Positions 1-38,106 of a stretch of DNA of 38,106 bases are shown in pieces. The first letter of the stretch is position 1, and the number at the start of each line of letters is the position of its first letter. The notes under the pieces are model-generated. The model did not search any database. It was not told where the DNA came from and worked only from the letters and a program-made list of their open reading frames with translations. The translations under genes were made by a program, and so were the position numbers. This DNA is from a bacterium (GTDB lineage: Bacteria; Hydrothermota; 32-111), in contig JBFXGO010000023.1 in the NCBI GenBank assembly GCA_050239825.1, positions 1-38,106 on the forward strand. The letters are read 5' to 3'.

Positions 1-29
1 TTGTGAATGTCTATTCCGCCGTACAGCAT
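1..29 (-). CDS. 5' end of an IS110-family DEDD transposase/recombinase (runs off the window start)
   Basis: Reverse complement of 1-29 reads ATG CTG TAC GGC GGA ATA GAC ATT CAC AA = MLYGGIDIH(K/N), resembling the IS110 N-terminal GID motif. AGGAGG Shine-Dalgarno at 40-35. Only 9 codons are visible and the ORF track does not list it. Confidence 0.8.
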
Positions 30-110
30 ATAAACCTCCTTGTTTTCTTGCAATTCTATTACCACTTAAATAAAATCGCAAGAACTTAGACACTCTTTCA
101 TTATATGCTT
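1..110 (-). mobile_element. Left end of an IS110-family (IS1111-type) insertion sequence
   Basis: Minus strand reads AAGCA-TATAAT-GAAAGAGTGTC, then a hairpin, AGGAGG and ATG. The 12-mer GACACTCTTTCA (89-100) is a perfect inverted repeat of TGAAAGAGTGTC (37993-38004). A terminal -10 box beside a sub-terminal IR is typical of IS1111 left ends. Confidence 0.8.
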
Positions 111-116
111 GACATC

Positions 117-145
117 TTGACATTTTAGAAGTGAAGTAGTATAAA
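117..145 (+). promoter_or_regulatory. Near-consensus sigma70 promoter TTGACA-17-TATAAA
   Basis: TTGACA at 117-122, 17-bp spacer, TATAAA at 140-145. Predicted start around 151-152. Confidence 0.65.
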
Positions 146-150
146 AAGGC

Positions 151-284
151 AAATGAGTAGAGCGAGAATAAAGTGTGAGAGCTCCTATCATAAGCCCTGG
201 CAGATGATGGCGGTGGGTAACATCTTAATTAGAAGGGAAATGCATTGAAAAGACAAAGTTTTGACTTGTCAACATTCCAATATG
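151..284 (+). ncRNA. Candidate structured non-coding RNA, possibly an IS110 right-end NCR/bridge-RNA-like remnant
   Basis: Follows the promoter at 117-145. Hairpins TAGAGC/GCTCCTA (158-187), ATCAT..GCC/GGC..ATGAT (187-208) and GACAAAGT/ACTTGTC (252-270). The family assignment rests on recalled resemblance only. Confidence 0.35.
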
Positions 285-662
285 ACAGAAGAATATTATC
301 GCGGGGAATATAGTACTCAATCACAGAGACTGAAGGCATGGAATTATGTATGGGGAGGATATTATTTCATAACCATTTACACAAAAAACAGAAAAGAGTA
401 TTTCGGGAGAATTGAGTCAGCAGGGATGCATTTAAATGAAATGGGGAAAATCGTACGAAACAATTGGTTGGAAATACCTTGTTATTTCGATAATGCAAGG
501 ATTGATGAATATATTGTCATGCCGAATCATCTACATGGAATAATAATGTTAGATGACGAAAAAGAGAACAATGAAAATAATGTAGAGACGTTGCAATGCA
601 ATGCCTCTGCAAAACACGCCAATATCATAAATAGTCAAACGGAAATGAAATATCGATTTTGA
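282..662 (+). pseudogene. Truncated REP-associated tyrosine transposase (RAYT, Y1/IS200-like)
   Basis: RLKAWNY..GYYFITI..KNR and the HUH motif MPNHLHGII are typical of RAYT/TnpA_REP. The ORF stops before the C-terminal catalytic Tyr region (WQ..YDHIIR). ATG at 282 is preferred over TTG at 261. Confidence 0.8.
582..610. repeat. GTAG-type REP palindrome inside the RAYT ORF
   Basis: GTAGAGACGTTGCA-A-TGCAATGCCTCTGC is an imperfect palindrome starting with GTAG, translated as VETLQCNASA. Confidence 0.7.
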
Positions 663-669
663 AAAGGGT

Positions 670-702
670 AAGAGGGAGGGTTGTCTGAATGCCCTCCCTC
701 TT
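670..702 (-). terminator. Intrinsic terminator after ftsZ (possibly bidirectional)
   Basis: AAGAGGGAGGG / CCCTCCCTCTT inverted repeat just downstream of the ftsZ stop, followed on the minus strand by ACCCTTTTC. Confidence 0.7.
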
Positions 703-716
703 GGGGGAGTATGAAA

Positions 717-1847
717 CTAATCGCTTGCTCTTCTCTGATATGCCGGCTTATCCAAATCATTTTCAGGAACCGTAATTCTCTTCACGCTTACAGCGGCAAG
801 AATCTCTTCGTTTTTCTTATCCTCTTTTTTGTTCTGTGAGCCGAACAGTTCAAGGACATCCGCTTTCTGCTGTGTCTGGACTGCCTGTTTATCCCTTGAA
901 ATTCCTGTCGCCACAATTGTTATTCTCAGTTCGTCTTCAAAAGCGTCATCAAATGCGGCGCCCCAATTTATGTCTGTGTTGCCTCCCGCTCTCTTTCTTA
1001 TTATCTCCATAGCATCTTCTATATCCCCATAAGCCATATTGGAAGGCCCCGTGAGAGTTACAAGCATGGCTGACGCTCCCTCTATGGAAGAGTCCTCAAG
1101 TATAGGGCAGTCAAGAGCTATCTGAGCCGCGCTCGCTCCCTTGTCTTCTCCTTTTGCCGAACCTACTCCTATAACAGCGTCGCCTCTGCATGTCATGACC
1201 GCCTTCACATCGGCAAAATCTCTGTTTACAAATCCGGGCCTGATGATTATATCGGAAATTCCCTTTGCCGCCTGATAAAGTACGGTGTCGGCCGCTTCAA
1301 AAAGTTTGTTTAACGGAGTGGTTCTGTCGGAAATGTTCTTCAGTTTTTCATTTGGAATAACGAGCATTGTATCAACAGCCTCTTTCAAAGAGAGAATGCC
1401 GCCGGATGCGCTGTTTATTCTTTTGTTTCCTTCAAAATTAAATGGCTTTGTCACAATTGCAATTGTGAGTATTCCAAGCTCCTTTGCTATTTCAGCGACT
1501 ATCGGAGATGCCCCTGTCCCTGTTGCTCCGCCCATTCCCGCTGTTATGAAAAGCATATCAGCGCCCTCTATCGCCTCCCGTATTTCATCTCTTGATTCTT
1601 CAGCTGATTTCTTTCCAACATCCGGATTTCCGCCTCCTCCGAGGCCTCTTGAGATGTTCTTTCCAATCTGAATCTTCACGGATGCCTCTGAACGGCTCAA
1701 AATCTGCTGGTCTGTGTTGATGCTTATGAAGTCAACTCCGGTAAAACCGTATGAAATCATGCGGTTTATCGCATTTCCGCCCGCACCGCCCACTCCGACG
1801 ATTTTTATCTTCGCCGGCTGGATTGTTTCTTGAACTGGTATAAACAT
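717..1847 (-). CDS. ftsZ: Cell division GTPase FtsZ
   Basis: IKIVGVGGAGGNA, INTD, tubulin-signature variant GGATGTG, NxDFADVK loop, C-terminal core DLDKPAYQRR. Confidence 0.98.
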   Translation of the reverse strand: MFIPVQETIQPAKIKIVGVGGAGGNAINRMISYGFTGVDFISINTDQQILSRSEASVKIQIGKNISRGLGGGGNPDVGKKSAEESRDEIREAIEGADMLFITAGMGGATGTGASPIVAEIAKELGILTIAIVTKPFNFEGNKRINSASGGILSLKEAVDTMLVIPNEKLKNISDRTTPLNKLFEAADTVLYQAAKGISDIIIRPGFVNRDFADVKAVMTCRGDAVIGVGSAKGEDKGASAAQIALDCPILEDSSIEGASAMLVTLTGPSNMAYGDIEDAMEIIRKRAGGNTDINWGAAFDDAFEDELRITIVATGISRDKQAVQTQQKADVLELFGSQNKKEDKKNEEILAAVSVKRITVPENDLDKPAYQRRASD

Positions 1848-1868
1848 TTTGCTCCCCCTTGTGATATT

Positions 1869-3095
1869 TTACAATTTAAACATATCTTTGAAAAAATTCA
1901 AAAATCTCATGAATGAACCGTCAAATGAAAACTGATTCCTCTGTTTTATTCCTCCGGACTCCTTGAAAATATCCGCCGCATAGAGAAGCATTCCGACACT
2001 CACAGCAAATGAGGGATTGTTGAGGTTGTCGGTGATTCCGGAGAGACGCTGAGGCGTGCCGACTTTGACAGGCAGGTTCGTCTTTCTTTCGAATCTTTCT
2101 TTTATGCCTCTTAAATTCGCAGTGCCTCCTGTTAAAACTATTCCGGCATTGAGCTTGCTGAAGAGTCCGCTCTTCTCTATCGACTGTGAAGTAAGTTCGA
2201 TTATTTCATCAACTCTCGGAGCGACTATCTCAAATAACCCGGCGGTTGAAATCGTTCTGTTCTCCCTGTCATTCAAGCCGGGAGCAGTGAATGTTTCATC
2301 CGGTGAGACAAGCTCCTTGATGCATGATCCGTATTTCAGTTTTATAGCTTCGGAGTCATTTTTTGTAAGACGCAATCCTATTGATATGTCCTTTGTTATA
2401 TGGTCTCCGGCGATGTCTATAGTATCTATGAATCTGAGTGCATCGTCGTTGAAGACGGAAATTTTGGTCGAACCGCCTCCTATATCAATAAGAGCAACTC
2501 CCAAATCCATCTCCTCTCTGTCGAGTATTGAATTGTATGCCGCTACATGCTGTGAAATCATTTCGCTAATTTTAAACCCGCTTCTCTCAACAGCATTGTT
2601 AATATTCTGAATGAGAATATTCTGAACAGCTATCACCATGGTCTCCGCAGAGAGCTTTGAACCGAGAAGACCTACGGGGTTCTTTATGTTGGTCTGGTCG
2701 TCAACTGTGAACTCTTTAGGTATCACATGAAGTATGTTGCTGTCAATTGTGAGGACGACTTTTGCCTGCGCAATGACTCTCACGACATCCTCCGCAGTTA
2801 TCTCTCCGCCCGCGTGCTTTGTTGCTATTATGCCCTTGCTTGCAATGCCTATGGTGTCACTGCCTCCTATGGAGACGAATATATGTTCGGCTTTTCTGCC
2901 TGCCATTATCTCTGCTGATTGGATTGACTCTTTGATAGCCGATATTGTCATGTCTATGTCGACTATTCTGCTCTTTGCCATGCCATTGTTTTTTGCATTT
3001 GCAAAACCGCTTACATTTATGCTTCCATTCTCGTCAACAGAAGCCATCAGTGTCTTTACGCTGGAAGTACCGATGTCAAGCACTGTGATATCCAT
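1869..3095 (-). CDS. ftsA: Cell division protein FtsA
   Basis: LDIGTS, IDIGGGST and VLTGGTA actin-fold motifs, C-terminal amphipathic helix (FLNFFKDMF), directly upstream of ftsZ. Confidence 0.97.
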   Translation of the reverse strand: MDITVLDIGTSSVKTLMASVDENGSINVSGFANAKNNGMAKSRIVDIDMTISAIKESIQSAEIMAGRKAEHIFVSIGGSDTIGIASKGIIATKHAGGEITAEDVVRVIAQAKVVLTIDSNILHVIPKEFTVDDQTNIKNPVGLLGSKLSAETMVIAVQNILIQNINNAVERSGFKISEMISQHVAAYNSILDREEMDLGVALIDIGGGSTKISVFNDDALRFIDTIDIAGDHITKDISIGLRLTKNDSEAIKLKYGSCIKELVSPDETFTAPGLNDRENRTISTAGLFEIVAPRVDEIIELTSQSIEKSGLFSKLNAGIVLTGGTANLRGIKERFERKTNLPVKVGTPQRLSGITDNLNNPSFAVSVGMLLYAADIFKESGGIKQRNQFSFDGSFMRFLNFFKDMFKL

Positions 3096-3108
3096 ATAAC
3101 CTCACTTT

Positions 3109-3852
3109 TTATTTTTTTACATAAATTGCATTTTTAAACCTGAAGTCAAGCACCCTGTACTCTGACTCGGTCACCTGCCTCAAGTCCGGAAGAGCCTGTC
3201 CCGCCGATAACACGACAGTCTTTCCGTTCTTGAGTTTCACATATATATTTGAACCTCCGAATTCAACTGATTTGACGGACTCCTTGTTTTTTACCAGCTG
3301 TTTGTGGATTGTCGGAAGCCCCGGAATATCGAACATTGATTTTATTTCTCTCCTATCCGTGTAAATGGGTATATAGTTGACACATTTCTCAGTGGCTTTA
3401 TAGACAGTCAGGTCATTGTTAATAACCTGCTCGCCATTGACTAAAAACATCGGATACCTCCTGTAAAGAACCACCTTGAGAGTCGAAGGAAGCTCCCTCT
3501 TGACACTCCTTACGCCGTATTCGCTGTTACTGTTGTCAAAATGACTCTCTATCTCTCTGACTTTGATTTTGTTCAGGTTCTTTCCCTCAAAGGCGGATAA
3601 CAGAGAGGCATCCATTGCAGTCTTTTCATTAACCACAACAATCTTTACTTTTTTCACGGCAAATGCAGAGCTGTGAGTTAAAAAGTATCCTGTTCCGAAT
3701 ATCAAAAGCGAAATCAGAAGTCCGAAGAATAGAATCTTTGCGGCTATGCGGGGTATAAGATGAATAATCTTCTTCTTCTTTTTGCTCTTCAGGGAGTGAG
3801 CCCTGTAAAGATAATCGCCTTTGTTAGAATAGTATTTCGATTTCATATTCAA
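3109..3852 (-). CDS. ftsQ: FtsQ/DivIB-like divisome protein (divergent)
   Basis: Basic N-terminus, one TM helix, POTRA-like SVKRELPSTLKVV, C-terminal LDFRF. Occupies the canonical position before ftsA. Confidence 0.8.
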   Translation of the reverse strand: MNMKSKYYSNKGDYLYRAHSLKSKKKKKIIHLIPRIAAKILFFGLLISLLIFGTGYFLTHSSAFAVKKVKIVVVNEKTAMDASLLSAFEGKNLNKIKVREIESHFDNSNSEYGVRSVKRELPSTLKVVLYRRYPMFLVNGEQVINNDLTVYKATEKCVNYIPIYTDRREIKSMFDIPGLPTIHKQLVKNKESVKSVEFGGSNIYVKLKNGKTVVLSAGQALPDLRQVTESEYRVLDFRFKNAIYVKK

Positions 3853-4651
3853 GTTTTATGTTGTGTTTTTCCATTACTCTTTTTCGTATCTCCTCGGAGA
3901 GCTTTAGAAAATTTTGGCTCTTGCCATCTGCTTCATTTACTATGAAATTGGCGTGCTTTTTCGAGACGCATACTCCATCTTCGCACACTCCTGCCATGCC
4001 TACTGAATGAATCAGCTTCCATGCAGGATTATCGGGCGATGGGTTCTTGAAGACGCAACCGAGGGATGGCTTGTCAAGAGGCTGTGATTCTCTTCTTTTA
4101 CTGATAATTTCATTTGTTTTATTTTCAATTCTCTCCTTTGAACTTTTTTCAAAGTGAAAAGTGAGTGATTCTATGGGTTCATCTATAGATGATTTTCTAT
4201 ATGAAAACTTTGCTTGATTCTTCTTAACCGAATTTCTCGAAAGGGTGTCAAACTCGATGAGGTTGTCGGATATGCATTTTTTGTTTGCACCGGCATTCAT
4301 CAAAAGCATACCTCCGAGGCTTCCCGGTATCCCCGCGAGCTCCTCGTATCCGGTCAAAAGATTCTCTTTCATAAATGAAAGAAGAGATGCAACTCTGACC
4401 CCGGCTCCGGCTTTTACAATACCGTCTCTTGAAAGTTCAATTTTCTCAAATTCCGAACCGAGTATTATGAATGTATAATCATACTTATCTGAGGCAAAGA
4501 GAATATTGGACATTGCTCCGAGAATCTTGGGTCTCTTCATTCCCGATGCCTCAATGAGGTCGGAATGGTTCTCTGCTATGAGAACATCTGCTTTTTCTCC
4601 GATTTTGATATAGGATGCTTTTTTAAGAGAAAAGTCTTTAATTCTTCTCAT
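3824..4651 (-). CDS. murB: UDP-N-acetylenolpyruvoylglucosamine reductase
   Basis: GIPGSLGG..MNAGA, FSYRKS, PSLGCVFKNP, KHANFIVN, LEYEI. Start placed at ATG 4651, overlapping the murC stop. Confidence 0.95.
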   Translation of the reverse strand: MRRIKDFSLKKASYIKIGEKADVLIAENHSDLIEASGMKRPKILGAMSNILFASDKYDYTFIILGSEFEKIELSRDGIVKAGAGVRVASLLSFMKENLLTGYEELAGIPGSLGGMLLMNAGANKKCISDNLIEFDTLSRNSVKKNQAKFSYRKSSIDEPIESLTFHFEKSSKERIENKTNEIISKRRESQPLDKPSLGCVFKNPSPDNPAWKLIHSVGMAGVCEDGVCVSKKHANFIVNEADGKSQNFLKLSEEIRKRVMEKHNIKLEYEIEILF

Positions 4652-6026
4652 TTGAAAGCTCCTCGGAAAAAAGCACGGAATACTTGTTGATGTCTCCGGC
4701 ACCGATGAATAGGAAAATAGTATTCTCCTCAATAAATTGTTTTAGATACGATGGAAGATTGCCTTTGTCTTCCACATAGTGGGCATTAACTCCAAGATTT
4801 TTTTGTATCTCTTCAAAGAGAATCGCCCCTGTGACTCCCTCTATTGGTTTTTCTCTTGCTGGATATATGTCCGTTACGATGGATATGTCCGATTTGGAGA
4901 GTATCTCTGAGAACCTTTCTTTAAGAGAGAGTGTCCTCGAATACAGATGCGGTTGAAATACTGTGACTACCTTGTAATCCCCCATATTTCGCGCAGAATT
5001 TATTACTGTGAATATTTCGGCTGGGTGATGCGCATAATCATCCACTATAAATATATTTTTCTTTTCATCTTTGTAGAGTATCTCGAATCTTCTCTTGACT
5101 CCAGTGAATTGGGACAAAGCCTCCTTAATAACTTTAAAAGGAATCTCCATTTCAATTGCAACTGCGGCCGCGGCGAGAGAGTTCAGTATGTTGTGTCTCC
5201 CGGGAATATTTATAACTATCTCTCCGAGAGGCATGTTGCGGGATACAAGCTGGAATCGCGATCCGAGAACCTTCATCTTGACCTCTACCGCTCTGACATG
5301 AGCTTTTCTTGAAAAACCGTATGTAATGGTTTTGGAAGTTATTCTGTCCATTACATCCACATTGTTGGCATCGTCAAGACACATTATGACAGCTCCGTAA
5401 AAAGGCACTGAATTTGCAAATTTTATAAAATGCTCCTTTATCTCTTCCAGGTCCTTGTAATTGTCCAGATGGTCCTCATCGATGTTTGTTATCACTGCCA
5501 TTGAGGTGAATAGCTTGAGAAATGATTTATCGCTCTCATCCGCCTCCGCTATGAGGTACTCTCCGGCTCCAAGGCGCGCATTGGCATCCTCAAAAACCTT
5601 TACCTGTCCCCCGATAATGATTGTGGGATCAAGTTTGGCATTGTGGAATATCTTTGCTATCAGGGAAGTCGTAGTGGTTTTACCGTGGGTGCCGGCGACT
5701 CCGATTGAAAACTTCATCCGCATGAGCTCAGCCAACATCTCTGCCCGCGGTATCACGGGTATTTTGTCTCTTTTAGCGCGAACCAATTCGACATTGTCGG
5801 CCTTAACGGCAGATGAATATACGACTACATCGGCATCTCCGACATTATCCTCACAATGTCCTATCTTGATTGATATTCCGATGTTTCCAAGATGCTCCGT
5901 TATCTGCGACTCTTTCATATCGGAGCCGGAAATGCTGTAACCCATGGATTTGAGAACTTCGGCTATGCCGCTCATGCCGATTCCTCCGATTCCGACAAAA
6001 TGGATGTGATATATATTCTTAAACAT
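4638..6026 (-). CDS. murC: UDP-N-acetylmuramate--L-alanine ligase
   Basis: HFVGIGGIGMSG, GTHGKTTTT, EADESD, DDYAHHP, FQPHLYSRT. Confidence 0.98.
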   Translation of the reverse strand: MFKNIYHIHFVGIGGIGMSGIAEVLKSMGYSISGSDMKESQITEHLGNIGISIKIGHCEDNVGDADVVVYSSAVKADNVELVRAKRDKIPVIPRAEMLAELMRMKFSIGVAGTHGKTTTTSLIAKIFHNAKLDPTIIIGGQVKVFEDANARLGAGEYLIAEADESDKSFLKLFTSMAVITNIDEDHLDNYKDLEEIKEHFIKFANSVPFYGAVIMCLDDANNVDVMDRITSKTITYGFSRKAHVRAVEVKMKVLGSRFQLVSRNMPLGEIVINIPGRHNILNSLAAAAVAIEMEIPFKVIKEALSQFTGVKRRFEILYKDEKKNIFIVDDYAHHPAEIFTVINSARNMGDYKVVTVFQPHLYSRTLSLKERFSEILSKSDISIVTDIYPAREKPIEGVTGAILFEEIQKNLGVNAHYVEDKGNLPSYLKQFIEENTIFLFIGAGDINKYSVLFSEELSNEKN

Positions 6027-7029
6027 ATCTTTCTATTGTCTCTATCTGGTTTGAAAACATCTCTTCATTATGCATATTCTCTCCTCTCATATTTTCTATT
6101 CTGTTCAATTTTTTTATGAGAGACTCTCTCGTCAGACTCTTCTCGGAAATGAAATCAAACTGTTTGTTCTTCCTGATGAGAGAGAGTATATTCATCTTCT
6201 GTTCGTCATTCGATGCCGATGAAAGCGGCACAAAGAGAGCCGGCTTGTTTGTGAATGCTATCTCTGCAACAGAGAGAGCCCCCGAACGGGCTATGATGAT
6301 GTCCGCCAATGAATACAGCCAGCCCATGTTTTTATAAAAAGATAGAATGGTCATTTCGCTTCTCTTTTCAAATTTGTCATAGCTTTTTCCCGCAACCACA
6401 ATAAGATGGTATTTGTTTGTTTCATAAAGAATCTCAATAATCTTTTTTGTCATTGAAAGAGCCCCCTGGCTTCCTCCGATAATGAGTATCTTTTTTCTGT
6501 TTGTATTTACATCGATGTCGCCGTTTTGCTTTACAGGTTTTCTGATGTCGCTTCTAAGCACATGTCCTATAAATACAGCCTTACTGTTATCGATATGCCT
6601 GAACGGGGGCTTGTAAGCAGTAAAAATTTTATGCGCAAACAAGGAGAATATCCTGTTTGCTTTGCCTATAAGCGCATCCTGCTCTATTGCGAGAAGCTTT
6701 TTGTTCATCATCACTGCGGCAAGTCCCATAGGTCCGGATGTATAGTTGCCGGCGACAAATACAGACGAAGGATTCTTGTCATAAATTAGTTTTACTGCCT
6801 TCATGAAATTCTTCGGGAAGGAGATGATGTATCTTGCGGGTGAAAATGAACCCAGAGCAAATTCAACAGGGTTTAATCCGTAGCTTTTGTATATCGTCTT
6901 TTCAATATCTCTTGCGCCGCAGGTAAATACTGGGGAGACGCTTTTTAAAGAGAGACCTATTGTGATTGCAGGTATTATGTGGCCTCCGGTGCCTCCGGCT
7001 GAAATAATTATATTTCTTTTATTTTCCAA
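6019..7029 (-). CDS. murG: Lipid II synthase (GlcNAc transferase) MurG
   Basis: AGGTGGHI, EQD..GKANR, GGSQGA, ARSGALSVAEI. Confidence 0.95.
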   Translation of the reverse strand: MENKRNIIISAGGTGGHIIPAITIGLSLKSVSPVFTCGARDIEKTIYKSYGLNPVEFALGSFSPARYIISFPKNFMKAVKLIYDKNPSSVFVAGNYTSGPMGLAAVMMNKKLLAIEQDALIGKANRIFSLFAHKIFTAYKPPFRHIDNSKAVFIGHVLRSDIRKPVKQNGDIDVNTNRKKILIIGGSQGALSMTKKIIEILYETNKYHLIVVAGKSYDKFEKRSEMTILSFYKNMGWLYSLADIIIARSGALSVAEIAFTNKPALFVPLSSASNDEQKMNILSLIRKNKQFDFISEKSLTRESLIKKLNRIENMRGENMHNEEMFSNQIETIERYV

Positions 7030-8095
7030 GCCTGTTCTCCCTTGCTATATTCATAAGTATTCCCACCATTGCGAGATTGAAAATCATCGCAGTGCCTCCG
7101 TATGAAATAAACGGGAGGACCAGACCTGTCGCCGGCAGTATTTTTAAAGAGATTGTCATGTGCACAATTGCCTTAGTGAAAATCATTACCGTCGCTCCAT
7201 AGGCAAGGGCTTTGTGGAAGGAGTTGTATGAATTCTTGGCAACTGCTATCCCAATCCGAAGGAAGAGCAGGAAAAGCCCTATTAAAAGCATGCATCCCAC
7301 GAAGCCCATCTCTTCGGCTATCGTGGTGAAGATGAAATCCGAATGTACCTCGGGGATGAAGAAAAGCTTGAATTTACCCATTCCGATTCCCTCTCCAAAA
7401 AAACCTCCGTTCGCTATGGCGAGTATTGAATTTTCGGTCTGTTCCGATTCAATTGACCCGATAAGCATTTTAATCCTCGACATTGCATGAGAATATTTAA
7501 ACATATAGATTACGCCGCCCGTAAGAATTACGGAGGTCATAGAAATTATGTAGCCCTTAGGAATGTCGGAAATCAAGAGGAGAGCGAGAACAAAGACAAA
7601 CATTAGGGCGGCTGTCGAAAAATTCGGTTCAATCGCAACAAGGCCTATTACAAGAGAACATATCAGCAGGAGTCCGATTATCTTGGAGTGAGATTTATTA
7701 AAGGACTTGTAAGAGGAGATAAATGCCGAGATATATACAAGAAGAAAGAATTCGGCCATCTCCGAGGGCTGAAAATTCATGAATTTGAGATTAAGCCACC
7801 TTTTTGCGCCGTTGATTTCTTTGCCGACTGCAAGGACGAGTATAAGAAGGATTATGGAGAGCAGAAGTCCGGGAAAGGCGATTTTTTTAAGATTCTCAAG
7901 TCTCCATTTGTATAGAAAAAAGAGAATTGTTACGCCGATAATTATGGAGCGAAACTGTTTTAACACATAATAAAAAGGATCATTTGAGCACTGTGACAGC
8001 TGAGACGCCACAAAAGATGAGGCATTGAAAAGAATGAATAGTCCGGAAAGGACAAGTATAAAGACAAGGATGAAGATCTTTCTCTCTTCAGGCAT
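7019..8095 (-). CDS. ftsW: SEDS peptidoglycan polymerase FtsW
   Basis: Multi-TM protein with GAKRWL, FQPSE, PEVHSDFIF, LPFISYGG. Start placed at ATG 8095, overlapping the murD stop. Confidence 0.95.
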   Translation of the reverse strand: MPEERKIFILVFILVLSGLFILFNASSFVASQLSQCSNDPFYYVLKQFRSIIIGVTILFFLYKWRLENLKKIAFPGLLLSIILLILVLAVGKEINGAKRWLNLKFMNFQPSEMAEFFLLVYISAFISSYKSFNKSHSKIIGLLLICSLVIGLVAIEPNFSTAALMFVFVLALLLISDIPKGYIISMTSVILTGGVIYMFKYSHAMSRIKMLIGSIESEQTENSILAIANGGFFGEGIGMGKFKLFFIPEVHSDFIFTTIAEEMGFVGCMLLIGLFLLFLRIGIAVAKNSYNSFHKALAYGATVMIFTKAIVHMTISLKILPATGLVLPFISYGGTAMIFNLAMVGILMNIARENRLGK

Positions 8096-9425
8096 GTTTT
8101 TTGACAATCTCCTTGAATTTGTTTCCTCTGTCTGCGAAATCTTTGAACATATCAAAAGAAGCAAAACCGGGTGAAAAATTTATCGATGTTCCGCTCTCAG
8201 CCGTCTTAATCGCCTTTTCAACAGCATCGTCCAATGAGACTGCGGTCTCTGCATTTTTATACCCCTCATCAAAGAGAAGTTCACGGATGGATTCCTTGAC
8301 CTCTCCAATTATGAATGCTCTTTTTGCATATTTGATAATCGCTTTTATAATCATATCCGTATCGAAATTTTTATTTCGTCCTCCGAGAATGACTGTCTGG
8401 TTCTCTCCCGCCGACTCAAGAGATGACACAAATGCCTTTGGATTTGTGCACATTGAATTATTGTAAATCTTGACATTGCCTATTTCAGCCACAAATTCCA
8501 TTCTGTGTTCAAGCCCCTTTATCTCATTGAATCTCTCGGCCAGAGCAGGTGAATGCCTATAAACGGCAACCGAGGAGAGAAGCGCGAACATGAGATTGTA
8601 AAGATTGTGCCTTCCTATGAGAGGGAATTTAGAGACATCATATATGGATTCCTTTGAATTCACTCTTACTACTATCTCCATTCCTCTCAGAAATGCTCCC
8701 TTTTCCACCTCATTCTCTGATACATAGAGTGTGTTTGAAGCTGGCTCTATGCGTGAAAGAGATAAATCATCTTTGTTGAGTATTCTGTATCCGTCCTCTT
8801 TCATGTTCTTGAAGATCTGAAGCTTTGCATTCAGATAATCATCTATGGATTTGTATCTGTCCAGATGGTCGTCCGAAATGTTTGTTATCATTCCTATATA
8901 CGGAGTAAATTTCACGATATGCTCAAGCTGGAACGACGAAAGTTCGAGGACTATTATTTTATTTTTGTCAGGCTCGTTTATCGCGATTTCGCTTAATGAT
9001 TTTCCGGGAGAAATGTTGCCTCCCAAATCGCAATCGACATCAAGCATTTTCAGTAACTGATAGGTCAAATAAGCTGTGGTTGATTTTCCGTTTGTTCCTG
9101 TGACGCAGACGAATCTGTTCTTCATAAGTCTTGAAGCTATTTCTATTTCAGAGAGCACCGGTATCCTCTTCCACGCCGCCCTCGTGACCATCTCTATTGT
9201 ATCCGGCACACCCGGACTCAGTATTATGTAATCGGCATTCAAAATATCCTCAGAATGATTTGTCTCATATTGCAGATGGTAATCGGCTATCACCTTCATC
9301 TGTTCCTTTGACATAGGTTTTGAATCAGAGACAAACACTATGCCCTGTTTTGCAGTAAGAAGTTTTGCAATGGCCTGTCCGCTTCTTCCGAATCCTATGA
9401 TTGAAAATCTTTTATCTTTTACCAT
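8088..9425 (-). CDS. murD: UDP-MurNAc-L-Ala--D-Glu ligase
   Basis: GFGRSG, SPGVP, TGTNGKSTT, ELSSFQL, DHLDRY, HRME, SPGFASFDMF..RG. Confidence 0.97.
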   Translation of the reverse strand: MVKDKRFSIIGFGRSGQAIAKLLTAKQGIVFVSDSKPMSKEQMKVIADYHLQYETNHSEDILNADYIILSPGVPDTIEMVTRAAWKRIPVLSEIEIASRLMKNRFVCVTGTNGKSTTAYLTYQLLKMLDVDCDLGGNISPGKSLSEIAINEPDKNKIIVLELSSFQLEHIVKFTPYIGMITNISDDHLDRYKSIDDYLNAKLQIFKNMKEDGYRILNKDDLSLSRIEPASNTLYVSENEVEKGAFLRGMEIVVRVNSKESIYDVSKFPLIGRHNLYNLMFALLSSVAVYRHSPALAERFNEIKGLEHRMEFVAEIGNVKIYNNSMCTNPKAFVSSLESAGENQTVILGGRNKNFDTDMIIKAIIKYAKRAFIIGEVKESIRELLFDEGYKNAETAVSLDDAVEKAIKTAESGTSINFSPGFASFDMFKDFADRGNKFKEIVKKHA

Positions 9426-9427
9426 AT

Positions 9428-10516
9428 TTACCTTATCTTTAAAGTGCTTAATGCCAGTATTCCGAATATCACTCCAAGGATGTAAAATCTTGCAACGATT
9501 TTTGTCTCTCTGATGCCCATTTGCTCAAAGTGGTGGTGCAGAGGAGCCATTCTGAAAAGCCGTTTTCCGCTACCAGATGTTTTTCTGGTGAATTTGAAAT
9601 AGGATGTCTGAAGCATAGAGGAGAGAGCTTCAATAACAAAGACCCCTCCGGCGACGAACAGGAGTATCTCCTGCTTTGAAAGAACAGCCGCGGTGCCGAG
9701 AATTCCCCCGAGAGTGAGTGAACCGGTATCTCCCATAAATATCTCCGCCGGATAGGAATTGTACCATAAAAATCCGAGAGAGGCGGCGGCGCTACAGAGT
9801 ATGAAAAGCGTGAGTTCGCCTATCTCAGGTATGTACATCATATTGAGATATCCGCTGAATACCCTGTTTCCTGAAATGTATATTATAACGGCAAAGATAG
9901 AGAATACTATTGCCAGAAGACCGGATGCGAGTCCGTCAAGTCCGTCCGTGATATTGACTGCATTGGTTGTTCCAATTATTACCATGATTACAAAGGGAAG
10001 GAAGAAGAGAGACAGGTCAATCATAAGATTCTTTACAAATAGCAGATTGGTGTAGGTGTTGAGAAGATTGTAATTAGCTGATTTAAGCATGAAAAGGCAT
10101 ATTCCTCCTGCAATCACCAGCTGCACCAGTATTTTATAGAGTGGAAGAACACCCTTCTTGTCAGTCAGTTTTATAAGGTCATCTGTGAATCCAAGCAAAG
10201 CAAAACCCGCAGAGGAGATCAGCATCACCTGAATGAATGGATTTTTAAGGTCAGACCAGAGAAGAACTCCGCAGAGAATTGAGATGATGATTATTATTCC
10301 GCCCATTGAAGGAGTTCCCTGCTTGATTAGATGAGTCTGCGGACCGTCGTTCCTGATATTTTCCGTGACATTGCGTTTTTTGATTATTTTAATTATCTTT
10401 CCACCGAAGAGAAATGTAACTGCGAGAGAAGTTATGGCGGCCATTGCCGAACGGAAAGTAATGTACCTGAAAAGCGCGATGTCCGAGAAAAGATAGGTCA
10501 GAAAATTATACAGCAT
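9428..10516 (-). CDS. mraY: Phospho-MurNAc-pentapeptide translocase
   Basis: KQGTPSMGG, FTDD, NAVNITDGLDGL, FMGDTGSL, MAPLHHHFE. Confidence 0.98.
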   Translation of the reverse strand: MLYNFLTYLFSDIALFRYITFRSAMAAITSLAVTFLFGGKIIKIIKKRNVTENIRNDGPQTHLIKQGTPSMGGIIIIISILCGVLLWSDLKNPFIQVMLISSAGFALLGFTDDLIKLTDKKGVLPLYKILVQLVIAGGICLFMLKSANYNLLNTYTNLLFVKNLMIDLSLFFLPFVIMVIIGTTNAVNITDGLDGLASGLLAIVFSIFAVIIYISGNRVFSGYLNMMYIPEIGELTLFILCSAAASLGFLWYNSYPAEIFMGDTGSLTLGGILGTAAVLSKQEILLFVAGGVFVIEALSSMLQTSYFKFTRKTSGSGKRLFRMAPLHHHFEQMGIRETKIVARFYILGVIFGILALSTLKIR

Positions 10517-11840
10517 AATGCTCCTTTATTTTTTTTGCCGTCTCATGCATCTTAGTGGAATGAGATCCCTTCACAAGTACGGCATCCATCTTTTTGAGAA
10601 TGGAAAAGAGCTTCTCCTCCATTTGCACACGGTCTTCAAAGTAGTATTTTTCTCCGTTGAATACATCATATAGATTTTTTGAAAGCACTCCGACAGCTAT
10701 AAGAACATCTATTGATTTTTTGTTAAGCTCCTCTCCAACTTCTCTGTGCATTTGGGGAGCCGTACTGCCGAGTTCGAGCATATCTGAGAGAAGGGCGACT
10801 CTCCTCGCCGTAAATTTTGAAAGAACATCAATAGCATTTGTCATTGATGCCGGAGATGCATTGTAGGAATCATCGATGAGTGTCATATCCTTCAGAGGCA
10901 GAATGTTCATCCTGCTTAACGGTTCAATAAATTTCTCCAATCCTTTTTCTATGTCAATCTCCATGTCCGGAAAAGTCTTCATGAATGCATAGACCGCAAG
11001 AAATGAATATATGCCGCCCATTCCCGGGATTCTCACTCTGTATTTTTTGCTATCAATCTCTATCTCGCTTGAATCCTTGAGCATTGTCATAGAATTCGGA
11101 GAAAAATCATTTTCTCGGTTAAGCCCGAATGTCTTCTTTTCAACTGATGAAAATCTTGATAGAACTCTCCGGTCGTCTCCGCATATTATTATCGGCCTGT
11201 CTTTTGACTCATAACCGTTCATGATTTCAAATTTGGCGTCCAATATCCTCTCAAAAGAATCGAAATTGCCTATGTGCGAATTGTTGATTGTGGTTACCAT
11301 GATGTGGGTGGGGCGTACGGTATTTGAAAGCATTGAAAGCTCGCCTGCAGTATTCATGCCCATTTCGAGTATAAGCCTCTTTGTATTTCTGCCGCACCTG
11401 AAGATGTTTTGAGGAACTCCGATAAGATTATTCGTGTTTCCCTCCGTGAACACAGTGTTGTTTTCAGGAGCTGAAGCCGCTAAAAGGTTTTTCGTCGTTG
11501 TCTTTCCCGTTGAACCGGTTATGCATATACGGGAGGGAGCTATTGATTTAAGATATTCCTTTGCAAGCGCATGAAGCCCCTGAAGAGTATCTCTGACCTT
11601 TATATATGGTTTATTCAAAACAATGTCTTTTGAGGAGATGGATAGCGATGCGCCTGCGGAGAAAGCCGCTTCAATGAAATCATGGCCGTCGAAGGTCTCT
11701 CCCTTAATTGGAATGAAGAGAAAATTCTTTGAAATTTCTCTGCTGTCCGTAGAGATTGCAGTGATTTCTATGGTTTCAGTTGAATTAACAAGCTTGCCAC
11801 AAACCGCCTTTGCGATGAAATCAGACTTCATACTCTCCAT
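10506..11840 (-). CDS. murF: UDP-MurNAc-tripeptide--D-Ala-D-Ala ligase
   Basis: STDSR, FDGHDF, TGSTGKTTTK, EMGMN, DDSYNASP, DMLELG, VKGS. Confidence 0.96.
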   Translation of the reverse strand: MESMKSDFIAKAVCGKLVNSTETIEITAISTDSREISKNFLFIPIKGETFDGHDFIEAAFSAGASLSISSKDIVLNKPYIKVRDTLQGLHALAKEYLKSIAPSRICITGSTGKTTTKNLLAASAPENNTVFTEGNTNNLIGVPQNIFRCGRNTKRLILEMGMNTAGELSMLSNTVRPTHIMVTTINNSHIGNFDSFERILDAKFEIMNGYESKDRPIIICGDDRRVLSRFSSVEKKTFGLNRENDFSPNSMTMLKDSSEIEIDSKKYRVRIPGMGGIYSFLAVYAFMKTFPDMEIDIEKGLEKFIEPLSRMNILPLKDMTLIDDSYNASPASMTNAIDVLSKFTARRVALLSDMLELGSTAPQMHREVGEELNKKSIDVLIAVGVLSKNLYDVFNGEKYYFEDRVQMEEKLFSILKKMDAVLVKGSHSTKMHETAKKIKEHYAV

Positions 11841-11852
11841 GCTTTTCCTTTT

Positions 11853-13304
11853 CTACTTTTTCAGGTTTTTCCTTGCCTCTTCTCTGTCGTCAAAATGATA
11901 TTTCTTTGTTCCTATTATCTGATAATCTTCATGACCTTTGCCTGCAATAATCAGAGTGTCACCTTCCTGAGCCATCATGAAGCCCTTCTTAATGGCTCTT
12001 GCTCTGTTTATCTCAACAACCCAATTCTTCTCCTTTATTCCTGCAAGTATCTCCTTTATTATATTCTCAGGGTTTTCCGTGCGTGGATTGTCTGAAGTGA
12101 TTATTGCAAAATCTGACAGGTGGGTTGCTATTTTACCCATTATAGGTCTCTTCTCTCTGTCCCTGTCTCCTCCGCACCCGAAGATTGTTATTACGCGATT
12201 CTTTGTAAGACGCTTTGCTGTTCTGAGAAGTCTTTCAAGGGCATCGGGGGAGTGTGCATAATCAACTACCGCATAGAATCCTCTGCTGTCATAAAATTTC
12301 TCAAACCTTCCGTCAACCTGCTCGGTCTCTTTCAATCCGTCAATTATCACGGAGGTTTTAATTTTCATTTTATATGCTGTCAGAAAAGCACATGCCGAAT
12401 TGTATATGTTATGGTCTCCAACCAGAGGGACTGATATTTCAAAGCTTTTGCTTGTTTTCTTTTCGCAGATTGTGAATGTACTGCCTTCAAGAGAGAGGGA
12501 TTTAATCTCTATAACCCAGTCAGCATCCCTGTTTCTTATGCCAAAAGTGACGACATCTTTTCCGGATGATGCTTCGACGAAATACCCGGCATTTTTATCA
12601 TCAGCATTGATAACAGAGAATCCGTTCTTCTTCAGCATTTTAAAGAGCTTCTCTTTTGATTCTCTGTAATCTGCCATTGTGTGATGAAAGTCAAGATGGT
12701 CCTGTGTAAGGTTTGTAAAAATTGCCGCATCGAAATCAATGGAGAATACCCTCTCAAGCTTGAGTCCGTGGCTTGAAACCTCCATGAACAGGCTTGTCAC
12801 GCCCTTATCCCTCATTCTCGCGAAGAGCCTATATAGGTCTATGGGATCCGGAGTTGTGTTCTCCGTGTGTATTTTATCATTAATAATTATATTCCTTATA
12901 GTTCCTATAACCGCAGTCTTTTCAAACTTTGAAAATATGCTCCTGAGGAGGTATGTTGTAGTTGTCTTTCCGTTGGTTCCGGTCACTCCGACAACCTTCA
13001 TTGAAGAGAGAGGGTCGGAGAAAAAGTTCCTTGCCGCAAGCGCGCATGTTTGGTTGAGAGTGTCAGTCACAATAACCGGCACACCGTAATCCTTTAGCGG
13101 CTTTTCAGATGTAAGAATGGCTGATGCCCCTCTTTTTATAGCCTTTCCTATGAATTCATTGCCGTTGAAATTTTTGCCCTTCACAGCAATAAAGAGAGAG
13201 TTTTTGTTTGTTTTTCTTGAATCGGCAATCAAGTCGCTGATTTCAACATCACTGAAGTTCAGGACTTTTACATCAAGATTGTTTATTATCTTTGCGAGCT
13301 TCAT
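11853..13304 (-). CDS. murE: UDP-MurNAc-dipeptide--diamino acid ligase (meso-DAP type)
   Basis: TGTNGKTTT, MEVSSH, DYAHSPD, GCGGDRD, DNPR specificity motif, AGKGHE. Likely start at ATG 13304 (MKLAK). Confidence 0.97.
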   Translation of the reverse strand: MKLAKIINNLDVKVLNFSDVEISDLIADSRKTNKNSLFIAVKGKNFNGNEFIGKAIKRGASAILTSEKPLKDYGVPVIVTDTLNQTCALAARNFFSDPLSSMKVVGVTGTNGKTTTTYLLRSIFSKFEKTAVIGTIRNIIINDKIHTENTTPDPIDLYRLFARMRDKGVTSLFMEVSSHGLKLERVFSIDFDAAIFTNLTQDHLDFHHTMADYRESKEKLFKMLKKNGFSVINADDKNAGYFVEASSGKDVVTFGIRNRDADWVIEIKSLSLEGSTFTICEKKTSKSFEISVPLVGDHNIYNSACAFLTAYKMKIKTSVIIDGLKETEQVDGRFEKFYDSRGFYAVVDYAHSPDALERLLRTAKRLTKNRVITIFGCGGDRDREKRPIMGKIATHLSDFAIITSDNPRTENPENIIKEILAGIKEKNWVVEINRARAIKKGFMMAQEGDTLIIAGKGHEDYQIIGTKKYHFDDREEARKNLKK

Positions 13305-15015
13305 TTTCCGCTCTCTCCTTTGATTCAATCAGAATATACCTGTAATCAGGAAGGTTAACGATTCTTTTTACTATATCTGCGAACATGGGCGCCGCAATCT
13401 CGCTCGCCCAATACATTCCCTTAGGTTCATCGACTATTGTCATTACAATAAAACGAGGTTTGTCGGCGGGGAAGTACCCTATGAAAGAGGAGATGTACTT
13501 TCCTCTCATATATCCTCCTTTTTCGGAGGCTTTCTCCGCTGTGCCTGTCTTGCCGGCCACTGTGATTCCATCTACCTGCGCTTTTACTCCGGTTCCTTCA
13601 TAAATGACCTTTTTCAGAAGTTCGTTCATTGTCGAAGCGACATCATCTGAGACGATTCGTTTTTCTGTGTTCTTGAAAAGCATTGAAGACCCGACACTCT
13701 TGACAAGCTTTGGATTGACATAAACTCCGCCATTGGCTATTGCATTGTATGCGCATATCATCTGAAGCGCTGTTACGCTCAAACCCTGACCGAAACAAAT
13801 ATTGGCGAAATGGATTGGAATCCACTTTTCGTAATTGGTGAAGAATCCTCTCTGTTCGCCGGGAACATTGATTCCGGTCTTTTTTCCGATGCCGAATTTC
13901 TGCGCTGTTTTGTAAACATTCTCCTTTCCGACCTTTTCTCCGATAATAGAGAAGCCTATGTTGCTTGATAGTGTGAATGCCTCTTCAAATGTGAGGATTC
14001 CGAGGTCATGCGCATCCGTGATCCTCTTTCCGTTTATCTTGATTGTATCCGATTCATATTTGCAGGTTTCATCAAGCCTAACGAGCTTGTTTTCTATTGC
14101 GCTGACTGCCGGAATCAGTTTGAATATCGAACCCGGTTCGAAGAGATTCACAACGGAAGTATTCTTGCATATCTGCGGATTCTCCTTGCCGTGAAGATTT
14201 GAATTGTATGTGGGATAGTCGACCATTGCAAATATTTCTCCTGTCTCCACTTCCATTACGATTGCAGAGCCCTTCAAGGCATTGTATTTTTCGCACCACT
14301 CCCTGACTATATTGTAAGCTATTTCCTGAAAATCCTTGTCGATTGTGAGAATTATGTCTTCTCCCTTCTCTGAAGGTTTATCCGAGTAGCTCGGGTGCTT
14401 GTATATTTTGCCGTTGGGTTTTTTTTGATATATAACATATCCGTTCTTTCCCTTAAGGTTATCATTGTATAGGTACTCTATTCCTTCCAGTCCGTTGTTG
14501 TCAACCCCGACGAAACCCGTTACATTTGAATACATGTGCGGGTTTAAATAGAATCTTGTCTTTTCCTCTTTTACGATTATAGACGGATATTTGTTCTTCA
14601 GCTGAAATGCGGCCTGTTCGGGTATATCGTATGATATCGGTATATATGACATTCTTGAATTCAATCGGTTCAAAACATCCGAGTAAGAGAGGATTCCGGC
14701 CGATGAAACCACTTCAGCCACACTTGCGGCGCTCTTCATCGCCGGTTTCATTACATAAAGATTGAATGTCTTCATTGATGTGGCTATCTGTTTTTTGTTT
14801 CTGTCAAGAATATCTCCCCTCTCAGATTTGTCGGATATTTTAATGCAGTTCTTTGAACTAACAACCTTATCATAAGCAAAAAATGAAAATATCTGCAGAG
14901 ATGCGGTCTTCATAACCACAAAAACAGTGACAATCAAAAGGACTACAAGAGAGACATTCATCCTCTTGTTTGTCTGCTGACTATCTTTGTGTATATTTCT
15001 TGTCACCGGACTCAT
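13273..15015 (-). CDS. ftsI: Class B penicillin-binding protein FtsI
   Basis: N-terminal TM, RGDILDRN, SxxK (SIFK), SxN (SSN), KTG. Start is uncertain (15024 or 15015). Confidence 0.95.
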   Translation of the reverse strand: MSPVTRNIHKDSQQTNKRMNVSLVVLLIVTVFVVMKTASLQIFSFFAYDKVVSSKNCIKISDKSERGDILDRNKKQIATSMKTFNLYVMKPAMKSAASVAEVVSSAGILSYSDVLNRLNSRMSYIPISYDIPEQAAFQLKNKYPSIIVKEEKTRFYLNPHMYSNVTGFVGVDNNGLEGIEYLYNDNLKGKNGYVIYQKKPNGKIYKHPSYSDKPSEKGEDIILTIDKDFQEIAYNIVREWCEKYNALKGSAIVMEVETGEIFAMVDYPTYNSNLHGKENPQICKNTSVVNLFEPGSIFKLIPAVSAIENKLVRLDETCKYESDTIKINGKRITDAHDLGILTFEEAFTLSSNIGFSIIGEKVGKENVYKTAQKFGIGKKTGINVPGEQRGFFTNYEKWIPIHFANICFGQGLSVTALQMICAYNAIANGGVYVNPKLVKSVGSSMLFKNTEKRIVSDDVASTMNELLKKVIYEGTGVKAQVDGITVAGKTGTAEKASEKGGYMRGKYISSFIGYFPADKPRFIVMTIVDEPKGMYWASEIAAPMFADIVKRIVNLPDYRYILIESKERAENEARKDNKQS

Positions 15016-15253
15016 AATCATCACCTGTAGGGTATCTCATTTTCAATGTGTCAAAAGCAAATGCCTCAAATCTGTTGAGTGACTTGAGTTCGTCTATTCT
15101 GAAACCCAGCCGTCTTGACTGGTTTGTGAGATTCTTGCACTCTTTATCCAATTTGTCAGACTGCATTGTGACTCTTATCATATAAAATCTTGATACTGAG
15201 TACCCGCCGAGAAAGATAAAGCAGATAAGTATGAATATGAATATGTTTTTCAT
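14981..15253 (-). CDS. ftsL: FtsL-like small bitopic coiled-coil protein
   Basis: 90 aa, one TM, heptad-like segment, RFE..A..LKM tail. Lies between rsmH and ftsI. Confidence 0.8.
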   Translation of the reverse strand: MKNIFIFILICFIFLGGYSVSRFYMIRVTMQSDKLDKECKNLTNQSRRLGFRIDELKSLNRFEAFAFDTLKMRYPTGDDYESGDKKYTQR

Positions 15254-16092
15254 GCGGTCTTCTCGTATATGCGCATTTTCGCAGAGCGGGCTCTCTTGTT
15301 CTCCATAACTTCGAAGTATGAGGGCCTAACGACCTTCTTTGTCACGCTTCTCATCTCACTGTTTTTCTTAAAGAACTCTTTGACCATTCTGTCCTCTATT
15401 GAATGGTATGTGAGGATGACAAATCTTCCGTTTTCATTGAGATGTCGGGGGACTTTTTCTATCATTGCATGAAGAGACTCTGACTCGCTGTTCACATACA
15501 TCCTGAGGGCCATGAATACTCTCTTCAGACCCTGCTTCACATCCCTGTTTCTCTTTCCGTCGATTATCGCCTGTTTAAGGTCAAATGTTGTTTTGAGTCT
15601 TCCGGCATCGTGCCTCTTCTTCATCTCTGAGGCTATTTCATCAGCCTGATACTCGTCTGAATTCTTTCTTATAACATCGGATATGTATTGCCGGTCATTC
15701 GCAAGAAGCTCTTCAAGAAGATTCTTTTCGCTCCTGTCCATCCTCAGGTCGAGAGGCGCGTCAAACCTATATGAAAAACCTCTATCAACAGAGTCAAATT
15801 GAAAAGAGGAGACCCCGAGGTCTGCCAGAATACCGTCGAATTTAATTGAAAAATCGATATTTGAAAAATTCATCTTCATTATATGCACATTCTCTTTTCC
15901 TGAAAACATACTCTTCAGATGGTTTAAAGCGGAATCATCCCTGTCTATCAGATACAGCTGACCGTTTGGGATTTTTTTTAGGATTTCCGATGCGTGTCCG
16001 CCGAATCCGGCAGTGAGATCCAGATAGCTCTTTCCATCCTGCACCTCCAAAAACGAAATTGCTTCAGAGAGCATTACGGGAGTATGAGCCAT
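15250..16092 (-). CDS. rsmH: 16S rRNA m4C1402 methyltransferase
   Basis: HTPVM, DLTAGFGGH, DLGVSSFQ, RGFSY..PLDLRMD, YHSIEDR, RARSAKMR. Confidence 0.97.
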   Translation of the reverse strand: MAHTPVMLSEAISFLEVQDGKSYLDLTAGFGGHASEILKKIPNGQLYLIDRDDSALNHLKSMFSGKENVHIMKMNFSNIDFSIKFDGILADLGVSSFQFDSVDRGFSYRFDAPLDLRMDRSEKNLLEELLANDRQYISDVIRKNSDEYQADEIASEMKKRHDAGRLKTTFDLKQAIIDGKRNRDVKQGLKRVFMALRMYVNSESESLHAMIEKVPRHLNENGRFVILTYHSIEDRMVKEFFKKNSEMRSVTKKVVRPSYFEVMENKRARSAKMRIYEKTA

Positions 16093-16095
16093 TTT

Positions 16096-16437
16096 TTAGA
16101 ATTTGATCTCTACAAGATTTCTCGCCGAATTCAGGTCTTTTGTCGTGTCATACAGGATTTCGCAGTCAAAGAGCGAAAGCACCGACAGAATATACGGGTC
16201 AGTGCAGATAATTTTCAATGGAACGCATCTGGAAAGGTAGTATCTTCTCATTCCCTTTAAAAGAAGCCCGGTCTTAAAATAGACCGCCTTTGTCTGTCTT
16301 AAATCCAAAATAACCGGAAGAGAGTGCTTTGATGCGACAGAGAGGGCTTCCTTGAGTTCGCCGACATCCTCCTGTGAGATTGTTCCGCTGACCTTGATGA
16401 GGATGTGCGTGGACTTTTTGAAAAGAATTTTTTTCAT
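16096..16437 (-). CDS. STAS / anti-sigma-factor-antagonist-like domain protein
   Basis: 113 aa with the STAS pattern (IKVSGTI..ELKEAL..VILDLRQT..LKII..ILSVLSL). The phospho-acceptor DSS/TG motif is replaced by YFKTG. Confidence 0.65.
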   Translation of the reverse strand: MKKILFKKSTHILIKVSGTISQEDVGELKEALSVASKHSLPVILDLRQTKAVYFKTGLLLKGMRRYYLSRCVPLKIICTDPYILSVLSLFDCEILYDTTKDLNSARNLVEIKF

Positions 16438-16438
16438 T

Positions 16439-16876
16439 TTATATTCCTATCTTTTTAAAGGTTGCGCTTCCTTCACTGAGGAGAGACTTATTGTACTCAT
16501 CATGGTGTTTGGGGTCCCAGAGGTCGAGCTTGTCATTACCGCCGACTATTTTGACAGTCTCCTTGAGGGACGCATACTCTATAAGGTGCTGAGGTATTGA
16601 TATTCTCCACATAGAATCTCTTTTTATGGAGACTGCATTGGAATATATGTAGTCAGTTATGGTCTTTCTGTCCTCTTCCGACTCGAGCTTCGAAATTTTA
16701 TCTTCAAGCTTCAGAAATGACTCTTCGGGATAGATATGAAGCACCTTGTTGGAGCCGGGCACTATGAAGAATAATTTTGCCTCTGTGGCTTCTCTATAAA
16801 CAGAGGGAATGGAGATTCTTCCATTCTCTTCAATGTTTACAAACTTGAATCCGATAAAGCGCACTCTTGATTCCAT
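16439..16876 (-). CDS. mraZ: Division/cell wall cluster transcriptional regulator MraZ
   Basis: Two AbrB-like repeats (ENGRISIPSVYRE; DSMWRISIPQHLIEYA) and VGGNDKLDLWD. First gene of the dcw operon. Start placed at ATG 16876. Confidence 0.93.
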   Translation of the reverse strand: MESRVRFIGFKFVNIEENGRISIPSVYREATEAKLFFIVPGSNKVLHIYPEESFLKLEDKISKLESEEDRKTITDYIYSNAVSIKRDSMWRISIPQHLIEYASLKETVKIVGGNDKLDLWDPKHHDEYNKSLLSEGSATFKKIGI

Positions 16877-16934
16877 GGTTCTCCAATTTTTACCATTTTT
16901 CTCCATATTTTACCTATTATTTCCAATTTGTCAA
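16871..16934 (-). promoter_or_regulatory. dcw promoter overlapped by 10-bp-periodic MraZ-type binding repeats
   Basis: Minus strand: TTGACA (16934-16929)-16-TAAAAT (16912-16907). Six (T/A)GG-centred units at an exact 10-bp period: TTGGAA, TAGGTA, ATGGAG, ATGGTA, TTGGAG, ATGGAA. Confidence 0.8.
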
Positions 16935-16972
16935 TAGGTAATCAAGATTTTTATTTTTTTTATAAATCTCAC

Positions 16973-17000
16973 TTGACATAAAATAAATAAACAGTATAAT
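16973..17000 (+). promoter_or_regulatory. sigma70 promoter TTGACA-16-TATAAT
   Basis: TTGACA 16973-16978, TATAAT 16995-17000, ATG at 17009, no SD sequence. Confidence 0.75.
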
Positions 17001-17008
17001 TCTTAATT

Positions 17009-17929
17009 ATGAGAAAATGGACAATTGTCATAGACAATGAATTCAAATCCGGTAATAAACCACTGACACTTGAAGTCACTGAAAAGCAAGCGGGAATACT
17101 GATTGCGGCTTTCCTTATCTTTTTTGTTTCATCACTTGCTTTGATATTTTTTGCTCAGGTCAATAACCTTAATCCGGACTCTCTCATAAAAATCTATGCA
17201 AAACGCGATTATCTTATAAATTCCATAGATAACACAAATAAAAAACTCAATGATTATCTTGACCAAATAAACAGGATAACAGAGTATGAAAAGCGGATGC
17301 GCACTCTCTCAAACCTGACACAGCTTTCAGAGGATTTAAGGCAGTTGGGATTGGGAGGTTATGACTTTCATGATGAGAGGCTTTCAAATCTCGACATGGC
17401 TACAAAGAAACTCATTGAAAATGTCGACAAGAGATTGTTTCAAGTAAAGAATCTTGTGGAATTTGAATCAAAAAATGTCAATTCAGTTAACAGCAATCTT
17501 TTGAATGCGTATGACCTCATAACGCATACTCCATCTATTATGCCCACTCAGGGCAGTATCACAAGCGGCTTCGGATACAGAAAAGATCCTTTCAACGGAA
17601 GAAGCGAACTTCATACAGGAATAGATATTGCCAACCAATCAGCTCCTCCCATCTATGCTCCGGCAGATGGAAAGGTGATATACGCTGACTATCTTGCCGG
17701 ATATGGAAAGACATTGAAAATTGACCACGGCTACGGTTATATTACGGTCTATGCCCATCTCAATAAAATTTCAGTCAAAGAGGGCGATCTTGTCAAGAGG
17801 CATCAGATGATAGGACACATGGGAAGCACCGGGCGTTCAACCGGCACGCACCTCCACTATGAGGTGAGGGTCTTTGATGACAGAACTGACCCGTGCAAGT
17901 ATTTTGATTCTGACACCACTTTTGAATAG
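17009..17929 (+). CDS. M23 family metallopeptidase with N-terminal TM and coiled coil
   Basis: ITSGFGYR.DPF, HTGID (HxxxD), YAHL, GSTGRSTGTHLHYEV (HxH). Confidence 0.93.
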   Translation: MRKWTIVIDNEFKSGNKPLTLEVTEKQAGILIAAFLIFFVSSLALIFFAQVNNLNPDSLIKIYAKRDYLINSIDNTNKKLNDYLDQINRITEYEKRMRTLSNLTQLSEDLRQLGLGGYDFHDERLSNLDMATKKLIENVDKRLFQVKNLVEFESKNVNSVNSNLLNAYDLITHTPSIMPTQGSITSGFGYRKDPFNGRSELHTGIDIANQSAPPIYAPADGKVIYADYLAGYGKTLKIDHGYGYITVYAHLNKISVKEGDLVKRHQMIGHMGSTGRSTGTHLHYEVRVFDDRTDPCKYFDSDTTFE

Positions 17930-18883
17930 ATGGATGTAAAAGGTAAGATAATTCTTGCCCCGATAGCAGGTATTACGGATTCACCATACAGAAAAATTTG
18001 CAGAGCGTTAGGAGCTGATATGACTTACAGCGAACTCGTATCGGCAGACGGTTTGATGCGAAGCTCTAAGAAGACAGTGAAGCTCATGGAATTCTCTGAG
18101 GCTGAGAGACCATACGGAATACAGATTTTCGGAGGAACTGTCGAGGCAATGTCAGCTGCAAGCGAATCCGCATCGGAATTCAATCCGGATTTTATAGATA
18201 TAAATCTCGGCTGTTCTGTCCCCAAAATACTGAAACAGGGATACGGGGCGGCTCTTCTTAAGAATCTCTCGCACATGAAGGATATTGTCACCGCTGTCGT
18301 CTCATCGACAAGATTGCCTGTATCGGCAAAAATCAGGGTGGGGTATAACAGCATCAGGGGAGTTGATATTGCAAGAGTGCTTGAGAAGTGCGGTGTTGCA
18401 TTTATTGCAGTACACGGTCGTCTGGCAGTCCAGCAGTTCACGGGAAGCGCAGATTGGGAAGAGATAAAAAAAATAAAAGAGTCAGTCGCAATACCCGTTA
18501 TAGGCAACGGCGATATAAAGACTCCCGAGCAGGCTTTGAAGTTTTGGGAAGAGTCAAAGGTCGATGCTATTATGATTGGAAGGGCATCCTTCGGCCACCC
18601 ATGGATATTCTCGCAGATAAAGAGTTTCATGAATTCGGGAAAGTATTCCGAACCCTCTTTTGAAGAGAGAATAAAGCTTCTCAAAGAGCACTATTCTCTT
18701 GCTTGTCAAGGCGGAAAATCAAAGGAGAGGATAAGGGAGATGAGAAAGCATTTTCACTGGTATATGAAAGGTATTCCCTATGCGAAGCAATACAAAGAGA
18801 GGATAAATAAAACTGAGAATTATGATGAGATAATTGAGATAATAAACAAAATCAAAAAAAGGAGCACAGATGAAGATAAATGA
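17930..18883 (+). CDS. dusB: tRNA-dihydrouridine synthase
   Basis: LAPIAG.TD, IDINLGC, G.GAALL, VSAKIR, VHGR, GNGDI, MIGR. Confidence 0.9.
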   Translation: MDVKGKIILAPIAGITDSPYRKICRALGADMTYSELVSADGLMRSSKKTVKLMEFSEAERPYGIQIFGGTVEAMSAASESASEFNPDFIDINLGCSVPKILKQGYGAALLKNLSHMKDIVTAVVSSTRLPVSAKIRVGYNSIRGVDIARVLEKCGVAFIAVHGRLAVQQFTGSADWEEIKKIKESVAIPVIGNGDIKTPEQALKFWEESKVDAIMIGRASFGHPWIFSQIKSFMNSGKYSEPSFEERIKLLKEHYSLACQGGKSKERIREMRKHFHWYMKGIPYAKQYKERINKTENYDEIIEIINKIKKRSTDEDK

Positions 18884-19394
18884 AATTTTCCCTGAAATCG
18901 GCCTGATAAAAAACGCTGATCTGAGGGACTTGACTGTAAAGGTTATTGAAGATGCAATGAAGATGGGAGGATGGAACCCGGAAGATCTTGAAAATGTACC
19001 ATTCACGCTTCTGATAGAGAATACAAAAATTTCAATTGTGACTCACATAAGAGCTGTAACCAATACGGCTCTCAAGATGGGAGAGACTCTCAACAGATTC
19101 TACGGAGACGGATTTGTTGACCTTGATATAATCGTGTGCGGAGGTCTTCTTCACGACATAGGGAAACTGCTTGAGTACAGGAAGGAGAACGGCAAGTACA
19201 TTGTGTCGGAGAACGGAAAGTTCCTGCGCCACCCGTTTTCAGGAGCCGCCCTCTCATTCAAGCACTCTCTTCCGGATGCGGTGACGCATATAATAGCGAT
19301 GCATGCAAAGGAGGGAGACCTTTCCAAACGCACAAGAGAGGCAATAATAATCCATTATGCCGATTTTTCAAATTTCGAACCGCTGAAGGTGTGA
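18870..19394 (+). CDS. HD-domain (HDIG) phosphohydrolase
   Basis: H..LLHDIGK..RH..H..HYAD metal-binding pattern. Confidence 0.88.
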   Translation: MKINEIFPEIGLIKNADLRDLTVKVIEDAMKMGGWNPEDLENVPFTLLIENTKISIVTHIRAVTNTALKMGETLNRFYGDGFVDLDIIVCGGLLHDIGKLLEYRKENGKYIVSENGKFLRHPFSGAALSFKHSLPDAVTHIIAMHAKEGDLSKRTREAIIIHYADFSNFEPLKV

Positions 19395-20119
19395 TGCCTC
19401 TTTCGTTTGATTATGACTTAATATCAGAAATATACGATGAACTGATGCAGTTCATCCCTTATAAAGAGTGGGCAAGGTATATAAACGAACTATGCCTCAA
19501 ACACAAGGCAAAGAACTTCAAACTTCTCGATCTTGGAGGAGGGACAGGGAATCTCGCTTTACCTTTGACGGAGATCGGCTATGACGTCACAGTCGTGGAC
19601 AAGTCAAGCAAGATGCTTTTTGAAGCGCAGAAAAAAATACTCGGAAGAAATATCCGTTTAATCTGCGGAGATATCAGAAGCATACCTCTGACGGAAAAGT
19701 TTGATGTCGCAGTATGCATGTATGACACAGTCAACCATATTGATGAGAATGACCTTATGAAATTCTTCTTTTCGGCTTATGATTCTTTAAGAGACGGAGG
19801 GCTGTTCATGTTTGATTTCAACACGGATTTTGGGTTAAGCGTTTTTGCCTCACACACTCAGTATAGGGACGGGAGCATTTTCAAATCAGTATGGAACACA
19901 TCATATGACGAGAAGAAGAGAATCTGCACTCTTGACCTCAGAGTCGAATTTCAGGATAGAGAGGAGAATATTCAATTTCAGGAGAGAGCCATTGATATCG
20001 AAGAGCTTCTTTTTTCAATAAACAATTCGGGTTTCAGAGAGAAGCACCTTTATCATTTTCTCTCGACAAACGGACTGAAGCGCACATCAGAGAGGGGAAT
20101 GGCGGTATGCATAAAATAG
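19391..20119 (+). CDS. Class I SAM-dependent methyltransferase
   Basis: YDELM..Y..W, LLDLGGGTG, VD.S..ML, GDIR, LRDGGLFMFD. Confidence 0.9.
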   Translation: MMPLSFDYDLISEIYDELMQFIPYKEWARYINELCLKHKAKNFKLLDLGGGTGNLALPLTEIGYDVTVVDKSSKMLFEAQKKILGRNIRLICGDIRSIPLTEKFDVAVCMYDTVNHIDENDLMKFFFSAYDSLRDGGLFMFDFNTDFGLSVFASHTQYRDGSIFKSVWNTSYDEKKRICTLDLRVEFQDREENIQFQERAIDIEELLFSINNSGFREKHLYHFLSTNGLKRTSERGMAVCIK

Positions 20120-21267
20120 AATTCATGGATCTTCATTTGCATACAAAATACTCTCTAGCCTCTTCCAAAAACGGAGGAATAGAATCATTCTCCGAAATGG
20201 CGCGACTGAAGGGAGTTTCGTATCTGGGAACGGGCGACATACTTCACGGCGGATATTTTAAGGAAGCGAAAAAAAAATTGAAAGAGGAAGGTTACGGAAT
20301 TTACTTTTTCTCTTCTGTGAAATTTTTTCTTACTGCGGAAGTCTCCCTGATATACAGAGAAAATGATAAATGCAGAAAAATTCATATTCTGCTGGTCTTT
20401 CCCGATTATCTGTCCGTTGAAGAGGCGCGTAAATTTCTGAAGGATTATGCAAAACTTGAATCTGACGGAAGGCCTATTGTGAAGCTCAATATAAGGGATT
20501 TTATTTTGAAGATGAAAAATATTTCTGAAGACATACTTGTCATAATGGCGCATATTTGGACGCCGCACTTCTCCATACTCGGAGGCAAATCAGGATATGA
20601 CTCTATTCCTGCCGAAGTTAAAGAGTCAATCTCTGCTCTGGAGACAGGTTTGTCATCCGACCCCTTCATGTGCTGTGAAAATAAAGATGCCTCCCTCTAT
20701 CCTCTTGTTTCGTTTTCAGATGCTCACTCGCCGCAGTTGATAGGAAGAGAAGCGACAATTGTGGAGGGCGGTTTGAAGACAATAAAAGACCTTAAAAGAA
20801 TTTTAAGTCTGAATAAAATCTACGGCACAGTCGAATTTTTTCCGCAGGAGGGAAAGTATTTTTTGTCAGGCCACAGGAATTGCGGATTCAAGACCGGAGA
20901 GAGCATAAATGTGTGCCCTATCTGCAGAAAAAATCTGACCGAAGGAGTCTTCAACAGGATTAAATCGCTTCCAAAGTCAAAGAAAATATATGATAAAAAA
21001 GTTTTTTATGTGCTTCCCATAGAGGAATATGTAAACAAATTTGTTTTAACATCGAAAAATAAAATAAAGAAACCGGAAGCATTGATAAAAATGCTTGAAA
21101 GAAAAAGCGAGATGGAGATAAAGGTGACTGCTGACAGGAGGAGTCTCGCTGAAACATTCACCGAGGAGTTTGCTCAGTTCTGCATCAATGTAAGAAACAA
21201 GAATGTTGAAATCGAAGAGGGGTATGACGGAGTATTCGGAAAAATAAAAGCATCGGAGGTAAGATGA
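20107..21267 (+). CDS. PHP-domain protein, endonuclease Q-like
   Basis: DLHLHTKYS, GTGD, AHIWTP, ETGLSSD, SDAHS, GKYF..GHRNC..CPIC zinc finger, GYDGVFG. Confidence 0.82.
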   Translation: MHKIEFMDLHLHTKYSLASSKNGGIESFSEMARLKGVSYLGTGDILHGGYFKEAKKKLKEEGYGIYFFSSVKFFLTAEVSLIYRENDKCRKIHILLVFPDYLSVEEARKFLKDYAKLESDGRPIVKLNIRDFILKMKNISEDILVIMAHIWTPHFSILGGKSGYDSIPAEVKESISALETGLSSDPFMCCENKDASLYPLVSFSDAHSPQLIGREATIVEGGLKTIKDLKRILSLNKIYGTVEFFPQEGKYFLSGHRNCGFKTGESINVCPICRKNLTEGVFNRIKSLPKSKKIYDKKVFYVLPIEEYVNKFVLTSKNKIKKPEALIKMLERKSEMEIKVTADRRSLAETFTEEFAQFCINVRNKNVEIEEGYDGVFGKIKASEVR

Positions 21268-21746
21268 AGAAGATATTTGCGCCATGGAGGATGGAATACA
21301 TAGCGAGTGAATCAGATTCGCATGCGAAGAAATGCATTTTCTGTTTTCCTGAAGAGATGTTTCTTGTCTTTAAAGGAAAGGATTTTACTGTGGTGATGAA
21401 CAAGTACCCGTATACAAACGGACACATAATGGTTTCTCCGGCAAAGCATGGAAAGAGCCTTGATATGCTCACCGAAAAAGAAACAGCATCTCTCTTCAAC
21501 GGAGTCAGGATTGCATACAAAGCGATAATGAAGGCATATAAACCTCAGGGTATAAATGTCGGCATAAACAGCGGAAAGTGCGCCGGAGCCGGGATAACAG
21601 GCCATCTCCATGTCCACCTTGTTCCGAGATGGGAGGGAGACACAAATTTTATGCCTGTGCTCACAGACACAAAAATTATAAGCGAGCACATTGAGATGAG
21701 CAGGGAGAGAATCAAAAAGGCATTGAAAGAGGTGATGCATGGATAA
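21264..21746 (+). CDS. HIT-family nucleotide hydrolase / Ap4A phosphorylase-like
   Basis: APWRMEYI, CIFC, NKYPY..GH, AGA..HLHVHLVPRW.GDTNFM. Confidence 0.92.
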   Translation: MKKIFAPWRMEYIASESDSHAKKCIFCFPEEMFLVFKGKDFTVVMNKYPYTNGHIMVSPAKHGKSLDMLTEKETASLFNGVRIAYKAIMKAYKPQGINVGINSGKCAGAGITGHLHVHLVPRWEGDTNFMPVLTDTKIISEHIEMSRERIKKALKEVMHG

Positions 21747-22149
21747 TTTCAGATGGGTCTCTCTGCCTGCAAGGGATTCTAAACCGATTATAAAACTAAC
21801 TGCAGTTTTGGGATTCTTTTTGATGCTTCTCATAGGTTTTGTTGAGCTTTCCTGGGTTGGCATGATTGTCTCTGTAATTGTTTCAGCGATAGTTTATCTT
21901 CAATTTATATTCCCTACAACATTCACAATAAAAGAGAAGACGATTCTCGTTGAATTTTTATTTACTAAGAGAGAGTATGAATTTTCAAGATTCAAATCAT
22001 TCTATAACGACAACACAGGAGTGCTCCTATCTCCGTTCCTAAAACCCAGCCGTCTTGAGAATTTCCGCGGCTTGTATATCCGCTATGGCAACGAAGACAA
22101 AGATAAAATTATCAATTTGATAAAAAACAGGTTTAGGGACGGTGGTTGA
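21739..22149 (+). CDS. Hypothetical membrane protein (2 TM plus PH-like soluble domain)
   Basis: Two hydrophobic helices, then GVLLSPF..PSRLENFRG. The stop codon lies inside the downstream inverted repeat. Confidence 0.75.
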   Translation: MDNFRWVSLPARDSKPIIKLTAVLGFFLMLLIGFVELSWVGMIVSVIVSAIVYLQFIFPTTFTIKEKTILVEFLFTKREYEFSRFKSFYNDNTGVLLSPFLKPSRLENFRGLYIRYGNEDKDKIINLIKNRFRDGG

Positions 22150-22347
22150 AATAGTTGAAGTTTATCCTTGTAATCGTTCAAATTGCTCTGTTAATAATCG
22201 TTTCAGGAAAATAAACAATTATTTTAAGGTTCTTAGCAATATAATCATTTTGTCAAATTGCACAGCACATCGAATTATAATAAGTGAGTGATAATAATAT
22301 TTTCAGAAGCATTTTTGTCACTTCAACTATTTCAACCACCGTCCCTA
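22134..22347. mobile_element. MITE-like non-autonomous element with perfect 28-bp terminal inverted repeats
   Basis: TAGGGACGGTGGTTGAAATAGTTGAAGT (22134-22161) and its exact reverse complement (22320-22347) enclose an AT-rich non-coding interior. The outer TA could be a target duplication. Confidence 0.75.
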
Positions 22348-22358
22348 TAATTGTTTTC

Positions 22359-22387
22359 TTGACTGGAAGGGGGGGGTGTTATATAAT
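22359..22387 (+). promoter_or_regulatory. sigma70 promoter TTGACT-17-TATAAT with a G8 run in the spacer
   Basis: TTGACT 22359-22364, G8 22369-22376, TATAAT 22382-22387, ATG at 22394. Confidence 0.7.
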
Positions 22388-22393
22388 GAAGTT

Positions 22394-23719
22394 ATGTATG
22401 ATGTTATAATTATCGGATCAGGGCCGGCGGGTCTCTTTGCGGCCTACAACCTCGTAAAAGAAGGATGCAGGTCTATACTAATAATTGACAAGAATCCCTT
22501 TCCGTCTGGCGGGATGCTGAATGACTGCAAGTTGAATTTAACTCCCGACATAGGCATGGACCTTGAAGACCTTTTTTTGACAAGGGATAGGGCTTACCAG
22601 CTTATAAATTTCATCGACAGCATTTTCCTGCAATTCGGAGCACCGATAGAACTTTACGGAGAGAATGAAGATTCATACCGGGAATGGTCTGAGAGGGCGC
22701 AGAGAAATGAAGTGACTCTTGTCGGCGCTGTTCAGAGGCATATAGGGACGGACATGTCAAAGGATGTTATTAAGAAATTCAGATCCTTCCTTGAAGCGGA
22801 GGGTGTGGCATTTACCCTATCGACAAACATTGAGAATATTGAAATCGCCGAGGGCGGCTTTGAACTTATAAGCGATAACAATCAGGATTTTCAATGCCGA
22901 CACCTTGTGATTGCTCCGGGCAGGAGCGGGTCGAAATGGCTTCGCGATATATCTAAGAGAATAGGAATAAAGTACTCCAACGGCAAACGGATAGATGTGG
23001 GAATAAGGATAGAGATGAAGAGGGAATCGTATCCCATAACCGATGTCCTCTATGACCCAAAGTTCAAGATAAAAACAAAATACTCAAACGAACTCAGGAC
23101 TTTTTGCACAAATCCGGGAGGCAGAATAACTCTTGAGCATTATGACGATTTTAAGCTTGTCAACGGTGATGCCCTCAAAAACAAGAAGACTGAGAACACA
23201 AACTTTGCGCTTCTGAATACTGTCAATCTGACAGAACCCCTGACAGACCCATTTGTTTATGGAAGGCTCATTGCATCTGCGACGAATATTCTGGGAGGAG
23301 GGCTGCCGATCGTTCAGAGAGTGGGTGATTTTTTGGACGAAAAGAGATCTAAGGCTGATACATTCTTTGAAAAATCAAGATGGTATGACAAGGTTCAACC
23401 CACACTGACAATCGGGTCGACCGTGACACCGGGAGATATAAGGATGTCGTATCCGTATAAAATAGTGAAATCACTCAAGGAAGGCCTCATTAAATTGAAT
23501 AAGATTTTCGGCAATACGATATTGAAGGAAGAAAATCTTATATACGCCCCTGAAATAAAGTTCTACTCTCTCTCATACGAAACAAACAAAAGCATGGAAT
23601 CAAGCATACAAAATCTATTTGTTGCGGGTGACGGAGCAGGAAAATCAAGAGGCATAGTGGGCGCCGCGATATCCGGAATACTTGCATCGGAAGGAATACT
23701 TGAAAAATGGAAAAAATGA
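22394..23719 (+). CDS. NAD(P)/FAD-dependent oxidoreductase (uncharacterised family)
   Basis: YDVIIIGSGPAG Rossmann motif, RHIGTD, APGRSG, RTFCTNP, APEIKFY, VAGDGAG.SRGIV.A. Confidence 0.9.
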   Translation: MYDVIIIGSGPAGLFAAYNLVKEGCRSILIIDKNPFPSGGMLNDCKLNLTPDIGMDLEDLFLTRDRAYQLINFIDSIFLQFGAPIELYGENEDSYREWSERAQRNEVTLVGAVQRHIGTDMSKDVIKKFRSFLEAEGVAFTLSTNIENIEIAEGGFELISDNNQDFQCRHLVIAPGRSGSKWLRDISKRIGIKYSNGKRIDVGIRIEMKRESYPITDVLYDPKFKIKTKYSNELRTFCTNPGGRITLEHYDDFKLVNGDALKNKKTENTNFALLNTVNLTEPLTDPFVYGRLIASATNILGGGLPIVQRVGDFLDEKRSKADTFFEKSRWYDKVQPTLTIGSTVTPGDIRMSYPYKIVKSLKEGLIKLNKIFGNTILKEENLIYAPEIKFYSLSYETNKSMESSIQNLFVAGDGAGKSRGIVGAAISGILASEGILEKWKK

Positions 23720-24615
23720 AAAACTACATTCGTTCACTATTTTTTGCAATAAGGCCTTTTGAAAATTTCCAGCACTTTTTAATGGGTGTCGCCGGGTTTC
23801 TTTACATGGGCTACACTCTCGGCAGAATTGAAATTTCATCTGTTACCCTATGGGGTTTTTTTGCTTTATTTTCATTTCTTTCTCAGGTTCTTTCATACAA
23901 TAATTACGCCACATTTGACAAGGACCTGAAAGACAAGGAGAAGAAGTTTGACGAAAAATTCAAAGGCATAAACATTAACTTTCTATTCTTTGTATCTGCG
24001 GTATTTTTTCTGCTGACAATCTACTCTGCGTGGAGAATACATTATATATTTGCAGTGATTTTTATATTGCTCATGCTCGGTTGGGCTCTTTACACTCATC
24101 CTGCGGTGATGCTCAAGAAGGGGCGATTTGTGCCATACATCCTCGACATGATGACAATGCCGTTTCTGTCAATGTTCGGCTCTTACCTCGCATCAGGCTG
24201 TATTTCATTTGAGGCAATGCTCTTTTCCGTCTTCTTCGGACTGATGGAGGTCGCAGGGCACATCAATCACATGACAATGGATTATGAGGTTGACAGAGAG
24301 ACCGGGATCAGAACTATTTCGGTGCGTCTCGGTCCGAAAAAAACATTTATAATCTCACTCTGTTTCTTCGGCCTTTCAGCCATCTATTTTTTTGTCATTT
24401 CATTTTTCAATGTTTTCCCTCTATATATAGGTATTGCATACCTGCCGGGATTTTTGCTGCAACTTCTCGTGTCCGTAAAGATATTGAAGAGAAACTTCAA
24501 CTATGGTTTTTCAAGAAAATTCAGAACAATGTACAGGCTTATTTATTTTATCGAATCGGCATATGTGGGATTCATTTTCATTCTTGCTTCGGAGACGATT
24601 AAATTTATAAAATGA
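23707..24615 (+). CDS. UbiA-family prenyltransferase-like membrane protein
   Basis: About 8-9 TM helices, IRP near the N-terminus, YT.P..LKK, NHMTMDYEVD..GIRT. The first Asp-rich motif is degenerate (NNYATFDKD). Confidence 0.75.
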   Translation: MEKMKNYIRSLFFAIRPFENFQHFLMGVAGFLYMGYTLGRIEISSVTLWGFFALFSFLSQVLSYNNYATFDKDLKDKEKKFDEKFKGININFLFFVSAVFFLLTIYSAWRIHYIFAVIFILLMLGWALYTHPAVMLKKGRFVPYILDMMTMPFLSMFGSYLASGCISFEAMLFSVFFGLMEVAGHINHMTMDYEVDRETGIRTISVRLGPKKTFIISLCFFGLSAIYFFVISFFNVFPLYIGIAYLPGFLLQLLVSVKILKRNFNYGFSRKFRTMYRLIYFIESAYVGFIFILASETIKFIK

Positions 24616-25532
24616 GAAGACCTGTCATACTTATATCAAGATGCATTGAATTTGACAACTGCAGATACAATGGCCAGGGAGTGAAGAGTCCCCTAGTCAA
24701 AAAACTTAAAGAGTTCTGTGACTTTACCACAGTCTGCCCTGAGGTTTCCATAAATCTCGGAATACCGAGAAATCCGATAAGAATTATCAAAAGCAAAGCA
24801 GGTGAAATTCTAATCCAGCCGTCAACCGGAGATATTCTGACCGATAAAATGGAAACATTTTCAAAGAAGTTTTTAAGAGAGATTGAAAATATAGATGGAA
24901 TTATATTGAAGGGCCGCTCTCCCTCCTGTGGAATAAAAGATGTAAAAATTTTCAGTGAGAAAGGGATTGAACTAAGCAGAAAACATGCCGGTTTTTTCGG
25001 AAGAGAGGTTGTTGAAAAATATTCAGGATACCCAATGGAGGATGAAGGGAGACTGATGGACGAGAGGTTGAGAGAGCATTTCCTGATAAAACTCTATGCA
25101 TTTGCCGGTTTCAGAGAGGCGAGAGATGAAAAAAACATAACAGGCCTGCTCAAATACCATGAATACAACAAACTTCTCTTTATGGCATACAACCAGAAGG
25201 AGATGAGAATAATCGGAAATCTTCTCGGCAATCAGAAGAAGTTTACTAAGAACGAGCTTTTTGATTCCTATTTTGAATCTCTCAAGAGGATTACGGAGCG
25301 TCCCATAACAAAAGGAAATGACGAAAACACTCTCCTGCATGCTTTCGGTTATGTTTCAAAAAATATGAAGAAAAAGGAGATAGAATTCTTTTTAAAGACT
25401 CTCCATAATTATAGGGAAGGAGCGGTTTCTGTAACTGTTTTAAAATCTCTTATGAAGAGCTTTATAGTGCGTTTTGAAGTTGCCTACCTTGAAAAACAAA
25501 CCTATTTCAACCCTTATCCGGCGGGATTATGA
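24612..25532 (+). CDS. DUF523 + DUF1722 (YbgA-like) protein
   Basis: SRC..CRYNG, VCPEV..LGIPR.PIR, LKGRSPSCG, EDEGRL, HAFGY, YLEKQTYFNPYP. Confidence 0.9.
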   Translation: MRRPVILISRCIEFDNCRYNGQGVKSPLVKKLKEFCDFTTVCPEVSINLGIPRNPIRIIKSKAGEILIQPSTGDILTDKMETFSKKFLREIENIDGIILKGRSPSCGIKDVKIFSEKGIELSRKHAGFFGREVVEKYSGYPMEDEGRLMDERLREHFLIKLYAFAGFREARDEKNITGLLKYHEYNKLLFMAYNQKEMRIIGNLLGNQKKFTKNELFDSYFESLKRITERPITKGNDENTLLHAFGYVSKNMKKKEIEFFLKTLHNYREGAVSVTVLKSLMKSFIVRFEVAYLEKQTYFNPYPAGL

Positions 25533-27436
25533 TTCAGATAAACAGCTTGTCATTTTCATACGGCGCGCAGACAATATTTGATGACACATCACTCACAATA
25601 GATGACTGCAAAAACGGCCTCGTGGGAAGAAACGGTTCGGGCAAATCAACCTTTTTCAACCTGCTCTCAGGAAATCTTCATCCTGAATCAGGAACCATTT
25701 CGGTTTCAAACTCAGCAAAGATAGCTTACCTGAAACAGCAGATGGCTTTTGAAGACGCCGATTTGCTGCCTTATGAATTTGTCCTCTCCCAAATCTCATT
25801 CTACAATGAATACAACTCTCTTCTCGCTCGTCTTGAGAGCACGGAGAATCCGGACGACGAACTTCTGCATGAGTTTTCCGATGTCGAATCGGTCTTCAAC
25901 ACTCATAACGGTTATAAGCTGAAAGAGGATGTAATTCAGGTTCTCGAGTCGCTTGGCTTTAAAAAGGAATCGAACAAGAGGATATTTGAACTTTCATACG
26001 GATTCAAAATGCGTCTCTTCCTCGCGAAACTGCTTTTGGATGAATCTGAGGTGCTTCTGCTTGATGAACCCACAAATCATCTTGATCTTCCATCAATTAA
26101 ATTTGTGGAGTCTTACCTGAAAAGAATAAACAAACTCTGCATAATAGTTTCGCATGACAGGACATTTCTTGACTCTGTGTGCGAAAGAACCCTTGAACTG
26201 AACAACAAAAAAATAAAAAAATACAACGGCAATTATTCCTTCTTCAGAAATCAGAAGGATATGGCAATAATGCAGACAGAGAGGGAGAGAGAAAATCTTC
26301 TCGGCGAAAAGGCGAGACTGGAAGAGATGATTGCGAGAATAAAGGACAATGTGAAAAAGGTCAACATTGCTTCATCGAGGCAGAAATTCGTAGACAAAAT
26401 CGATGATAAGCTTGACGGTCTTGAAGATTTTTCAAAGAAAGAGGTTTCATTCATGAGGCGCGACGAGGTTTTGCGCTCAGACATCGGCTTCAAAATTGAC
26501 ATCAAAGAGAAGAGGTATGACAAAGAGAAGATACTTGAAGATATAGAGGTGACAGTCAGACCCTCAGACAGAATATTCCTAATAGGAGCAAACGGCTACG
26601 GAAAATCGACTCTCTTGAGGATAATCGCTTCGAGGGATGATAATTTCAAAGGAGAGGTTAAGGAGAGCGAGAAACTGAAACTGCTTTATTTTGATTTTGA
26701 CAAGATAGCGCAGTTGAAGGATGAAACCACAGTGCTGGATTTTATCTACACTGACGGAGTCGACAATTTCAGGGCAAAACAGCTTCTCGGAATGATGCTC
26801 TTCTCAGACGAGGATTATGAGAAAAAGATAAAGGTTTTATCAGGCGGAGAGAGGGTGAGACTCTATCTTACAAAACTATTCTGCTCAACATTCAATTTTG
26901 TCATACTTGACGAACCGACAAATTACCTTGACCTTGAAACGATAGATGTATTCATCGAATGGCTTAAGGGTCTGAAATCCGGATTCATAATAGTGACACA
27001 CAATGAGTATCTGTTGAAATCCCTTGAAAATGTAACTGTGTGGAGAATAGAAGATAAACATCTGAAAATGCATTTCGGCAGTTACAATGACTATAAATTT
27101 TTTGAGGCGAAGGGCAGGGAGGAAGAGAAAGAGGAGTCCGCTCAGAAGAATCCGCAGAAACCCAAGCTTTCAGATGCAAAGAGAGAGAGAAGGATGCTTG
27201 TCGAAAAGAGGAGCATGATAAACAAACAGCTGAAGACTCTTGAAAAGGAAATTGAGATTTTCGAGCAAGAGAAAAAAGAGCTGTACGAAAAAATGTCGGC
27301 CGATGATTCATATAAGATGGGACCCGAGCTGAAGAAAATATCGGAGAGAGTTAAACAGCTTGAGAGGATGCTCAAAACGATGTATGATAGATGGAACTCT
27401 CTGATAGATGAAATGCCGGAACTGGGGGATGATTGA
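25529..27436 (+). CDS. ABC-F family ATPase with C-terminal coiled coil
   Basis: Two NBDs (GRNGSGKST/LLDEPTNHLD; GANGYGKST/LSGGE/LDEPTNYLD), no TM segments. Confidence 0.93.
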   Translation: MIQINSLSFSYGAQTIFDDTSLTIDDCKNGLVGRNGSGKSTFFNLLSGNLHPESGTISVSNSAKIAYLKQQMAFEDADLLPYEFVLSQISFYNEYNSLLARLESTENPDDELLHEFSDVESVFNTHNGYKLKEDVIQVLESLGFKKESNKRIFELSYGFKMRLFLAKLLLDESEVLLLDEPTNHLDLPSIKFVESYLKRINKLCIIVSHDRTFLDSVCERTLELNNKKIKKYNGNYSFFRNQKDMAIMQTERERENLLGEKARLEEMIARIKDNVKKVNIASSRQKFVDKIDDKLDGLEDFSKKEVSFMRRDEVLRSDIGFKIDIKEKRYDKEKILEDIEVTVRPSDRIFLIGANGYGKSTLLRIIASRDDNFKGEVKESEKLKLLYFDFDKIAQLKDETTVLDFIYTDGVDNFRAKQLLGMMLFSDEDYEKKIKVLSGGERVRLYLTKLFCSTFNFVILDEPTNYLDLETIDVFIEWLKGLKSGFIIVTHNEYLLKSLENVTVWRIEDKHLKMHFGSYNDYKFFEAKGREEEKEESAQKNPQKPKLSDAKRERRMLVEKRSMINKQLKTLEKEIEIFEQEKKELYEKMSADDSYKMGPELKKISERVKQLERMLKTMYDRWNSLIDEMPELGDD

Positions 27437-28086
27437 AAATAAAGATGGAGGTAGTTGTATCCCGCCTGAAAAGAGAGTATAAAAAATACAAACAGCCGAT
27501 TGTCATGAGGGTGAAGGAAATTTCATCCGACCCATACAAAATACTCATCTCGACAATTATATCTCTCAGAACCAAAGACGCAGTGACTGAAGAGGCATCA
27601 TTGAGACTCTTTGAGCTTGCATCAACGCCCCAAGAGATGATTCATCTGAAGCAGTCCGTTATCGAAAAGGCGATTTATCCTGCCGGATTTTATAGAAACA
27701 AATCAGTTTCAATTCTTCATGTCTCAAAGACAATACTTGAAAAATACAATGGCAGGGTTCCAAACACGATTGAGGAGCTTCTCTCCCTCAAAGGCGTTGG
27801 AAGAAAAACCGCGAATCTCGTTCTTTCTCTTGGATATAACATTCCTGCAATTTGCGTCGACACTCATGTGCATAGAATATCAAACCGCCTTGGGGCGGTG
27901 AATACGAAGACGCCCGAAAAGACAGAATTTGCTCTTATGAAGATTCTTAAAAGAAAGGATTGGATAATATATAATGACCTTCTCGTTACCTGGGGTCAGA
28001 ATGTTTGCAAACCAATAAATCCGCAGTGCGTAAATTGCGTTTTAGACGATATTTGCAAGTGGGGAAAAGAAAAAAATAATCATTGA
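27433..28086 (+). CDS. nth: Endonuclease III
   Basis: HhH LKGVGRKTAN, VDTHVHRI, C-x6-C-x2-C-x5-C 4Fe-4S motif. Confidence 0.95.
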   Translation: MKIKMEVVVSRLKREYKKYKQPIVMRVKEISSDPYKILISTIISLRTKDAVTEEASLRLFELASTPQEMIHLKQSVIEKAIYPAGFYRNKSVSILHVSKTILEKYNGRVPNTIEELLSLKGVGRKTANLVLSLGYNIPAICVDTHVHRISNRLGAVNTKTPEKTEFALMKILKRKDWIIYNDLLVTWGQNVCKPINPQCVNCVLDDICKWGKEKNNH

Positions 28087-28111
28087 ATGTTCGCTTTTTT
28101 TATGGTATAAT
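28083..28111 (+). promoter_or_regulatory. sigma70 extended -10 promoter TTGAAT-17-(TGg)TATAAT for dciA-gyrB
   Basis: TTGAAT 28083-28088, TG 28103-28104, TATAAT 28106-28111, ATG at 28120, no SD sequence. Confidence 0.7.
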
Positions 28112-28119
28112 TAAATGTT

Positions 28120-30391
<2,272 letters not shown>

Positions 30392-30396
30392 GGTTA

Positions 30397-30425
30397 TTGA
30401 CAAAATCGGTTTTTTGTGATAAAAA
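30397..30425 (+). promoter_or_regulatory. Putative tRNA promoter TTGACA-17-(TGa)TAAAAA
   Basis: TTGACA 30397-30402, TG 30417-30418, TAAAAA 30420-30425, upstream of the tRNA. Confidence 0.5.
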
Positions 30426-30440
30426 TATCATCCCCAACGC

Positions 30441-30514
30441 GGGGGCGTAGTTCAGTTGGTTAGAACGCTTGCCTGTCACGCAAGAGGTCGCGAGTTCGAG
30501 TCTCGTCGCTCCCG
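30441..30514 (+). tRNA. tRNA-Asp(GTC), CCA not encoded
   Basis: Acceptor GGGGGCG/CGCTCCC, anticodon arm CTTGC-CTGTCAC-GCAAG (GTC at 30475-30477), T-loop GTTCGAG, discriminator G followed by TTTT. Confidence 0.97.
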
Positions 30515-30608
30515 TTTTATTTCAAAAGCATCCAATTTAAATAAACTCTAATATATTTACAAATTGCATTTGATATGCTATTATTTTATCAAATGGAGGC
30601 AAGAAGGT

Positions 30609-31328
30609 ATGAGTAGAAAAGTGATTTTGGCGGTTGCGATTTTGGTGTTGTTTGTATTAGTTTTTGGAGAATCTACTAATTATAGATTGAGTAATCCATT
30701 TGTTATATCTGACACACCATCAAAGTATTGGGTTAGCATTGCAGGCGGGAGTATGTATCCAGGGAAGTATTTTTCATACCCTCCAGATTTTCCTATTTAT
30801 AACGATTCATTTTTGAACAGATTAAGATTTATTTTGCTTAGTACTCAGTATGTTGATGTAAAAATAGCTGGTGGAATTACCAATATTTATAAAAACATTG
30901 GCTTTTCTATAAATCTTGAAGTTGGTTATCTTGAAGAAAATTATGCTTATATATCTGAACCTGATAGTTTTTGTTCACTACCGAGATATAAAATATCAGG
31001 CATATTCAGTTTTGATTATTCGATAAAGAAACATTTGATAGGATTAGGTGTTGAGTATACCAGAATGACATTTAAGTCAGGCTTCAATAGTGAACCTTAT
31101 GATGATCATTATTATGAATATATAAGCGGTATTGGATTAGGAATACTGTATAAATATTATTTTGTAAATATTGGATATAGAAAAGCAAAGTTGAGTCCTT
31201 TTGTGGAGGTACAATTATCAAATTCATGGTTTTTAACTTCCAATTTAATTAATGCGGAATATTATCCTGATGATTATCATATAATGACAGCAGGTGTAAG
31301 ATTGGGATTGCAGTTTGGAGTGTACTAA
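30609..31328 (+). CDS. Putative outer-membrane beta-barrel protein
   Basis: Signal peptide MSRKVILAVAILVLFVLVFG, alternating aromatic/hydrophobic strands, C-terminal GVRLGLQFGVY. ATG 30609 is preferred over TTG 30564. Confidence 0.6.
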   Translation: MSRKVILAVAILVLFVLVFGESTNYRLSNPFVISDTPSKYWVSIAGGSMYPGKYFSYPPDFPIYNDSFLNRLRFILLSTQYVDVKIAGGITNIYKNIGFSINLEVGYLEENYAYISEPDSFCSLPRYKISGIFSFDYSIKKHLIGLGVEYTRMTFKSGFNSEPYDDHYYEYISGIGLGILYKYYFVNIGYRKAKLSPFVEVQLSNSWFLTSNLINAEYYPDDYHIMTAGVRLGLQFGVY

Positions 31329-31340
31329 AAAGGAGGATTT

Positions 31341-34300
31341 GTGAAAAGAAAAGGAGTTCTACTGTTATTAGCTGTCTTAATTGGCATTATAATCAATGCC
31401 GCTCAATATCCAACAATTTATGTGAATGGCCAGAAAGGAGAAGGATGCTGTTTGAAAAAGAATTATGATTGGCTTGGTAACTTTACAGGATATTCAGGAG
31501 GCTGGACAACATGGTATCCTTTAGATAACAATGGCAATTTAAAGAACAGCACAGTTATGACTATAATAGATTCGTTGAATTATGATGGCTATTTCCTCTA
31601 CAGAAGATAACACTATATATAATTATTGTTTTTACGACAAGCTTGATGCCTCTGACAAAACAATTCCAGGAGTAATTTCCTTATCAGATGAAGAAGAGGA
31701 AGTATATTTTTATCATAAAGAAATTGATTGTCAAACTTATACTGCTGCAGGTCAGTCCGTAATACGTGATACAATAATTGATTACGTGTGGTTTTCAGCT
31801 TTAGAGCTTTATGGTTTTCCGACTCAACCATCAAATTATGATTCTGTAAGATTATATCCAAGGTATCTTCTTGGTATTGATTCAATAACGCATTATAGTG
31901 CAAATAAAAAATATTATTATGTTGATTCCAGAGGCAGGGAGTATAAAAAAAGTTGGTATGCAAACAAATGGGCAGAGAATTTAGCAAAATTCATTGACGA
32001 AGTAAGAAAATCAACAGGTGCACAGAAGGTTAATTTAGTATGTCATTCAATGGGAGGAGTTGTAGCTAGAGTTGCTTTAGCTGGATATAATTGCAAGTAT
32101 AAAGTTGATAAACTACTTACCTTAGGAACTCCTCATAAGACATATAATATTGAAGATTTTGAGGAGGTGTGGAGTTTATTGAATAAAATATTTGGATCGA
32201 TGGAAGAGTGGATGGAAAATGGTGAGTTAGCTGAATTAGGTGTTAGACCTTTTCAAGGCAAAGAACCGCTTTTCACTGATTTGAAGTATAACTCAAAACA
32301 TGATAAAGTTGGCACTTTTCACCAACTATTAGAACGGATTGAAGAAGAGAAGTATGTCTTCTCATTCGTAGAAATAAGTACTATTGCTGGTTGTAGGCGA
32401 GGACCAATTACGAATAATAGTTTATTGCCAAACAGTGATGGATTTGTTCCATTAGCTAATGCCACCTTAGATTTTGCAGAGTATAAACCTATAATTTTTG
32501 CAAGTCATTCGATGGGAGGTATTACTAGTTTTGATAATGAAAGAAAATATGAGCTTTCATTACCTTCTGCAACATTTTCAAGCGAGTTTACAAAGAGGTG
32601 GATTTACGATGATACAAGAGTGTTATATAGGGGTGATCCAGAAGATATTAGTGCCGCTTTTTCATTTGTTGGTAACCCAGAAACTGGGTATTTATCAAGA
32701 AGTATACGTGTAAATATTCTTGGAATTGATTCTTATGAAGGAATATTATCATTACAAGTTCAAACTGTAGTTTCTCCAGATATTGGAATGGATAATGAAG
32801 CGACAGGTACCCCTGCAAAAGGATATGATGTTCAAACGATTATTGATAACAATCGTGATCTTTCTATACTAAGAGGTGCTCCAGTATATATGAAAACACA
32901 TGAACTTGATAATCAGATGATTGACAATACTGATACTTATTATTCAAGAATATGGCTTTACGATATGAATGGTATGATTTCGGGCAATTTTTACCAACAC
33001 GAGCATAGATTTGAGACGCATTTGTGGGAAAATGTTCCAGAACCCTATGTATCAATTAACTACACTATTCTTCAGGCATTTGATAACAATACCAATACTA
33101 TTAGTTGGGAGACAAATGATTATGCAGTGCATACTACATTGCAGTATCTGGATCTCGCAGGGAACACCGTTATATTACTGAATGAGGATGGTCAATCAAG
33201 TTCCTATTTATGGGAAAATATACCTCCTATGTCGGCTAAAGGAGGTTGGACAGAAACTAAATTTGTCAACTTCACAGTTGTTTATAATTTAGACGATTAT
33301 GGTTCTAAAATATCAACGACAAGGCAATTACCTGTTAACACACCAAATTGGAGTCCTGTCAACCTTGCAACGTTGAGTTCTGATGAGATTTCTATCTCAC
33401 TTGAATGGGATGTTAAATATGAAGCGCAGAATATATTATTATATAGAAATGGCTCACTTATTGTAACGCTGGGTGGAGGTGTAACTTCTTTCGAAGATGA
33501 AAATTTTGTTCGAGGTGAAATTAACCATTATGAGGTAAAAGCTAAATATGGTGAACTTATAAGTATTAATGACGATGAATCAAACATCCTTGATGTATAT
33601 GGTATACCAGCAAATACACCTAAACCATATCCTTTAGCGAATTTTAACGAAAACAAAACAGAACTTAATGTAAAATGGATTGACAATTCCGATGTTGAAA
33701 CGGGATATGTTCTTTCTGTTATACCGAATGGTGGGACAACGACAAACTATAGAATTACCACAATTGCTGATACTTTATCCTACCAAGTACCAATTCCAAC
33801 AGTAGCAGGTGAAGGTGATTTATATATTGCCGCAGTTGGGCAAAATAACATTGTTTCAAACAGACGTATACATTATTCTTATTGTGTATGTGATGGACTG
33901 CCATTTAGCTCTGTTAATCCATTCCCTATAACTCATAAGAAGGGAAATCTATCATATAATAATGGGAAGTATTTTATTTCATCAATCAGACAATATAGTA
34001 CAGTCTTTGATGTTTTAAGTATTGAAGAATTTGATGGAAACTCAAAAGAAGTTATCTTTTCTGAATATTGCAATTCAGTGCAAGAGGAAAATATTGTAGC
34101 ATCACCTAATCAGGATGTAGTTATTTATGCGGAGAAAAATGCTGAAGACTTTCTTAATGTATTATATGAAAATGAATTAGGAAACTGGCAAAAAACAACG
34201 GTTGCTATTGATGGATTTATTGATTGGGATCAAAGTGTTGAAACTATTAAACTCCATTCACTAATAGTAAAAGATGGAATCTATTATTTATTGATAAGTA

Positions 34301-37300
34301 GAGAGGTCCTGAATACATGGTCTATGTCGACCTTTGGAAACAAGTTGGCTATTTTGAAGATTACCAATACAAGTGGGCAATTTGCAATACAGACTTCAAG
34401 AGAACTATTATCCAGTACATTAGCAGATCGAGTGTATTATGAAGGTAGTTTAAAACTCCTTTCAGATGGTCGAATTGGAGTGACATATAATTCTCAAGAA
34501 TATCCATATGATGATAACTATACAGGTTTAGTTATAAAAACATTTGATGCAAATATGGGGGATGAGAAGCAAATAATTTCTCCTGTAGTAACAAGCAATC
34601 ACGAAACAGCAGATTTCGATATCATAAGTGATAAAGCTAAGGTGCTCTTGAGTAGGTCAACTTCAGATGCAAATATTATTAAACTTAAAACTTTCAACTT
34701 TAATGTTGCTAATAGTGTGTGGAGTCCTGCAGATAGTAACATTGTAGATAGCAGACTAGTGAGCAGTGGCGAATATCTAGGTAACCCAAGTGTAATATAC
34801 AGCAATAATGGGTTGTTCTTATCATGGACTTATAATAACAGCAGTTATCAGGGGATTGTGAATTACAAGACTGTCAATAGTTCTGGAGTCCTAAGCGCTA
34901 ATAAGACTGCATTGTCTTTGAATAAAAATATAACCGATTATGCAATACAAAACCAAGACGGATTAATCAAGATTATTGCTCAATATTTGGACGAGGAAAT
35001 TACCACGGGAACATACATGCTCTCAGAAATAAGTCCATCCTATAACGAAATAGCTTTAAATTTGAATAATACTTTTTATGGTTATTCAGATGAAACTATT
35101 AACCTCACTGCTGAAGACATTTTCACAGGAGAACCAATAACCAATGCGGCTGTAACAGTTACAAACAATGCCGATTTTAGTTATTCAGGAGTTACTGATG
35201 CAACTGGATCAATTAGCATACCATATTATACTGAATCTGATAATGATATGGTAGTTACCGTTGATAAAGAGTATTATCAGAAAAAGGTTATACAAGAGAA
35301 TGTAACGATACATAATATGAATGTTTCACAACCGAGTGAATTACCTGTATTAACTACAAAAGCTCTGAATTTTAAGGTTACTGTTTCAACTGGAGGACTT
35401 CCAAAAGCTAATGAAATTCCACTTTCAGGAGCTATCATTACACTTCAGAGTACAGATATATCATTCACTGGTATTACCAATCTATCAGGTTCTGTCAGTT
35501 GTACTAAAAAAACCTCATATACAACTCCAATAAGCGTAACAATAACGAAAGACAGGTACAGAACTTACGAAGCAGAGATATATCCATATATGTGGTCAAC
35601 AACAAATGAGGCTTTGGGAGAAAACAACCAAACACATATGGTAAGAAAACCAGCTACAAACATTTTAGGCATCATATATTCAGATGGTGACAGTATTGTT
35701 TATGGTTATAGCAATGATTTGGGAAAAATATGGTACTTACAGAAGATAGGCAAAGGTACAATGCCGACTATGGTTAGAAGATCAAACGGTATCACTGCGT
35801 TGTGGAAGAATGGACAGATGCTTGAATATGCCACAATGTCATCACCATGGTCGCCAGTTGATACAGTTATTTCACCAGCGTATTCCGTATCTGAACCAAA
35901 TCTATTCAAACATCCAGATCCAGCCAATGATTCACTCTTTGCATGCGTGATAGAGAGTAGACAGGTTCAAACATGCGGAGATTATATACTTGCTACTTGG
36001 TATGATGTTCTTGTAGAAAGCATGACTTCTGAGGTGATTGTACCGTATACTGGTGATGAAGATGATAATTCAGTAATTCCGAATAAGCAACCAGTTGTTG
36101 GCAAGTATTTAGCTTCAAATAAATACTATAATATGATTTCTTTTATTAGTTCAAATAATCAACTAATTACAAAACTCCAAAATCTTATGTATCCAAATTA
36201 TAAGATTCCATTTGTTGTATCAAATGACAATCAAATTGTCTCAAATTCCTCAATAGATGTATACGGTAACACAACATCATTCACATGGTCGGCTGATAAT
36301 TTATCATCATCTGAGATATGGAGGAGAAAGCTTGTTGACGGAAATTTCTCAGATGCCGAAAGAGTTGATAATATAACTGGATTTAATTCAAATCCTAAAG
36401 TCAAAGATAACTTCCTATACGGTTTTGTGAACGATGCAAAAAGGATAGTGACAACGCCTAACATAAGTGATGAAAATGCAACCTTAGTGATTGAGGAAGC
36501 GGAAGATTCATTATTTAATTTTGATTTTGTAGTTAAAAAGACTTTGATTGATGCAGATGCCTTTTTTGTGTTATCCGAAGGTTCTAATGGAAATTATCGT
36601 ATAAAAACGATGAGAGTAAATTATAGCGGTATTGCACAACCAAGAATAATTTCTGATCCTACGGATACTATTGTAGAGAATATTTTCAGCTCTCCAATCT
36701 ATGACTATGTCTCAGGAAGGCCTTTTGTCGAAAGAATGACTTATGATGCAATTGCATTGGATACTGTTCTAAATTACGATGTCAGATTGGTAGTATCCCA
36801 AACAAATCCAGTCAGACCTCAGGTGCTTATGTTTGACACAACAGTCATAGATGTAATTTATGGAACACCAAATACAGTAGATACTTTGCAATATACAGTA
36901 CCAAAGGAACTATATACAGATGGTGAATTTATGATTACACTGGACAGGTTAAGAGGAAACCCTAATAGAACTGCACAGATAGCCATTTATGAGTATGAGA
37001 CTGACTCGGCGGAAGGAACCATTGCAGATGATGACAAGATAAAGAAGCTTATATTTAAGCCTCAGATGCCTAATCAGCAATTTGAATATTATTTGGCTTC
37101 TGGACTCGAGTTTGGTAATGAGTTGATTAAATTCTCACTTGCAGAACAAGGTGAAGTCACTTTAAACTTATTTGATGTCTCTGGAAGATGCATCGGAGAT
37201 TTAGCATCAGGAGCATTTAATTCTGGTGTACATTACGCAAACTTACCAAAGGGCTTGTCTTCAGGGGTATATTTTGTTAAAATGGAGGCAGGAGGTCAGA

Positions 37301-37332
37301 CATTTATAGAAAAGATTGTAAGGATCAAATAG
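31341..37332 (+). pseudogene. Large secreted alpha/beta-hydrolase multidomain protein with T9SS/FlgD-like C-terminal tail, split by a frameshift near 31582-31610
   Basis: 31341-31610 has AGGAGG, GTG start, a signal peptide and YPTIYVNG. The overlapping +1-frame ORF 31582-37332 lacks a signal peptide but has NLVCHSMGG, LGTPH, SDGFVP, Fn3/Ig-like and propeller-like segments, and LSSGVYFVKM..KIVRIK. Confidence 0.7.
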
Positions 37333-37334
37333 AG

Positions 37335-37356
37335 AAGGGGGGCAACGCCCCCCTTT
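37335..37356 (+). terminator. GC-rich hairpin after the giant ORF
   Basis: AAGGGGGGC-AAC-GCCCCCCTT immediately after the TAG stop, with a short T tail. Confidence 0.6.
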
Positions 37357-37359
37357 CTC

Positions 37360-38009
37360 ATAAAACAGCTTGGATCATTTTATGCCTATTAGTGGCAAAT
37401 ATTTTGCTTGCAGACAGATTTATAAACATAGATTATATTTATGATGGTGTATCTGGAGATCAGAGAGTGAATTCTCCCAAATGTGTTGACGTTAATAATA
37501 ATGGAATAGTTGATTTAGTTTTAAGTTACTCTGATTTAGATTCATCATCAATCAGATTTTATGAATTTGATGGAGATTCTTTTGTGATGATGTATCAGTA
37601 TAAGGATACTGGAATATTAGCATTAAATGGTATAGGCGATTATGACTCTGACGGATTATACGAGATGTTAATATTTTTTACATCTCACCTAGCTATAGCC
37701 ACATTAGAACAACCCGATTCATTTTCATATCCTACAGGGATTACATGGATGTCAGATACAATATGGCAGTGCTCAAATTGCCTTGGTTCAAGCAATAAAT
37801 TTAGGAATGATTCAATAGATATAATATATGGAAATGGTAATCCATTAATTAGTACTCCTTCGATACCAAAAGGGTGGTATTACATGACTTGTACAGGTGA
37901 CGATTATTATGAACTACTCAACACTTATGTTCCAGACAGTGTAGGTCCGAGAGCTATGGATGTGGGAGATATTGACAATGACGGTGCTTCTTTGAAAGAG
38001 TGTCAATAG
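37360..38009 (+). pseudogene. FG-GAP/VCBS repeat protein, disrupted by the IS right end and lacking a start codon
   Basis: Repeats DVNNNGIVDLV, GDYDSDGLYEM and GDIDNDGA. The last codons (SLKECQ*) come from the IS end. The in-frame signal peptide KTAWIILCLLVANILLA (from 37362) is preceded by CAT rather than ATG. Confidence 0.72.
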
Positions 38010-38106
38010 GATAATCGATAATTCTCCTTTTTTCAATTAAAGAACTTAATTACTTGCAAAAGACCCGATAATGATATAAAATTAATTATGCTTCTTTAGA
38101 TGGCCT
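37985..38106 (-). mobile_element. Right end and 3' non-coding region of an IS110-family (IS1111-type) element
   Basis: Minus strand ends TTGACA-CTCTTTCA-AAG-AAGCA. The 12-bp IR matches 89-100 and the core AAGCA matches 106-110. It truncates the FG-GAP ORF. Confidence 0.8.
38061..38106 (-). ncRNA. Candidate donor-binding loop of a bridge RNA / seekRNA (partial; the 5' part is outside the window)
   Basis: Minus strand AGGCC-ATCT-AAAGAAGC-ATAA(TTAATT)TTAT-A-TCATTAT-CG-GGTCT. Closing stem AGGCC/GGTCT and an inner hairpin. AAAGAAGCA is identical to the element right end and TCATTAT is complementary to the left-end ATAATGA. Confidence 0.6.

What the first reader, a model, noticed from the sequence alone, without database searches (positions are those of the whole stretch)
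37985..38106. Both window ends appear to be halves of one IS110/IS1111-type element whose circle junction rebuilds a consensus promoter
Seen: on the minus strand the right edge ends ...TTGACACTCTTTCAAAG-AAGCA (38006-37985). The left edge begins AAGCA-TATAATGAAAGAGTGTC (110-89) and leads to AGGAGG and MLYGGIDIH. The ends share a perfect 12-bp sub-terminal IR and a 5-nt core. Joining them at the core gives TTGACA-16-TATAAT. Established: IS1111-group elements have sub-terminal IRs, make no target duplication and form a promoter on circularisation. Inference: two directly oriented copies of one RNA-guided recombinase element bracket this segment and probably broke the assembly. The ORF track shows none of this.
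Basis: partly seen in the sequence, partly recalled or inferred. Interest (0 to 1): 0.7.

Follow-up and report, generated by a model that had tools for sequence, protein, structure and literature searches.

The report
IS1111-type insertion sequence at contig ends
The two ends of this contig are the left and right ends of an ordinary, multi-copy, RNA-guided insertion sequence of the IS110/IS1111 family, which broke the genome assembly; it is a new member of a well-known kind.

Summary
The window is a whole contig. Its right edge (38106-37985, minus strand) is the last 122 nt of an insertion sequence (IS). Its left edge (110-1, minus strand) is the first 110 nt, with RBS and ATG.

- **Copies:** the same ends close seven other contig ends of this genome. 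The IS body is not assembled here.
- **Full element:** a same-genus genome and a metagenome contig hold the complete 1319-bp element. It has a 360-aa DEDD_Tnp_IS110 + Transposase_20 transposase, 12-bp sub-terminal inverted repeats and a 155-nt 3' non-coding region.
- **Two separate copies:** a sister genome has the gene at the right edge uninterrupted, and that gene continues on another contig of this genome.
- **Target:** empty sites carry one AAGCA. The usual target is a short repeat that flanks REP-type tyrosine-transposase genes.
- **Guide RNA:** the 3' end encodes a bridge/seekRNA-like RNA. Three of its four expected guide segments track their own targets and ends across relatives.
- **Promoter:** joining the ends at the core gives TTGACA-16-TATAAT.

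No circle junction and no RNA was observed. This is a new member of a known kind, of modest interest.

The parts
37985..38106 (-). Right end (RE) of the IS: its last 122 nt, corresponding to positions 1198-1319 of the 1319-bp element. It holds the 3' part of the non-coding guide-RNA region.
   Evidence: 95.9% identical to positions 1198-1319 of the full copy L013:1408-2726; the same sequence lies at five other contig ends.
38087..38097 (-). AAAGAAGCATA, a sense copy of the RE tip + core + first 2 nt of the LE. Candidate left-donor guide in the 3' side of the donor-binding loop.
   Evidence: 12-nt pairing to the bottom strand of the joined ends; this position matches its own RE tip in relatives, cognate mean 7.67 against 5.3 non-cognate, with 0 of 20000 permutations reaching the observed sum.
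38001..38006 (-). TTGACA, the -35 half of the promoter that would form at the circle junction.
   Evidence: Read directly. Promoter activity was not tested.
37993..38004 (-). Right sub-terminal inverted repeat, GACACTCTTTCA.
37985..37989 (-). Core AAGCA, the copy at the RE-flank junction.
   Evidence: empty sites carry a single AAGCA.
37392..37984 (+). 5' part of an FG-GAP-repeat gene cut by the IS at ...GAC AAT GAC GG|. The listed ORF runs on to 38009 through an IS-derived tail, ASLKECQ*.
   Evidence: One search lists the ORF. PF13517 at E 4e-5, 24.5 bits, below the cut-off of 26.9; the uninterrupted ortholog in G001 (L109) aligns to this flank at 1486-2090 and to the C64 flank at 2087-2686.
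1..110 (-). Left end (LE) of a second IS copy: core AAGCA 110-106, TATAAT 105-100, left sub-terminal inverted repeat 100-89, RBS 40-35, tnp start codon 29-27, then the first 9 codons.
   Evidence: 91.8% identical to positions 1-110 of the full copy.
111..126 (-). Inner part of the occupied target: a repeat motif of the form ...ATGTCAAGATGTC, followed by the core.
   Evidence: 12 uninterrupted sites in the genome have a tandem octamer + AAGCACCGTCCC.
261..662 (+). Truncated REP-type tyrosine-transposase-like ORF (133 aa) next to the occupied repeat.
   Evidence: NF047646 at E 2.5e-9, 37 bits, below the cut-off of 80, covering profile positions 6-88 of 146; no Pfam hit.

Best explanation
The window is a chromosomal contig whose two edges lie inside two separate copies, in the same orientation, of one ~1.32-kb insertion sequence. 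The element belongs to the IS1111 group of the IS110 family.

**Anatomy.** The element carries a 360-aa DEDD/Ser recombinase gene, 12-bp sub-terminal inverted repeats and a 3' guide RNA (bridge RNA / seekRNA).

**Proposed mechanism.**
1. The element excises as a circle in which RE and LE meet at one AAGCA.
2. This creates TTGACA-16-TATAAT, which drives tnp and the downstream RNA.
3. The RNA's first loop lies over the last 17 codons of tnp. It pairs with the top strand of AGCACCGTC and with the bottom strand of the left target half plus core.
4. The second loop carries a sense copy of the RE tip + core + LE start and holds the donor junction.
5. Recombination at the core inserts the element in one orientation and makes no target duplication.

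**Target.** The usual target is a short repeat, 8 bp in from its outer end, that also flanks REP-type tyrosine-transposase genes. Coding sequences that happen to contain GACGGTGCTT are hit as well.

**Shown:** anatomy, copies, empty sites, target motif, and co-variation of three of the four expected guide segments with their targets or ends.

**Inferred:** circle formation, promoter activity, RNA expression, and the chemistry. The inference follows IS621, ISEc11 and relatives.
For: **Ends and copy number**
- Ends and coordinates.
- The window is the whole contig C41.
- LE lies on 2 contig ends (C41, C64) and RE on 6 (C41, C9, C13, C28, C3, C23).
- No PF01548 match in the assembly.

**Full copies**
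- L013:1408-2726, 1319 bp, in a same-genus genome.
- L105, 98.8% identical to it, with both flanks.
- Pfam and NCBIfam hits.
- D7, E54, D94, D97 and S261-G262 are invariant in 26 homologs.

**Two copies, not one**
- The G001 ortholog L109 is contiguous across the C41 and C64 flanks.

**Target**
- AAGCACCGTC occurs 19 times: 6 RE junctions and 13 uninterrupted sites, 12 of these with the tandem-octamer motif.

**Guides (full copy)**
- GACGGTGCT is the reverse complement of AGCACCGTC.
- TACAAGTATA matches the left junction TACAAGCATA.
- Permutation tests on 9 relatives:
  - Right-target guide: 6.56 against 3.66, 1 of 20000 permutations. With the miss L028 added, 6.2 against 3.59, 0 of 20000.
  - Left-target guide: 8.0 against 3.99, 0 of 20000.
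  - Left-donor guide: 7.67 against 5.3, 0 of 20000.
- RNAalifold on 13 sequences keeps the loop-closing stem and a hairpin. 6 of 8 pairs show compensatory change.

**Expression logic**
- No promoter-like site on the IS strand inside the integrated element; 0 of the 5 sites found are on that strand.

**Family knowledge**
- PMC11187229 (sections read).
- PMC11208160 (passages read).
Against: - The IS body of this genome is not assembled. The transposase and the target-binding loop are therefore read from a 92-96% identical copy in another genome, not from the window.
- No circle junction and no empty-site contig appeared when contigs of 4 runs were laid on L105.
- The fourth expected guide (right donor) does not stand out: 5.44 against 4.81, 1223 of 20000 permutations.
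- One relative's own flank (L028) does not match its guide, with a best match of 3. Three others (L092, L029, L037) match weakly, at 4-5.
- The 9 relatives were picked by hand from 84 loci, and the guide windows were set by my own rule.
- The stretch between the two inverted repeats in the joined form is 13 nt. The 7 + 3 nt given for the IS1111 family would make 10.
- The LE variant in L106 has one extra C after the core.
Confidence: 0.9

Rival explanations
1. The contig is a small circular replicon holding a single IS copy, so both edges belong to the same copy.
For: The two edges are in the same orientation. The left flank of the LE together with the right flank of the RE would form an acceptable target.
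Against: - The gene cut at the right edge continues on contig C64, as shown by the uninterrupted ortholog in G001.
- The contig carries ftsZ (PF00091 at 163 bits) and a tRNA gene.
- Six RE-bearing contig ends exist.
Confidence: 0.02
2. In this genome the ends belong to short, transposase-less derivatives (miniature elements) rather than to full-length copies.
For: - No transposase body is in the assembly.
- A decayed, tnp-less copy of the 3' region exists at G000:C13:42801-42912.
- G001 holds LE-only fragments.
Against: - The LE on C64 reads on into the tnp frame for 14 codons.
- In other samples the element assembles as a contig of its own, 1257-1327 nt long, that stops at the IS ends. This is the usual fate of a multi-copy repeat.
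- Full copies exist in the same genus.
Confidence: 0.07
3. The element is a conventional terminal-repeat transposon that makes a 5-bp target duplication (AAGCA), and is not a core-sharing site-specific recombinase element.
For: Filled sites have AAGCA on both sides and empty sites have it once. A 5-bp duplication would look the same.
Against: - The encoded protein is an IS110-family DEDD recombinase.
- The repeats are sub-terminal.
- All 11 junctions seen in four sources carry the same pentamer. L106, with AAGCAC, is the exception.
- The RNA region contains the contiguous word AAAGAAGCATA, which spans RE tip, one core and LE start.
Confidence: 0.01

Closest known systems
IS1111-group elements with a demonstrated seekRNA: ISEc11, ISKpn4, ISPst6, ISPa11 (PMC11187229; sections 4, 6, 8, 9, 10 and 13 read)
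   Same: - DEDD transposase and 11-13-bp sub-terminal inverted repeats.
- Long non-coding region downstream of tnp.
- A segment complementary to the target's top strand lies 5' of the segment that matches the bottom strand, and the two overlap at the insertion point.
- A promoter forms at the circle junction, and there is no target duplication.
- ISPa11 also targets a REP sequence.
   Different: - The transposase is 360 aa, against 330-350 stated for the family.
- 13 nt lie between the inverted repeats in the joined form, against 7 + 3.
- The target-reading loop lies inside the last 17 codons of tnp.
- The sequence relation to these named elements was not measured, because no ISfinder set was on hand.
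IS621 and its bridge RNA (PMC11208160, passages read; PDB 8wt6)
   Same: - Two-loop RNA with left and right guides that read opposite strands, and a core shared by donor and target.
- REP-type targets.
- The recombinase family matches by profile at E 2e-20 over positions 187-333.
   Different: - IS621 belongs to the IS110 group: its RNA lies in the left end, upstream of tnp, and its sub-terminal repeats are only 2-3 bp.
- Here the RNA lies in the right end.
- The sequence match is distant: E 1.8e-11 for the single sequence, C-terminal domain only.
IS4321 / IS5075 (Partridge and Hall 2003; seen only as a title in a reference list)
   Same: IS1111-group elements that insert at a fixed position inside the terminal repeat of another mobile element.
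   Different: Their target is the 38-bp inverted repeat of Tn21-family transposons (recalled). Here the target is a repeat that flanks REP-type tyrosine-transposase genes.
ISPpu9 of Pseudomonas putida (PMC12288879; abstract seen in the listing)
   Same: It inserts into REP sequences, has a small-RNA gene downstream of tnp, and extra copies of that RNA gene lie elsewhere in the genome.
   Different: The host is unrelated. The one extra copy found here (G000:C13) is decayed and only 79% identical.

Membership tests
IS110 family (DEDD recombinase elements) | Transposase with DEDD_Tnp_IS110 and Transposase_20 domains | tested here: met
   PF01548 at 69.2 bits (cut-off 29) and PF02371 at 75.7 bits (cut-off 21.3). 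NF033542 at 216 bits (cut-off 140). These were tested on the full copy L013. The window itself holds only the first 9 codons.
IS110 family (DEDD recombinase elements) | Site- and orientation-specific insertion with no target duplication, and a core shared by donor and target | tested here: met
   - 13 uninterrupted sites have one AAGCA, and 6 RE junctions plus 2 LE junctions carry the same core.
- an orthologous empty site in G001.
- A 5-bp duplication cannot be told apart from this by sequence alone.
IS110 family (DEDD recombinase elements) | Circular intermediate whose junction forms a promoter | tested here: inconclusive
   The sequence gives TTGACA-16-TATAAT. No junction contig was seen in 4 runs. 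Promoter activity cannot be tested with these tools.
IS1111 group | Sub-terminal inverted repeats of 11-13 bp | tested here: met
   A perfect 12-bp repeat.
IS1111 group | The longer non-coding region lies downstream of tnp | tested here: met
   155 nt lie after the stop codon, against 81 nt before the ATG.
IS1111 group | Terminal extensions of 7 nt (left) and 3 nt (right) beyond the repeats | tested here: not met
   With one core, 13 nt lie between the repeats, where 7 + 3 would give 10. The relative L099 does give 10.
IS1111 group | C-terminal motif GL-P----S/TG | tested here: met
   GLAPSIHSSG is in the 360-aa protein. G253, L254, P256, S261 and G262 are invariant in 26 homologs.
IS1111 group | Transposase falls inside the IS1111 clade of a family tree | not tested
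   No set of ISfinder sequences was on hand. The best plasmid-borne match is 43% identical, an unnamed rhizobial element.
Bridge RNA / seekRNA | [quoted passage not shown] | tested here: met
   Right-target guide: 1 of 20000 permutations reach the observed sum, or 0 of 20000 with L028 included. Left-target guide: 0 of 20000.
Bridge RNA / seekRNA | Donor loop with guides for both halves of the joined ends | tested here: inconclusive
   The left-donor guide is supported (0 of 20000). The right-donor guide is not (1223 of 20000).
Bridge RNA / seekRNA | The RNA is made and binds the recombinase | not testable with these tools
   No RNA run is listed as a holder. No Rfam family matches.
REP / RAYT system (the target) | Repeats flank a REP-type tyrosine-transposase gene in inverted orientation | tested here: met
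   - G000:C5:4300-5153 and C14:63634-64522.
- Their ORFs match PF01797 at 43.9 and 47.2 bits (cut-off 23).
- They match NF047646 at 73 and 56.6 bits, below the cut-off of 80.
- Two homologs of the window's truncated ORF in G002 lack the motif nearby.
REP / RAYT system (the target) | Each repeat unit is an imperfect palindrome | not tested
   The units look like a tandem half-site plus a conserved end rather than a palindrome. No folding test was run.

The most novel reading that the evidence does not exclude
The two copies, in the same orientation, bracket 37.9 kb of chromosome (ftsZ, a tRNA gene, a 1916-aa secreted protein). The RE of one copy and the LE of the other face the segment.

The same RNA-guided recombinase could therefore act on this inner pair. 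It would loop the segment out as a circle carrying a rebuilt target and leave behind a chromosomal RE-LE junction with an active promoter. If so, the element would also be a tool for large, programmable rearrangements in this lineage, not only a gene disruptor.
Probability: 0.05. Interest if true: 0.5.

Novelty: new member of a known kind. Interest (0 to 1): 0.28.

Why it matters
For the genome, this explains at least 8 contig breaks. It links C41 to C64, and it shows two genes disrupted by the element.

For the field, it adds a natural IS1111-type element from an uncultured lineage with a readable set of guide-target pairs:
- twelve empty sites that carry the repeat motif;
- two off-target hits in coding DNA, both at the word GACGGTGCTT;
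- a target-reading loop that overlaps the end of the transposase gene, so retargeting would also change the protein's tail.

None of this alters what is known of the family.

Tried and rejected
- **Rfam:** no family matched, on the window (only a tRNA) or on the full IS at E up to 1.
- **Exact 24-nt LE pattern in genome contigs:** 0 hits.
- **Sequencing runs:** no RNA holder is listed.
- **Contigs of X1-X4 laid on L105:** no joints, so neither a circle junction nor an empty site was seen. The IS forms a contig of its own that ends at the IS boundaries.
- **Right-donor guide:** not distinguishable from background.
- **Hairpin AUGGC-GUUAG-GCCAU as a guide:** rejected, because its stem co-varies in relatives that share the same target.
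- **A second register for the core (TCAA):** rejected, because the empty sites fit only AAGCA.
- **Repeat as a sigma-70 or sigma-54 promoter:** considered by eye and dropped. No test was run.
- **Pfam on the window's ORF 261-659:** no hit. PDB by sequence: none.
- **Synteny search for the partner contig of the window's left edge:** nothing usable.
- **The repeat in the genome of the Elusimicrobia relative:** 10 against 5 control matches, so no clear enrichment.
- **tblastn against plasmids:** every match is below 60% identity, and no named close relative appeared.
- **Metagenome scan with the single protein:** only 3 near-identical loci and one distant one.

Full report
**The observation**

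The window is a complete contig, G000:C41.
- On its minus strand the right edge ends in TTGACACTCTTTCAAAGAAGCA at 38006-37985.
- The left edge starts with AAGCATATAATGAAAGAGTGTC at 110-89. AGGAGG follows at 40-35 and ATG at 29-27, opening MLYGGIDIH.
- The 12-mer TGAAAGAGTGTC occurs exactly twice in the window, in inverted orientation. Shuffles expect 0.01 matches.
- If the two edges are joined with a single AAGCA, TTGACA and TATAAT are 16 nt apart. I counted this on the printed sequence.

**What the ends belong to**

The ends are multi-copy within this genome.
- The 110-nt left end recurs at the end of contig C64.
- The 122-nt right end recurs at the ends of C9, C13, C28, C3 and, slightly diverged, C23.
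- The assembly has no DEDD_Tnp_IS110 match at all, so the body of the element is unassembled.

Full copies exist elsewhere.
- A same-genus genome (G002) holds a complete copy at L013:1408-2726. It is 1319 bp long, and the window's ends match it at 91.8% (LE) and 95.9% (RE).
- A metagenome contig, L105, holds a second complete copy with both flanks, 98.8% identical to the first.

The encoded protein is an IS110-family recombinase.
- It is 360 aa long.
- It has DEDD_Tnp_IS110 and Transposase_20 domains.
- It exceeds the cut-off of NCBIfam's 'IS110 family RNA-guided transposase', 216 bits against 140.
- It keeps D7, E54, D94, D97 and S261-G262, which are invariant among 26 homologs.
- It matches the IS621 and ISCro4 structures distantly.

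More than 1600 metagenomic homologs exist at E <= 1e-30. All plasmid-borne matches are below 60% identity.

**Two copies, not one**

- The ORF at 37392-38009 (+) is an FG-GAP-repeat gene that ends in an IS-derived tail.
- In the sister genome G001 the ortholog is uninterrupted.
- The window's flank aligns to L109:1486-2090. The flank of the LE on C64 aligns to L109:2087-2686.
- One IS copy therefore joins the window's right edge to C64. The copy at the window's left edge is a different one, in the same orientation.
- The contig carries ftsZ and a tRNA gene. A small circular replicon with a single copy is thus very unlikely.

**The target**

- All six right junctions continue with CCGTC, and four of them with CCGTCCCC.
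- AAGCACCGTC occurs 19 times in the genome. Six are the right junctions and 13 are uninterrupted.
- 12 of the 13 uninterrupted sites are preceded by a tandem octamer, such as ATGTCAAGATGTC or ATTTACAAATTTAC.
- The window's left flank is the inner half of such a site.
- Empty sites hold one AAGCA, so donor and target share this core, or part of it.

The motif belongs to a larger family.
- The family ends in CACCGTCCC[CT], with 56 exact sites. A slightly wider pattern gives 58 matches against 5 for the reversed control. It is similarly enriched in three relatives of the same family.
- Pairs of these units in inverted orientation bound ORF-less elements of about 212 bp. One lies in the window at 22135-22346.
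- Other pairs bound 854-bp and 889-bp elements that each encode a Y1_Tnp / REP-associated tyrosine-transposase-like protein.
- The window's ORF 261-662, next to the occupied site, is a truncated, weak match to the same NCBIfam model.

The usual target is therefore a REP-like repeat, cut 8 bp from its outer end. This is a habit known for the family: ISPa11 in PMC11187229, and the Tobes and Pareja title in the reference list seen.

Two of the six copies sit in coding DNA instead, both at the word GACGGTGCTT. One is the FG-GAP gene in the window. The other is a zinc-ribbon ORF on C23, cut at ...TDG|A.

**The guide RNA**

By the definitions in PMC11187229, the 12-bp sub-terminal repeats and the 155-nt region downstream of tnp are IS1111 hallmarks.

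In the full copy a conserved module starts inside tnp, at L013:2520. This is IS position 1113, 17 codons before the stop.
- It begins with GCCCUCU.
- GACGGUGCU follows, the exact reverse complement of AGCACCGTC.
- A hairpin comes next.
- UACAAGUAUA follows the hairpin. It is a sense copy of the left junction TACAAGCATA, with one U for C.
- AGGG closes the stem.

A second stem-loop follows. On the 3' side of its hairpin lies AAAGAAGCAUA, at window 38097-38087. This is a sense copy of the RE tip, one core and the first two LE bases.

I tested whether these positions track their own junctions in relatives.
- **Selection:** of 84 related loci (80, 4), I inspected 30 for the module. 13 had it. 9 had both junctions inside the locus and were used.
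- **Dropped:** L027 (degenerate), L028 (no LE), L030 (RE cut by the contig end), L031 (no LE), and L105 (near-identical to L013).

| Guide | Cognate mean | Non-cognate mean | Permutations reaching the observed sum |
|---|---|---|---|
| Right target | 6.56 | 3.66 | 1 of 20000 |
| Right target, with L028 (a miss, best match 3) | 6.2 | 3.59 | 0 of 20000 |
| Left target | 8.0 | 3.99 | 0 of 20000 |
| Left donor | 7.67 | 5.3 | 0 of 20000 |
| Right donor | 5.44 | 4.81 | 1223 of 20000 (not supported) |

Values are the longest Watson-Crick runs.

RNAalifold on 13 sequences keeps the loop-closing stem and the hairpin, and 6 of 8 pairs show compensatory change. The top-strand complement lies 5' of the bottom-strand match, and both overlap the core, as described for IS1111-type seekRNAs. 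No Rfam family matches.

**How it most likely works**

This follows established knowledge of IS621 and of ISEc11, ISKpn4 and ISPa11.
1. The element excises as a circle.
2. The junction supplies the only good promoter. None of the five promoter-like sites inside the integrated copy lies on the IS strand.
3. tnp and the downstream RNA are transcribed.
4. The RNA holds the donor junction and a target site together.
5. The recombinase exchanges strands at the core.

The anatomy, the empty and filled sites, and three of the four guides are shown here. The circle, the promoter activity and the RNA are inferred. No junction-spanning contig was seen, and no RNA run is listed.

**Differences from the textbook IS1111 form**

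- 13 rather than 10 nt lie between the inverted repeats in the joined form.
- The transposase is 360 aa, against 330-350.
- The target-reading loop lies over the 3' end of the coding sequence.

I did not search the papers for whether this overlap has been described. I make no claim that it is new.

**Verdict**

This is an unnamed member of a well-known family, and it explains the assembly breaks. Interest is modest.

Noticed in passing
window 22135-22346; G000:C5:4300-5153; G000:C14:63634-64522: A family of about 56 units ending in CACCGTCCC[CT]. Inverted pairs bound ORF-less elements of about 212 bp, and also elements of 854 and 889 bp that encode Y1_Tnp / REP-type tyrosine-transposase-like proteins with a C-terminal helix-turn-helix. 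The family is enriched in three relatives of the same family as well.
   Followed up: partly
window 261-662 (+): A 133-aa ORF, a weak and truncated match to the REP-associated tyrosine-transposase model (37 bits, profile positions 6-88 of 146). Full-length homologs of about 220 aa in G002 (L115, L118) have no such repeat nearby.
   Followed up: partly
G000:C13:42801-42912 (-), locus L121: A decayed copy, 79% identical, of the IS's 3' non-coding region with no transposase gene. It keeps AAAGAAGCAT and the outer stem, and a CCGTCCCC lies about 60 nt downstream. It may be an IS remnant or an orphan guide-RNA gene.
   Followed up: partly
G000:C23:1-400: A diverged RE (93.6%) cuts a zinc-ribbon ORF at ...ITDG|A. 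This is the same 10-nt word as in the FG-GAP gene, and both disrupted genes gain a similar IS-encoded tail: ASLKVCQ* here and ASLKECQ* in the FG-GAP gene.
   Followed up: partly
L106:900-970: A 96%-identical copy whose left junction reads AAGCAC before TATAAT, with one extra C after the core.
   Followed up: no
L027:1100-2500: A 65%-identical relative with an in-frame stop. It lacks the right inverted repeat and runs straight into a repeat unit, ...ATGTCACACTGTCAAGCACCGTCCCC. Its left flank ends in a similar word.
   Followed up: no
L038:2380-2440: A 45%-identical relative in an Elusimicrobia record has the same right target half, CCGTCCCC, and a matching guide, GGACGGUU. The motif is not clearly enriched in that genome (10 against 5).
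   Followed up: partly
G000:C14:11149-11251; also C16 and C39: Tandem arrays with a period of about 90 bp. Each unit ends in the AACCACCGTCCCT repeat and carries a GC-rich segment.
   Followed up: no
G001 loci L019, L022, L023: LE-only fragments of the IS (positions 1 to about 130-166, 83-93% identical), with no right end found in that genome.
   Followed up: no
window 31582-37332 (+): A 1916-aa protein with an alpha/beta-hydrolase-like N-terminal part and a weak Por_Secre_tail match at its C-terminus (27.8 bits, cut-off 27).
   Followed up: partly

Follow-up and report, generated by a model that had tools for sequence, protein, structure and literature searches.

Sequence evidence for a probable donor-recognising module of a 3' bridge RNA in an IS1111-type element from an uncultured bacterial lineage

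The stretch of bacterial DNA analysed here (the window, 38,106 nt) ends within the non-coding right end of an insertion sequence, and the minus strand of its last segment (38061-38106) repeats the terminus of that element. This raises the question of whether the segment belongs to the guide RNA of a programmable recombinase and, if so, how such an RNA would recognise the ends of its own element. The initial annotation had read it as the donor-binding loop of an IS110-type bridge RNA, with two guides and a closing stem; the strings on which this reading was based were all confirmed in the sequence at their positions.

The window is the entire contig C41 of the host genome (G000), positions 1-38106. 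A sequence search of G000 revealed that both contig ends break off within copies of one multi-copy insertion sequence lying on the minus strand, hence the ends of the window are assembly breaks. The right end from 37980 on recurs with 100% identity at four further contig ends (C9, C28, C13 and C3) and with 97% identity at a fifth (C23), while the left end (1-111) is found again at the end of C64, and short matches to 106-130 occur in C57, C54, C18 and C21. An internal match to the right end with 80% identity (C13:42801-42880) represents a decayed, isolated copy of the part that encodes the RNA. A tblastn search with the transposase as a query detected no transposase gene in the contigs of G000, which indicates that the interior of the element is unassembled in this genome. 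In run X1, from which the window may derive, the interior is present on two Logan contigs at a depth of ~170, which differ at 50 and 25 positions from the complete copy described below. Loose ends in X1 and in three other runs provided additional left flanks, every one of them with a C before AAGCA. Among the runs listed for the stretch there was no RNA run. When G000 and 60 relatives were searched, the element was matched in G000 and in four of the relatives. The ORF at 261-659 of the window matches no Pfam family at E<=0.01.

A complete element of ~1.3 kb is present in a genome of the same genus (G002; L015:304-1627). It comprises a left end of 81 nt, an ORF at 385-1467 (360 aa) and a right-end non-coding region (NCR) of 160 nt, i.e. 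the longer NCR is located 3' of the transposase gene (160 nt past the stop vs 81 nt ahead of the start). This copy (L015) is 96% identical to the window across the common 127 nt, and its left end is 90-92% identical to the window over about 110-125 nt. The window encodes just the first 9 codons of the transposase (29 nt at 1-29 on the minus strand, MLYGGIDIH..., with the ATG at 29-27), following a left-end 5' UTR (30-88, minus strand) with a Shine-Dalgarno-like AAGGAGG at 41-35; the domain tests used the L015 protein. Both the DEDD N-terminal domain (PF01548, 69.2 bits, cutoff 29) and the C-terminal Transposase_20 domain (PF02371, 75.7 bits, cutoff 21.3) are present, and the protein matches the NCBIfam model NF033542, "IS110 family RNA-guided transposase", with 216.2 bits (cutoff 140). 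The nearest solved structures are those of IS621 (8wt6_A, E 1.8e-11, residues 189-329) and ISCro4 (E 3.4e-9), in both cases for the C-terminal domain only; the N-terminal domain is too diverged for a sequence match to a PDB entry. Inspection of the translation by eye revealed GLAPSIHSSG, which fits the GL-P----S(T)G motif defined for the IS1111 group in the available text of PMC11187229. Judged by its sequence, the element is a member of the IS110 family with the IS1111-type layout, characterised by subterminal repeats, a long downstream NCR and the GLAPSIHSSG motif; the group features used for this assignment were taken from the available parts of PMC11187229 and PMC11208160. An Rfam 15 scan of L015 and L016 (E<=1) returned 2 matches, both on the opposite strand and either outside the bridge-RNA region or unrelated to it. 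A promoter scan of L015 did not find a plus-strand promoter upstream of the RNA, and the sole terminator-like match in the scan of this copy falls within the target-binding loop described below.

To define the element, we compared 15 right-end and 8 left-end junctions from G000, G001 and G002. AAGCA is present at all 15 right-end junctions and at 5 of the 5 close left-end junctions. All right ends read ...GACACTCTTTCA-AAG-AAGCA followed by a CCGTCCCC-like flank (consensus CCGTCCCC, 15 copies; variants CCGTCATT, CCGTCAGT, CCGTTTCC, CCGCTCCC and CCGATGTC), and the 5 close left ends read nnnnC-AAGCA-TATAA-TGAAAGAGTGTC. In the window, where all features of the element are on the minus strand, the common sequence of all copies begins at 37980. 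Positions 37980-37984 are the conserved target flank CCGTC, which belongs here to a second insertion, within an FG-GAP-like gene. The right core copy AAGCA (37985-37989) adjoins the element proper, which ends at 37990. The right-end tip AAG (37990-37992) separates the core from the right subterminal inverted repeat GACACTCTTTCA (37993-38004), with a -35-like TTGACA at 38006-38001. Further inwards lies a variable distal part of the NCR (38005-38064, with a Shine-Dalgarno-like AAGGAG at 38029-38024), which is partly different between G000 and G002. At the other end of the window, the left subterminal repeat TGAAAGAGTGTC (89-100) is the inverted repeat of 37993-38004. It is followed by the tip TATAA (101-105), placed by the junctions of the 8 left-end copies, which together with A100 forms the -10-like box TATAAT, by the left core copy AAGCA (106-110), and by the left half of the occupied target motif (111-126), which reads AAAATGTCAAGATGTC on the minus strand and tandem TTGACA boxes on the plus strand. 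The spacing between the core and the 12-bp inverted repeat is 5 nt at the left end and 3 nt at the right. Subterminal repeats of the IS1111 group measure about 7-17 bp, those of the 14 two-ended homologues (see below) span 10-19 bp, and the left-end tip TATAAT is almost invariant across the family.

An uninterrupted orthologous FG-GAP-like gene in G001 provides the empty site GACAATGACGGGGCTTGTGATG, in which GACAAT-GACGGGGCTTG-TGATGTG (DIDNDGACDVMIV) contains AAGCA once, whereas the right end of C41 and the left end of C64, the two sides of one insertion in G000, carry TGCTT (AAGCA) on each side. AAGCA is thus a core common to the element and its target, and the sequence comparison establishes both this core, which the initial annotation had proposed to contain AAGCA, and the boundaries of the element. 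Searches of G000 with AAGCACCGTC yielded 19 occurrences: 6 element right ends, 12 unoccupied motif sites and 1 unrelated sequence. The 12 unoccupied C-AAGCA-CCGTC sites (e.g. AAAATGTCAAGATGTC-AAGCA-CCGTCCCC) have AAGCA once in each; read from the opposite strand, the motif is GGGGACGGTGC and then a tandem 8-mer, often with TTGACA. These 12 unoccupied copies indicate that the element targets a repeated genomic motif, a behaviour known for the IS110 family (PMC12288879, available text). In the joined ends TTGACA (38006-38001) is followed after 16 nt by TATAAT (105-100), which constitutes a predicted junction promoter. Such a promoter is described for the family in the available text of PMC13604230, and the sequence of the two ends, together with the family descriptions, suggests a circular intermediate carrying the TTGACA-16 nt-TATAAT promoter.

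Is the internal repeat of the terminus meaningful? The plus strand reads tgcttcttt both at 38089-38097 and at 37985-37993, so the minus-strand AAAGAAGCA (38097-38089; 38097-38087 with the following UA) repeats the right-end tip, starting with the final base of the inverted repeat and extending through the core. We carried out 5000 dinucleotide-preserving shuffles of the NCR interior (38010-38106). A same-sense match of at least 9 nt to the 14-nt right-end tip appeared in 84 of them, a complementary match of at least 7 nt to the 16-nt left-end tip, such as that of the second segment discussed below (UCAUUAU), in 1072, and both matches together in 17. Thus, the 9-mer alone is modestly unlikely to arise by chance and the 7-mer is not.

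Further evidence comes from homologues. A related-loci search with the transposase alone returned just the same-genus record itself, and a protein search of 272 genomes of the phylum gave matches in 29 at E<=1e-30, from which 30 loci were fetched. Both ends were defined for 14 elements and the right end alone for 2 more, so that 16 of the 30 loci were analysed; the identity of the transposases in these relatives is 30-65%. Thirteen loci were excluded, two of them (L055, L072) as L054-type duplicates and the others (L053, L056, L058, L061, L063, L064, L066, L068-L071) as truncated or without convincing repeats. A frameshifted copy lacking a normal right end (L044, from G006) was used for the RNA alignment only. 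The copies from G001 were tried for the covariation analysis and rejected as truncated remnants. In the MAFFT alignment of 16 RNA regions, the RNAalifold consensus comprises 19 pairs in four helices, with compensatory changes in 18 of the 19. Paired cells amount to 88.5% vs 65.0% in shuffled alignments (at most 48.3% in slid registers), and the covariation score is 0.731 vs 0.288, a value reached by none of the 500 shuffles; at the level of sequence the helices are thereby established. The full-length fold of L015:1405-1627 has an energy of -60.8 kcal/mol (z -3.12). By eye, a short outer helix (ACUC/GAGU, GCUC/GAGC, GUC/GAC) can be drawn between the post-P1 and post-left-guide segments; it is absent in the window's element.

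One of the hairpins, termed here P3 (AUGGC-GUUAG-GCCAU in L015, 1493-1507), is found directly 5' of a conserved A(A/U)AG... segment in all aligned sequences and shows compensatory changes at all four counted pairs among the 16 sequences, with L015 off by one column in the alignment. The window contains AGGCCAU (38100-38106, minus strand), which covers the end of the P3 loop together with GCCAU, the 3' strand of the hairpin; the 5' strand AUGGC is past the window end. To compare the RNA segment at the position of AAAGAAGCA with the right-end tip, we anchored the RNA on P3 and the DNA on the repeat end, and retained one representative per distinct tip, i.e. 10 of the 14 two-ended elements. The diagonal mean is 7.8 of 9 as opposed to 5.96 off the diagonal, and 3 of 100,000 permutations were as high, the 10 classes being related to each other. 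The variable columns agree in 10/10, 10/10, 10/10 and 8/10 classes, and AUAGGUGAC, AUAGCAGG and AUAGAAG each match the tip of their own element. This covariation identifies AAAGAAGCA as the left-donor guide in the sense of the IS621 model (PMC11208160, available text). By its sequence AAAGAAGCA behaves as such a guide, and its initial designation as a donor guide is borne out.

The initial annotation also placed a target-binding loop just beyond the window, and we found it in L015, the same-genus copy on which both this loop and the 5' strand of P3 were read. It spans L015 1407-1479, within the last ~60 nt (~20 codons) of the transposase gene, and overlaps the stop codon; with window base 38106 corresponding to L015:1501, the loop ends ~22 nt past the window. 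Its outer stem consists of GGUCGUUU/AAACGACC and CCCU/AGGG (L015). Next come a first guide, GACGGUGCU (1424-1432), the inner hairpin and a second guide, UACAAGUA (1457-1464), before UAG (1465-1467). GACGGUGCU is complementary to the core and right flank (AGCA-CCGTC, 9/9), and UACAAGUA matches the left flank and core. The order of matches is top-strand complement first, then bottom-strand complement, the arrangement that the available text of PMC11187229 reports for IS1111 seekRNAs. Among the relatives, guide and flank agree at 9/9 positions in L048 (GUCAAAUCU, AGATTTGAC), at 9/9 with one G-U in L045 (GGUAGGUCU, AGACCTGCC), at 8/9 in L049 (GUCAGGCCU, AGACCTGAC) and at 7/9 in L046 (GUCAGGUAU, AGACCTAAC). 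The right flank of L047 mismatches its own guide; this locus lies outside the alignment and is consequently missing from the permutation count. The longest complementary run of the right-target guide with the right flank averages 7.53 for the own and 3.42 for the other elements (0 of 10,000 permutations, 15 elements), and that of the left-target guide with the left flank 7.64 and 4.16 (0 of 10,000, 14 elements), although the kin elements L050/L052 and L054/L057/L059 inflate this statistic, so that the permutation counts overstate independence. Both target guides thus covary with their flanks, as AAAGAAGCA does with the right-end tip, which brings to three the guides whose covariation with a DNA partner is apparent in the sequences. 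An exact metagenome search with a G000-specific stretch gave no match. A second pattern retrieved near-identical copies on three metagenome contigs, which have the identical right-target guide and CCGTCCC flanks, and of which two possess a variant left-target guide, UCCAAGUA.

On this comparative evidence we conclude, with a probability of about 0.85, that the minus strand of 38061-38106 corresponds to the donor-recognising module of a 3' bridge RNA (seekRNA) of an IS1111-type element of the IS110 family. This supports the original proposal that the donor-recognising part of an IS110-family bridge RNA or seekRNA is encoded on the minus strand of the right-end NCR; the RNA extends beyond the window, which holds a part of it. 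From 5' to 3', the RNA would comprise the target-binding loop, hairpin P3 and the single-stranded left-donor guide AAAGAAGCA. On the model of IS621, this guide would base-pair with the bottom strand across the right-end tip and the core AAGCA. The RNA would be made and bound by the transposase, and the recombinase-RNA complex would join the joined ends of the element to a target of the form ...C-AAGCA-CCGTCCCC, with strand exchange inside AAGCA leaving AAGCA on both sides of the element.

The readings of the donor module diverge in how the left end would be recognised. The initial annotation assumed two donor guides, AAAGAAGCA for the right-end tip and core and UCAUUAU for the left-end ATAATGA, which would pair with opposite strands like the donor-binding loop of IS621. 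UCAUUAU (38074-38068, plus-strand ataatga) is indeed complementary as RNA to the top strand of the element at 98-104 (plus-strand tcattat, minus-strand ATAATGA), and joined ends with one core read AAAG-AAGCA-T-ATAATGA, in which both segments abut the core. Complements of 6-8 nt to the left tip are also present 0-20 nt after the left guide in L054 (UAUAUUAU), L060 (AUGAGUA vs TACTCAT) and L059, and the run of 8 in L060 exceeds all cross-comparisons in its row (at most 5). However, a 7-nt complement is at the level expected by chance, as the 1072 of 5000 shuffles indicate, and the cross-homologue matrix for the region 3' of the left guide gives no right-donor signal (diagonal 5.86 vs 5.37). The covariation between guides and ends that was suggested as a check holds for AAAGAAGCA and the right-end tip and gives no signal for UCAUUAU and the left end. 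Moreover, homologues of 54% identity share the TATAATGA tip, yet are devoid of UCAUUAU, and in the full-length fold the MFE and centroid structures alike pair the segment (CAUUAUCG) with CGAUAAUG, which lies upstream. The AGGCC (38106-38102)/GGUCU (38065-38061) stem (5 bp, one G-U), which was thought to close the loop, can be drawn, but AGGCCAU is the 3' half of P3. In a 65%-identical copy P3 is retained by compensatory changes (AUGCC/GGCAU) and AGGGC has no downstream complement. In the alignment, whose columns 221-300 are poorly aligned, 35.6% of the cells of the closing stem are paired, a value equalled by 228 of 500 shuffles. The fold of the window alone, which contains the stem (-12.6 kcal/mol, z +1.41), gains no stability over shuffled sequences, 189 of 200 of which fold at least as stably. 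We regard two donor guides as unlikely.

A donor module with a single guide has, in our estimate, a little short of an even chance. Here UCAUUAUCG (UCAUUAUCG(G) at 38065-38074), the segment that contains the candidate right-donor guide (38074-38068), would instead form the 3' strand (38072-38065) of a predicted 8-bp outer helix with CGAUAAUG around P3 and the guide, and the left end would be read via the 12-bp repeat and the protein. This helix is present in the MFE and centroid folds, an outer helix encloses P3 and the guide in the folds of L065, L067, L062 and L054, and the near-invariance of the left-end tip TATAAT in the family points in the same direction. There is also no right-donor signal on either side of P3: on the 5' side no guide was detected either as a complementary or as a same-sense match (1724 and 9643 of 20,000 permutations as high). 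On the other hand, RNAalifold predicts no such outer helix from the MAFFT alignment, the register of the helix varies among the homologues, and in such an AT-rich sequence helices of this type are easily drawn; donor-complementary loops are also coloured in IS1111 examples according to the legend of Extended Data Fig. 10 of Durrant et al. (PMC11208160, available text). The internal AAAGAAGCA might also act as DNA, as a second right-end recombination site comparable to the B/B' boxes of ISPpu9, which would give rise to modular or truncated forms. An internal duplicate of the end sequence would likewise covary with it, and ISPpu9 has duplicated end boxes and alternative circles (PMC12288879, available text). 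This is nevertheless very improbable, as all 15 right-end junctions possess the full subterminal repeat and tip and none ends internally, the internal copy lacks a subterminal repeat, and in 16 of 16 aligned sequences the segment occupies the same place, immediately 3' of a covarying hairpin. Least credible of all is that the matches are chance repeats in AT-rich non-coding DNA and that the region is a simple 3' UTR. The 7-mer is within chance expectation and the window-only fold is no stabler than shuffles, but the 9-mer occurs in just 84 of 5000 shuffles, guides and tips correspond in 10 classes, and the helices are kept with compensatory changes.

The donor-recognising module of a 3' bridge RNA thus remains our preferred reading, and its closest counterparts are IS1111 elements with a 3' seekRNA (ISEc11, ISPa11 and ISKpn4). 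As described in the available text of PMC11187229 and PMC11208160, these share with our element a DEDD transposase with GL-P----SG, subterminal repeats, a long NCR downstream of tnp, a specific repeated target and the core on both sides. Their seekRNAs likewise have the top-strand complement 5' of the bottom-strand complement, with an overlap at the insertion point. The IS1111 transposases are 330-350 aa long (PMC11187229, available text), compared to 360 aa here. A further difference is that the target loop overlaps the stop codon and the last ~20 codons, instead of residing wholly in the NCR; the available text of PMC11187229 and PMC11208160 contains no statement either way on a target loop that overlaps tnp in IS1111 elements. 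Compared with the IS1111 examples, the donor-target identity here is 5 bp (AAGCA) and the host lineage is uncultured.

The bridge RNA of IS621 (Durrant 2024; Hiraizumi 2024, PMC11208158) is similar in having two modules, for target and donor. Its left guide is identical to the top strand through the core, as here, and the C-terminal domains of the two recombinases are detectably related. The IS621 core is a CT dinucleotide. The RNA of IS621 is encoded in the left end, upstream of tnp, and not 3' of it; its subterminal repeats are 2-3 bp long vs 12 bp here, the target-loop guides of our element come in the opposite order, and the right-donor guide lacks statistical support here. ISPpu9, which targets REP/BIME sequences (PMC12288879, available text), resembles our element in its insertion into a short multi-copy genomic motif, in a short direct repeat common to element and target (AG in ISPpu9) and in a solitary decayed RNA-encoding copy elsewhere in the genome (here C13:42801-42880). 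In contrast to ISPpu9, the motif here is no palindromic REP and consists of GGGGACGGTGC followed by the tandem 8-mer with -35-like boxes. A junction promoter is predicted here, while the circles of ISPpu9 form none according to the available text of PMC12288879.

The element is therefore a further example of the already described IS1111-type RNA-guided insertion sequences, not a new system. The term "uncharacterised", applied initially to its recombinase, is justified for an unnamed subfamily only, and not for the class, which is described in the available text of PMC11208160 and PMC11187229. A variant architecture, in which the target loop in the last transposase codons is combined with a single donor RNA guide and the other end is recognised via the long subterminal repeat and the protein or via an RNA helix mimicking the left-end duplex, appears to us quite improbable. 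If it is true, a target loop in the last codons would mean that retargeting alters the C-terminal tail of the protein. The current picture of RNA-guided recombination is unchanged by our finding. What it adds is a natural bridge-recombinase system of an uncultured lineage that is cleanly delimited: its exact ends and its 5-bp core are defined, and an orthologous empty site as well as 12 unoccupied targets are known. The guides of its relatives visibly retarget, which makes the family useful for learning the guide rules of IS1111-type elements, which are less understood than those of IS621, and both the target loop that reaches into the coding sequence and the missing right-donor guide pose concrete testable questions.

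The insertion sequence, an IS1111-type member of the IS110 family present in multiple copies, targets a repeated genomic motif of about 30 nt, which consists of GGGGACGGTGC followed by a tandem 8-mer, the latter found in the versions TTGACATC TTGACATT, TTGTAAAT x2, TTGACTTC x2 and TTGTATTT x2. The motif is occupied at positions 106-126 of the window, and 12 unoccupied copies occur at other places in the assembly (contigs C7, C9, C10, C17, C18, C21, C30, C54, C56, C57, C63 and C67), several of them lying 100-190 nt from a contig end. In C56 and C57 the motif copies are followed by ORF starts of the form MRRAR..YHHVMNRG, which on visual inspection look like those of REP-associated tyrosine transposases. 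In the same-genus genome G002, the right flank of one element copy (L024) contains a tandem pair of a 22-nt unit, AAGCA-CCGTCCCCATAAGCTTC, in which the second AAGCA is intact and resembles an empty site.

One copy of the element splits an FG-GAP-like gene, the parts of which are found at positions 37392-38009 of the window and at the end of contig C64; the gene scores 24.5 bits against the FG-GAP_3 profile, under the cutoff of 26.9. Its orthologs in the related genomes G001 and G002 are intact. The insertion point is a C-AAGCA-CCGTC site inside a DxDxDGxxD motif, and the occurrence of this site within the gene is fortuitous.

Analysis of decayed copies reveals a solitary copy of the part of the right-end non-coding region (NCR) that holds the donor module, located in contig C13 (42801-42880; about 1501-1612 of the fetched locus L007, minus strand), with ~79% identity across 113 nt, a broken P3 hairpin (the one directly 5' of the left-donor guide), the terminus ...CCGCTCCGTCCCC and no transposase nearby. 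The copy in G006 contig C8 (L016/L044; 65-68% identity) has a frameshifted transposase, and where its right end should be there is instead ...TGTCACACTGTC-AAGCA-CCGTCCCC, which has the look of a target motif without an insertion and not of a repeat with its tip. Two loci of G001 (L028 and L034) retain the left end and ~25 initial transposase codons, followed by the same unrelated sequence, GACTTGTCAA...; they are truncated remnants, possibly cut by another element.

The distal NCR of most homologs has a conserved Shine-Dalgarno-like GGAG(G), which in the window lies at positions 38024-38029 and which is followed in four homologs (L050, L052, L062 and L065) by an ATG-TAA start-stop mini-ORF.

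Downstream of the occupied target motif (window 150-662) we also found a degenerate start, MSRARIKCESSYH, followed by an ORF (261-659) that carries an HUH-like NHLHGII. A Pfam search with this ORF returned no family at E<=0.01; the region may be a decayed Y1/RAYT-like gene. Positions 720-1847 of the window hold a minus-strand FtsZ gene (Tubulin and FtsZ_C domains), downstream of which a long run of minus-strand ORFs (about 1.9-16.9 kb) may constitute a cell-division/cell-wall cluster.
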